Assembly: GCF_964213995.1 (NCBI RefSeq)
Contig: NC_135802.1
Coordinates: 142,476,001 to 142,540,000, forward strand
DNA: 64,000 nt
From: Mustelus asterias
Lineage: Eukaryota
Direction: 5' to 3'
The position numbers were made by a program, and so were the translations under genes. Shown here one piece after another: positions 1 through 64,000 of the stretch; the first letter of the stretch is position 1; each line of letters starts with the position of its first letter. The notes beneath the pieces are model-generated. The model did no database searches and was not told where the DNA came from. It was given only the letters and a program-made list of their open reading frames with translations.

Positions 1-734
1 ACCCTCTGTGTAAAAAAAAAAATCACTTAAATCTTTGATAGAATAAGTGAAGTCACTTTATAGGATTAGCCGGTGATGCTGCACCGGTGAAAATATCCAG
101 GGCAAAGTTCCAAAAAATGTGGTAGCCAAGTTCTATTACAAATGTAAAGGAATCCAAGAAAGAAAACAAGTCATTTAAGTCTGCCTTAATTTGACCAGGA
201 TCTACGAATCCACCAACAGATACAATTACTCTCTGAACTTGGGCGTTTAGCATCATAATTATCACAAATATGCTCAGACAGCACGTTGTCCATAAACATC
301 TCAATGGGTGATTAGCCTGGATTATACAATAAGAGATGTCAACATGTTTCAAGATGCTTAAGTGATAACGTTTTATTTTTCCCCAGCACTTTTCTACGTC
401 CCTGTCACTTACACCACCGATGCTTTTCCTAGGTAGCTCTCCATTTCAGGCAAATGGTGCTCAACTTTTTGCCATCAACTTAGAGGCCAATTACAAGCTT
501 ACATCTTAGTATTTTATTAAGCAGAGTTCAGGAAGTACTTGACCATTTTAAAAGGTTTGGCTGACTTCAACAGCAACAACCACTTGCATTTACATAGTGC
601 CTTTAACATTGTACAATGTTCAGTGGTGCCCAACAGGAGAATTATACATGGCAGTGCGCCACATGAGACAGGACAGGTGGCCAAAATCATGGTCCAAGAG
701 AGATCTTACGGAGCTTCTTAAAGGAGGAGAGAGA

Positions 735-1465
735 ACATAAGACCAAGGAGCAGGAGTAGGCTATCTGGCCCCTCAAGCTTGCTCCGCCATTCAATAAGAT
801 CATGGCTGATCTTTTCATGGACTCAGCTCCACTTACCCGCCCGCTCACCATAATCTTTAATTCCTTTACTGTTCAAAAATTGATCTATCCTTGCCTTAAA
901 AACATTCAATGAGGTAGCCTCAACTGCTTCACTGGGCAGGGAATTCCACAGATTCACAATCCTTTGTGTGAAGAAGTTCCTCCTCAACTCAGTGCTAAAT
1001 CTGCTCCCCCTTATTTTGAAGCCATGCCCCCAGTTCTGGTTTCACCTGCCAGTGGAAACAACCTCCCTGCTTCTATCTTATCTATCCCTTCATAATCTTA
1101 TATATTTCTATAAGATCTCCCCTCATTCTTCTGAATTCCAATGAGTATAGTCCCAGTCTACTCAATCTCTCCTCATAAGCTAACACCCTCAACTCCCGAA
1201 TCAACCTCGTGAATCTCCTCTGCACCCTTTCCAGTGCCAGTATATCCTTTCTCAAGTAAGGAGACCAAAACTGAACACAGTACTCCAGATGTGGCCTCAC
1301 CAACACCTTATACAGCTACAACATAACCTAACTGTTTTTAAACTCCATCCCTCTAGCAACGAAGGACAAAATTCCATTTGCCTTTTAATTACCTGCTGCA
1401 CCTGCAAACCAACTTTTTGTGATTCATGCACAAGGACACCCAGGTCCCCCTGCACAGCAGCATGT
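735..1465 (-). mobile_element. CR1-clade (HER1-like) LINE, 5'-truncated 3' fragment
   Basis: ORF 1082..1306 [35 protein letters not shown] is the CR1 ORF2 C-terminus; 3' UTR hairpin and tail follow; frameshifts/stops present. Confidence 0.93.
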
Positions 1466-2019
1466 AGAGGCAGAGGGACCCGGTGGCAGTCAAGTGGTTT
1501 AAGAAGGGAATTCCACAACTTAGGGCCAATATTCTGTGTTTGAATAACAATCTCAAGCCACAGGAATGTTTAGAATACTGTCAACACTACTTCCACCTTG
1601 GAATACATTAACCGACAATACCATTTAACAATATGACAAGGCTATGAAAAGAGGTTTGATGTGAATTAACTTATTGTAGCATTTATAACCTAGCTGAATG
1701 AAAGCCACCAATGATGGAGGGATAAAAATCAAGCTACACAAGAGACCAGAATTGGAGGGATGGCTCAGTGATCTTGAAGGGTTAGAGGGCTGACAGAGAT
1801 ACGGGGTGGGGGGGTTTGGGGGAGGGGGCAGACCATCTGTTTCAATCAGCTGGCCATACCCGATTAGGGTTTGGTTACCGTAGTGATGAGGACAGCTGGG
1901 AGAGATGGTGGCTCGATAAAAATCCCTCCTTTTAAAAAAACGCTTGGTTACTTTGCCATTTGGGTTTACCACTCACTTCACATGGGCGAGCACATCATGT
2001 TAATACCAACAACCTCACC

Positions 2020-2345
2020 ATCATAAGACCATAAGATATAGGAGCAGAATAAGGCCATTCGGCACATCGAGTCTGCTCCGCCATTCAATCATGGCCCATT
2101 CTCCTGCCTTCTCCCCATAACCCTTGATCCCCTTATTGATCAAGAACCTATTCATCTCCGTCTTAAAGACATTCAATGACTTGGCCTCCACAGCCCTCTA
2201 TGGCAATGAGTTCCACAGATTCACCACCCTCTGGCTGAAGAAATTCCTCCTCATCTCAGTTTTAAAGGAGCGTCCCTTCACTCTGAGATCGTGCATCGAG
2301 TTCTAGTCTCTCCCACTAGTGGAAGCATCCTTTCCACGTCCACTC
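2020..2345 (-). mobile_element. CR1 LINE 3' end fragment
   Basis: cataagaccataaga tail, ggccattcggc hairpin, FFSQRVVNLW-type coding remnant. Confidence 0.9.
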
Positions 2346-3371
2346 AGTGGTGGGGACTGTAATTAGGAGAAAAGGATCTTTGTTTTCTTGGTAAATTGAT
2401 AAACCTGATGAAGAACAAGGCCCGTTGTGAGAGTTAGGAGTATGGTTAAAAAGAAAAGGGAAAGGAGGTATATTAAAAGAGCACAGTTGTAAAGTGATTA
2501 GGCTGTGGCAAGTGTTATAATCCAGGTCAGAAACTCCAAGGTGTTTTCTGAAGTCAGCCTGGACCATAAGTTTTGCAGTTTGAATTTGGCGTGGGTAAGC
2601 ATATGATGTTTCACTGCAGGTATGATTCAAATGACCCACTAGGGAGCTTTTATCAAACAATTTAGTTAAGAATATGGTTAACACATAGAAAATTAACAAT
2701 AGCTTTTAACAATTACAAACAAGAAAAAAACAACCATGATATTGTGTAAACCTTAACAACTAAATGCACTGTTCCAATACAACAAATCTCCTTATAAACA
2801 TACACCTGTCCAGGTTTAACACAGGAAACAAGGATGCTCACATGAATCTGGATTTTTCAAGCTCTGCAATACCTACTATGAATTAATCCTTTGGATAGAG
2901 AATTGAAACTCTTACTTCCCTGACCTCGAGGCAAAGTTAGAGCCACTGATGGCCCATGGTTTTTCCCAGCAAATCACTTCAAGAGTGAGACACTCTAGTT
3001 ATTAGCTAGCCAGCCAGCAAGAGCTGAACTTCCAATACCAGGGAGAGTCACTGAAACGCTGTTGTCAGTCTGGATTCTACACAACTTCCCAATAAAAAAA
3101 AAACAGCCAGCAACCAAAACTGAAAGAACTCTTGGGAGAAGGCAAAAAGAAAACTGTCCAGCCTGATCTGTCAATCAGTCTTCTCCCTAACAATTCAAAA
3201 GGGCCATAAACTCGTAGAACTCCAGGACATTGCATTCAGCCCAGATTAAAAATAAACAAAATCCCATTTATGCAGCAATAAAAGGACATCTAAGTGGACA
3301 GCTTGGTGCCTGATTATAACTGCAGGGAACATGATTAAAAATACCTTTCTTAAAGGCACAGTACCATCACA
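2346..3371 (-). mobile_element. Probable solo LTR (~1.03 kb)
   Basis: Short inverted termini (agtggtgg ... ccatcaca); abuts and truncates a CR1 fragment; same terminus (tgtgatg..actgtgccttta) recurs at 9555 (+) and about 41525-41561 (-); no clear TSD. Confidence 0.55.
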
Positions 3372-5176
3372 CAAGTATGCTTTAATATCTGTTTATTTTA
3401 AAATGAAGGGAAAAAGAGATGGAGAGTTAAGATGTCGCATAGAAAGAATGAGAGTGAATCGTGGTGCAATGAATCTTGATTTCAAATATACCTTTTGTCT
3501 TGGTCTACCATAATAACGTAGTTGAAAAGGATCAAGATTAACTCTGCAGTTTATTGGGAACACCAGCTTTTGTGGCAAGTATCAATGCATTTCTTTCATA
3601 AATATTCTACTGTACTTGAATAACAATCTCAATCCAAAGGAATGTTTAGAATACTGTCAGCACTACTTCCACCTTGGAATACATTTACCCACAATACCGT
3701 TTAACAAGCCGACAAGGTGATGAAAAGAGGTTTGATGTCAATTAGCTGGTTTGTGGAGTTTAAGCCTCGTCTAAGGAAGGCAATAGCTGTTACCCCAATG
3801 TGACCTGTTTGGAACCAAGTGCTTAAAAAAAGACTCCAGCAAAGCTCATTCAAGATGTGCTGTGATGGGGAAAGAAACAGGATGTGAAAATGGGTTACTT
3901 AACAGATGGATAAGAAAACTAAAAGAGGAGGTTGCATATGAAGGAAAGCCATGGTCTATATTTTTCAAAAGTGAATTGGAATAAATTGGTACTGATCGAA
4001 CTTTTACAGTAAATTACAGGTTTACTCTCACCATAATCCCCCTCTCCTGGGATCCCTCAGGCCCTTTGCTGTGGTGTGCAGACGCTAATAAATGTGCTTG
4101 GGTAGTCATGTAAATGGCCTTAATCACATCTACTGCAAGAAATGTCCGACTTGAAGACAAAGCAAGACTGTATTCATATAATGTAGCAGTTAGCTCTACA
4201 ACATAAAGTGGCAGCTGCACAGAACATGCCCTCACTGATGGCCATTATGACAAGGCCTGGGCAACAAATGAACTGTACTTCCACACATGCTGATGTATAA
4301 GTGTGTAATATACAATTACACATGCGCACAATTTGTTATGTATATTCATCAGTATTGAAGTACAGCATTGTGGACTGCAGTGGGTCAAAGAGGCAGCTCA
4401 CTACTACCTTCTCAAGGAATGGGTAATAAATGCTGGCCTAGCCACTCTGAAAAAATATTTTAAAAATAGGAACCTGTTGTAGGCTGATTGTTACAGTTTG
4501 GTAGGTCTGAAGAAGTCTTTGTAGTCATACATAGTTTAACTGTAGGTTTTTACTGATTTGTAGAAGTATTTCAAAGTATCAAGTAAAAGGTCCAACCAAG
4601 GAGCTGCCTCCATGCTGACTGATACACACAGCTCTGTCCAACACTCAACTGACTCTTGAGTGTGGGTCATGTATTCTCTTACATCACAGTGTGGGCTGTA
4701 CTGTACTCAGTTCCACATTAACTTTATATGTGCCACCCTTTATACCACAGAATATATCTTCAGTGCTCAAGTTAAGACTTACTTTGTTTCTCTGTAAATT
4801 TCTATGCTGCCGTAGTGCTAAGACTCATCTGACGTGGTTCTGGATGTGTTCTATTTACAACTGCCCAAGGCACCTTACACCGTCCTATTAACACTAAACT
4901 ATTCCATGTCCCGTACTTGAGCGGGGCATTCTCCCGATTTTCCATGAGCTACAGCCTAGGTTGAAGCTCTCAGCCACTCTTGCATCTTCTTCCCCTGTCA
5001 CATGACATGGTCTTCGCCTCCTGGTTCTTGGGCTGAATGTTTGGTGACCTGTATTGTTGGAACTGCTTCTATGCTCAGAGGATTAAACGTTGGCTTGATC
5101 AGTGCAAACAGAAACTCACCTCCATGCTGTGCAACAGCAACTGAGGGCTGAGAATCCCAACCAGACCCAAACTTCC

Positions 5177-5422
5177 AGTTCAGTGGAAAGATCATTTAGA
5201 TCTGAAACATCAGCCGGAATTTTACCGCCCCGCCAGCCACGGGAATCGGAGCAGGCGAGGGGTGGACAATGCGACAGTCCATGGACCTCGATCGCCTTGA
5301 AACTGCAAAATCCCGCCCAACAACTCTGCTTCTCTCCACAGATACTGCCAGACCTGCTGAGTTTATCCGGCATTTTCTGTTTTTATTTCAGATTTCCAGC
5401 ATCCACAGTTTTTTGCTTTTAT
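5177..5422 (+). mobile_element. Penelope-type terminus family 1 with degenerate hammerhead, interrupted by a MITE
   Basis: agtt CAGTGGA A AGATC-attta-GATCT GAAA C ATC, then MITE, then aactct...ctctccacagatactgccagacctgctgag tail shared with 5496, 26519, 50947. Confidence 0.7.
5212..5318. mobile_element. PIF/Harbinger-like MITE (short family)
   Basis: TIR-like ends agccggaatttt / aaaatcccgccc; 3-bp flanks atc/aac. Confidence 0.7.
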
Positions 5423-5495
5423 CCAACCAAGTGTGCCTAAATCCTCTCGACCTGATGCAGTTGTGTTGAACTCTATTTAAGAGAGGCATAAATTA

Positions 5496-5597
5496 CTGAC
5501 GAGGGGTCATCCAGACTCAAAACGTTGGCTCTATTCTCTCTCCACAGATGCCATCAGACCTACTGAGATTTTCCAGCATTTTCTGTTTTTGTTGTGT
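5496..5597 (+). mobile_element. Penelope-type terminus family 1 with minimal type I hammerhead, TSD-flanked
   Basis: CTGACGA G GGGTC-atcca-GACTC AAAAC GTT (G12>A); 17-bp direct repeat gaggcataaattactga at 5483-5499 and 5598-5614. Confidence 0.8.
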
Positions 5598-5624
5598 GAG
5601 GCATAAATTACTGATTTTTAAAAT

Positions 5625-5910
5625 TATTTATTATTAGTGTCACAAGTAGGCTTATATTAATGGTGCAATTATGTTACTGTAAAAATCCACTAGTCGCCAC
5701 ACTCCGGCGCCTGTTTGGGTACACTGAGGGAGAATTTAGAATGGCCCATGTACCTAACCAGCACGTCCTTCAGACTGTGGGAGGAAACTGGAGCGCCTGG
5801 AGGAAACTCACGGGGAGAACATGCAGACTCCGCACAGACAGTGACCCAAGCCAGGGATCGAACCCATGTCCCCAGTGCTTTGAGGCAGCAGTGCTAACCA
5901 CTGTGCCGGC
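5625..5910 (-). mobile_element. V-SINE, HE1-type head with alternative tail B
   Basis: tRNA-like head and V-domain remnant; tail ...taagcctacttgtgacactaataa. Confidence 0.85.
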
Positions 5911-5944
5911 CCATAGGTTCAGTGCAACATAAGCATTTACAGAA

Positions 5945-6300
5945 TCACATAATCACAGAATACTACAGTGCAGAAGAGGCCCTTTGGCCCATTAAGTCTG
6001 CTCCGACGCATGAAATGCCCTGACCTGCCCACCTAATCCCACTTGCCAGCACTTGGCCCATAGCCTTGAATGTTATGGTGTGTCAAGTACTCATCCAGGT
6101 ACTTTTTAAAGGATGTGTGGCATCCTGCTTCCACCACCCTCCCAGGCAGTGCATTCCAGACCTTCACCACCCTCTGAGTAAAAAAAGTTTTTCCTCAAAT
6201 CCCCCCTAAACCTCCCATCCCTCACTTTTAACTTGTGTCCCCTCGTAACTGACCCTTCAATGAAGGGGAGCAGCTGCTCCCTATCCACCCTGTCCATGCC
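5945..6300 (-). mobile_element. CR1 LINE 3' fragment
   Basis: ORF 6106..6297 MDRVDREQLLPFIEGSVTRGHKLKVR; CR1 tail hairpin. Confidence 0.9.
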
Positions 6301-6539
6301 CCCCCATTCCTCAGATGGAATTCTGAATTGGAGAGCTTCATGGTTACTTAGGTGCTAAATGTATGATGTAAGCATCAGTCATCACTCATCAATCTGAGGG
6401 ATGTCAATAAGGGGACTTTTCCCAATGCAGCACCAGCGCCATCCACCTCTGAAATCCACGGCTACACAGCAAGCTCCTTCTCCAACAACATTCCATAATC
6501 CATCAAGTCACCAGTGGCTGAATTGTTAAATCAGAACCC

Positions 6540-6900
6540 TGAGTGCCCGCTCATTGGTAAACAATGCCTTGGCACTATTGAAAGTAGAGGTTCTACACAT
6601 AGTTCTGGCCAAAACTTATCCCTCAATCATCAGTAAGACAGATTATCAGTTCTGTGGTGAGTGCCCTTTTAAGGGGCTGCTCTCGGAGAGTGAGTGACTA
6701 GTTAATCTACTCAGTGGGGGTTGTCTGTCTTTGCAAGAAACTAAAAGTTCATTTTCTTATTATTGTTTGTGGGCCTTTACTATGTTCAATTTGACTGCCA
6801 TATTTTCTACATGAAGACTACACTTCAAATGTACTTCATTGGCTGTAGAGCACTTTGGGACACTCTAAGGTTGTGAAAGAAGCTTTATAAATACAACTTT
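6540..6900 (+). mobile_element. Degraded Deu-domain SINE (SacSINE1-like) 3' part
   Basis: cttggcactattgaaagtagagg...ctggccaaaacttatccctcaa and actacacttcaaatgtacttcattggctgt tail, matching 33110-33700. Confidence 0.55.
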
Positions 6901-7509
6901 TTCTCTCTCCCAACCTTATTTCCTTCTTGTTCTTCTTTTCCCTCCCGTTTTGCTTCCCTTGCCAACTTCAACCTTTCCTTTATTGGCATGTTAAGAACAA
7001 CTGGGGGGTGGGGTTGGGGGGGTGGTATTGTGAAATTGAAGAGCAGGTTTGAGAGTGCCAGAGCAGTATGCTGACACTCAGCTCATTTTGCTGTTGCATT
7101 CAACTAAATCCATTTTGTTTTTCTGACACCAAATGGTGTAATCCATTGTTTGGAGTGAAAAAATACATCTCGGCTGGCAGGTCAAAGGGCAGAATTTTCT
7201 ATGAAGTAAACATACTTTCCATTTGGGTCTGACGTGTCTGAGTTTAACTAAAACATGGCAGCTCCTGCAGTCCAACTTCACAAAGAGAAACAGTGTGATC
7301 TTTTGAATCACCAGTTAAAGCAGCATTTACTCACCATCTAGAATACAGATGAGCTGATTGAAGATCCCCCCCTTCCCCTGCCATTTACTCATGATGCCAA
7401 AACCCAAGAACCAATTTTTTTTTAGAAAACTTATTCTCCCGTGAGAATGTAAGGCAATGGCCCGAATCTTCCGCTCATGAATTTGGTCCCCCCATGCTGA
7501 CACGAGAGT

Positions 7510-8070
7510 TAAGGAAGCCCACCGACGCTTCTATTTTCTCAGGAGGCTAAGGAAATTTGGCATGTCAGCTACGACTCTCACCAACTTTTACAGATGCACC
7601 ATAGAAAGCATTCTTTCTGGTTGTATCACAACTTGGTATGACTCCTGCTCTATCCAAGACTGCAAGAAATTACAAAAGGTCGTGAATGATGCCCAGTCTA
7701 TCACACAAACCAGCTTCCCATCCATTGACTCCACCTACACTTCCCATTGCCTTGGAATAGCTGCCAGCATAATTCAGGACCCCACACACCCCGGACATTC
7801 TGTCTTCCACCGGGAAAAAGATACAGAAGCCTGAGGTCACGTACCAACCGACTCGAGAACAGCTTCTTCCCTGCTGCTATCAGATATTTGAATGGACCTA
7901 CCTCACATTAAGTTGATCTTTCTCTACACCCCAGCTGTGACTGGAACACTACATTCTGTGCCCTCTCCTTTCCTTCTCTATGAACGGTATGCTTTCTCTA
8001 TAGCATGCAAGAAATAATACTTTTCACTGTAGACTAATACATGTGACAATAATAAATGAAATCAAATCAA
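7510..8070 (+). mobile_element. Rex1/Babar-clade LINE 3' fragment
   Basis: YFLRRLRKFGMSATTLTNFYRCTIESILSGCITTWY...IIQDPTHPGH C-terminal motif; tail tgtgacaataataaat(gaaat/caaat)n. Confidence 0.88.
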
Positions 8071-9117
8071 ACCCATATTTCTGACCTGGAACAGATAAAA
8101 AAGATGCACATTTGCCCTCTTCTGATTTTTTTGGATTTTCCAATGGACGATCTGGCAGAACTCCCTCACCGCAGGAAACCTTGGAGGGAACAGAAGAGAG
8201 AACCTGCATAGAAGCCACACACCCTTTTTATGGCACTATCTCTATCATATTCTGGTAAGGAAAGAGTTTAAATGTCCCAAATCTTCCTGGAAAAGACAAG
8301 GAGGCAAATTAAATTAGGTAAGGGGTTAGGGCGTTTAACGTGGGTGTGCAAGGTAAGTGAGGAAGGGAAAGTAGGTAAAGAAATAGGGTGGGAAAAGTAA
8401 GTGGGGAAGGTGGTAGGGTGGGTCAGGGGCAGTCAGGTGCTTTGGCCAGGTTCTGTTGAGTATTAGGGGTGGGGAATGCAGCCATTAGAGGGTAGGGGGA
8501 AGGATGTTGGGGAGATGGGAGGGAGAAATGGGTAAAAGGGGTTACTCACTTTGGGTCACTGGGGGAGTTTGGGTCAGATCAGTTTGCGGAGTGTCGCTGG
8601 GGGGAGTTGGGGTGGGGCCAGTGAGTGATGGGAGGGGTCAGTTCTGTCATTACCTAGAGGTTAGAGTCACTTTTAATTTGTTTAACATTTCCTGGCTAGT
8701 ATGTCGGAACCATATGAAGTCTCTGAGTTGGAGACTTTTTCCGAGGGTCTGAGGAGCAGGGGAGCTTCCTGGGCAATTCCCACAGAGTCACCGTTGGATC
8801 TTCAGAGGGTTCCAGGGACTGGAAGATCTCGGCCAATGTGCTTCAATGAATAATCCCAGCAGGGACACATTTACAAGTAGAAATGAATGGGATGAGCTAC
8901 GAAAAGGAACAGTTTGACCTTAATCACAGTAATCCAATTTGAAACCTGGTTTTCTCACTGTAAACTCGATCTTCTTGATCCAAGTTTGCTGATGCTTCTC
9001 GTTCTAGCAGGGTTGTGAGGCGGTACATGTATCGGAAAATAACACTTGCTACATGGCCCAACCTCTGCAGGACATAGATTTACCAAGTGTACCATGGTAC
9101 TGCAGAATGTAATTAAA

Positions 9118-9420
9118 AGTTAAAGTTTATTTATTAGTCACAACTAAAGCTTAAATTAACACGACAATGAAGTTACTGTGAAATTCCCCTTGTTGCTACA
9201 GTCCGGCACCTGTTCGGGTACACTGAAGGAGAATTTAGCATGATCAATCCACCTAACCAGCTCACCTTTCGGACTGAGGGAAGAAACTGGAGCACCCGGA
9301 GGAAACCCACGCAGACACGGGGAGAACATGCAAACTCCACACAGACAGTGACCCAAGCCAGGAATCGAACCTGGGTCCCTAGAACTGTGAATCAGCAATG
9401 CTAACCACTGTGCTACCATG
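9118..9420 (-). mobile_element. V-SINE, HE1 head with tail B
   Basis: Complete head (gcacagtggttagcattgctg, ggttcgattcc B box), V domain, tail B. Confidence 0.9.
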
Positions 9421-10299
9421 ACGTTGAAATATGTTTTGGGCATTGCCATGGAGGCCACCTATCATGCATGCCTCCTAATATTCACTCCGAACGCATTAAA
9501 AAAAATGACTATGGATGATAATGGGCAGGATTATCACATTTTGCATTGCTATCCTGTGATGAAACTGTGCCTTTAAGTAATGTACGTATATCTTGTTTCT
9601 TATGAGGGGTATGTTTAAAATTTTACATGGTGCCAATTTGTCTGCAAAATAGGCAGCTCACATGCTGAGAATGCAGGAGCACAAACAGACAAAATTGGAC
9701 ACAGGGTTGCATAAGGAGATATCAAGGCAGGTGGCCAAAAGCTTTGTCAAATAGGCGACATTTAAAGACCATACTAAAGAAGGAAAGAGAGGTGAAGAAG
9801 TTTAAGGACATTCCCTCAATGAAGGCATAGATAGCTCAAGGAACATGCAGCTGCCAATGATGGAGTGAAGGAAATCAGGCATTTACAAGAGATCAGAGTT
9901 GGATGAATGTAGATTTCCCAGAAAACTGTAGGGGCTGAAGGAGGTTACAGAGATAGCTTGATGCTCTGTTTTCATCCTCTATCTATTAACTTCAAACCAA
10001 GAAAGCATGCACACATCCTGTTTTCTTCTGTTCATATACTTTAGTATAAAAGCGAACAGGGATATATAGTAGGGACACAATTGTATGTGATTTGTTGGGA
10101 AAGGCTGCCTTTGCTCAGCCTTTTAGTTCAGAGATTGAAGGAAAATATAGCCTTTCTCATCCTCTGAATAACATTTCTTGCTATCATAAATTGTAAGGTT
10201 ATAGAAGCTCTGAAATAATCCATGATGCTTTTGACTCTAAATGTCAAATTATATACGACACCCACTGTTCAGTAATGCACAATCATTGGTGTAGCATCC

Positions 10300-11106
10300 A
10301 TTATTCAGCACAACGGGCCAGGAGACATAAGCAGAGGCCATGTAGTGGGCTTCCCGCTGGACACCAAGGCCTCTGTGCATGTCCGGCTGCCAGATTTCCG
10401 GCGTTGCCAGCTCCATGTCGGAAATCGGTGTGGTACTGATTAAAATATTTAAATAAGCATTTAAATATCATGAACGGGCCTGGGACTGAAGTCTCCGGAT
10501 CCACTAGCCTCTCCTCTCCAAACCCCCCCCCCCCCCCCCCCCCCCCCCCCACCACCCCCCACCAGGAGTGTTTCACTCCAGCAGGGTTTTCAACAGCTCC
10601 CCACTAATGAGGAACTGGCGGCCCAACCCTGCTGGAGTGAAGGGAGGCAATGGAGGTCCCCCTGGATGTCAGGGGTAAGGGGTGTGCCCCCTGGGCATTG
10701 CCCAAGGGGCAAAGTGGCAATTCCCAGGGAGCACCTTGGCACTGCCCACCGGGCATCGGGCAGTACGAAGGGATCGGACCTGTGGGGGGGAGATCATGGG
10801 GGGGGTTCCTGCTGCCACTCTGCAGTCGGGATCGGTAACAGAGGGAGGGCGGCAGTGCGGGACTACTGCACCGATCTCCTCTCTGACAGATATACGTATG
10901 CGCAGTGGCCCGTTCGGTGCTATGCTGCTGGCCTCTCTGGCAGGAATAAGCCCCCCCTTGATTTTTATCGTGATTCACACTAGGGCACTCTGTGATGCAC
11001 AGAGTGTGGGAGATTCGTTTTGAAAATCCCGCTAAAAAAAGCAGCGGGATTCGCTCCAGTTTTTACACGAATTCGACACTTAAAATTCTTTGGGAGAATC
11101 CCAGCC
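10300..11106 (+). mobile_element. GC-rich non-autonomous Harbinger-like element (long family)
   Basis: Collinear with 20763-21781 and 59754-60897 (gggactgaagtctc, cactccagc, cgaattcgacactt, terminal ggagaatcccagcc); contains poly-C tract. Confidence 0.75.
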
Positions 11107-11526
11107 TCAATGTTTCATTTCATGAACTGAAGAGCAACATTTTCCTTGATATGTATTTTAAATGATGTTGTAAACAAAAGTAATCACCACCAACTTGTAA
11201 GAATAAATCCCTTGAACTATCTTTACTGTGAGAAGATTGAACCATATTAACAGTGCTCATTATTAATTATTCTGATACAGGTGAAGTAACATTTACAGCA
11301 TGTTTTTACAAAATGACCATCTTTGTGTTTGGCTGCCTAGCCCAGTTCTGGAACTGCCTCTTTAAACTTCAATGCCTCCATACTTCACATTTTTCCTCTA
11401 AGACACCCATCTCATTGACCAAGTCTTTGGTTACCTACATCTCCTTATTGAAGAATCTTGCTTCAGACACCATGAAATAGGCTTCATAGTCTTCAGTATG
11501 TGAACAATTTATAACTACGCATATAT

Positions 11527-11802
11527 GTGTGTGGCACAGTGGTTAGCACTGCTGCCTCACAATGCCAGAGACCTGGGTTCGATTCCCAGCTTGGGCCACT
11601 GTCTGTGCGGAGTCTCATGTTCTGCCCGTGTCTGCGTGGGTTTCCTGCGGGTGCTCCGGTTTCCTCCCACAGTCCATGCTAAATTCTCCCTCCGTGTACC
11701 TGAACAGGCACCGGAGTTTGACAACTGGGGGATTTTTACAGTAACTTAATTACAGTGTTAATGTAAGCCTACTTGTGACACTAATAAATAAACTTAAACT
11801 TA
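11527..11802 (+). mobile_element. V-SINE, HE1 head with tail B
   Basis: gtggcacagtggttagcactgctgcctcac head; tail tacttgtgacactaataaataaacttaaactt. Confidence 0.92.
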
Positions 11803-12259
11803 ATTTACAGTTAAAAGGTACAAGTATGATGGTGATTCTAGTCAATGTCTAGGTCTTCACCCAATCCTCTCCATCTCTAGACATCACTGTGTGGGCTGTA
11901 CTTAGTCCCATTTTAACCCTTTATGTACCAAACACTATCGCGACACTTATGTGGTTCGTTGTCAAATTCTGTTGGAAAATGCCTCCTGGAAGTGCTTTGC
12001 AACACTTTACCCTGTTGAAGGCACGATGTAATTGCAAACTTTTGTGTATGCTTACTCAGCTTCCTCATGCTGTTTAACTTAGTAAATTCTGGTGAAGAGT
12101 TCTCCAAGTGACCTGGCTGGTATATACTTAAATTAAGACTGTTCACTGCAGTTTGGAGAAAGTTTGGATTTATATTTACTGCTAACCATTTTTTTAAAGC
12201 CTTGCCGGAGAGACGGACATTTTAGTCAACAGCATTCATAGATTTAATCAGAGGCTTAA

Positions 12260-12580
12260 TCATAGAATCCTACAGTGCAGAGGGAGACCATTCGGCCATT
12301 TGAGTCTGCACTGACCACAATCCCACTCAGGTCTTATCCCCATAACCCCATGCATTTACCCTAGCTAGTCCCCCCGACACTAAGCGGCAATTTGGCATGG
12401 CCAATCTACCTAACCCGCACATCTTTGGACTGTGGGAGGAAACCAGAGCACCCGGAGGAAACCCACGCAGACACAGGGAGAATGTGCAAACTCCGCACAG
12501 ACAGTGACCCATGCCCGGAATCAAACCCGGTTCCCTGGCGCTGTGAGGCAGCAGTGCCAGCCACTGTGCCACCGTGCCGC
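12260..12580 (-). mobile_element. HE1 SINE (V-SINE) with CR1-type tail A
   Basis: Full head, V domain, tail ...ctgcactgtaggattctatgat. Confidence 0.93.
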
Positions 12581-13237
12581 CCTTGTAAACGTTTGCCAGG
12601 AAAATCAGTCCTGAAGAGGTTAATAGCATTGGCACAATCCGATTAGAGTCCGACAAAGGAAATGCTGTCTCTGAAGTCAGAAAATGCCCTTCCAGAGGAA
12701 TGATCCTGAAGACAGATGCTAACAGTATGCTTCATGTTCAGCTCTGGCAGCACAGTGTTGTGACAGTTGAGTGCAAAAGGTTGGAATTGAATCCATCGAG
12801 GGAAAGAATTTATGAATATTAATGCATTCCAGTTTTGTTTTTGGGAGCACATCGCAGGTCAGGCAACAACGATAGCATTTCTGCATAATTAGCAATAAAT
12901 AATCCTGGCAGTGATCTTCTCTTTTAAAGTTGATAAGCTTGAAGGATGGGCTTGGCTACATTTGGAATCACAGGAAGGGGGATTTCTGGGAGTAAGGATG
13001 AGGCAGAAGGTTTACAATTCAGGATGTTGATTCCAGTCATTTGGGTTTCAGCCCATTCCCCCTCCTTTCAGTTTAAGGGGGAATAGATCATTATGGGTTG
13101 TAAGGCCCTGGCCCACATCTGCTTTGATACTTGAGAATTCAATTCGATAGCACAGTCAAAAGGTTTTATACAATGCCATTGTTTCTCTTTGCTGCATTTC
13201 GATTCAAAAGTTTTTCTTGATTTTTAAATATGTGTAA

Positions 13238-13867
13238 CCCTTTAAAACTGAGAAGAGGAGGAATTTCTTCAGCCAGAGGGTGGTGAATCTATGGAATTCA
13301 TTGCCACAGAAGGCTGTGGAGGCCAGGTGTATTTAAGACAGAGATAGATAGGTTCTTACTTGGTAAGGGGATCAAGGGTTACGGGGAAAAAGCGGGAGAA
13401 TGGGGTTGAGAAACTTATCACAAGAATGATCCCAGGAATGAAGGTTTGTCATATGAGGAGTGGTTGAGGAGTTTTGAAGGATGAAGGGGGATCGAATTGA
13501 AACTTACAGAATACTGAAAGGCCTAAATAGACTGGATGTGGAGAGAATGTTTTCACTAGTGGGAGAGACTAGAAATTGAGGGCACAACCTCAGAGTGGAG
13601 AGAACCACCTTTAAAACTGAGTTGAGGAGGCATTTCTTCAGTCAGAGGGTGGTGAATCTGTGGAACTCATTGCTACAAAGAGCTGTGGAGGCCAGGTCAT
13701 TGAGTGTCTTTAAGATAGAGATAGATAGGTTCTTGATCAATAAGGGGATCAAGGGTTACAGGGAGAAGGCAGGAGAATGGGGCTCAGAATCATATCAGCC
13801 ATGATTGAATGGCAGAGCAGACTTGATGGGCCAAATGTCCTAATTCTGCTCCTATATCTTATGGTCT
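13238..13867 (+). mobile_element. Two abutting CR1 3' fragments
   Basis: FKTE.RR.FFSQRVVNLWNSL segment occurs twice (13238-13418; 13419-13867, the second with tail). Confidence 0.88.
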
Positions 13868-14849
13868 AAATCATTCAATGCCTGCTTTCACAAGACTCTT
13901 TGCAGAGCTATTATTTCTTTTTGTATCTTTCCATCTGTTGAATTTTTGCTGTTTGCTAATGGCTTGAGAAATATGTTCAAACGCACTCTCCATTGATTAT
14001 TAATGGGCTATATGGAAGAGCTTTGTAAGTGATGCATTTTCAGTCTATTAATGAAGAAAATAATATCATTTAAAATAATGCACTGTTAGGTACAGATGAG
14101 AGTTAAATACCTGCTTTTCTTACAGTTAGTTTGTGTCAAGTCCTATTCACTCATCATCACTGTATTCAGTGGCCGACATTGACTCTGGATACAGCAATGC
14201 CTTAATTTTAAAATCCTCATCGTCAATTTCAATTCCTTCCATCGCCTTACTCCGATCTGTCTCTGCAACTTCATCCAGTTCTAGAACGTTCTGAGATTAC
14301 TGCGCACCTCTCTGCGACAGAGCTAAACCCATGCACATTGAGGTGAGAGTTTCCAGCATTGAGATGGAATGCTTTGCACTCTTCATCTCCCAGTGCTAAT
14401 ATCAAACACTAAGATTTGAGTATGTAAATTCAACTCCCTTCTTCCAATTGTTGCGGACAAGAGAGAATTTAATTTAAACATTCCTGATTTCTCCCCTCAT
14501 CACTCCTCCATAAGTGGAAAGATGTCTTTGGTTTCTGATTTTCCCTCTTTAGAAGCATAGCATATTTCCCAACCCCTCAGTCTGGTGTCATCCAATTCTC
14601 TATCAATAATCTAGTTTGATACTTTAGTGCAAAACTGAGGGAGTGCTGCACTGTCACGAAACCAAAGCTCTGTCTGCACTTTCGGATTGACATAAAAGAA
14701 TTCCATGGCATCATTCCAGAGAGCAAGGGTGTTACCTCAGAATATATGGTCATTATCTCATTCTTGTTGGGACAACCTTGCGTGTTATTTGGCTGCTGTG
14801 TTTCTTGAATTATAACAGTGACTGCGGGCGGAATCATGGGTCCTCCTAG

Positions 14850-15040
14850 AAATCATAGAAACCCTACAGTGCAGAAGGAGGCCATTCGGCCCATCAAGTC
14901 TGCACCGACCACAATCCCACCCAGGCCCTATTCCCACATATTTACCCGCTAATCCCACTAACCTACGCATTTTAGGACTCTAAGGGGCAATTTTTTTTTT
15001 TTAACCTGGCCAATCAACCTAAACCGCACATCTTTGGATT
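14850..15040 (-). mobile_element. HE1 SINE 3' half
   Basis: Tail A sequence identical in layout to other HE1 copies. Confidence 0.88.
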
Positions 15041-16074
15041 GTCAATTTGTGGCGAGTGGCGAGTTTGGTGGTGGGAACAGTGGCAGGTGGATACCCCACT
15101 GTCTTCCCACCTCCACCCTGATTAAGTCTAGTAGGAAGGCACATGGCCCAAACCCTGTCATGTTTGCTTGCAAGCTCCAGGAGGGGTCGCTTGGTCAAGG
15201 CACTCAGTGCCTGAACAAAAGAACCCAATTCAGAAAGATGGGGGCAGTTGAAAGCAACCCCTTTGCCTTTGCTGCCATTCCTGTCCCCACCGCCTCCCTC
15301 ACTGTGACCCCCCCATCGCACAACCCCACTCCTACCAACGCTCACCACTTGCTGGGGTATGATGAAAATCCTAGCCCTCAGGCAGTATTGTACTGACAGC
15401 AGCCACCACCTCTCCAGTGATACTGCTGTTCAGTAGAGCTGATGGCCACTGATTGCCAGCATCTCTTGGCAGGCGGAACATCCATCCCCAGGGTCCTTGA
15501 TCTGGAGGGAAGGCCTGTAGCTGGCCTTTCAAGTGCCTGATTTGCACAAGATGTTGTGGGTCTTCCCGAGCTGAGGCAACAAGAGCTCTCGCCAGCTCGC
15601 CAGGCAGCAGCTGAGACCCCTATCACCTCCAGAAGTTTCTGCCCTACGTTTTCAAAATTATCTCATTGGCTGTAAAGTGCTCTGGAAGGTCCTGAGGGCA
15701 CTACACCAATGAAAGTCTTTCATTTTCTTTTGACACAAATTGACCTGAGGCATTAACACATATCTGATCTTGTAGTGCACAACTTGATTTCATTTCATCT
15801 GCAATAGATCTCTGATTCCTAAGGTCACGGAGTGATTTGAGTGGAATTTCAATGGTCCCAGCAGCATTGGAAACATGTGTTCTTTCATGTCATCATCATC
15901 ACCCCATCAATTTCCTGGAATTTCCTCCCTAAACTACCATGAGCGAGTGGATATCGCCATTTACTGTTGTATGATAATTTTGGATTATATTTTGTCAGCT
16001 ACATATCTTGCTTTATTTTTAAAGGACTTAGTTGACATTTTTAATAGGACTTTCCTCTACGTGTATTGAGAATG

Positions 16075-16635
16075 AGAATAAATATTGTGTGCAGTTTTGG
16101 TGTCCTTAGCTGAGGATGTCCTTGCTATAGAGGGAGTGCAGCAAAGGTTTACCAGGCTGATTACTGGGGTGGCAGGTCTTGTCACGTGAGGAGAGACTAA
16201 ATCAGTTAGGATTATATTCATTAGAGTTTAGAAGAATGAAAGGAGATCTCATAGGAATTTATAAAGTTCTAACAGGATTAGACAGGGCAGATTCAGAATG
16301 AATGTTCCCAATGGTGGGGGAGTCCAGAACTGGAGGTCATAGTTTGAGAATAAGGGGTAAACCTTTTAGGACGGAGGTGAGGAGAAATTTCTTCAGCTAG
16401 AGAGTGATGAATGTGTGGAATTCACTGCCACAGAATATAGTTGAAGCCAAATCGTTGCGTGATTTCAAGAAGAAATTAGATATAACTCTTGGGGCTGAAG
16501 GGATCAAGGGATATGGGGGGGGAAGGCAGGATCAGGATATTGAATTTGATGATCAGCCATGGTCAAAGTGAATGGCGGTGGGTCAGGCTGGAAGGGCTGA
16601 ATGGCCTACTCCTGCTTCTCTTTTCTATGTTTCTC
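16075..16635 (+). mobile_element. CR1 LINE 3' fragment
   Basis: YCVQFWCP...gtgcagcaaaggtttaccagg...; same subfamily as 31152-31548. Confidence 0.9.
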
Positions 16636-17648
16636 TGTGTGTAATTCTTGGAGGAGGGTAATCTTCAGTCCTGCTCAAGGGCAGTTACTTTTGCACTGTT
16701 TTTCTCAGCTACGCTTTCAGAGTTTAGGTTCAGTAACATTGTCAAACCCAGATTATTCTCACCTCTCAGTGCTTCGTAGAATGTATAAAATTGATTCCAG
16801 ATTACAATACGGACCATTGATGCCATTGCAACCCTGTTGGTATTTCTGCATTAAAAGCAAATCTTTCCAGTTTGCGGAAGGTTAAGCTGACGACAAGCAC
16901 AATAGGAAAGCGATTGCGTTGCTTTAACCAGAGCTGTCAGTGGCACTTTAGATTTCCTCGTGTTCCTGGCTCTGTGCAGGAGCTGTGTCGTAATAAACAG
17001 TGGACTTGTTCATTGATGAGAATGTGGCACCGTGGCATTGTTAGAACGCCAGAGGCTTGTTTTTGAGCAGAAAAGTAACCTTCTTGAACTCTCTTCGAGC
17101 CCACAGTTCCTATTCTCGTCTTTCCGCCCCAGTACAGATAGAACTGCTTAGTTGGACATTGCTTAATTAACGGTTTTGAATAATGCAATTGGCTGTTCCC
17201 TAATTAAACCGCTTTTTTCCTTGACATCGGCCTCACTATAAATCCGCCGGGTTTCAACCTCCCACTTGTCTCCATGTGGGCCATCAGAAGGATTTTCCCA
17301 CGGTTGCCCTGTCTCTGGTGCTCAGCCAGTGCTGCAGTGGCAAGTGAATGTATTTTCCTTTGGGTCACCTTGTTGGGTTTCCTTCCTGGAGGCTCAACAA
17401 CAACAACAACTTGCATTTGCACGGCATATTTAAAGGAGAGAAAGGCCTGAGGCACTTTGCAAGAATATTATCAAACAATATTTGACACCAAGCCACAAAT
17501 TGAGTCAGGTAACTAAAAGCTTAGGCAACAAGGCAGATTTTAAGAAGTGTCTTAAAGGGGGAGAGAGAGGGGTAGAGAGTTAAGAGATGTTTAGGAAGAG
17601 AATTCCAGAGCTAATGACTGAAACAGTTGAAGACATGACTGTCTACAA

Positions 17649-17757
17649 GGGGCAACGCTCTGAAAGCTCGTGCTACCAAATAAACCTGTTGGACTTTAAC
17701 CTGGTGTGAGACTTCTTACTGTGCCTCCCCAGTCCAACACCGGCATCTCCACATCAT
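17649..17757 (+). mobile_element. Penelope-type terminus family 2, 5'-truncated inside hammerhead
   Basis: ggggc-aac-gctct GAAA GC TC gtg...ccaaataaacctgttggactttaacc...tccacatcat; flanks tgtctacaa (17640) / tgcctacaa (17757). Confidence 0.75.
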
Positions 17758-18294
17758 GCCTACAATGGGTCAGGATGTCTGCAAAAGACATTCAATTGGT
17801 TAAAGGTCAATACCAACCTATGCCTTCTATTATTTTGTTGTCACTCATCATCTTCTCAGAAATTGGCTTTCAAGCCTGAAGATTCCTGTGAAGAAGCACA
17901 GAGACAATTTATCGCTCAACAACCAGTCACCTCTGCTTTGAAGTGGGCAAACTATAACCACAAGAAACTGGCATGCGAGAAATGGCATCGGGAAATATCT
18001 TTCAGACGGAAACGTGTGTTGAATCCTCTTGCATGGATTCTTGCGGCTTCGGACTCCTATTATTTTAATTAAAGTGCAACGTATTGGTTGCAAATGATAT
18101 AATTTAAGCAGCAGAGTTCAGAGTAATTGTCACAGCACAAACTTCTTAACTTGACTTCTTGTTTTATTCTTTACAATTTGCTTGATGTTGATGGCTAATT
18201 TGATCCAATTAGTCTCCCAATTGTCTGCAGTGGGAGTATGTGTATAAGCCTGCAGTGACAGTTCTGTTGTGAGTAAATTTTTGCTTTTTATTTG

Positions 18295-18978
18295 CCGAGG
18301 GATCTTGGGATTCAAGTCCATTGCTCCCTGAAAGTGGCCACACGAGTAGATAGGGTGGTAAAGAAGATATATGACATGTTTGCCTTTGTTGGTTGGGGCA
18401 TTGAGTACAAGTGTCAGGATGTCATATTGCAGCTTTATAAACATAGAGTATTGCATTCAATTCTGGTCATCACGTTACAGGAAGGATGTGGAAGCTTTGG
18501 AGAGGGTGCAGAAGAGGGTTACCAGGACGCTGCCTGGATTAATGGATATGAGTTATAAGAAGAGGCTGGACATACATGGGTCATTTTCTCTGGAGCGGCA
18601 GAGGCTGAGTGGAGACGTGATAGAAGTCTATAAAACTAGGAGAGGCACAGATAGGATTGACAGTCAGAATATTTTTCCAGAGTTGAAATGTCTGATACTA
18701 GGGGGCATGCACTTAAGGTGAGAGGGGGAACATTCAAAGGAGATGTGGGGGGAAAGTTTTTTGCATGGAGCGTGGTAAATGTCTGGAACATGCTGCCAGG
18801 GGTGGTGGTGGAGGCAGATATGATCGGGGCATTTAAGGGGCTTTTAGATAAACACTTGAATATGCAAGACATAGAGGGATATGGACTAAGGGCAGGCAGG
18901 AGGAATTAGTTTAATTTGGCGTCATGTTCGACACAGCATCGTGGGCCGAAGGACCTGTTCCTGTGCACTACTGTTCTA
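18295..18978 (+). mobile_element. CR1 LINE 3' fragment
   Basis: RDLGIQVHCSLK, EYCIQFWSSRYRKDVEALERVQKR, TRGHALKVRGG motifs across frameshifted ORFs. Confidence 0.92.
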
Positions 18979-19601
18979 AAAATATACTGCATTCGTAATC
19001 TTTCTGAAAGAACATTACAAACATTTCAAAATGGCCATCACACAAGGTGCAATAATATTCAGGTTTTCTACATAGATCATGTTGCACTTTGAGGTGCTTC
19101 AATACAAAGGTGATGCATGTAATATTCACTATATACATTCAATGTGAGCCAGGGACTAATCACACAGGTACAGTAGGGATGTTCTCCTACATCTGAAATT
19201 AAAGCGCATGGTTATGTTGGAGCAGAGGGAGCTCTACGCTTGACCTAACTGTGACACCGCTTGCTTTGGAGTGTTCAACTGTGATGTTAGTCGTCTGAAA
19301 TGCAAATGTTCCATTCCAAGCCGAGATCAATTAGTTTTTATTAGGTAATGGTATCGAGAGATTATAGCACAAAGGCAGGAAAATAGAGTTGAAATGCAGA
19401 TTAGCCATGATCTAAATGAATGGCAGAGCAGACCTGAAAGGATAAATGACCCACTTCTGTTCTGAATGCTATTGAGTTACCTAACCCAGTGATACCTCAA
19501 AAATCAAAAAGAAAACTCTTCTGCTTTAGTAACTGTGATATTTCAGTTCAACAAAGGACAGAATTCACAACTTTCCTCGAGGCAGAGCATGAATTTTTGA
19601 A

Positions 19602-19923
19602 TCATAGAATCCCGACAGTGCAGAAGGAGGCCATTCGGCCCATCGAGTCTGTACCCCCCACAATCCCATCCAGGCCCCATTCCTGTGACCCCACACATTT
19701 ACCCTGCAAATCCCCCTGACACTAGGGTCAAATTAGCATGGCCAATCAACCTAACGCACACATCTTTGGACAGTGGGAGGAAACTGGAGCACCCAGAGGA
19801 AACCCACGCAGACACGGGGGAGAATGTGCAAACTCCACACAGACAGTGACCCGAGGCCAGAATTGAACCTGGTTCCCTGGCACTGTGAGGCAGCAGTGCT
19901 AACTACTGTGCCACCATGCCGCC
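19602..19923 (-). mobile_element. HE1 SINE, tail A
   Basis: Full-length match to other HE1 copies. Confidence 0.93.
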
Positions 19924-20024
19924 TATGAAATCAGAGGAAGTGGATTTTCCACAGGGGTTGGCTTATAGGGAAAAGGGGACAGCTGAGTTAATGTGGAATG
20001 GTAATAAGATACATATGATTTACG

Positions 20025-20293
20025 CTCAGGTCGCTGTCTGTGTGGAGTTTGCACATTCTCCCCGTGTCTGCGTGGGTTTCCTCCAGGTGCTCCGGTTTCC
20101 TCCCACAGTCCAAAGATGTGCGGGCTAGGTTGATTGGCCATTCTAAATTGCCCCTTAGTGTCCCAGGATGCATAGGTTAGAGGGGTTAGCGGGTAAATAT
20201 GTAGGGATATGGGAATAGGGCCTGGGTGGGATTGTGGTTGGTGCAGACTCGATGGAACGAATGGCCTCTTTCTGCACTGTAGGATTCTATGAT
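20025..20293 (+). mobile_element. HE1 SINE, 5'-truncated, tail A
   Basis: V domain plus tail; inverted relative to 19602-19923. Confidence 0.92.
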
Positions 20294-20762
20294 TTAGAAA
20301 CTTAACAACCTTTCAGCAAAGACAAGGAACAATTCTGTCCGAATCCCTGGCCATGATGGATTCCTAGCTGGTTGTTGTAGTGATATTTATTGGAGGTTGA
20401 ATTCTCTTTCTGCTGCTCATCTCGATCTATTAAGCTTCATATTGAAGTCGAGTCTCGGCTCACTAAGGAGTTTTTGGGCAGTCCCTGTTTCCAGGGCAAC
20501 CAAGTAACTGCTGCTCTGTGGTGCTGCCAGACCGGTAGACAGAGAAAGCTTGTCTGAAACACATTGTCTCAGTGCAGCATTGTTGGATCCAGTTTTTATT
20601 GCATGTTCCTGCCATCGTTTGAAACATGCTTTTCTTAAAACAAAAAGTGTGAAAAAAACATCCAAATAGAATCAGGCTCCCAGAAGGTGAAATTAGAGCA
20701 GAAACTGGTGGAACACTCAGCTGGTCAGGCAGCATCTGTGGAGAGAGTAACAGAGTTCACAG

Positions 20763-21781
20763 CACTAATGTTTTAGCGCAGCAGGCTGGGAGATTCCAGT
20801 GGTGCCCGATGCACGGGGTCCACATTGGGCATTCCGGCCCGCTAACGTCTCCCAGCGCCAGCTCCATGCTGGAAATCAGCGGGGAGGTGCATAAATTATG
20901 GTAGTTTGTTTCCAGATATTTTAAACACAAATAGCAAGCCTGGGACTGAAGTCTCTGGGCCCGCTAGCCTCTCCCACCCCGCCAGGAGTATTTCACTCCA
21001 GCGGGGTTGACAGTAGCTCCTCACTTTCGGGGAGCTAGAAGCTTGATCCCGCTGGAGTGAAGGGGGGGGGGCGGCAAGTGGGGCCTCCCCAGAGGGTCGG
21101 GTGGCAGGGCGGTGGTGCCCTTAGGCATTGACACCTGGGCAGTGCCAGCCTGTGCTGCCTGGCACTGCCCAAAGGGCAAAGTGCCAATGCCTGGGGGGGC
21201 ACCTTGGTACTTCCTGAGGGGTGGGGCCTATAGGGGGCAGGGTCGATGGGAGCAGCCCTGGTGGGGCAATCGGTGGGGGTAGGGGGGTCCTGTTGCCAAT
21301 CTGCAAAGGGAGGAAGGCCAGCGATTGGGGCTGCCCATTGGGGTGGTGGGGGTTAGCCTGCTTTGGGGGGGGGCGGGGGGGGTCGGATCCGCCGGTGGGG
21401 GAGGTGGGGAATTGGGGGGTGGCGAGAGATCGGGGCTGCGGGGTCGTGGGTGGAGGCTGGGCCGGACATCGGGCTGTGTGTGGGTGGAGAGCCGGGATGG
21501 CGGGGCTAGCCAGCGATTGAGCTGGCCAGCGATCAGGAGACCAGCAGACAGAGGCCACTGGGCATGCGCCGATCTCGACATTGACAGATTGGTACATACG
21601 CAGTGTCCCACTCAGTGCTATGCTGCCAGTGTCCTGGGCAAGGATAGGCCCCGACCCCTGATTATTAGTATGCACAGAGTGTGGGAGATTCTTCTCTGAA
21701 CTCCCACTGAATAAAACAGCGGGATTTACTCCAGTTTTCACACGAATTCGACACTTAGAAGTTTTTGGGAGAATTCCAGTC
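20763..21781 (+). mobile_element. GC-rich non-autonomous Harbinger-like element (long family)
   Basis: Collinear with 59754-60897; right TIR ggagaattccagtc; left TIR missing. Confidence 0.78.
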
Positions 21782-22967
21782 ATGGACTTTTATGATGTTA
21801 GACTTGTAGTCTTGTGACTAGATGGTTGGTTTGCTGTATTGTCGGACTTGAAAAGGAACTGTATTATGATGTTGCAGTGTCCAGTCCTTAAGGCACAGGC
21901 GTTATTGTCCTTTCTGATGCTTCTGTGTGTTTCTGAAGACTTGAAGATTAAAAGTGGAACCCAACATGGCTGCATCATTGTGTGGCTGTTCGCAGTACCC
22001 TTTACTAAATATGGTATTTTGGGCTGGTCTCAGTAGCGATACCCCTAAGTCTGGAAGGTATCTTTTTGTCCTTGCGAGACAGTGTGGTGGCTCTCAGTTC
22101 ACGATCAGAAGACCCTCGGCGGCCATCTTTTGCCAGCACCTTGCCCATTTTTGAAAAGAAAAGTTCCATAAGATTCTCCACACTTGAGCAAAATTCATAT
22201 TTTAAAAGTTATGAATATTTTATGCCTTTAAAGGGCATGGCAATCCTCTGTGTAAGTTTTACAAGCATGATTTACTCTGCTCTTTGAGAGAGCTATCAGA
22301 TATTAATAACTGGAGTGCAGCCTTATAACCGTGTTTCAACCACCTACGGTTTGTAAATAATAAATCTGGACTTGTTTTGAGGGGTATATATATTTAGGTT
22401 GAAAGCATGGGCTGTGCAGACTTACTGTGGGCGAATGCCACTGGCTGTAATGTTGCTCTGTGATTTCACAGAACTCCATAACTCTCTGCAATTGTGCATA
22501 TTTAATTCCTTTTTCTGAGCAGCCAATTCTGTCGGGTCCCTTCAAGGTTTCGCTTTCTGATAATCACTCGTTATGTTCTCCAGCCTCGCAAAATCCCTGG
22601 GCTCCTCCACCTCTGGCTCTTGTGCGTGCCAAATATCCTTCATCCCAAGTATTGGTGACTGTGGCTTCAACTGTCTGCTCACTGAGATCTGGAATTTCCT
22701 CCCGAAACCATTCTACCTCTCTCTTGGCTTCTTAAAGAATCCTTAAGGATCTTAAAGAAAAATTATCCCTTTGACCGAGCTTTTTCTCACTTGCCCTAAT
22801 ACTTCCCTCTTTGGCTCAATGTCATTATTTTTCTGTTTGATCCCACCTCAAACCATGCAGGCAAGTCAACTTCTTAAGGAAGACTGGTTCCTTGACCAGG
22901 ACTTATTCAATGGTATGAAAGGGCTGGGGCAGTGTTGTCGGTCGTCTTAAGATCCCCTGATAATCAA

Positions 22968-23340
22968 AGAACAAAGAAAATTACAGCGTGGGAACAGGCC
23001 CTTTGGCCCTCAAAGCCTGTGCCAACTATGCTGCCCGACAGAATCAAAACCCCCGACCCTTCCGGGGACCATATCCCTCTATTGCCATCCTATTCATGTA
23101 TTTGTCAAGACGCCCCTTAAGAGTCACTATCACATCTGCTTCCACTACCTCCCCCAGCAGCGTGTTCCAGGCACCCACCCCCCGTCTGTGTAAAAAACTT
23201 GCCTCGTACATCTCCTTTAAACCTTGCCCCTCGCACCTTAAACCTATTCCCCCTAGTAATTGACTTTTCCACTCTGGGAAAAAGTTTCTGACTAACCACT
23301 CTGTCCATGCCCCTCATAATCTTGTAGACTTCTATCAGGG
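22968..23340 (-). mobile_element. CR1 LINE 3' fragment
   Basis: LIEVYKIMRGMDRV..KLFPRVEKSITRGNRFKVRG; tail caaagaacaaag. Confidence 0.9.
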
Positions 23341-24269
23341 TCAGGTGGAGCGATAAGCTTGTGCTCACACAGAAAAGAGCAGGGCAGTAGAATTCACTGG
23401 ATAATTCTTCCGAAGAGCCGGCATGACAATGATGGGCCAAGTGGCCTCTCCCCCCCCCCTCTCTTTCTCTCTCTCTTTCTTTGGCCCAAATTCTCCAGTC
23501 TCTCGACTGTAGGAGATGGGACATAAGTTGGGAGATGCACGTCAGGGCTCTGCGGAAGATCTGACGCACAAACGTGCGCTGTAATTTCCCGGGAAGTTTA
23601 AACTTCGGATGGGCTGCCTTCCACTGCCTGCGACCCTCCACGAATACCTCCGACCCTGAGCTCCGAGGCTTAGGCCAGATATACGGGCCTTACCTGGACA
23701 TGGATTTGGTAGACTTTGTCTAACATAATGATTAGTCAGCATAACTGAACTGAGCAACACATCCAAACCCACCCCCACCCCAAGTTACCCCTCCAAGAAA
23801 ATCTGAGTACCCCCTCCATGCCTACATCCCCACCAGACCACCCCACCCCTACCTGACTACACCCCAACCTGACTAGTGATTTGCCCACATGTATACTAGC
23901 CCATTCACCCACTAACCCACTCACTACCTCACTCACTTACTGAAAGACTTGGATATTGAAAAGCATACCTGAATACAGCAACTACTGTCCTGCAATGGGT
24001 GGAGCTGTTTTCTCATCTCTTCTTGCGCCTGACCATCTTCCCTTCAAAGCTGTGCTGACTCTTCACAGCCAATGTCAGAGAATATGGCTAAAAAAAATCA
24101 TAAGAGGGTCGGTGGCATAATTCCTCATGGGCAGTGTCAAATGTGCTCAGCGTAAACACTGATTTGGGCCTGTGTTTATATCAAACGTTAAAGAGCTGCT
24201 ATGCTGTCCCTCAGTGTTACCTATCCATCCACAGAATCAAGTGCTGAAGCTTTGCACAAGAACCTTGTG

Positions 24270-24582
24270 GATGGCACAGTGGTTAGCACTGCTGCCTCAC
24301 AGTGCCAGGGACCTGGGTTTAATCCCGGCCTCAGGTCACTGTCTATGTGGAGTTTGCACATTCTTCCCGTGTCTGTGTGGGGTTTCCTCCGGGTGCTCCG
24401 GTTTCCTCCCACAGTCCAAAGATGTGCAGATTAGGTGGATTGGCCATGCTAAATTGACCCGTGTGTCAGGGGGATTAGCAGGGTAAATATGTGGGGTTAT
24501 GGGAATAGGGCCTGGGTGGGATTGTGGTTGTGCAGACTCAGTGGGCCGAATGGCCTCCTTCTGCACTGGAAGGATTCTATGA
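24270..24582 (+). mobile_element. HE1 SINE, tail A
   Basis: Full head, V domain, tail. Confidence 0.93.
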
Positions 24583-25269
24583 AAAGCTCCTTCTATTCTA
24601 TCTGTGGGATGCCTTCAAGGTAGTCCTTCTATCATATAGAATATTGTCCCTTTTTGGCAGAATTTCAGATGCATTGAGTGATGAGGCAAGATCATGACAC
24701 ATGCATTAGGTTTCTAGAAATGAGGTACAGTTTCTTCAGACCTGTTTGTGATCACAAGGCTTGGATCGTAAGAAATCTGTCTTATATTTGACCTTGAGCT
24801 ACATGTTTTGGGGGATGGGTGAGGACAGTGGACAGCTCTCCACCTCCAGAAACAAGGTAGGTGGGAAACTGAATCACGCCACATTGGCCTGCCCATAGCC
24901 ATAGCGTGCTGTGGGTGCCCTAACTTGCCTGCCAGTGAGATGGCCCGTCCCAGCAACACCATGGGTTGGGTAGTGGGCACTGCCAGACTGCAACTAGTCT
25001 CAAGGAGAAAGCCCAGTGGATCCTGGCATAAGGGAAGTCTGGGGTATTGGGTGGCAAGGCTTTGGCCCTGTTTGTGCTAGGAGGGGTGGAGGGAGAGGTT
25101 GGGCTGATGGGTTTTGACGGGTGGGTAGGAAGAAAGGTGTGGGTACTACCTTAGTGGGGGTTGGCACCCGAAGTGCAAAGGCCTTCCCGCCTTTTGAAAA
25201 ACATTTAAAAATTAACAGCCTGCTCACTCCCATCCAACTGCCCACACCAACTGTAGTATTATCAATGTC

Positions 25270-25775
25270 AATTTTGCTTTGATTTATTATTGTCACAAGT
25301 ATTGGGATACAGTGAAAAGTTTCATTTCTTGCGTGCTATACAGACAAAACAGACCGTTCATAGAGTACATAGGGGAGAAAGAAAGAGAGTGCAGAATATA
25401 GCGTTGCAGTCACAGATAGGATGCAGAGAAAAATCAGCTTTCGATATGGTAGGTCCATTCAAAAGTCAGATGGCGACAGGGTAGAAGCTGTCATTGAGTC
25501 GGTTGGTACATGTTCTCAGGCTTTTGTATCTTTTTCCTGATGGAAGAAGGTGGAAGAGAATTTGTCTGGGGTGCGTGGGGTCCTTGATTATGCTGGCTGC
25601 TTTCCCGAGGCAGCGGGACGTGTAGACAGAGTCAATGGATGGGAGGCTGGTTTGAGTGATGGACTGGATTACGTTCACAGCTCTTTGTAGTTTCTTGCAG
25701 TCTTGGTCAGAGCAGGAGCCACACCGAGCTGTGATAAATCTAGCAAGGATGCTTTTTCTGGTGCATCTGTCAAAA
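25270..25775 (-). mobile_element. Rex1/Babar LINE 3' fragment
   Basis: ORF 25466..25678 SIIKDPTHP..LFHLLPSGKRYKSLRTCTNRLNDSFYP; homologous to 7510-8070. Confidence 0.9.
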
Positions 25776-26518
25776 TTGGCTTGTTAACAAGCTCAAATAA
25801 CTCGATTACTTATTTAAATATGGTGGGTGGGATGCCAATTTCAGCAGCTCCCCCTCAATCTTATGGAGGTGAGTTTGAAGGTAAGCAGGAAGGTAGGTGG
25901 TGGGGGGGGGGTGAGTGTTATTTTCCACGTGCCCCTGCCAACAACTACACCTGGCAGGAACATGTATAATTCAATCCCTTGTTGCATCTGTTGCCAACTG
26001 AGCTCAATTGCTTTACAAAAACAACAAGATTGTGACTGTAACACCAAGTAGGCATTTGTCCAATATAACACTGAGTTAAAGCAGTAATAAAAAAGATATA
26101 AATTGGAGATAGTAAAAAAAACCTCTTGATTAGTGTGCGAGATTTGAGTATGAACATGTTAATGTAATTGGATGACATTTCTTCTATTAAATGGGCTAAC
26201 ACTTGGATTAAAATTGCGGACCCATGCTGATGCAGCACAGCATGCTTTCACCCGAGTGTTCCATCACAGAGTCTATCCCCCTGGGAGCCAGGATTAGATA
26301 ATGAAGCATCATATTTCATTGTTCCCTAGCTGAGTGTTTTAGTTAGCATTCCAATCCATCTAGCAATTGCTGCTTTTAATTGCCACACTGGAAACGGGGG
26401 CTACAATTACCAATTTCTCCCTCACTATCTGTAACTAGTATTTAAACGTCGATAATTAGTTGGTGTTGGTGCCCATTGGACCAATGCAGAGTCACCGTGC
26501 CACTGGGGAGTCAAGTTA

Positions 26519-26652
26519 AAAGCAAATTACTGCGGATGCTGGAATCTGAAACCAAAAGAGAAAATGCTGGAAAATCTCTGCAGGTCTGGCAGCATCTGTA
26601 AGGAGAGAAAAGAGCTGACGTTTCGAGTCCAGATGACCCTTTGTCAAAGCGG
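26519..26652 (-). mobile_element. Penelope-type terminus family 1, TSD-flanked
   Basis: Same tail as 5177/5496/50947; aagtta at 26513-26518 and 26653-26658. Confidence 0.78.
26614..26650 (-). ncRNA. Minimal type I hammerhead ribozyme motif with U3-A8 core variant
   Basis: Minus strand: gct TTGACAA A GGGTC-atctg-GACTC GAAA C GTC agc; stems I and II pair, stem III is the palindrome ACGT. Confidence 0.68.
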
Positions 26653-26658
26653 AAGTTA

Positions 26659-26910
26659 CAATGCAATTAAGTTACTCTGAAAATCCCCTCATTGCCGTAC
26701 TCCAGCGTCTGGGTACACTGAGGGAGAATTTAGCACAGCCAATGCACCTTACCAGCACCTCGTTCGGACTGTGGGAGGAAACCGGAGCACCTGGAGGAAA
26801 CCCACGCAGACACGGGGAGGACATGCAGACTCCAAAGAGACTGTGACCCAAGCCGGGAATCGAAACCGGGTCCCTGGCACTGTGAGGCAGCAGTGCTAAC
26901 CATTGTGCCA
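26659..26910 (-). mobile_element. V-SINE, HE1 head with tail B (3'-clipped)
   Basis: Head and V domain plus aaattctccctcagtgtaccc tail B segment. Confidence 0.88.
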
Positions 26911-27669
26911 TGGGAGGGGAATGGGAAAATCAAATGGAGGGTCTTAACAGAGACCTGGAAGGGTACCATTTATGAGCAAGGCTTAGTTGTAATGAGGTCA
27001 AGGTGATGGAAGGTGTGGTTCCTTCGTAGAAATGTTAAAGCAAGGAAGTGTTTTGAGGAACCAAAATGATTCAGGCAATTAATTGTTGGATAAGTCGGCT
27101 GTGCATGTCAGGCACATGTGAATCTAACATGGGGCTGTTAATGAGCACCTCGACTGTTTCATTGAGAATCCCAGAGCGCCTTCAATATTCAGACTCCACA
27201 TCCTCTGCTCGAAAAAGAATTCTACCCAGCAGGACTTAGATCCAGAAGCAGATCATAAATATGTATCTTTTTCTCCCAGCAGATGCAGTTTTATGTTCCG
27301 ATAATTGGATCAGTTTAATGACATTTACACTCAATAGACTCGAGTATTTGGTGAATAATGAGTCAGTAAACTGACCCATTTTGATGAACTATTGACAGAT
27401 TAGCATTTACAGATGTAACGAAGCAAGGCTGCTTTGCATAAGGCACTGTGCATGGGCCTCAAAGCTTCCTATAAACATAGCCTTATTTCACACTGAGCAG
27501 GGTTTTAAATGGACAACACGATGCCCCATTCACATATTTATAACTGTGCTTAAAGGCTTATATATGCCACCCTACATAAAGAACAAGAACAAAGAATAGT
27601 ACAACACAGGAACAGGCCCTTCGGCCCTCCAAGCCTGCACCGAAACTCGTGTGCCTGTCTGCTTATCGC

Positions 27670-27850
27670 CATTCCTTCGCAGTCGCTGGGTCAAAATCCT
27701 GGAATTCCCTCTCTCATAGCATTGTGGGTCAACCCATAGCACATGGACTGCAGTATTTCAAGAAGGCAGTTAACCACCACCTTCTCAAGAGCACCTAGGG
27801 ATGGGAAATGAATGCTGGCCAGCCAGCGACGCCCATATCCCATGAATGAA
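27670..27850 (+). mobile_element. Second CR1-like LINE family, 3' tail
   Basis: atcctggaattccctc...ggatgggaaatgaatgctggccagccagcgacgcccatatcccatgaatgaa; same tail at 35090-35370, 41590-41915, 63560-64000. Confidence 0.75.
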
Positions 27851-27869
27851 TCGAACAAAAATTCTGCTG

Positions 27870-28310
27870 CCCATATTTTAACTCCCACCAAGTCCCATTC
27901 AGATACCATCCCGGTGCTTTACTGATCGACACTGGTTCACAGTTCAGCAATGTCTAAGTTTTAAAATTCTTATTCTTGTTTTCAAATCCCGCCATGGCCC
28001 TGTCCCTCCCTATATTTACATTTTCCTCCACCCCTACAAGCCTTTGAGATCTCTGCTCACCTCCAATTCTAACATCCTGCGTATCCCTGATTTTATTCAC
28101 TCCAGCTACATTCTGGAATTCCCTCCCTAAACCTCTCTGCCTCTCTATCTCTCTCAGTTCCTTTAGGATGCACCTTAGCACCTACCTCTTTGACCAAGTG
28201 TTTGGTCATCTGGTCTGATATGTTCCTCGTGTTTCAGTGTCACATTTGAATTGATGCGCTCTCGGGAAGCAGCAGTAGACATTTTGCTGCATTGAAGGCA
28301 CTGTATAAAT
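27870..28310 (+). mobile_element. Old L2-type LINE 3' fragment (representative of many copies in the window)
   Basis: ..HWFTVQQCLSFKILILVFKSRHG-type remnant and tggaattccctccctaaacc; related copies near 570, 1470, 9700, 14150, 17400, 22620, 34580, 36090, 43420, 49440, 57380, 62490. Confidence 0.65.
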
Positions 28311-28512
28311 GTATAAAAGACCTAGCAGTCTTGTCCTGTTAACATTCGAAGGAGGAATTAAGAGTAAAAGCAGAAGAGGAAGAAGAAAAATAGGAAGGGT
28401 GGATTACGTTGAGATGTGGACTGAGAGAGACTTAAGAAAGTAAGACAACGCCAATGGTTCCAGTAAGATCTTTGCGACAGTGAACCAATTATGAATTTTG
28501 TTCATTGAAACT

Positions 28513-28833
28513 TAGAATCCCGACAGTGCAGAAGGGGGCCATTCGGCCCATCGAGTCTGCACCGACAACAATCCCACCCAGGCCCTATCCCCGTAACCCC
28601 ACATATTTACCCCGCTAATCCTTCTAACCTACACATCCCGGGACACTAAGGAGCAATTTAGCATGGCCAATGCGCCTAACCCGCACATCTTTGGACTGTG
28701 GGAGCCCCCGGAGGAAACCCACGCAGACATGGGGAGAACGTGTAAACTCCGCACAGACAGTGATCCACGGCGGGATTCGAACTCAGGTCCCTGGAGCTCT
28801 GGGACAGCAGTGCTAACCACTGGGCCACCGTGC
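28513..28833 (-). mobile_element. HE1 SINE, tail A
   Basis: Full-length copy with small internal deletion. Confidence 0.92.
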
Positions 28834-29688
28834 TGCTACTAGAAGTTGTAGATTCATACGCTGTAAACCTCCGACTTCATCCCCAGCTGGGATTCTCTGC
28901 TGCTGCTGCAGTGAATGAGTTTTGGCTGAGCGCCAACTTCTCCATTCTTGCTGGCAATGGGGCAGGAACGAACAAGATTGGAGAATCCTGCCCATCGACT
29001 GCGCCACATTGAAGACATTTTTAATCTCACCCGGAAAAAGATCTGTGACGTTTTCCCTGGGTTGGAGAGGAACTTGGAGACAAGGTGCCTCCATGTCAAA
29101 GCAGTCTCTCCCTTCCTTACCATCCATAGCAGCCTATTATTCCTCTTGAACTGGAAAGCCTTTGGCCCTCCAGCTTCACTACCTTTTAATCGGATGGCAA
29201 ATTGAGAGGATATTCCCATCAAAATCCCAATGAGCAACTGTTTCCCCAGGGGCAGGGCAGGCACCTGGATAAAGTTCTAACTTTGGCTCCCCACGCCCAG
29301 AGGGAAATCCTGCCCCATCTCTTTCACCGCCAATAAGATTGTGCCATCAAACAAAACTGGGATGTATGTTTGTCAGCTGATGCTGTTGCCATGACCCTTT
29401 TACGCTGCACACTTCACCTAATGTCAAGACATGTCTTTCACAACCAAACACTTTACAGCCAATGAAGTGTAGTCACTTTGAAGCATAGTTACTGCAGTAA
29501 TATAGGAAACAAGCTCATTTGGTCAATTACTGGGATGGTGTATCTGAGCAGTGACAGAGATGGTCAATATATTGCTGCTGCATTCAATCAGAACCAGACA
29601 ATTTAGCTAGTTTGGAGGGAAGAGGAGTTTGACGAAGTGCAATTGATTATTAATATCTGGCTAATGTACCAGAGTGTCATCAATTGCA

Positions 29689-29821
29689 GGCCAGGATTCC
29701 ACAGCCCCTCCCACCTAATAGGATACTTCAGTCCCGCTGAAGTAAAGGGCAATTTAAATGGCCCACTACATCTGTCAGGGGACAGGGAGACTTGCTGTGG
29801 TGGGCTAATGAAATCCTGGCC
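29689..29821. mobile_element. Harbinger-like MITE (medium family)
   Basis: Perfect 10-bp TIR ggccaggatt/aatcctggcc. Confidence 0.65.
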
Positions 29822-31151
29822 ATAGTGTTGGCTTCCCTTATTCACTTAACACAACAGCCCATGCCTTTCATGTGTTCAGGTATAATTCAAAGTGCAAATT
29901 CCTAGACATCCTACCAGGTTTGCTATCAGTTGAGCAGGTGAATTCCAGTGAGTGCTAGCGGAGACTGGAGATTCTGCCAATCTGTCTTTATCACTGAAGA
30001 CTCCAGCCAAAGATACATGTGGCCCTTTCCTCTGATGTAATCTCATCCATCTTTAAATTTTGAGAGAATTTAGAAGCAGCTGTCCTCTCTGACATCTTGG
30101 TCAGTGATAAATCACGTCCCTGGCCAAGATGATTGAGCTGCCAGTCATACATGAGCAATCACATGTCCATCGTCCGTCATTTCCAGATAAATTTCCATAG
30201 CTGTAACTATATTCCATAGTCAGGAAGTTTCTCACCCCTGTCTGGTGGATCTTTGGATTATGCTGTCCATCTGTCCACTGTAACCAAGATCCCCAGACAG
30301 TAGAGTTTTGGAATCCAGTTAAAGAAACCTCCCTTGTCCCAGTTCCATTTTCTCCTACTGATGAGTGTAAGGCAAGTCCTGAAAGGTTGGATTTGTTGTC
30401 TCTTAATGATTCACCCAGGGATATCTCTTGGTAACACTGGCAAGAGATCATTTCTTTTCGGATTACATTAATTTTACAAGTTCAAATGGAGAACGAAAGA
30501 TCACTGTGGCAGTCGATATCTCTGCTTATCTTTTCCCACAATGGAAGAAGTTAACCTTTACGGTATTAATTAACTGACAGGAGGATTAAAATCCCCAAGT
30601 ATTTTATCGCCATTTTAAATGAAAATGCATTCCTGTTGAGAGGGGAAGCAAGCCAATTGTATAATGCCACTGTCAGAGAATATGTAGAATTCCTTTTTAA
30701 CAGAATGAAACCATCAAACAATCAAGCTATACATTGGCACTTTAGAACACGTCCTGTACCCCAGTTACATTGAAGGTGCAAATGTAAGCTGACAGCACAA
30801 TCGCAGTTCCTGTTGGTCTGTGGTCCACTGAACTGCTAACTCCAATCAGATATTAGAACAAAGGTGGACAATTTTCAGATGATGCATGACTAATGAAGGA
30901 CCAAAAATGGCGGCTGGAAGCATGCAGCCAGAGGAGGAGATATCAGGAGGTGTGTCTAAAATTAGTTCAAGAGCTGGGTTTTGAAGAGGATCTTAAAGAG
31001 AAGAAAGAAATGGGTGAGTGGTTAATGAGGAAATCCCAAAGCATGGCACCCTAGTTGGTTGAAGGGGTGAGCTGAGGGGGTGGGGTAATGCACAATAAAC
31101 CAGGGGTGTTAATGTGCACAACACCAAGGCCTCCAATCAAGGCTGTGTAGA

Positions 31152-31548
31152 AACATAGAAACTAGGAGTAGGAGTAGGCCATTCGGCCCTTCGAACCTGA
31201 TCCTCCATTCATTATGATCATGGCTGATCATCAAATTCAATATCCTGATCCCCCCCTTCCCCCCATATCCCTTGATTCCTTTAGCCCCAAGAGCTGTATC
31301 TGATTTATTCTTGAAATCACAATGTTTTGGCCTCAGCTACTTTCTGTGGTATTGAATTCCACACATTCACCATTCTCTGGGTGAAGAAATTTCTCCTCAC
31401 CTCAGTTCTAAAAGGTTTACCCCTTATCCTCAAACTATGACCCCTGGTTCTGGACTCCCCCCATCTTTGGGAACATTCTTCTGAATCTACCCTGTCTAAT
31501 CCTGTTAGAATTTTATAAATTTCTATGAGATCCCCTCTCACTCTTCTC
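31152..31548 (-). mobile_element. CR1 LINE 3' fragment
   Basis: [18 protein letters not shown]...RTRGHSLRIRGKPFRTEVRRNFFTQR. Confidence 0.92.
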
Positions 31549-32628
31549 ATCCCGCCTCCCCCTCCACTCCCCCCACCCCACCCCACCACCACCTCCTGTC
31601 ACTTTCTGCTTGCTTCAGCCACAGAGAATATGTTTCTTAGATTCAAAAGTCCCATCCTCATGCTTAGAATCTTACATGACCTTGCAACCTCCCTATCTCT
31701 GGAATTTTCTTTTGTCACACATTTTGCCCCGAACTATGGAATTCTGAGGATTGTTAGACCCCATTTGGGGAGAGGGGTGAGGAGAGAGGGTGTGGAGGGG
31801 GGATGAGCACAAAAATCTATGCCGGTTTGCTGACTCAATCCCACTCCGGAGGAGGCCGAGCAGGGCTACCTGTCCACAAGGAGGGAGTAGCCAATTGAGG
31901 GTATTTCGAGGCCTCTCAAGGCCTATTGTCAGAAGCCGACTAGAATTTTCCTGTTGGCCTCTGGGCCCCGAGGCATTGGGGAATAGGACTGCTACCTGGA
32001 GGTGGTGCCCAGGCAACACACTGAGAGATCCAGCACTCCAAGAAGGCTTTAGCCACTAATTGGCCAATTCAAGGAAAAATGGTTGCCAGGTGACTGTGAT
32101 CCACATTTGACTCTGACACTGGAGTTCCAACCCACAGGGCAAAATCCTGCCCTTAGTTTTTGTGCATCATCCCATGCCATACTCCATAATTCCCCCATCA
32201 ATTAGTGGCGGAATCTTCAACCAACTGGACAGGATACTTTGGGATTCCCCTCATTAAACTCCGTTCCATTACCCTCTCCTCTTTAAGACCCCCCTTTAAA
32301 TCCAGCACTTTGGCCAACTGTGCTTATCCCTCCAAACCACACCTCCTCTGACGCATATCCATTTTTGCTTCTCAATCCAGCAGCCTCGCAATTATAAAAT
32401 TTACATCCTCATGTTCCAATTCCTTTGTGATCGCTTCCAATCTCTGCAACAATGGGAAACCCTACCTGCTTCTAGTCTGGTTCATTGTGCATCTCCAATT
32501 TCCATTGCTGCACCAGGTGTATCTGTGATTTGTAGCAGCCTTTCCCGTATTGCCCTCGTGTGTCCAAGAATTGAGGATTTATTTCCTGGATACTTTTTTT
32601 TTTCATTTTTATTTGACTTTCATTCATC

Positions 32629-33064
32629 AAAGAACAAAGAACAGTACAGCACAGGAAACAGGCCCTTCGGCCCTCCAAGCCTGTGCCGCTCCTTGGTCCA
32701 ACTAGACCAATCGTTTGTATCCCTCCATTCCCAGGCTGCTCATGTGACTATCCAGGTAAGTCTTAAATGATGTCAGCGTGCCTGCCTCCACCACCCTACT
32801 TGGCAGCGCATTCCAGGCCCCCACCACCCTCTGTGTAAAAAACGTCCCTCTGATGTCTGAGTTATACTTCGCCCCTCTCAGCTTGAGCCCGTGACCCCTC
32901 GTGATCGTCACCTCCGACCTGGGAAAAAGCTTCCCACTGTTCACCCTATCTATACCCTTCATAATCTTGTATATCTCTATTAGATCTCCCCTCATTCTCC
33001 GTCTTTCCAAGGAGAACAACCCCAGTCTACCCAATCTCTCCTCATAGCTAAGACCCTCCATATC
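32629..33064 (-). mobile_element. CR1 LINE 3' fragment, young (open frame, CpG retained)
   Basis: ORF 32702..33061 uninterrupted CR1 C-terminus MEGLSYEERLGRLGLFSLERRRMRGDL. Confidence 0.95.
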
Positions 33065-33099
33065 AGTCAGAAAAACATTGGAGATTTAAAAAAAGATAG

Positions 33100-33700
33100 A
33101 CTTGCTTTTGTGGTGTCTTTCATGACCACAAGAAGTCCCAAAGTACCTCATAGCCAATGAAGTATTTTTGAAGTGCAATTAGTGTAGTAATGTAACAAAT
33201 GGGGCAGCCAATTTGCACACAGGAATCTCCCAAAAACAGCAGTGTGATGATGACCAGAGAACCTATTTTTGTGATATTGATTTGGAGTCAATATTGGCCA
33301 GGTAACTGGGATATCTCCACTGCTCTTCTTTGAATAAGTGCTGTGAAAACTTTTACAAACAACTGTGGTGAGTCCAAAGGTGTTCAGGTTAGGTATATTG
33401 GCCATGATCAATGTGCGGAGTTACAGGGATTGAGCAGGGGAGTGGGCCTATGTAGAGTGCTCTTTCAGAGGGTTGGTTCAGACTTGATGCGCCAAATTGG
33501 GTCCTCTGCACTGTAGGGATTCTATGGAGAAGGCAGATGGGGACCCAGTTTAATCTCTCATCCAAAAGGCAACGCCTCTGACAGTTGTAGCATTGCTTCA
33601 GTATTGAACGGAAGGTCAGCTCTGATTTTTGTGCTCACTTCCTGAAGTGGGATTTGAACCCACCACCTACTGACTCAGAGGGTGAGAATGCTGGCAATGG
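33100..33700 (-). mobile_element. Deu-domain SINE (SacSINE1-like) interrupted by an HE1-type tail fragment (about 33365-33525, +)
   Basis: tRNA-like head (ggttcaaatcccact) then actgtcagaggcgttgccttttggatgagagattaaac Deu-type core. Confidence 0.72.
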
Positions 33701-34203
33701 CTGGCATTAAAAACCACTTGACTGACATTTGAGAATCATTCAATTGGGAACAAAGAATCTCGCTCTCCAGTTGGCAAGGGAAAGCAGATCATCAGGGCTA
33801 CGGATGTGTCAGGCAGTCAATAGTGGTGCACGGGAGCAAGTTTGTGTGAACTAAGAAATTTTCAAAGCCTTGTGGTTGGTATCAGGAGGTCATGGAATTT
33901 AACCTACTGGAATTTATCCACACCGAGTTGGCAACCCTCACTTGGGAGTATGTCATGGTGAACACTTTTGTTTGAAATAGCAAAGTGCAGTTATCAATGG
34001 GGGCAAGTAGCTGGTGTGCACTGGGAGCAAACTCAGGATATTAGGGGTGATGTCGGGATGTTTGAATCCTGATAATGGCTGATCTCCAGATGATTAAATC
34101 CCTGCCATTCTAGAGAAGTGGATAATGGACCCATAAGAGTTTCTGGCGCAACAGTAAAGTGGCTCCGATTGGTCCTTTAATCGCCTAACAAATTGGTGGG
34201 AAT

Positions 34204-34520
34204 TCATAGAAAACCTACAGTGCAAAAGAAGGCCATTCGGCCCATCAAGTTTTCACTGACAACAATCCCACCCAAGCTCTATCCCCAAAACCCCACATAT
34301 TTACCCTGTTCATTCTTGTGACTCAGACATCCTGGGACACTAAGAGACAATTTAGTCTGGCCAATCAACCTAACCTGCACATCTTTGGACTGTGTGAGGA
34401 AACCGGAGGAAACCCACGCAGACACAGGGAGAATGTGTAAACCCCACACAGTCACCCAAGCCAGGAATCAAACCCAGGTCCCTGGAGCTGAGAGGCAGCA
34501 GTGCTAACCACTGTGCCGCC
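34204..34520 (-). mobile_element. HE1 SINE, tail A
   Basis: Head, V domain, tail. Confidence 0.92.
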
Positions 34521-35434
34521 CTAGACATGTTAGACATCCTACATTGAACTGAGAGTGAGTGCCCCACCGTGCAACTACCTGACAAGGCTATAGCCTCAAT
34601 TTATAAACTATCATCCTTGTTTTCGAATCCTTGCATGGCCTCACCTCTCATTTTCAGTGTAACCTTGTTCAGCCCAATAACCACCTGAATTAACTGCACT
34701 CCTCCCATTCCAGCACTTGAGCATCCCTGGTTTTAACTGGTAAACCATTGGCAGTTGTGTCTTCGGCTGCCTCAACCTGAAAGTCTGCGATTCTTTCCTT
34801 TAATCACTCCACCTCTTCATCAATCTCTCTTCCTTTAGGTTGATCCTTAAAAGCTAAGTCTTTGGTAACCATCCTAATATGTCATTATGTAGCGTATTTC
34901 TTTATATGATGTCTGTACTCTTTAGGTTAGGATAACCCATCCTCCTTGCAATCGCCACAACTTTCCAGTTGGGGAAACCATGGGCTAGATAGTATTGTAG
35001 TGTTACCTCAGGTGTGGATGCAGAGGTGATGGGTGTCACAAGACCAGGGCCGAGGCACTATGGTGCTGCGGGTGCTTAAATTTCTTTGACAGCACCTTCT
35101 AAACTTGTGAGCTCTGGACATAGAAGGACAAGAGCAACAGGCACAAGGGGGAGCCACCACTCCAAGTCCCATACCAGCCTTCCTTGGAGATATATCATCG
35201 TTCCTTTATCGTTGCTGAGTCAAAACCTTAAAACTCTCTCCCCAAGAGCAATCTGGGAGCATCTTCACCACACACAGTGCAGTGGTTCCAGAAGGTGTCT
35301 CTACCTTTGCCAAAAGGACAGTTAGAGATACGCAATTAATAATGGCCTTGACACATCTCACAAATAAAGTTTTTAAAAAAAAATAGCATTTGGAATATTG
35401 CAGTTGTTGGAAGGAAAACTGGTGCTTTTACAAT

Positions 35435-35845
35435 TCAATTTGATTTATTATTGTCGTATGTATTGGAAAGTTTTGTTACTTGCATGCTATACAGACAAAA
35501 CATACCGTTCATAGAGAACATGGGAAGAAGAAAAGGAGAAGGTGCAGAATGTAGTGTTAAAGTCATAACTAGGGTGTAGAGAAAGATCAACAGTGCGAGG
35601 CAGGTCCATTCAAAAGTCTGATGGCAGCAGAGAAGAAGCTGTTCTTGACTAGGTTAGTACGTGATCTCAAGACTTTTGTATCTTTTTCCCGACGGAAGAA
35701 GGTGGAAGAGAGAATGTCCGGGGTGTGTGGGGTCCTTGAATATGTTGGCTGCTGTTCTGAGGCAGCGAGAAGTGTCGATGGAATCAATTGATGGGAGGCT
35801 GGTTTGCGCGGTGGACTGGGCTACGTTCACAATCATTGTAGTTTC
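35435..35845 (-). mobile_element. Rex1/Babar LINE 3' fragment
   Basis: KDPTHPGHSLFHLLPSGKRYKSL motif; Rex1-type tail. Confidence 0.9.
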
Positions 35846-36544
35846 CGAATGATCATGAATAAATCTTCATTCTGTTGAAAAATTGTTGGGTCAAAATGGC
35901 CTCTTGTACTGTAGGGTTTCTATGATTCAGGCTACAGGACTCTGCTAATTCTGGATCAGTTCAGAACTCTAACGAACACAGGGCCTTGCCTGCTCCAAAC
36001 AGCAGGGAGTTGGTCAGATGCCACTGTATCGAATGTGCTTGCATCAGTTAAAATTCAATTATCGTCATTCACAGTCAGATTGGTAATAACAATTACTATT
36101 TGCATTTATATGACACCTTTAGTACAATAAGACATCCCTGGACACTTCGTAGAAGCATTATCAAGCAGAATTTGATACCGAGATATTAGAATAGGTCAAA
36201 GGATACAGATTTTGAATGACAACGTAATCGAGGAGAGGATGGTGGAGAGGGAAGGAATTCCTGAGCTTGGGGCCAAGACAGCTGAAGGCTCAGTCACGAA
36301 TGCTCGGGTGACAGGACTATATATACGTCAAGAGTTGTTCATTGGAAAGAGGCTTTTATTTGATAATATCATCATTTGAAAACGCTGCACGAATAGTCAC
36401 AATAGGTTGCCAAATAATTCAAAATAATAATTTACCATTACATCTATTCATGGTGAATTGTTTCAAGGAATGTTGTTACTCAAGCAACTGTCCATTAAAT
36501 AAGTGGTGCTTGGACATCAGACAGGAATCCCAGAAGTCTGGATG

Positions 36545-38340
36545 AGGGGTTCTGAAATGCTTATTGCCCACGAGATTCTTACACATCGGTGCATGCCTGT
36601 GTCAACTGAATCTATTTGAGTGGAGTAATACCCCACCGGTCTTAATTTATCCCCATGCTGCTGAACCACTACAGCGGCTTGGATTCCGTCATTTTCTTGA
36701 CAGAAAATATGAAAAGGTTTAGTGCGATCCAGTAATTCCAGGGGCTCTTACCATAGCCTGTTTAAAATCTGCAAAAGCTTGTGCTTCCTTTTCTCCCCAC
36801 TCTATCTTTTCTTAGCTAGCCCTTCCTCCCTTTATCAAGTCCTGTAAGGGCTTTGCAAGCGCGGCATTATCCTCCTTGAAATTTCTACAGTAATTAAAAA
36901 GTCCCAGTACCTGTCTTACCCCTTTTACAGTGTAAGGTCTCTGCATACAAAGCATGGCTTTCTTCCAATCTGCGGTGATCTCTTTCCTACACCGGGATAT
37001 GACATGTCCCAAGCAAGTCACCTATTTCTGCCCCATTTGAGCCTTCTTTGGGTTCAACTTGAGCCCAGCTTCTTGAATCATCTGAATTACCCCATGGAGG
37101 GCGAGGCAATACGATATTGCCATAGTGCCACCGTGCCTTGGGTGGCACGGTGGCTCTGTAGTTAACACTGCTGCCTCACAGCTCCAGGGTCCCGGGTTCG
37201 ATTCCCGGATTGGGTCATTGTCTGTGTGCAGTTTGCACGTCCTCCCCGTGCCTGTGTGGGTTTCCTCCGGGTGCTCCAGTTTCCTCCCACAGTCCAAAGA
37301 TGCACAGGTTAGGTAGATTGGCCGTGCTAAATTACCCCTTAGTGTCCCGGGATGTGTAGGTTAGAGGGATTAGCGGGGTAAATAGGTGGGAATACGGGGA
37401 CAGGGCATGGGTGGGATTGTTGTCAGTGCAGACATGAAGGGCCAAATGGCCTCCTTCTGCACTGTAGGGATTCTATGATTTCTATGATACTAAACTATCA
37501 GAGGCTATCAAAATGCCATCTATATACTGGATAGTATATAGGATAGTTGTTTCTGCCCATTCCAAGGGATTAATTCTTTGAGCCATATCTTTGTGAAACA
37601 TGGCCAGACTATTGTGAAATCCATGTGGCAGTCAGGTCCAAGTGTATTGCTGGTTCCCGACTGTGAATGCAAACTTATACTGGTGCTCTTCCGCTATGGG
37701 AATCGACCAGAATCCGTTGGCTACGTCTACTGCAGTGAATATTGTCTGCTCTGGCCCTATAGTATTAAGTATACCAGATGGATAGGCCACTATTTGATGT
37801 TCTCGAGTCGCGTAGTGGTTTAAGGTAGTGTAATTGATCAACAGTCGATAGCTGCTGTCTGATTTTTTAACTGGCCAAATCGGTGAATTAGCCTCGAAGG
37901 AAGTTTCAATCACTATTCGTTTCTTTTCTAAGTCAGCAATGATGACTTTTACTGCCTTCATTGTTTCCGGCTTAGCTCGGTACTGTTTATGCAGGCGGAT
38001 GAACTTTCCTGGGTATCATTATCGCAGGAATAGCGAAATGCCCACAACCCTGTTTATGCGTGGTCCAAATTTGGGGCTGATGTAAGGCTAAATTTCCCCA
38101 TATTGTTCCACCCTCCCAATTTGGTTGAAGGGTTGCTATCCAGGAAATTGTACATCCCTTCTTCTGACCCCACCAGTTCCGCTTATAAGGTTTGCCCCAC
38201 ACTGTTGTGCCTTCCTTAGCATCGAATACAGCTCCCAACTATTCTAACAGATCTATTCCCAAGATACTTCCTTCACCCATTGAACACCCCAAAATCTGTA
38301 TTAGTTTCTCTTGACCCCAATTTCCAATGTAGTGGTACCT
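36545..38340 (-). pseudogene. pol: Endogenous retrovirus pol remnant (protease end, RT, connection/tether), loki/spuma-like
   Basis: ILGIDLL (protease); NSPIWPVKKSDSSYRL; DVANGFWSIPI; YKFAFT; YTWT*LPHGFHNS; QYIDGILI; GLKLNPKKAQ; LGLFNYCRNF; PFHIF..QQHGDKLRPVGYYS; stops and frameshifts; split by a SINE. Confidence 0.88.
37142..37488 (+). mobile_element. HE1 SINE inserted in ERV RT
   Basis: Full HE1 copy; RT reading resumes on both sides. Confidence 0.93.
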
Positions 38341-38477
38341 TAGTATCCCAAGATATGTAGGTTAGGGGGATTAGCAGGGTAAATATATGGGGTTATGGGG
38401 TAAACCTGGGTAAGAGTCGGTACATAACTGATGGGCCGAATGGCCTCCTTCTGCAGTGTAGGATTCTATGATTCCAT
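38340..38477 (+). mobile_element. HE1/CR1-type tail fragment
   Basis: gatgggccgaatggcctccttctgcagtgtaggattctatgatt. Confidence 0.8.
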
Positions 38478-38625
38478 GAATAATTTATACTGCATGAGAA
38501 TAGGGCACTGATTGCTGATTACCAGTTTCAGATTATCAGTCAGGTTCACAATGTGGCTCGCTTAGGCTCGCTAGAAGCTACATGTCCTCGTACACAAGGC
38601 TCTGTCCTTTGCAAAAAGCAACAAT

Positions 38626-38751
38626 GGCCGAGATTTTATGATCTTGCTCGGGCGAGGCTCGTAAAATCCCGCCCGAGGCCAACGGAGAATTCCGTTCTGT
38701 GAGCCTCGCCCGTCCCGATTCCGGGGCGGGAGTGCCAGTAAAATTCCAGCC
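38626..38751. mobile_element. PIF/Harbinger-like MITE (126 bp)
   Basis: TIRs ggccgagattttat / gtaaaattccagcc; perfect TSD AAT. Confidence 0.85.
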
Positions 38752-38801
38752 AATATGTTCAACAATATGTCCAGGCACTGTGCCTTTTTCAAATAAACCA
38801 G

Positions 38802-39088
38802 AAGCTTGGGGACCATAGTCCCCTGGTGCATTATCCATGGCAGTGCCTCAACCAATCAGAGTCAACTTGCTTTTATTTTTACTTTAAACGAAAGCTTGGG
38901 GGATTACTGTTCCCTGGTGCATTCTCCAATGGAATGCCTCGACCAATCAGGGTCCACTTGCCATTCAATCAATACCCTTTCCTCATGCAGTATAAATTGT
39001 TGTTGACTTTGAAATTTGGCATTTGTGCATCTGGCCTGGTGAATGCAAGATGAAAAACTTCAACAACATGTCTCTTTTTTTCAACAAT
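38802..39088 (+). mobile_element. Probable Penelope-type terminus family 3: duplicated CCAAT unit, TATA, degenerate hammerhead
   Basis: ~69-bp repeat at 38802-38870 and 38892-38960, each with ccaatcag; tataaa near 38991; ctggtga a tgcaaga t gaaa aact tc near 39036-39061. Confidence 0.5.
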
Positions 39089-40494
39089 GCTCAAAACCAC
39101 TTGAGCTGCTTATCGGCCTTGAAGATGCCAAGCAGCCTTGGCCTATTGCCCACCCCTCTTTAAAAATGCAAATACATTCTTTACCCTGGACAAACACTTG
39201 ATGGTGACTGCAAGGAGATAAATTTGTGATGTTATTAAAAAAGTTCTGTGCTCTTGTCAGATAAGATGCAATACGTTGCTGACTATTCTACTTATAGTAG
39301 TGTGCGTATTTTTTATAAACAGTTCTCCGTCCCAAAAATTGATGTCTTGTTTTTTTCAATGGCATTCAGTTTCTTCCAATCTTCACCTGATTTTTTATTA
39401 AAGCAGCCAACTCTTAATTTGTTTTAAACAATTTTGAATTCCGTGATGAATTCACATTTTAGCATTAAATTTCAGTCTTGTATTATTTATTGTGCTTAAT
39501 TAAAATGGCTGGATAATTCACTTTTTGGTGCAAAAGGCAGTTATAATCAGTGGCAGCTTCTGCTGTCTATTTTGTTGCACTTTGCCATGATTCCTACATC
39601 ACAGTTGTTATTCGGCTTTTAATCTAAACACTTTTCAAGCACTCCAGTTTAATGAGGCAAACAATAGTCTTTAATTCATTCAACAATTTCTTTCTTTATT
39701 TAACACTTCAGGTTCCAACTCAAACTTAAACAGTTGCAACTCAATAATTCTTTTACTGAACTTTAACTCTTAATTGCACATTAAATTTAACTCAACATTA
39801 ACTTTAATTATTTAACTGAAAATTGATACTACCGAGTTTAGGAGAAACCCTGGCCAAGAAATATGCTCGATGTAGAATCTATCTTCTTCTCTGTGGAAGA
39901 TTCCTTTGGGGCACGCTTCTTATGATGGTTAATCTCTATAGAGTTGTCGTCGGCAAACAAAGGACTGCAATGTTTTTTATCCACAAATTCTCCACTTGCT
40001 TCTAGAAGATTGTCTGTCATCCAGCCAACTGTGTAACCAGAAACCAATCACATGGCTCAAGCATCCAATGAAATTACTTGCGAATGACGCCACAACGCTT
40101 AGTTCAGACTGCATGTCCCACACATAACAGCAATAGAATTCGAGGCCACTATGTCTGTTCGAAGGTAAACAACTTCCCTTATTTAGTCAACACAGGAAGT
40201 AACTTTACGACCTGCATCTGGTTTTATTATAAGTTGACCAAAAATCCCAGCATGCTTAACTCTCAGCCAGGATAGCTATTTTAATGCCACTATTGCCATT
40301 ACTGTTGTTAAATCATTGTTATAGCCATTCTTTCTTCGTCTTCACAAATATTCAACAGTAGTTTATTTGCTGTAAAACACTCATTCATTTCAAAGAATCG
40401 TCACTCATTTAAAAAATGCACAAAAATATTGAAACTAAAGTCCAATAAAACATAAATATTCCCGTGTGTGCTCGTCCTATTTACACAGTTTTTA

Positions 40495-40845
40495 AAAATT
40501 CATTTAGGGGATGTGGGTGTCGTTGCCTGGGTCAGCATTTATTATCTATCCATAATTACCCTTGAACTGATTGGATTGCTAGGCCAGCCAATTCAGAAGG
40601 CATTTTAAGTGTCAACAGTTCCTATGGCTCTGGAGTCATATGTAGACCAGACAAGGATGGCAGATCTCCTTCTTGAAAGGAGATTAGTGAACCATCGATT
40701 TTTATGACAATCAACAATGGTTTCATTTACTATTGAATTTAAATTTCACTATCTGCCATGGTGGTATTTGAACCCAAGTCCCCAGAGCATTACCCCGAGT
40801 CTCTGGATTACTAGTCCAGTGACAGCACCACTACACCACCACTCC
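40495..40845 (-). mobile_element. tRNA-derived SINE, third family (CR1-like tail)
   Basis: Homologous to 42020-42315, 49958-50505 and 61733-62210; B box gggttcaaatacc. Confidence 0.75.
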
Positions 40846-42019
40846 CTTACTGTCAGTATAGTTACACTCAACTATTGAATCACTGTGCTCAAGAAAAAGA
40901 ATAACAGGATCTATTTTGGGGGAGAGGAATAAAGGGATCTAGGAGCACATATCCACCAATCAGTAAAAGATGTGCCAAAAGTTACCAAGGCCATTAAAAA
41001 AAAGTGAACCAAGCACTAGGCTTTATTTCTAGAGGGATAGAATTGAAAGTAGGGAAGTTATGCTAAACATTTATTAAAATTTGGTTTTAGAGTTCTGCAT
41101 GCCATTGTGGTCACCATATTATACAAGGGGTATATGGGTTTGCAGGAAAGATTTATAAGAGTTATACCAGAAATGTGTGGGCATACATATCTGGAAAGTA
41201 TGAACAGAAGCATAAACACTGGTATAGATTGGTTGGGTGAAGATCCAGTTCCTGTGTTGTATGTCCTGTATAATCCTGTGTAACATTAATCACTTCTACA
41301 AAAGTGATTCCACTATAGAATGTGGACAGGCACCCCACTTGCTGAGAATGCAGAAGCTTAATTGATCCTGATGATTGGGGTGTTTGCTTTAATCTGAGCT
41401 AATGTAGTTTTGGGTTTTTTTTGGGTTGTCCCCCCAGGGTTTCACAGTAGGATGTTGGGTGCCTGGAGCAGACAGATCGGCACCGATTAAAGGGCTCTTA
41501 AGCATACCTTTCATAAGATCCATGATATAAATACATTTCTTCAAGGCACAGTATCATCACAGTAGTTACCTCCAGCAGGATCTGTAAGTCCAAACACTTC
41601 TAAGACTTTCCAAACCCGTGACCTCAACCAGCCAGGGCAGCTTGATGCTTGAGAACACTGGCACATGGAAGTTCCTCCCCTCCCCCTCTCCGCATGCCAC
41701 ATGATATCCTGAGTTGAAACTCCATCATCATTTCTTCATCATCACTGGATGAAAATCCTGGAACTCCCTTCCTAACAGCACTGTGGATGTATCTAGACCA
41801 CATGGACTGCAGTGGTTCAAGAAGTCAGCTCACCACTATCTTCTCAAGGGCAATTAAGAATGGGTAATAAATGCTCACCTAGTCAGCAATGATGACACCC
41901 CATTAAAGAATAAAAAGAAACCCACAATCATTATAACGGGCCAACTAGACCCAAAACTCTGGACATTGTTCCTTAACACTCTTCACTTACCTGCCCTCCT
42001 TTACAATACTCCTTAAAAC

Positions 42020-42315
42020 AGTGGTATTATTGCTAGACTATTAATCCAGAAACTCAGCTAATATTCAGGGGAACCGAGTTTGAATCTAGAATTTAGAATC
42101 CACTGGTGACCATAAAACCATTGTCGATTGTCAGAAAAACCCACCTGGTTCTCTCATGTCCTTCAGGGAAAGAAATCTGCCATCCTTATCCAGTCTGGCC
42201 TACATGTGACTCCAGAGCCACAGCAATGTGGTTGACTCTTAACTACCCTCTGGCAAATATGGATGGGCAATAAATGCTGGCCATCCAGCGATGCCCATGT
42301 CCCCCAAATGAATAA
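42020..42315 (+). mobile_element. tRNA-derived SINE, third family
   Basis: gctagactattaatccagaaactcagctaat...gggaaagaaatctgccatcctta...gatgggcaataaatgctggcc. Confidence 0.8.
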
Positions 42316-42909
42316 GTTTTTAAAAATAGACAAATAAAAGGAAGGAAAACAAATAGAAGATAAGTTTAACAAATCTATTCAACATCATAATCTAATTAAC
42401 ATAATTTGTTCATTTTTGCTCATACTTTTCAACCTTAGAATAAATATGGATTAAAAAGTGAAGATTTGAATCTGATATCCTCTGTTGAGTCTAGTGGAGA
42501 GCTGGAATCATTAACTAAATCTATCACAATGATCTGGCCAGGAGCAAGATAATATAATTACAGCGTACTTGAATTGAAATGTTAAAATAGGAAAATTAAA
42601 TTGCCATAGCTATTATCATAAACTTGAGTTATTAATCTTTTGGAGACAACAGAAAGATTTTTTAATGTGGTTTAAGAATGGCAAGATGGGTGATTAATAT
42701 TCCTTTATTTAGTTTTACATCTTGAGGAGTGCCTCAGTACTATCAACGTTCCAGTATTTTCTCAAAGGAATAAAGGTGTACCGCCATGTTAAATGATGCC
42801 AATGCCTGCGTGGTCTCTGCACTGTGTGTTCATAAACTATACATTGACAAATGTATCTTTGCTGGACACAGCACACAAAATCCTATTTAACAATACTGGC
42901 TACTTATGA

Positions 42910-43420
42910 TATGATTTATTATTGTTACATGTATTATATACAGTGAAAAATATTGTTTCTTGCGTGCTATACAGACAAAACACACCGTACATAGAGAAGG
43001 AAAGGAGAGAGTGCAGAATGTAGTCTCACAGTCATAGCTAGGGTGTAGAGAAAGATCAACTTAATGCGAGTTAGGTCCATTCAAAAGTCTGACAGCAGCT
43101 GTTCTTGAGTCGGTTGGCACATGACCTCAGACTTTTGTATCTTTTTCCCGTTGGAAGAAGTAGTAGTAGTAGAGGCGGGTGCAATTTTATCTTTTAAAAA
43201 GCATTTAGATAGTTACATGGGTACGATGGATATAGAGGGATATGGGCCAAATGTGGGCAATTGGGATTAGCTTAGGGGTTTTAAAAAAAAAAGGGCGGCA
43301 TGGACAAGTTGGGCCAAAAGGCCTGTTTCCATGCTGTAAACCTCTATAACTCTAAGAAGGTAGAAGAGAGTATGTCTAGGCCACGGGGGGTCCTTGATTA
43401 TGCTGGCTGCTTTTCCGAGT
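42910..43420 (-). mobile_element. Rex1 LINE 3' fragment carrying a nested CR1 tail (43161-43353, +)
   Basis: Rex1 sequence resumes after the insert; TSD aagaag at 43155-43160 and 43354-43359. Confidence 0.85.
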
Positions 43421-43719
43421 CTTGCACCTTTGATGTGGTGAAAAGTCCCAAGGTACTTCACAGCTTTATGAGAGAGAATTTGACATGGAGCCATCGAATG
43501 AGATATTGGGCCAAGTGATCAAAAAGTTTGGTCTAGGAGGTGGGTCTTAATGGAAGGGATCGCGGTCGAGAGGTTCAGGGAAAGAATTCAAGAGCTTGGG
43601 ACCTAGGAAGCAGAAGAGACAGCCAGCGATGAAGGATGAAGAGTATGTGTGCGAGATAAGCTGCACTCTGCGTACCCGACTCACAGATAAAGTCTGATTA
43701 CATAGAATTACATCGCACA

Positions 43720-44030
43720 GAACTTTAAGCACAGGAACAGGTCAAAGAGTCTATGCTGGTGTTTATACTCTGCATGAGTCCCTCACCCCACCTCGACTGC
43801 AACTCAGTGAATCAATATATCCTTCCATACTCTCTCTCGTGCATCTATGCCATTTGCCTCATCCATGTGTTAGTGAGTTCCACATTTTCACCACCTCTCT
43901 GAGTGTAGACATTTCTCCTGAATTCTTAATTGGATTTATTAATGACTATCATATATTTACAGCTTCTGGTTTTGGACAGCCCCACTAGTGGCAGCATCTT
44001 CTCTACGGTTACCCTCTCAAACCTCTTCAT
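43720..44030 (-). mobile_element. Old CR1 3' fragment
   Basis: ccactagtgg, ctcagagaggtggtgaaaatgtggaactcact remnants. Confidence 0.6.
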
Positions 44031-46987
44031 GTTGAACATCCGCTTTGCAAAATGCACCTTTGCCTCATAAGGATAAATAGGAATGACGCACAACATCTAA
44101 CAGATGCAAGCTAGATTGGCATGTCGTAATTGCTGTATAATAAGATTTTACTTTTCTTCTTTAGTTAAAAACAAAACATGGTTTGTCACAGCCCTCACTA
44201 ATGAAAGACAACTGGAGTTGCGAGTTGAACTGCGAGCACAGATAGCCAGCCACTGAAGACAAATCCTAGTTAACATTCTGTTGCTATGGTGGCTTTCATC
44301 TGAAGCAATTTTTAAAAGAGTCTGTCTGGAGTTGCAAAGCGATACGATAACGAAAAGGTCACTGTGCCTTCATTGACTGTCTTCCATTATACACTTGAAG
44401 TGCCAGTCAGCATAAATGGGGAGAAAATAAATGATCAGCACCGATATTTTCTTGTGCATTAATAGCCCTAAAAAACAGCAGATAATTTGCAGGCAGTTGT
44501 GAAGTCTGTGCAATTTGAAGTGACTTCACCGCAAATCAAGACTTCGAGGGGAATGCATTTCCGACTGTCATTCCAGCCCTTACTTGAGGCCTGCTTACAA
44601 GCAAAGAATAATGGATGGAATCCGGAATGTTCTGATTGCAGCCAGGAAGGGAAAGTTAGAGGGGGTTGGTCACGACAAGCTAGACTCCCTCATGCTGCAC
44701 CCGCTCCCCGCTTCTCACCTTTGTTTATAGTGGGGTAGAACAGCTCAGTACGCTGCCCCACATCTTGCACATTAAAGTACAGCCTCTGTTGTTAAACCCG
44801 TCCTGCTTCTGAGGGATAGAATTTTTAAAAATTCATGATTGCAGGTATCTAAATAATAAACAGAATTAATTCTAGAATTTTTTTAAAAAGGCAATGGAAG
44901 ATTAATTGTGTGCACTTAGGAATCATTGACAGGTAAGAATAATCTTGCAGAGGGCTCATATTGCCTGTAAATGAGTGAATTCATTCTTCAACAGTAATGG
45001 CCACATAAATGATAATGATGTTTTTCTCTAACCCGTGCACAATACAGGCACCACAATGCAATGCAAGTTAGGCAATCAGTCATGTCCATAATGAATGAAG
45101 CCTGTCACTAACTGCAGGATTAAACACTCAGCGCATCTATAATATTAACAAGGTTAGTTGCTCAAGGCTAGTGAATCATAGGCCAAGATTTCCATTTCCC
45201 CACAGAGGTGCGAATTGGGTCATGGAATGCTGAATTTTGGGTTTTTTTTGCTTGGATAAAAAACTTCCCTCTGCCTTCCCCACCCCACACCATTTCCATG
45301 TGGCCTTTTCCTCAGAAAGGCCTTGTATGCAAAATACACACACACACCTCTTTGGGATCCCTATTGTGAGGACCATAGGAATATTGTATTTGCTCCCGCA
45401 CACTATTTCTGTGTGCTTGTCTCGGTTTTTTTAAGCCCTAAAGCAACAGACCACCTTTACCACTGGGCGAAGCCTGTTGAGAAGTCAAGGACATTTTTGA
45501 AAGGTGAATATAAAATACTTTCGCACCATCAAATGTCATTATTGCATGTTGTACTGTAATGTGGACATGTTTTAATGTAGTAATTCATCATAGGGCTCTA
45601 TTCCACACAGGGCAAGTTAACATTGGTGTGTTACAATGCATTAAAGTACATTTTCCATGGAGAAAGTGCCATAATGCATTTAGACATGTAGAAAAAGTGT
45701 GATCTCTCTTTATCATACTTGACACTGGGCTTTAAATGCATAGACAGCTCTGAATGTGAAAAGAGCATCCATTGATTTTGAAAGGTAGCAAAAATATTAA
45801 GCAGCTGCTACCTTCCATTTATTGACAAGAAAACTACTTTTTCTGTAGAGAAGGTGCCAACTGTTCTTTCAATTTCAGGCTTCTTGTTGAAAGTTAATGT
45901 TTTAATAGCTGTGGTTATTATGAATGCTTGGCCGAATTCCAAAAAAAACTAAAGGGGTACTCAGCTCTGTTGACAAAGTTGTTCAGGGGAATGACTGACA
46001 GTTTTATGATGTTGATTCAGAATGCATGGTTGTTTGTTTACCCAACTTAATGGCCACATAAGGAATGAACATTTTTTTCAGATCAAGTTTAGTTTTGCAG
46101 TATCAGTGACCGTCTTTGAATGAGATCTTTCATCTGTGTTCAAAATAATTGCAATTGCTATTGCATGGGTTTTTGAGAACTGTGCGTAGTGAATACTGAG
46201 TGGATTGCTATGACGGACACATGGTGGGTGTGGAGGTGACTTGGGTGGCATAAAGTATCTGAGGAGACATGGAGGTCGCATGGGGTGACTTGGGTGCTCT
46301 GATGGTATACAGGGTGGCATGAGAGATCTGTGATGACATGGAAGTGACATTGGATGGCATGGAGATTGGGGGCATGGAGGTGGCATGATGATCTGAGGTG
46401 GCATGGGGGTCGATGGATGTTTGAGGGGGTGAGGGATGAGTTTTAAAGGGTCTTTAAATAATGTTGGGAGCTGGGCCACAGTCTCTGAGAACTGTCTCTG
46501 CACTCACACTCCTCAAGTGCTCCATTGCAGCTTCCAAACGACATTGCAAGCCTGAAACCTGTGTGATAAATCAAAAATCCAGGGCAAAGTCACACATTGG
46601 ACGGGTATGCGTTTGTGGTGTGATGTAAGTCTGTCCATCCAGGAAAATCTGAACCATTGCAATTTAAATACACATCTAAATCACATACTTGAACTGGCTT
46701 CTCACCTTTTTAAAAAACTCAGTGATGAAGTTTAATCTTTTTTTAACAACCCAAGCCTTTAATGCATTTTCATTGAAAATAATCCTGTAATGAAGATCCT
46801 TACTGAAATGCTGCTGAAACTAAAATTGTCACAAGTTAACTGCATAATAGGTTGCAGGGTGGGGTCAAGATATCAAACAGAGCTAAGAACAAGCCTTAAC
46901 AAACTCCAAATTAAGCTACACCTTGCTGCAAACAAACTGGCCATTGCCACTGGCTGATATTCAAGTGAAAATAGGATTACAAGTATG

Positions 46988-47174
46988 GGGCAGAATTTTC
47001 TAGCCATTCATGCCAGCAGCGCACCCCTGCCTGCAGGTTTCCCGCCGGCGTAGGGTGACGTCAGTGGGTAGTCTCATTGACAGCGGCGGGACCAGAGAAA
47101 CCCGACGCTCGCAAACAACGCGCCATCTCCCGCCAGCAGGAAACATGTGACTGGGAGGCCAGAGAATGTTGCCT
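46988..47174. mobile_element. Harbinger-like MITE (medium family)
   Basis: TIRs gggcagaattttct / agagaatgttgcct; TSD ATG; related to 51121-51318, 55790-55926, 56871-57062. Confidence 0.72.
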
Positions 47175-47759
47175 ATGGAATGGGGATTGCACTGCTCAAT
47201 TTTCTGAGAGATATTTCAGGATACATCTTTTTTATCTTCAGTTTCTAAAGGGAATTTGATAAAGTACCTTGCAGATTAGTGCCGGAAAAAGATGAGAGAT
47301 CCAGGCATTGGGGAAGCAGCAGAAAATTGGATCAAGCCCTTTGCCATGCAGTGGGTGATGGAGGACACGCAAGACATGACTGAATCCAGAGATTGATGAC
47401 TAGCTTGAGTTCAGACTGAGACCTACTCAGCGACAGTATCATCAAGGACAGGTCATTCAATCCGTGTTGCCTTCTGGAAAAAAACATAGTGAAATAAAGC
47501 TGCAACCTTATCGAAAATGGATGGAACTGTAATTTCTTTCCCCTCACAACAGAAAAGCATTTCTAAAACTTTGATGGACCCGCACTTTTTAAAAACTTCA
47601 TTTCCAATTTTCTTGCGAGAAGAATAATATCATGTTCCGAAATGGTTCTCAGTCACTCTTGATTCAGGGAAGATTTTACGTTTGGCAATGAGCAAATGAG
47701 CTTAGGCAGATTCTTGAGCAAAAAATTCAAATGGAAAAACTGGCACAGTTTTGACAGCA

Positions 47760-48112
47760 ATTACACAGAATTGTTGCAGTGCAGAATGAAGTAATTTGGC
47801 CCATCATGTCTGCACTGGCTCTCTAAATGAGTAACTTATTTCATGTCAGTCTCCTGCCTCTTCCCCATACTCCTGCATATTCTTACTTTCCAGATAATTA
47901 TCCAATTCCCCCTTGAATGCTTTGTTTGAATCTGCCTCCACCACACTCTCAGGCAGTGCAGTCCTGACCCGAACTACTCGCTGTGTGAAAATGTTTTTCC
48001 TTGCATTGCTTTTGCTTCCCTTCCCAATCAACTTACATCTGTGCCCTCTGGATCTCAATCCTTCCACCAATGCGAACAGTTTCTCCCTATCTACCTATCA
48101 CGGCCCCTCATA
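47760..48112 (-). mobile_element. CR1 LINE 3' fragment
   Basis: ORF 47846..48070 RGHRCKLIG...FTQRVVRV..ALPESVVEA. Confidence 0.85.
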
Positions 48113-48174
48113 GTTTTGAGATTTGCACCTGTGCTGCAAATTGTATCCAAAGTAAAAACTCTACACTTTGTGAC

Positions 48175-48550
48175 CATAGAACTATCGAATTCCCACATTG
48201 CAGAAAAAGACCATCAGGCCCATCGAGTCTGTACTGGAAGAGCATCCCAGACCCTTCCCTCTGCCCTATCCCCGTAACCCCACACATTTACCATGGCCAA
48301 TCCACCGAGCCTAAACATGTTTGGACTGTGGGAGGAATGATGTGGACAGAGTGGCTTTTGCTACCAAATAAACCTGTTGGACTTTAACCTGGTGTTGTGA
48401 GACTTCTTACTGTGGGAAGAAACCAGAGTACCCAGAGGAAACTCATGCAGACACAGGGAGATTGTGCAAACTCCACACAGTCACCCAAGGCTGGAATCAA
48501 ACCCGGGTCCCTGGTACTGTGACGCAGCGGTGCTTGCCACTGTGCCGCCG
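48175..48550 (-). mobile_element. HE1 SINE interrupted by Penelope family-2 fragment (48337-48408)
   Basis: actgtgggagga/actgtgggaaga duplicated at 48325-48336 and 48409-48420. Confidence 0.82.
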
Positions 48551-48628
48551 TACAGCATTTTAGCATTTCACAGCACAGAAACAGACTATTCACCCCAACT
48601 GGTCTATGCCAATGTTTATGTTCCACCT

Positions 48629-48755
48629 GAGCGGGGTTTTACGGCCTCACTCGTCACGAAACCGTAAAATCCTGCCCAAGATCGATGGACCTTCCCATTG
48701 TCCGCCCCTTGCCCACTCCGATTCCCATGGCGGGAGGGGCAATAAAATTCCGGCC
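48629..48755. mobile_element. Harbinger-like MITE (short family)
   Basis: gagcggggttttac ... ataaaattccggcc; homologous to 38626-38751. Confidence 0.75.
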
Positions 48756-49957
48756 ATCATTCTACTCCTTTCTACCTAATGTATTAATCAAGTTCTCTCA
48801 TCAATCCTCAACCATTCCAAGTTCTACATTTTACCCACAGAGGTGTAAAGAAATTAGGAAGATATTTGACACTATTAAGGAAATCAGTAAAGAGGAAATC
48901 CTGTGGAAATTGTAGCCTTCAGCATTGTGGGAAATGGATGATCGAAGTTAGAGGGGAGACCAAAGAAGGAAAAAACCCTCCGGAAATGGAATCATTCTCA
49001 CCCAAAGAAGGAAAGGTGTTCTTACATCAGGCCAGTTGGCAAAGTTTGCAAGGAGAGCAAAATGATGGTTGGTTACTACAATACAAATGACATGGCACTG
49101 ATATTCTGTTGTTCATATCAAAACATCCATGAGTGCTTCAGCCAGGATTAATTGCAGTGATTACTATGTGGGAAAGAAAGGGGCAGGTACTCTGTACCAG
49201 CAATGGGTTCTAAGGGCAGACTTAAATGTGAAGAGGGAATGTGAGGGAAGGTGGAAATTATAGCGTGTGAGTAGAGTTAACCCAGTGCATGGTGCCAATG
49301 CTTAGGTGAAGAAAGGAGCTCAGAAAAACTTATTAGATACAGGAGTCGGCCATCCAGCCCATTGAGCCTGCTCACCATTCAGTAAGATCATGGCGGCTTT
49401 AATGGCACTTTCTTGCCTATTCCCCACGACCCTTGATTTTCTCAGTGGCCAGAATTGGAGGAATACAGTGACCCTTGAGGATGTAGGACTGGAGGAGGTT
49501 CCAGAAATAGTGAAGGGCAAGTCCATGAAGGACCTTAAGCATGAAAGCAAGAATTTTAAATTGGGAATGTTGTGGTTCTGGAAGCCAAGGAGGGTCATGG
49601 CGGACAGGGGTAATGATTCGGGGGACTTAATGCAGGATTGGATATTGACATCAGTTTAAAAATCAAAATAATCCCATCAAGTGTTTCGTGATATAACAGA
49701 AGTGGCTCTGTATTTTAATCTAATTTCATCATTTCTCCCCAGTTGGTTTCCATGGGTTACTGGGTAGCCTTTCACATAATGCATTAGAAATGGACAAAGA
49801 TGTGAATTGCAAGTAAGAAATAGTAGTAGGAAGAAAACAATCCCGTGAAAGATCAAAATAAAACCAGGAAATTCTGGAAATAGGCAGTCAACATTGGAAA
49901 GAGAAAATGAGCTTCATGTTTTCCATGTGACCCAATCATCTAAAATTCAACCTATTT

Positions 49958-50505
49958 TTTTTAATTCATTCATGAGACATAGGCATAGCTGACTGGCCAG
50001 CATTTATTGCCTATCCCTAGTTGTCCGAGGGCAGTTGAGAGTCAACGACATTGCTGTGATTCTGGAGTCACATAAGACCATAAGATATAGGAGCAGTATT
50101 AGGCCATTCGGCCCTTCGAGTCTGCTCCGCCATTCAAACATGGCTGATATGATTCTCATCCCCATTCTCCTGTTTTCTTCCTGTAGCCCTTGATCCCCTT
50201 ATTGGTCAAGAACCTATCTATCTCTCTCTTAAAGACACTCAATGACCTGGCCTTTAGGTCAGACCAGGCAGGGGCGGCAGAATTTCTTCCCTAAAAGGCA
50301 TTAGTGAACCAGGTATTTCTGACAACTTACAATGCTTTCATGGTCATTAGTAGATGACAGTATTGGCTTTTCAAGATTTTTTTTTCATTTAATTCAAATT
50401 CCACCATCTGCTGTGGTGGGATTCAAACTCGTGTCCCCAGAACATTAGCTGAGTTTCTGGATCAATAGTCTAACGATAATACCACAGGGCCATTGCCTCC
50501 CCATG
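49958..50505 (-). mobile_element. Third-family SINE with nested CR1 tail (50071-50253, -)
   Basis: SINE sequence ggagtcaca|...|taggtcagaccagg is split by a cataagaccataaga CR1 tail. Confidence 0.8.
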
Positions 50506-50946
50506 ATATATATCCAGGAAAGATGGCAGCCATTCTAGCTGTTGAACTGTATCATTGCTGCCATTTGGAACCATCTTATTTAAATTCTCCACGCTGTCCC
50601 TTTGCGAAGCAACATTGTAAAGTAATAACAGCAATGTTCAAAATGATAAAGGAATTCAATTGAACCTCAGTCTTCTGTTACTCACCTGGGATACTTTTAT
50701 TTAACAATTGCAGATAACAATTTTGATGGTCATAGCTAAGAGCTTTTGTTTTGTATGACGGAACAAGAGAAATGCATTAACTGATCATGCTTGATCTTGA
50801 AGGAAGATGTCCATTGCTTGCTTTATAAAACCATTGTAATTATAGCTGTGGTATTTCATATATTAGTTCTACAGGAACCTGCTCTCAATGCCAGTGAGGG
50901 TAACAATCAGAGAAAATCATCACGAATACACTGCGACCAGAGAAAA

Positions 50947-51047
50947 GCTCTGATGAGTCATCCAGACTCAAAACGTTAGCTCTGTTCTCTCTCCACAGAT
51001 GCTGTTAGACCTGCTGAGATTTTCCAGCTTTTTCTGTTTTCGTTTAT
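50947..51047 (+). mobile_element. Penelope-type terminus family 1 with hammerhead, TSD-flanked
   Basis: gct CTGATGA GTC-atcca-GAC TC AAAAC GTT agc; flanks gaccagagaaaa (50935) / gaccagggaaaa (51048). Confidence 0.78.
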
Positions 51048-51120
51048 GACCAGGGAAAACCTTGATCTTCCCCTTCTGTACATCTGAGGTGCTGCAGAAA
51101 GGGATCATAGCTGTCTTAAT

Positions 51121-51318
51121 GGCGAGAACTTTCAGCTCTTCACGCCAGCGGGATCTTCTGGTCCCACCGACAGTGCAGCTCCATTGTGGGTTTCTCAGTG
51201 GCATGGGGTGGAATCAATGGGAAATCTCATTGGTAGCGGCAGGGCCAGAATATCCCACCTCCGGCCAACAGCGGGCCGCCGAGAAATACATTGTGGAGCA
51301 GGCAAGAGAATCCTGTCC
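51121..51318. mobile_element. Harbinger-like MITE (medium family)
   Basis: Ends ggcgagaacttt / agaatcctgtcc; flanks aat/cat. Confidence 0.65.
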
Positions 51319-51557
51319 CATAGCATTCATTTCCCTCACATCAATGGGTTCCATACTTTTCCCATTGACTGATACTGGAATAGAGTTCCACACTGCCAGC
51401 CGTCATCTGACATCTTGTCCAAGTCACCATTTCTTATTTGTGTTCCTAACAGCTGAGCGTCGATATAGAGTGGGGGTTATTGAAGATGGAGATGTAAAGA
51501 GGAGGAATCATAGCCGACCCCACTACTGTCTTCCCTTGGAATCCACACAAATACAGT

Positions 51558-51683
51558 TGCCGGTATTTTACGACCTCGCTCGGGCGAAGCTCGTAAAATC
51601 CCGCCCGAGGCCAATGGAGAATTCTGTTCTGCCAGCCACACCCGCACCGATTGCGGGGCAGGCGTGGCAGTAAAATGCCGGCC
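51558..51683. mobile_element. Harbinger-like MITE (126 bp)
   Basis: tgccggtattttac / gtaaaatgccggcc; flanks agt/agc. Confidence 0.8.
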
Positions 51684-51939
51684 AGCGTGTACTGAGTGTG
51701 ACTCATGGTGATCAACTGTGAGAACCCTGGCTTATTTTTATCATCTCTTTGCCGCAAATTATTGAAGCCAATTCCAATCGTCACCCATGCTGAAGTTAAC
51801 AAACTCACTACAAGTGAAGAATCAAACTCAAGAACATTCTTAGTGTCATTATACCTATCCTTATCCATGGGATGTTTGAGGAGCTTCCCTTGAGTAAGGG
51901 ACAATCTAACTTTGTTTTGCGATGATTAAATAATTTGAT

Positions 51940-52430
51940 TGGGTAGCTACAGAGAATCCCTGGTAGGACAGATCAGAACAAGGGGGCATAACCTTAAAAT
52001 TAGAGTAAAGAGTCCAAAGGGATGTCATGTTGCCTTCAGTAAGAAGTCTCACAACACCAGGTTAAAGTCCAACAGGTTTATTTGGAATCACGAGCTTCCG
52101 GAGCATTGCTCTTTCCTCAGGTGACAACTCACCTGATGAAGGAGCAGCGCTGTGAAAGCGCTTGATTCCAAATAAACCCGTTGGACTTTAACTTGGTGTT
52201 GTGAGACTTCTTACTGTGCCTACCCAAGTCCAATGCTGGCATCTCCACATCATGTTGCCTTCGGAAAGGGGAGTGGAAATGTGGAACCTTTCCCTGCAAA
52301 ATGCTGCTGAGGCTCGATCGATTTAACATTTCAAAATTGAGATGGGTAGATTTTTTGTTTGATAAGGGTATCAGGGATGTGGAACAAAGGCAGGTACATA
52401 AAGTTCAGATACAAGTCAGCCATGATCTCA
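51940..52430 (+). mobile_element. Old CR1 3' fragment hosting a Penelope insertion
   Basis: RTRGHNLKIR remnant before the insert; tggaaatgtggaac and tail after it. Confidence 0.7.
52038..52253 (+). mobile_element. Penelope-type family 2 insertion: inverted termini, two hammerheads
   Basis: 88-bp inverted arms 52037-52124 / 52129-52216; TSD tcatgttgccttc at 52025-52037 and 52250-52262. Confidence 0.85.
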
Positions 52431-52724
52431 AAGAACAAAGAAAGTTACAGGAACAGGCCCTTCGGCCCTCCAAGCCTGCACCGACCATGCTGCCCGACTG
52501 AATTAAAACCCCCTACCCTTCCGGGGACCATATCCCTCTATTTCAATAAAAGATAAATAAAGTAAGTAATGTCTACTCCTGCTCCTCAGTCCTATGTTGA
52601 TAAACTCCCCAAAAAACTCTCAAAAGTTCATAAACATTGAATTAATGATACATGTCAAATAACGTTCACAATCACTGAATGATCTTTCACCATAATCAGG
52701 ATCAGACTTTATTCCAGATTTGAA

Positions 52725-53145
52725 GGGGCTGTCGTATGAGGAGCAAAGAACAGTACAGCACAGGAAACAGGCCCTTCGGCCCTCCAATAGCAGTTGAGTA
52801 GTTTGGGCTTGTACTCACTGCAGTACAGAAGAACAAAGGGGGTTTTGATTGAGGTATAGAAAATGATCAACAGGATTGATGAAGTAAATGTTAACCAATT
52901 GTTTTCCTTCTGGAACAGTCTGGTCATATTTGTAGAGTAAGAGGGGGAGGTTCAAGAGAGCGATATGGAGCTGCTACTTCTCACAGAGAGTTGTGAATCT
53001 ACGGAACTCACTGCCCCAGGGTGTAATGGATCCAGAATCAATCAATGGATTCAAGGGAAAGCGAGATAAATATTTGATCAAAAGCGGGATAAATGGCTCT
53101 GTCAAAAAGGCAGGAAATGGAGATAGGAAGAGATGAAGATCAGTC
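52725..53145 (+). mobile_element. CR1 3' fragment with a ~45-bp CR1 tail tip inserted in opposite orientation
   Basis: SYEE|insert|QLSSLGLYSL; FSQRVVNL.NSLPQ. Confidence 0.75.
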
Positions 53146-53396
53146 ATAGAATCATTGAATCCCAACATGACAGAAGGAGGCCATTTTCCCCATCGGGTCT
53201 GCACCAACCACAATCATTCCCAGGCACTATTCCTGGACCCCACATATTTACCCTTCTAACCACCCTGATGCTAACAGACAATTTAGCATGGCCAATCCAC
53301 CTAACCCACATGTCTTTAGACTGTGGGAGGAAACCGGAGCACCCGGAGGAAACCTACGCAGGTACAGGGAGAACGTGCAAACTCCACACAGACAGC
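53145..53396 (-). mobile_element. HE1 SINE lacking its head, fused to following LINE
   Basis: V domain and tail A; ends at acagacag. Confidence 0.88.
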
Positions 53397-54600
53397 TTAA
53401 TGTTCCAGGGTACAGATGCTATAGGAAAGGTAGAACAGGAGGTAAGAGAGGAGGGGGAGTTGCACTTTTGATAAGGGAAAGCATCACGGCCGTACTGAGA
53501 GGGGATTGAGGGTGATTTAGCGGTTTGGATCAGAAATTGGCTAGCTGTAAGAAGACAGAGGGTGGTGGTTGATGGGAAATGTTCATCCTGGAGTTCAGTT
53601 ACTAGTGGTGTACCGCAAGGATCTGTTTTGGGGCCACTGCTGTTTGTCATTTTTATAAATGACCTGGATGAGGGCGTAGAAGGATGGATTAGTAAATTTG
53701 CGGATGACACTAAAGTCGGTGGAGTTGTGGACAGTGCGGAAGGATGTTGCAGGTTACAGAGGGACATAGATAAGCTGCAGAGCTGGGCTGAGAGGTAGCA
53801 AATGGAGTTTAATGCGGAAAAGTGTGAGGTGATTCACTTTGGAAGGAGTAACTGGAATACAGAGTACTGGGCTAATGGTAAGGTACTTGGTAGTGTGGAT
53901 GAGCAGAGAGATCCCGGTGTCCATGTGCATAGATCCCGGAAAGTTGGCACCCAGGTTGATAGGGTTATTAGGAAGGCGTACGGTGTGTTAGCTTTTATTG
54001 GTAGAGGGATTGAGTTTTGGAGCCATGAGGTCATGTTGCAGCTGCACAAAACTCTGGTGCGGCCGAACTTGGAGTATTGTGTACAGTTCTGGTCGCTGCA
54101 TTATAGGAAGGATGTGGAAACATTGGAAAGGGTGCAGAAGCGATTTACCAGGATGTTGCCTGGTATGGTGGGAAGGTCTTATGAGGAAAGGCTGAGGGAC
54201 TTGAGGCTGTTTTCGTTAGAGAGAAGAAGGTTAAGAGGTGACTTAATAGAGGCATACAAGATGATCAGAGGATTAGATAGAGTGGACAGTGAGAGCCTTT
54301 TTCCTCGGATAGTGATGGCTAGCACGCGGGGACATAGCTTTAAATTGAGGGGCGATAGATATAGGACAGATGTCAGAGGTAGGTTCTTTACTCAGAGAGT
54401 AGTAAGGGAGTGGAATGCACTGCCTGCAGCAGTAGTGGACTCGCCAACATTAAGGGCATTTAAATGGTCATTGGATAAACATATGGATGATATTGGAATA
54501 GTGTAGGTTAGATGGGCTTTAGATTGGCTTCACTGGTCAGCGCAACATCGAGGGCTGAAGGGCCTGGACTGCGCTGTAATGTTCTATGTTCTTCTCTGTT
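53397..54600 (+). mobile_element. CR1 LINE ORF2, internally deleted (endonuclease piece fused to RT and C-terminus) with 3' tail
   Basis: QLNVPGYRCYRKGRTGGKRGGGVALLIRE (EN); [28 protein letters not shown] (RT); single TAG at 53796-53798 in place of Trp; 234-aa open C-terminal part. Confidence 0.96.
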
Positions 54601-54699
54601 CTATTTCCATCCTATTCATGTATTTGTCCATTCGCCCCTTAAAACTCACTATTGTATCTGCTTCCACTACATCCCCCGGCAGCAAGTTGCAGGCACAAA

Positions 54700-55110
54700 A
54701 GTTTATTTATCAGTGTCACAAGTAGGCTTACATTAACACTGCAATGGAGTTACTGTGAAACTCCTCTAGTCGCCACACTCCGGCACCTGTTCAGTTACAC
54801 TGAGGGAGAATTTAGCGTGGCCAATGCACCTAACCAGCACGTCTTTCAGACTGTAGGAGGAAACCGGAGGAAACCCACGCAGACAAGGGGAGAACGTGCA
54901 ATCTCCATACAGTCACCCCAGGCCGGGAGATTATGGGGATCAGGCAGGTAAATGGTACTGATCCACGTCAGATCAGCCATGATCTTATTGAATGGCGGGG
55001 CAGGCTCGAGGGGCTAGATGGCCTACTCCTGCTCCTATTTCTTATGTTCTTATGATCGAACCCGGGTCCCCGGCGCTGTGAGGCAGCAGTCCTGACCACT
55101 GTGCCACCAT
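54700..55110 (-). mobile_element. V-SINE tail B copy interrupted by a CR1 tail (about 54928-55053, +)
   Basis: SINE B-box region caggccggga|insert|gatcgaacccggg resumes. Confidence 0.85.
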
Positions 55111-56119
55111 ACCACCCATCTCATTGAATGGTGGAAGAATTGAATTGAGTTATTATTGTCACTTGTATTGGGATACAGTGAAAAGCATTGTTTCTTACGC
55201 CATAAACTGTATATCCTATAATGTTTTAAACAAAGATCTGGCAAGGAATGAACAGATGTAGGAAACAAAGCAAGGATGTTAAAGACCATTCGAATTAATT
55301 GTAATGTTTGAATTTTAAAGTGGTGGAGGTGACTGGATTTTCTTTCAACTAATTGGGTCTGGTTCCATCTAGAAAATCAGCTGCTTAACACAGGGCAGAA
55401 GTAATTTTATGTGATTCCTCTGAAGAGAGACGATTAGTGGCACGACTGGCTTCCATTTAAATCATCATATTGATATGATTGAGGTCAAAATAGATAAAGC
55501 TGTCTGGAAGATCTAGAATATCAGTCCTACTAGTGAATGTAATGGCTGTTTAGTTCTTTTTAAAATGAAGTGCTTCTTTTGGAACATAACGATTGTTTAT
55601 GACGTGAGATTTTGTACGAATGTCCAATCTACCAGACAGCCTGTTTTGTTTTTAAAATGTTAATTTTGTTTCGGTCAGAACTAATCTACCTTTAAAAATT
55701 TACACTGGTTTTGATCACCGGTGGGTGTCAGGGAGTCATTTTCTGCAGTTTCTTTTTCTTTTTGGCCCTGTGGTTTCTCTCTGGTTTTTCAGGTGCAATC
55801 TTACCGGCTGTTCACACCACGCTCCAGCTGCAGCCAGGTCGGTGAATTTGGCGCCCAGCCAAATCTCCATTCTCTGCAGCGGGGTGGGAAAATCCCGCCA
55901 GCGTGAACGGCCGTAACATTCTGGCCTTTGTCTTTCCCAGGAGCTTACAAGCGGAATTCTCCAGCCTATCCCACTGGTGGGATCTTCGGTCCCATTGAAG
56001 TCGAAGGCCCTAAGCTGTGGAATTCTCAAAACCCCTCTATCTCTTCACCTCTCCCTCCTAACGTCAGACCCTCCACGAAAGCCAACGCTTTGCTCAAGAT
56101 TTTGGTCACCTGATCCAAT

Positions 56120-56243
56120 GGCCGGAATTTTACCGCCTCGCCCGCCCCCAAACCAGGCAGGCGCGGCTCGCAGAACGGAAATCTCCGTTGGCCTTGGGTG
56201 GGATTTTATGATCTTGCCCAAGCAAGGTCGTAAAACCTCGCCC
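56120..56243. mobile_element. PIF/Harbinger-like MITE (124 bp)
   Basis: ggccggaattttac / gtaaaacctcgccc; perfect TSD AAT. Confidence 0.85.
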
Positions 56244-56299
56244 AATGACTCCTATTGCTTAGTGTAAATTTTTGTCCCATTGGGATGTTTTGCTGCCAT

Positions 56300-56550
56300 G
56301 GAACCATAGAAACCCTATAGTGCAGGAGAAGGCCATTTGAGTCTGCACCAACTGGATAAGATTCTCTATCCAGCCCCTACGCCCCCCCCCTCCCCCCCTC
56401 CCCCCGCCAACTCGCATCTATCCAGCCCCCTCCCCCCCACCATCCCAGTACCTCCCTATTCTCATAACCTCATACTTTTACCATGGCTAATCCACCTAAC
56501 CTATACATAATTGGACACTAAGGGGCAATTCACCATGGCCAATCCTCCTA
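56300..56550 (-). mobile_element. HE1-type tail with C-rich expansion
   Basis: catagaaaccctatagtgcagg...ggacactaaggggcaatt; internal duplicated tctatccagcccc and C runs. Confidence 0.65.
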
Positions 56551-57709
56551 ACTTTAAAGGGCTAGATAAGTACAATTTATTACTGTAGCCGGTATAGGAA
56601 GAATGGAATGTGTCCCGAGCTAATGTCCTTCCTATATTGTATGGCAAAATATTTCTGTATCTATTAACGCTAAAAAGGGAAACTCATGCTTTGTTGAAAT
56701 ACAATGCGATTAATCAATTCTTGTTCAACTGAATCCAAAGAATTCTATTGAAGACTCCTCTTTAAATCCTTATGATCTACTGCTGTGTCTTTATCGCTAC
56801 ACAAAAGATATATGTTTGAAGAGGCAAAAAAAACAATTTTTTCATCATATCCCACAATGCACCAATCTGTGGTGGGGATTTTCCGATCCTTTCGGGGCCT
56901 GTGTTCTGCCACTTGCAGGATCTTCCAGTCCTGCCGATGCCTACGGCGTCTTGCAAGGCTTGTCTGACCCGCCGCTGTGCGGGGTGGCGGGGTGGAGTTG
57001 GGGGTTCACTTTCGGCAGGTCCGAAAGATCCCACCGACGAGAAGGTCCGGAAAACCCAGTCCCCTGTGCCAAAATTATTTATGTGGTAAATGTTCCCTCT
57101 TTTATTTCCACTCAGCAGCTCCTGCTGGTTCATAGCCTTGTCACTTCCCCTTTGACTACTCCAGCACTAACTCAGTGGTCACCCAACTTCTTTCATTCAA
57201 ACACTCCATCTTATCTCCAAAACTCTACACTCATGTTTGTTGCCTTGCCATTTCATTCGTTCGTCATTCCCACCCTCACCCTCCCTCCTTCATCACTGAC
57301 CTTGATAGTCTCCCTCTTGTTCCTTAACATATTAAATTTAAACCATGTCCTCACCTGTAAATTCTCCTCCAATTTGGCCCCACCTGTCCGTCCAAGCTCC
57401 TGCATCCTTCCCCTGATTCTAGTCCGTTTATCAATCCCTCTCTTCTCTCATCACGCAAGTGTTGGTGGAACTTTTGTTTAGCCTGACCCTAATCGATCGC
57501 ACTCCCTTCTTTTCACCTCTCTCCCTCCTTTTTCCCCTTTAAGAATTGCCTCAAAACTCACCTTTTCGTCCAAGCTTTCCTTCTCACTTCCCGATCTCTC
57601 ACTCCCTGACTTGATGTTTATTCCCAGAGTCCATCCCTGATTTGAAGTGGGGATGCAGCATATTCACATCACAAGAATAATTGTGGCCAAGAGGAATGTT
57701 CCTCAACAT

Positions 57710-58025
57710 TATATCCCTACAGTACAGAAGGAGGCCACTCAGCCCATCAAGTCTGCACCCACCACAATCCCACCCAGGCCCTATTCCTGCACCCCACATA
57801 TTTACCCTGCTAATCCCCCTGACACTAGGGTCAATTTAGCATGGCCAATCAACCGAACTCACACATCTTTGGACTGTGGGAGGAAACCGGAGCACCCGGA
57901 GGAAACCCACACAGACACAGGGAGAAAGTGCAAACTCCACGCAGACAGTGACCGAAGCTGGAATTGAACCTGAGTCCCCAGCGCTATGAGGCAGCAGTGC
58001 TCACCACTGTCCCACCGTGCCGCCC
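57710..58025 (-). mobile_element. HE1 SINE, tail A
   Basis: Full-length copy. Confidence 0.93.
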
Positions 58026-58153
58026 ATTGATGTAGGACACTTTTCCTCTTGCATTTCCAACATAAAGCACGACAGCACTCAACTTCCCTCTGCTCTGAAA
58101 GCCACCCGATAGATTGCATTGAGTGTGTGAACCTCTCAGCATAGGAACACTGT

Positions 58154-58238
58154 ACCATGCTGGAGGTACATTGCCCTTGGTCACCGTGCTGGAGGTACAC
58201 TGCCTTGGTCACCGTACGGGAGGTAACCCTTCCCCTTG
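58154..58238. repeat. Minisatellite, 3 x 28-29 bp
   Basis: accatgctggaggtacattgcccttggtc / accgtgctggaggtacactgccttggtc / accgtacgggaggtaacccttccccttg. Confidence 0.85.
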
Positions 58239-59403
58239 ATCCACGGCAAGTGTGGCAGGCTCGCACTTTGTTCCAGTCAGTTGTCACACACTAGAAAATG
58301 CTCTGCTCTTCACAGCTGTCAAACTTCACATTTATAAGCGCGCGCTGAAGTAAAAATCACAAACATCTGCAATGTCAGGATAAATAATGGCCGCATCCAT
58401 CTTTCTCAACCAGCCCGAAATAAATGCAGTGTATTTAATCAGCAGGATCAAATTGTTTCATTTACCGCAGTGAATGACCTGTTCCTTGATACTGAATACA
58501 GCTGGATTATCTGGAGGTTGGGGCTGTTCCTGTCTTTTGTCTTGTTTTACAGCTGTGCAGTCACATATCACCTCTGACTTGCAGGCAGATGGATGGTCTT
58601 TTTTTACTTTTCCAACCCACTGAGATCATCAATCCTAATTGTCTGGGAGCGTAATACAGTGCAGGGTTGATTACCACGTTCAGCTGCTTTCCAGCACGGT
58701 TGACTCTTCTGATATGCAAATCTGATGTTTGGGCTGGATAATGGCATGCCGGATTGGTTAGGTGGCCATTCCTCATTCTTTAACTAGATTCTTACGTCGG
58801 CCGATTCACAGGGTTTGCATTTTACCGGGAAGTCTGGATGTGTTCCTTGCTTTTGATCAAACTCAACAGTTTCCAATTTCACAAAGTGGATTGTCGGAAA
58901 AAGTCCACTAGTTAAGGGAATTCTGCAGTTCTGCATCAAAGTTCGACCTCAATAGGTGTCATCGCAGTTTGCAATCGTTATATTACACTGCGCATTTGTT
59001 TTAATGAATCCATGAATGTTGTTTGGCAATGTGTTTCTGGATTTGTTGAAACTAGCAGAGTAAACTGTTGGGGATACACTCGTGCTTTGTTGAAATGCAG
59101 TGTGATTAATCAATTGTTGTTCAACTGAACCCAAAGGATTCTGCCGAGACTCTTTTTTCAAACCATTATGATCTACTGCTGTGGCATTGTCTAACTTACA
59201 TTGCGCAAAATGTGGCGATTTAAACTTATTTAAACATTGTGTAAAGTATAAATAGTGAGCCGAATAACTTGTTGTCAGCTTCAGCTCAGCAGCTTACGAG
59301 CAGGTAGATTGTGGACCCAAGGTCCCCTCTATAAACTTCAGCATAAATCCATGCCAATACTCCGAGTGGAGTATGGAGGGAGTGCTGCACTGTCACAGAT
59401 CTT

Positions 59404-59528
59404 GGCCAGAACTCTCCCACCTCGCCTGCCACAGAATCGGAGCGGGCGAGGGTCCAACAACAGAAATCTCCATTGACCTCGGGCAGGAATTTCTGGTCTC
59501 GCTCGAGCAGGGCCATAAAATTCCGTCC
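59404..59528. mobile_element. Harbinger-like MITE inserted in a Deu-SINE (about 59300-59600, +)
   Basis: Flanks ctt/ctc; gagggagtgctgcactgtc before and gttgaaccgaggc...gatgtaaaagatc after. Confidence 0.75.
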
Positions 59529-59753
59529 CTCATCTTTCACGTCACATGTTGAACCGAGGCTCCCGCCTGCCCTGCCAGGTCGATGTAAAAGATCTCCGAG
59601 TATCGCTCGGATTGGAATTGGTGGTGTTCAGGCCAAAGGTTGCTCTGTAGTGCAGTGATATTTACCTTCAACAAGTTGTCCGTTGTCCAAACTGTTCTTG
59701 ACAAATCTTTTAAATTCCAGCTCGCATGCTGCACATTTATGATGAAAGATTAT

Positions 59754-60897
59754 GGGGGCGATTCACCCATCTCGTTGCACTAATTTTTCAGCACAGTAGG
59801 CCGGGCGATTTTTGCATTGGCCAATTCGCAGGGTTCGCGCGTGCGTTCCTGCCCTGATAGCGTCTCCCAGCGTTGGATTTCAGGTGGCGTCAGATCCACG
59901 CCAGAAATCAGCGGGGAGGCACCAAGACCATTTAAATGGTCATTTCAATATTATTTAAATGTGATTAGTGAGCCTGGGACTGAAGTCTCCGGGCCCGCGA
60001 GCATCTCACCCCCCCTAACCCCCCCCCCCCCCCCCCAGCCAGAGTGGTTCACTCCAGCGGGGATTACAGTCACTCCCCACTAGCGGGGAACAAGTGGCCC
60101 GACCCTGCTGGAGTATGGGGAGGCAATTGGATTCCCAACCGAGGGTCGGGCAGCAAGGGGTTTTCCCCCTGGGCATTGGCACCTTGGCAGTGCCAGCCTG
60201 GGCATTCTGACACTGCCTAAGGGGCAAAGTGCCAATACCCAGGGGGCACATTGGCACTGCTGTCCATCAGACATGGGGCAGTGCCAAGAGCATAGGGCCT
60301 ATGGGGGCAGGACCTGGTGGGGCAATCGGTGGGGGTTCCTGCTGTCACTGCAGATGTAATCGGTGGGGGAAGGAGGGAGGCCAGCGAACGAGGTGGACTG
60401 AGGAGGGGGTGCGTGGTGAGGCTGCTGGGGCTGGGGGGGGGGTGGGACTACGGGACTGGGGAATCAGAGTGGGCAGGGGGGAGATCAGGGCTGCAGGGGG
60501 CATGGGGGGATCAAGGCTGGACCTGGACATGCTTGGGGGGCCAGCAGTCGGGCCATGGATTTGGGGGGGTGGCAGAGGGCCGGCATTGTGAGGTCTGGCC
60601 AGCAATTGGGAGGTTGGCAGTGCGTGGCTACTGTAGATGCGCCAATTATGGCGCTGACAGATCTCTCAGGGCCGCAATCGGCAGCATGCACAGTGGCCCG
60701 CTCAGCGCTATGCCTCTGGCATCTCCAGCAGGAATAGGCCCCGTCCACTGATTTTTAATAATATTCATGCGAGTGCACTCTGCATTGTACAGAGAGTGGA
60801 AGATTCTTCTCTGAACTTGCACTGAAAAAACCAGCATGAATTACTCCAGTTTTCACGCAAATTCGACACTCAGAATTTTTGGAGGAGAATTCTGGCC
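59754..60897 (+). mobile_element. Full-length non-autonomous Harbinger-like element (1144 bp)
   Basis: TIRs gggggcgattcacc / ggagaattctggcc; perfect TSD TAT (59751-59753, 60898-60900); no transposase-like ORF. Confidence 0.82.
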
Positions 60898-60914
60898 TAT
60901 CTACCTGAAATATT

Positions 60915-61430
60915 GGTCTGGATTTTACCAGCCCTCTGATGAGCGTTTGGGAAATAGCGAGTGAAAAAGAGCGGGCAATGGACTGCCCATTGCTTTCCCA
61001 CTGCCAGTCCATCTTGCCCATACTGGGTAAGATGGACGATGGTCCTCCTGCCCAGAGGCCAATTGTGCCACTTACTTATCCAGTTTCGATCTTTAACCAT
61101 AACCGGTGGTGAATGGGCCCTCCAATGCATGGGGAAACTGCCCAGTGAACACCCGCAGCCTCCCTGCAGGCTGAAGGGTGGGAGGCCCATCTAATGACCC
61201 ACGAAGTGCCCACCAGGCACCAATAACCATCCCAACAGCAACAACTCCCCCGCCATCACCAAGAACATACCCCACGCTTGCTGGGGCCTGCTTGACTAAC
61301 CCACAACCGTACTCACCTTGCTCAGAGGGGGGCATCCCTCAGAACACCTCCTGCCTGAGTACAGACTCAGCGGTGGCAACAGCGACTGGACAGCAACCCT
61401 TGGAGGTGAACCCTCATCCTTAAAGAGGCC
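60915..61430. mobile_element. Further GC-rich Harbinger-like element (partial)
   Basis: Starts ggtctggattttac (TIR-like); similar GC-rich blocks at 15040-15650 and 31780-32150. Confidence 0.5.
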
Positions 61431-61599
61431 CATTGGTAATTATATCATTAATTGGATGATGCAGCCATGGTTTCCCAAACAGCCAAAGAGAGCTTGTTCC
61501 TAGTTTCTCAAACCGTTATCATTGCTCTATCAAAATTCAGCCCATTAAGCCTGGCCTAGATTTGTGTCCTGGATCAGCAGCAGGCAATTCACATTTACT

Positions 61600-62365
61600 G
61601 ACCAGCACCAGATGGTCTGTTTGTAGTGATTTTGGCTGAGGGACAAGTAATGACCAGGGCACTGGGCGTAACTCACTTGCACTTTGTCAAGTGGTGCCAA
61701 GTGATCTTTTACTTCCATCTGATAGGACAACCAGGGGAAGCGATGGCCGAATTGTATTATGGCTAGAAGGTTAATCCAGAAACTCCGCTAATGTTCTGGG
61801 GACCCGGGTTCAAATCCCGCCACGGCAGATGGTGGAATTTGAATTCAATAAAAATCTCGAATTAAGTTTTACGGCCTCACTCAAGCTATAAATTCCCACC
61901 CAAGGGTCAATGGACATTTCCATTGTCCGCCCCTCGCCTGCTCCAGTTCCATGGCAGGCTTGGCGGTCGAGTTTTGGCATATAAAACCATTGTCGATTGT
62001 CGGAAAAACCCATCTGGTTCACTAACGACCTTTAGGGAAGGAAATCTGCCATCCTTACCCATGACATGTGACTCCAGAGCCACAGCAATGTGGTTGACTC
62101 TCAACTGCCCCTCTGAAATGGCCTAGCAAGCCACTCAGTTCAAGGGCAACTATTGATGGGCGATCAATGCTGGCCAGCCAGCGATGCCCATGTCCAATGA
62201 ATAAAAAAAAACCTCGGTTCACTGTCCGATCCAAAAGACACCACCTTAGCGGGTGCAGTGTTGCGTATCAGTCTGGATTATGCGCTCACATCTCTGGAGC
62301 AGATCTTCAACAAAACCTTTAGACCCAGAGGTGAGAGTGCTACCGACTGAGCCACGGCTGACACC
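61600..62365. mobile_element. Three-layer nest: Deu-SINE (-) containing third-family SINE (61733-62210, +) containing MITE fragment (about 61866-61975)
   Basis: Deu core catctgatagg..aacc|insert|aacc tcggttc resumes; MITE body matches 48629-48755. Confidence 0.75.
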
Positions 62366-62599
62366 TGGATAGGTGTCACCAATAGACCTTGTATGTTATT
62401 GCTTATCTGCGACCTCACGCTGAGAATTCCACCTGTTCCCTTGGTCTTGCGAGCAGTACATCCCACAGTAAAGGATGCATAACATTTTAACAGCAACAAC
62501 AATTTGCATTTATATGGCGCCTTTCACATAGTGATACGTCCCAAAGCACTTCACAGAAGCATTATGAAGCAAATATGACACCCAGCCGCATGAGGTTTA

Positions 62600-62903
62600 A
62601 GTTTTGGATTTATTTATTAGTGTGACAAGTAGGCTTACATTGACACTGCAACAAAGTTACTGTGAAAACCCCCTAATCGTCCCTCTCCGGCGCCTGTTCG
62701 GGTACGTAGAATTTAGCATGGCCAACACGCCTAACCAGCACGTCTTTCGGACTATGGAAGGAAACCAGAGCACCCGGAGGAAACCCACGCAGACATGGGG
62801 AGAATGTGCAGACCCCACACAAACAGTGACCCAAGCCAGGAATCGAACCTAGGTTCCTGGCACTGTGAGGCAGCTGTGCTAACCACTGTGCGATCATGCC
62901 GCC
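62600..62903 (-). mobile_element. V-SINE, HE1 head with tail B
   Basis: Head, V domain, tail B. Confidence 0.9.
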
Positions 62904-63223
62904 CAAAGTGCAGAAGACTTCCCAACACTGAAAGAGAACGTGTTGCTTTGAAGTACTTGCAAATCAGTTACATTTAATGAGAATTACAATTGGAGTTGAA
63001 CAGATGGAGCTTAACCACTTTAAATACCCATGATTGTCATGTAAGATGAGGAATTTACTGACTTTAAGCTGCGCAAGTATTGTGGGTGTCAGATTAAATC
63101 AGCACAAATGCTCTTTTAATTGTATCTGGCCTTCTTATGGAAATCAAGGAAGCACAGTATAGTTCTCACAGTATAGCAGTTAGATCACTAGGTTTCTACT
63201 AAACCATAATAATAAGTCAAGTC

Positions 63224-63543
63224 GGGCACGGTGGCACAGTGGTTAGCACTGCTGCCTCACAGTGCCAGGGACCCGGGCTCAATACCGGCCTCGGGTCACT
63301 GTGCGGAGTCTGCACGTTCTTCCCATGTCTGCCTGGGTTTCCTACGTGTGCCCCAGTTTCCTCCCACACTCCAAAGATGTGCGGGTTAGGTTGATTGGCC
63401 ATGCTAAATTGCCCCACAGTGTCAGGGGGATTAGCAGGGTAATTAGGTGGGGTTAGGGGGATAGGGCCTGGGTGGGATTGTGGTCGGTGCAGACTCAATG
63501 GGCCGAATGGCCTCTTTCTCACTGTATGGATTCTATGATTCTA
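63224..63543 (+). mobile_element. HE1 SINE, tail A
   Basis: Full-length copy. Confidence 0.93.
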
Positions 63544-63559
63544 CAATTATACTGGTCAG

Positions 63560-64000
63560 GTTTTTTCATATTCATTGCTTGGATGGGAGTGTCGTTGGTA
63601 CCAATATGTATTGCCCATCCCACATTTCCCTTGAGAAAGTGATGGTTGATAGATAGTGAGCCACCTTCTTAAAGTGCTGCAGTCCATCTGGTGTCGGTAG
63701 CCCCACAGTGCTGTTTGATCGAGAGTCCCATTTCTTTCACCCAATAACAGTGAAGGAACAGTGATATCGTTCCAAATCAGGATGGTGTGTCGCCTGGAGG
63801 GGAATTCACAGGTGCGCCTGCTGCCCTTGTGGTCAGGAGTTTTGGGTTTGGAAGGTGCTGTCGAAGCAGCCTTGGCAAGTTATTGTAGTGCATCTTGAGA
63901 ATGGTAAAAACTGCAGCTAAAGTGCACTTGTTGTGGAGGGAGTGAATGTTTAAGATTGTGGATGGGGTGCCAATCAAGTGGTCTGCTCTGTCCTGATGGT
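63560..64000 (-). mobile_element. Second CR1-like LINE family 3' fragment (runs off window)
   Basis: ORF 63777..63977 NIHSLHNKCTLAAVFTILKMHYNNLPRLLRQHLPNP; tail gggatgggcaata. Confidence 0.78.

What the first reader, a model, noticed from the sequence alone, without database searches (positions are those of the whole stretch)
5483..5614. Family of ~100-135-bp TSD-flanked mini-elements consisting only of a hammerhead plus tail
Seen: copies at 5496-5597 (17-bp TSD), 26519-26652 (6-bp) and 50947-51047 (12-bp, one mismatch) all start within about 5 nt of the CUGANGA core. A fourth copy at 5177 has the same layout but no TSD I could see. At 5496 the target itself supplies CTGA as microhomology. 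Established: Penelope-like elements carry minimal type I hammerheads in their terminal repeats, and retrozymes are non-autonomous hammerhead retroelements. Inference: a ribozyme-headed SINE-like unit mobilised in trans by a shark PLE, with a non-random 5' boundary at the ribozyme edge rather than at the cleavage site.
Basis: partly seen in the sequence, partly recalled or inferred. Interest (0 to 1): 0.7.

Follow-up and report, generated by a model that had tools for sequence, protein, structure and literature searches.

The report
Penelope stubs stop at transcription start
These 100-135-base repeats are the ribozyme-bearing end pieces of a protein-coding Penelope-like jumping gene, not a separate family, and most begin at one fixed base 30 letters behind a TATA box, so they are likely DNA copies that ran off the front end of the element's uncut RNA, a genomic record of how these elements copy themselves.

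Summary
The copies and their target-site duplications are real. Walking upstream in the genome shows the same hammerhead+tail is the terminal repeat of a ~3.3-kb Penelope-like element (RT, Neptune-type zinc-finger linker, GIY-YIG). The three window copies belong to three subfamilies, each with long endonuclease-coding relatives.

That is 0.13 ends per base against about 0.004 on either side, and two sequencing runs show the same peak. There is no comparable peak at the cleavage site (+36). +1 lies 30-31 bases behind a TATAAA shared by all three subfamilies.

The stubs lack that promoter and have no diagnostic bases, so they are not a SINE. They are likely run-off cDNAs primed at the internal 'tail' sites of the uncut transcript. 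All 19 complete head-to-head pairs join one long-tail and one short-tail arm, which suggests double priming.

No RNA 5' end was mapped. The scan noted the same pattern on other DNA (several genomes and this one). My six literature searches did not find it in print.

The parts
5483..5499 (+). 5' target-site duplication (17 bp); its last 4 bases CTGA double as element +5..+8 (microhomology)
5496..5597 (+). Subfamily-A stub, about +5 to +102, short-tail type; hammerhead core 5496-5526 (cleavage would follow 5526), GAAA decayed to AAAA; about 4 extra bases before the TSD
5598..5614 (+). 3' target-site duplication (17 bp)
5177..5422 (+). Older, degenerate stub starting at +1, long-tail type, interrupted by an unrelated insertion; no significant TSD
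5215..5320 (.). Unrelated ~105-bp insertion with imperfect terminal inverted repeats, inside the 5177 copy
26513..26518 (-). 3'-side TSD (6 bp) of the minus-strand stub
26519..26652 (-). Subfamily-B stub, +2 to +134, long-tail type, U3-A8 core variant; 2 extra bases at the 5' junction
26653..26658 (-). 5'-side TSD (6 bp; not above chance by itself)
50935..50946 (+). 5' TSD (12 bp, one mismatch); its last A doubles as +1
50946..51047 (+). Subfamily-C stub, +1 to about +103, short-tail type; 3-base deletion after the core and GAAA decayed
51048..51059 (+). 3' TSD
20688..20757 (-). Fifth, degenerate tail copy; alignable only from about +38

Best explanation
The stubs are the hammerhead+tail terminal repeat of an endonuclease-bearing Penelope-like retrotransposon, and they are likely run-off cDNAs: the element's RT-endonuclease would prime at an internal tail site (about +103 or +134) on the uncut leader of its transcript and copy back to the RNA's predicted start (+1). 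Shown: the link to RT+GIY-YIG ORFs, the 5' pile-up at +1, TATAAA at -30/-31 in three subfamilies, two 3' end sites, the long+short pairing of inverted arms, and TSDs. Inferred: (1) +1 is a Pol II start. (2) The template is not ribozyme-cleaved. (3) The free cDNA end is resolved by microhomology to the target (5496), by annealing of the self-complementary AGCT end to a second cDNA primed from the other target strand (head-to-head pairs), or by a jump to an internal RNA site. (4) Stubs carry no promoter and would be dead ends. Templates may be full transcripts (cis) or read-out from promoter-bearing truncated copies (trans); this was not distinguished.
For: Long relatives: the homology extends >1.1 kb upstream into a GIY-YIG ORF and on through the RT to near-unit-length copies; subfamilies B and C also carry the EN region upstream. 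5' ends of young arms (identity >=0.90, 3' end >=+90) in 1.4 Mb of position-picked tiles plus a tail-only query: 33 of 53 at -5..+6. The hazard is 0.129/nt against 0.0044 (+13..+38) and 0.002-0.007 upstream, p about 1e-19 and 1e-15; tiles alone give 18 of 28. Independent runs: the most frequent 5' loose end is +1 in both (357 and 302 contigs), summed depth rises about 30-fold and 24-fold across it, and the majority letters before +1 end in the mirror-like TCAG. GTATAAAT is shared by A, B and C, with TATAAA 30, 30 and 31 bases before +1, while the spacer differs. 3' ends are bimodal, about +100-111 and +126-134, like the two internal RT start sites ('tail') of PAc, where uncut RNA was the dominant substrate (PMC11167929). 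In 28 head-to-head pairs no arm extends past -5, 25 have an arm reaching -5..+9, and 19 of 19 pairs with both 3' ends intact are one long + one short (0.49 expected per pair). Among 15 copies that carry the 5' internal region, several also start at about +1, and 4 of 10 internal-to-3'-repeat junctions land at -6..+5. No diagnostic sites separate stubs from long copies.
Against: No RNA 5' end was mapped; the start site is predicted from motif and spacing only. The stretch before +1 also reads as a polypyrimidine tract plus AG, and in D. virilis an intron ends at the 5' end of helix I (PMC4209133). The mapped D. virilis Penelope promoter is internal and TATA-less (PMC2377424), so the promoter type differs from the one tested PLE. 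Only 12 of 44 stubs have a TSD scoring >=9. The base before +1 is G in 8 of 12 non-B stubs but C in 6 of 8 B stubs, which a simple cap-copying model does not explain. A few arms end at +34..+38 (L019, L248, L266, B146 and clipped or interrupted copies). Several long-copy starts (6 of 15) lie at +12 to +111, not at +1. Templates were chosen for having a TATA-like motif, so conservation inside subfamily A is partly circular. Samples are small and the tiles come from large contigs only.
Confidence: 0.75

Rival explanations
1. Solo repeats: unit-length elements (+1...ORF...+134) inserted first, and recombination between their two 100-134-bp direct repeats removed the middle, as with solo LTRs. +1 would still be the RNA start.
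For: It gives the same boundaries and TSD. Unit-length copies starting near +1 exist. 'Solo pLTRs' were ascribed to recombination or deletion in Adineta (PMC3846280 passage).
Against: Long copies are steeply 5'-truncated (staircase; 8 of the 40 best places start within the first 14 bases of a 1.6-kb mid-element query), so full-length insertions are a small part of the long class. Stubs outnumber long copies 33 to 5 (18 to 1 in tiles). Repeats this short recombine poorly (recalled, not tested).
Confidence: 0.07
2. A separate non-autonomous SINE-like or retrozyme-like family with its own source genes, mobilised in trans.
For: Fixed 5' and 3' boundaries, TSDs, about 47,000 young copies by extrapolation, no ORF.
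Against: Stubs exist in subfamilies A, B and C, each matching its own long relatives. There is no diagnostic site after multiple testing, and long-short distances are intermediate. The TATA box lies outside the stub, and no tandem arrays were seen.
Confidence: 0.06
3. The boundary is set by RNA processing or structure other than transcription start: splicing at the YAG at +1/+2, or RT release at the base of hammerhead stem I.
For: A pyrimidine tract plus AG precedes +3 in all three subfamilies. An intron ends at helix I in D. virilis Penelope (PMC4209133). Nine of 53 arms were called at +3, and stem I begins exactly at +1.
Against: Stubs share no upstream exon: mean identity 5.1 of 20 bases over 820 pairs. 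In 12 TSD-defined stubs the TSD overlaps the start or is separated by 1-8 bases or by mirror-image element pieces. +1 outnumbers +3. By eye, several +3 calls are G-to-A decay or internal palindromes. A stalling RT should stop at the 3' side of the stem (about +40), not after unwinding it (inference).
Confidence: 0.08
4. Ordinary random 5' truncation, or ends made by hammerhead self-cleavage (+36).
For: PLE copies are commonly 5'-truncated (PMC8557442). A few arms end at +34..+38.
Against: The hazard is about 30-fold higher at -5..+6 than on either side. No young tile arm ends at +13..+35. Of the 3 tile calls at +36..+38, one is an interrupted copy and two are alignment clips by eye.
Confidence: 0.02

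Closest known systems
EN+ Penelope-like elements, Neptune/Nematis type (PMC8557442, passages; PMC3846280, passages)
   Same: [quoted passage not shown] A TATA+Inr in a pLTR was noted in Adineta.
   Different: The commonest insertion here is a 100-135-bp stub with a hard 5' limit at a predicted start site. The passages read describe 5' truncation without such a peak.
PAc (Poseidon, Anolis carolinensis) internal initiation (PMC11167929, main-text parts 1-2 of 4)
   Same: Two adjacent internal RT start sites downstream of the hammerhead define the tail; both target strands are extended; hammerhead cleavage is not needed.
   Different: Different clade. The text read does not map a transcription start or describe run-off stubs or long+short paired arms. 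Its supplementary figures could not be seen.
Minimal type I hammerheads in pLTRs (PMC4209133, parts 1-2 of 4)
   Same: Short helix I, unpaired base before helix II, ACGU palindrome in place of helix III, U3-A8 variant in subfamily B; most motifs occur singly and were ascribed to truncated PLEs.
   Different: That paper proposes self-cleavage to make the RNA ends. Here the ends map to +1, not to the cleavage site.
Non-LTR retrozymes (10.64898/2026.07.22.740005, part 1 of 5 and passages)
   Same: Non-coding, type I hammerhead, PLE pLTR origin.
   Different: Retrozymes are defined as tandem arrays with two or more hammerheads that give circular RNA. These stubs are dispersed monomers or head-to-head pairs with one boundary at +1.
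Minus-strand strong-stop DNA of LTR elements; twin priming of L1 (both recalled, no call)
   Same: A short cDNA from a priming site near the RNA's 5' end to the cap; two primers on one insertion giving an inverted arm.
   Different: Here priming would be target-primed and the short product is integrated; both arms copy the same leader.

Membership tests
EN+ Penelope-like element (parent) | RT followed by C-terminal GIY-YIG endonuclease in one ORF | tested here: met
   Pfam GIY-YIG E=3.6e-4, just under the curated cut-off; RT-like GVxxG and YIDD motifs upstream in broken copies
EN+ Penelope-like element (parent) | pLTR / partial tandem or inverted ends, optional tail | tested here: met
Neptune/Nematis type | CX2-5CxxC linker before GIY-YIG | tested here: met
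   against the definition in PMC8557442
Neptune/Nematis type | RT phylogeny placing it in Neptune rather than Nematis | not tested
   no reference proteins or tree
Minimal type I hammerhead | Core CUGANGA (or U3-A8) / GAAA, helices I and II, ACGU palindrome | tested here: met
   91% of cells paired against 17-46% for slid controls; covariation weak (28 of 500 shuffles; 10 real rows plus one 1-base filler). Two of the three main window copies have a decayed GAAA.
Minimal type I hammerhead | Self-cleavage | not testable with these tools
   needs an in vitro assay
SINE | Own internal promoter or small-RNA-derived head | tested here: inconclusive
   The TATA box lies outside the stub and Rfam found nothing in the window; no dedicated A/B-box scan was run
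SINE | Own source-gene lineage (diagnostic bases distinct from the partner element) | tested here: not met
   no significant site inside the core in A (36 long/13 short), B (8/30) or C (5/16); the lowest B p-values are alignment-end artefacts
Non-LTR retrozyme | Head-to-tail tandem units, each with a hammerhead | tested here: not met
   single stubs or head-to-head pairs in 1.4 Mb of tiles and the query loci
Non-LTR retrozyme | Circular RNA | not testable with these tools
   only contigs were available

The most novel reading that the evidence does not exclude
The stubs are integrated strong-stop-like intermediates of Penelope transposition. A dimeric RT-endonuclease primes from both cut target strands at the two tail sites of one capped, uncut leader. 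Both cDNAs run to the start site, where the self-complementary AGCT (the 5' strand of hammerhead stem I) lets them anneal head to head or jump to another RNA site. One mechanism would then explain pLTRs, inverted pLTRs and the one-sided tail.
Probability: 0.4. Interest if true: 0.75.

Novelty: new variant of a known kind. Interest (0 to 1): 0.5.

Why it matters
How Penelope-like elements make their pseudo-LTRs, inverted ends and one-sided tail, and what their hammerhead does, is still open. If +1 is the start site, tens of thousands of genomic copies show that the template is usually the uncut leader, that the ribozyme forms the first 35 bases of the transcript, and that two priming sites are used together. 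This gives exact positions (+1, about +103, +134) for direct tests. It also warns that such stubs will be mis-annotated as SINEs or retrozymes.

Tried and rejected
RNA evidence: no RNA holder listed on record, only Logan contigs, so nothing can be said on expression or start sites. The first laying was dominated by a private variant of the chosen copy and was used only as a lead. A subfamily-A tail-only genome search returned nothing (common words are skipped), so the HHR-blind query sample covers subfamily B only. The tile sample stayed at 1.4 Mb. Cap-derived G at -1: enriched in non-B stubs (8 of 12, p=0.001) but absent in B (1 of 8) and equally explained by the AGCT mirror; not claimed. Cleavage-site peak: checked by eye and not found in single stubs. 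Shared upstream exon: none. Rfam: no hit. MFE folding of one stub recovered stem II and a partial stem I only. Rows dropped before counts: six duplicate loci (L007, L250, L252, L256-258; L001 left out as the window's own copy), arms under 0.90 identity or with 3' end before +90 (28 of 83 tile hits kept; looser cut-offs show the same peak plus clipped old copies), and two chance TATA-like flanks removed from the templates. In one search some long rows were offset by indels. Literature searches found no paper describing a start-site pile-up of PLE stubs; subscription papers, Repbase/Dfam entries and supplementary figures were not visible.

Full report
Observation. The three copies and their duplications are at the stated places: 17 bp around 5496-5597, 6 bp around 26519-26652 (minus strand) and 12 bp with one mismatch around 50947-51047. 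Against shuffled flank pairings, TSD scores of 8 or more occur in 10 of 40 stubs and 0 of 116 controls, while 6-bp matches occur by chance (16 of 40 against 13 of 116). The fourth copy starts at 5177 and is split by an unrelated ~105-bp insertion with imperfect inverted ends; a fifth worn copy lies at 20688-20757. Coordinates below use +1 = the A of AGCT[C/T]TGA, so the core C3 is +5 and cleavage would follow +35.

What it belongs to. A genome search with one stub returned copies of which some ran on upstream. Successive searches extended the homology through a pyrimidine-rich 3' region into a GIY-YIG domain (Pfam E=3.6e-4, just under the cut-off) and RT motifs, to near-unit-length copies of about 3.3 kb that begin and end with the same hammerhead+tail. 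The linker has a CX2-5CxxC motif, which PMC8557442 gives for Neptune and Nematis and not for Penelope/Poseidon; no tree was built. The window's copies fall in three subfamilies (A: 5496; B: 26519, with the U3-A8 core variant described in PMC4209133; C: 50947). B and C long copies also carry the endonuclease region upstream. The hammerhead helices pair in 91% of cells against 17-46% for slid controls, with weak covariation.

The 5' boundary. I sampled 1.4 Mb of position-picked tiles (83 hits, 28 young arms with an intact 3' end) and 30 loci from a tail-only subfamily-B query (25 after removing duplicates). Each arm was aligned to 60 promoter-bearing templates. Of 53 young arms, 33 start at -5..+6 (16 at +1), 4 at +7..+12, 10 further 3', 1 at -7 and 5 beyond -100. 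Ends per base at risk are 0.129 in the peak, 0.0044 at +13..+38 and 0.002-0.007 upstream (p about 1e-19 and 1e-15); tiles alone give 18 of 28. True long copies align on to -40...-150, so the peak is not a reference artefact. In contigs of two public runs, the commonest 5' loose end is +1 (357 and 302 contigs), followed by -2 to +4, and summed depth rises about 30- and 24-fold across it. One run may be the genome's own sample. The cleavage site shows no comparable peak. Upstream of +1 the ends form a smooth staircase. Extrapolated numbers are about 220,000 hits, 74,000 young arms and 47,000 young stubs (rough).

Why there. GTATAAAT is shared by all three subfamilies, with TATAAA starting 30 (A, B) or 31 (C) bases before +1 while the spacer differs. 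This spacing and a pyrimidine-purine start are canonical for Pol II (recalled). PMC3846280 noted a TATA+Inr in a rotifer pLTR. PMC2377424 mapped a TATA-less internal promoter for D. virilis Penelope, so this is not the universal layout. The 3' ends are bimodal at about +100-111 and +126-134, matching the two internal RT start sites that define the tail in PAc, where uncut RNA was the dominant substrate (PMC11167929). A transcript that starts at +1 therefore has a priming site 100-134 bases from its 5' end; copying from it runs off at +1 and gives exactly the stub.

Pairs and jumps. Among 28 head-to-head pairs no arm passes -5 and 25 have an arm reaching -5..+9. All 19 pairs with both 3' ends intact combine one long and one short tail; 0.49 per pair is expected from single arms (36 of 64 long), p about 3e-6 for 18. 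The one-sided tail on inverted pLTRs is known (PMC3846280, PMC8557442); here it suggests priming from both target strands at the two sites. Several junctions are mirror images around AGCT, and the majority letters before +1 in both runs end in TCAG. Among 15 copies picked by the internal 5' region, about six start at or next to +1 by eye, three extend upstream as partial tandems, and six start further in (+12 to +111). Of 10 internal-to-3'-repeat junctions, 4 land at -6..+5, 2 at -11 and -17, and 4 upstream of the TATA box. This fits occasional template jumps after run-off, but the numbers are small.

Not a SINE or retrozyme. Stubs have no diagnostic bases against long copies in any subfamily, and long-short distances are intermediate (105 bases, limited power). 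They exclude the TATA box and form no head-to-tail arrays. They share no upstream exon (mean 5.1 of 20 bases over 820 pairs). In 12 of 44 stubs with a TSD score of 9 or more, the TSD overlaps the start or is separated by 1-8 bases or by mirror pieces of the element. Solo-repeat recombination would give the same ends but needs far more full-length insertions than the steep truncation allows.

Against and open. No RNA end was mapped. The +1/+2 AG could be a splice acceptor. The base before +1 is G in 8 of 12 non-B and C in 6 of 8 B stubs, which remains unexplained. Most stubs lack a clear TSD. Cis versus trans templates were not distinguished.

Prior work. Six searches found the hammerhead, tail and retrozyme papers but none describing this peak. 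Seen: PMC11167929 parts 1-2 of 4 plus a supplement search with no hits; PMC4209133 parts 1-2 of 4; 10.64898/2026.07.22.740005 part 1 of 5 and passages; PMC3846280, PMC8557442 and PMC2377424 passages. Earlier notes of this scan, read after I had recorded the start-site reading, describe the same pattern in other genomes and in another piece of this one. They are not independent support; they prompted my check of the Neptune-type linker.

Verdict. Observation confirmed, interpretation partly supported. The parent is an ordinary Neptune-type PLE. The non-ordinary part is the dominant stub class with a hard 5' limit at a predicted start site and long+short paired arms. New variant of a known kind; interest 0.5.

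Noticed in passing
window 5215-5320: Unrelated ~105-bp insertion with imperfect terminal inverted repeats, inside the 5177 stub; MITE-like.
   Followed up: partly
window 5626-5913 and at least ten other places (families D1-D8, D10-D15): Abundant SINE-like repeats with tRNA-like ends; recalled as resembling shark HE1-type SINEs, not tested. One sits directly behind the 5496 copy's TSD.
   Followed up: no
L296:2611 and L300:2578 (oriented): Two composite copies join the same internal site (about +1268-1270) to the terminal repeat near +1; either a jump hotspot or a shared derivative.
   Followed up: partly
element +41..+59 (e.g. window 5532-5550): A second polypyrimidine-CAG directly before an ATG at +57; a possible splice acceptor or ORF start, so the tail may lie inside the ORF as in PAc.
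   Followed up: no
subfamily B stubs (L245, L246, L268, L039, block B126): The base before +1 is C in 6 of 8 although the template has T; unexplained.
   Followed up: partly
blocks B146, B111, B081, B071, B276, L033, L049: Further, more distant PLE endonuclease families (25-60% identity) in the tiles, some with their own hammerhead tails.
   Followed up: no
L019, L248, L266: Inverted arms ending at +35..+37, at the cleavage site or on the 3' strand of stem I; a possible minor class from cleaved RNA.
   Followed up: partly
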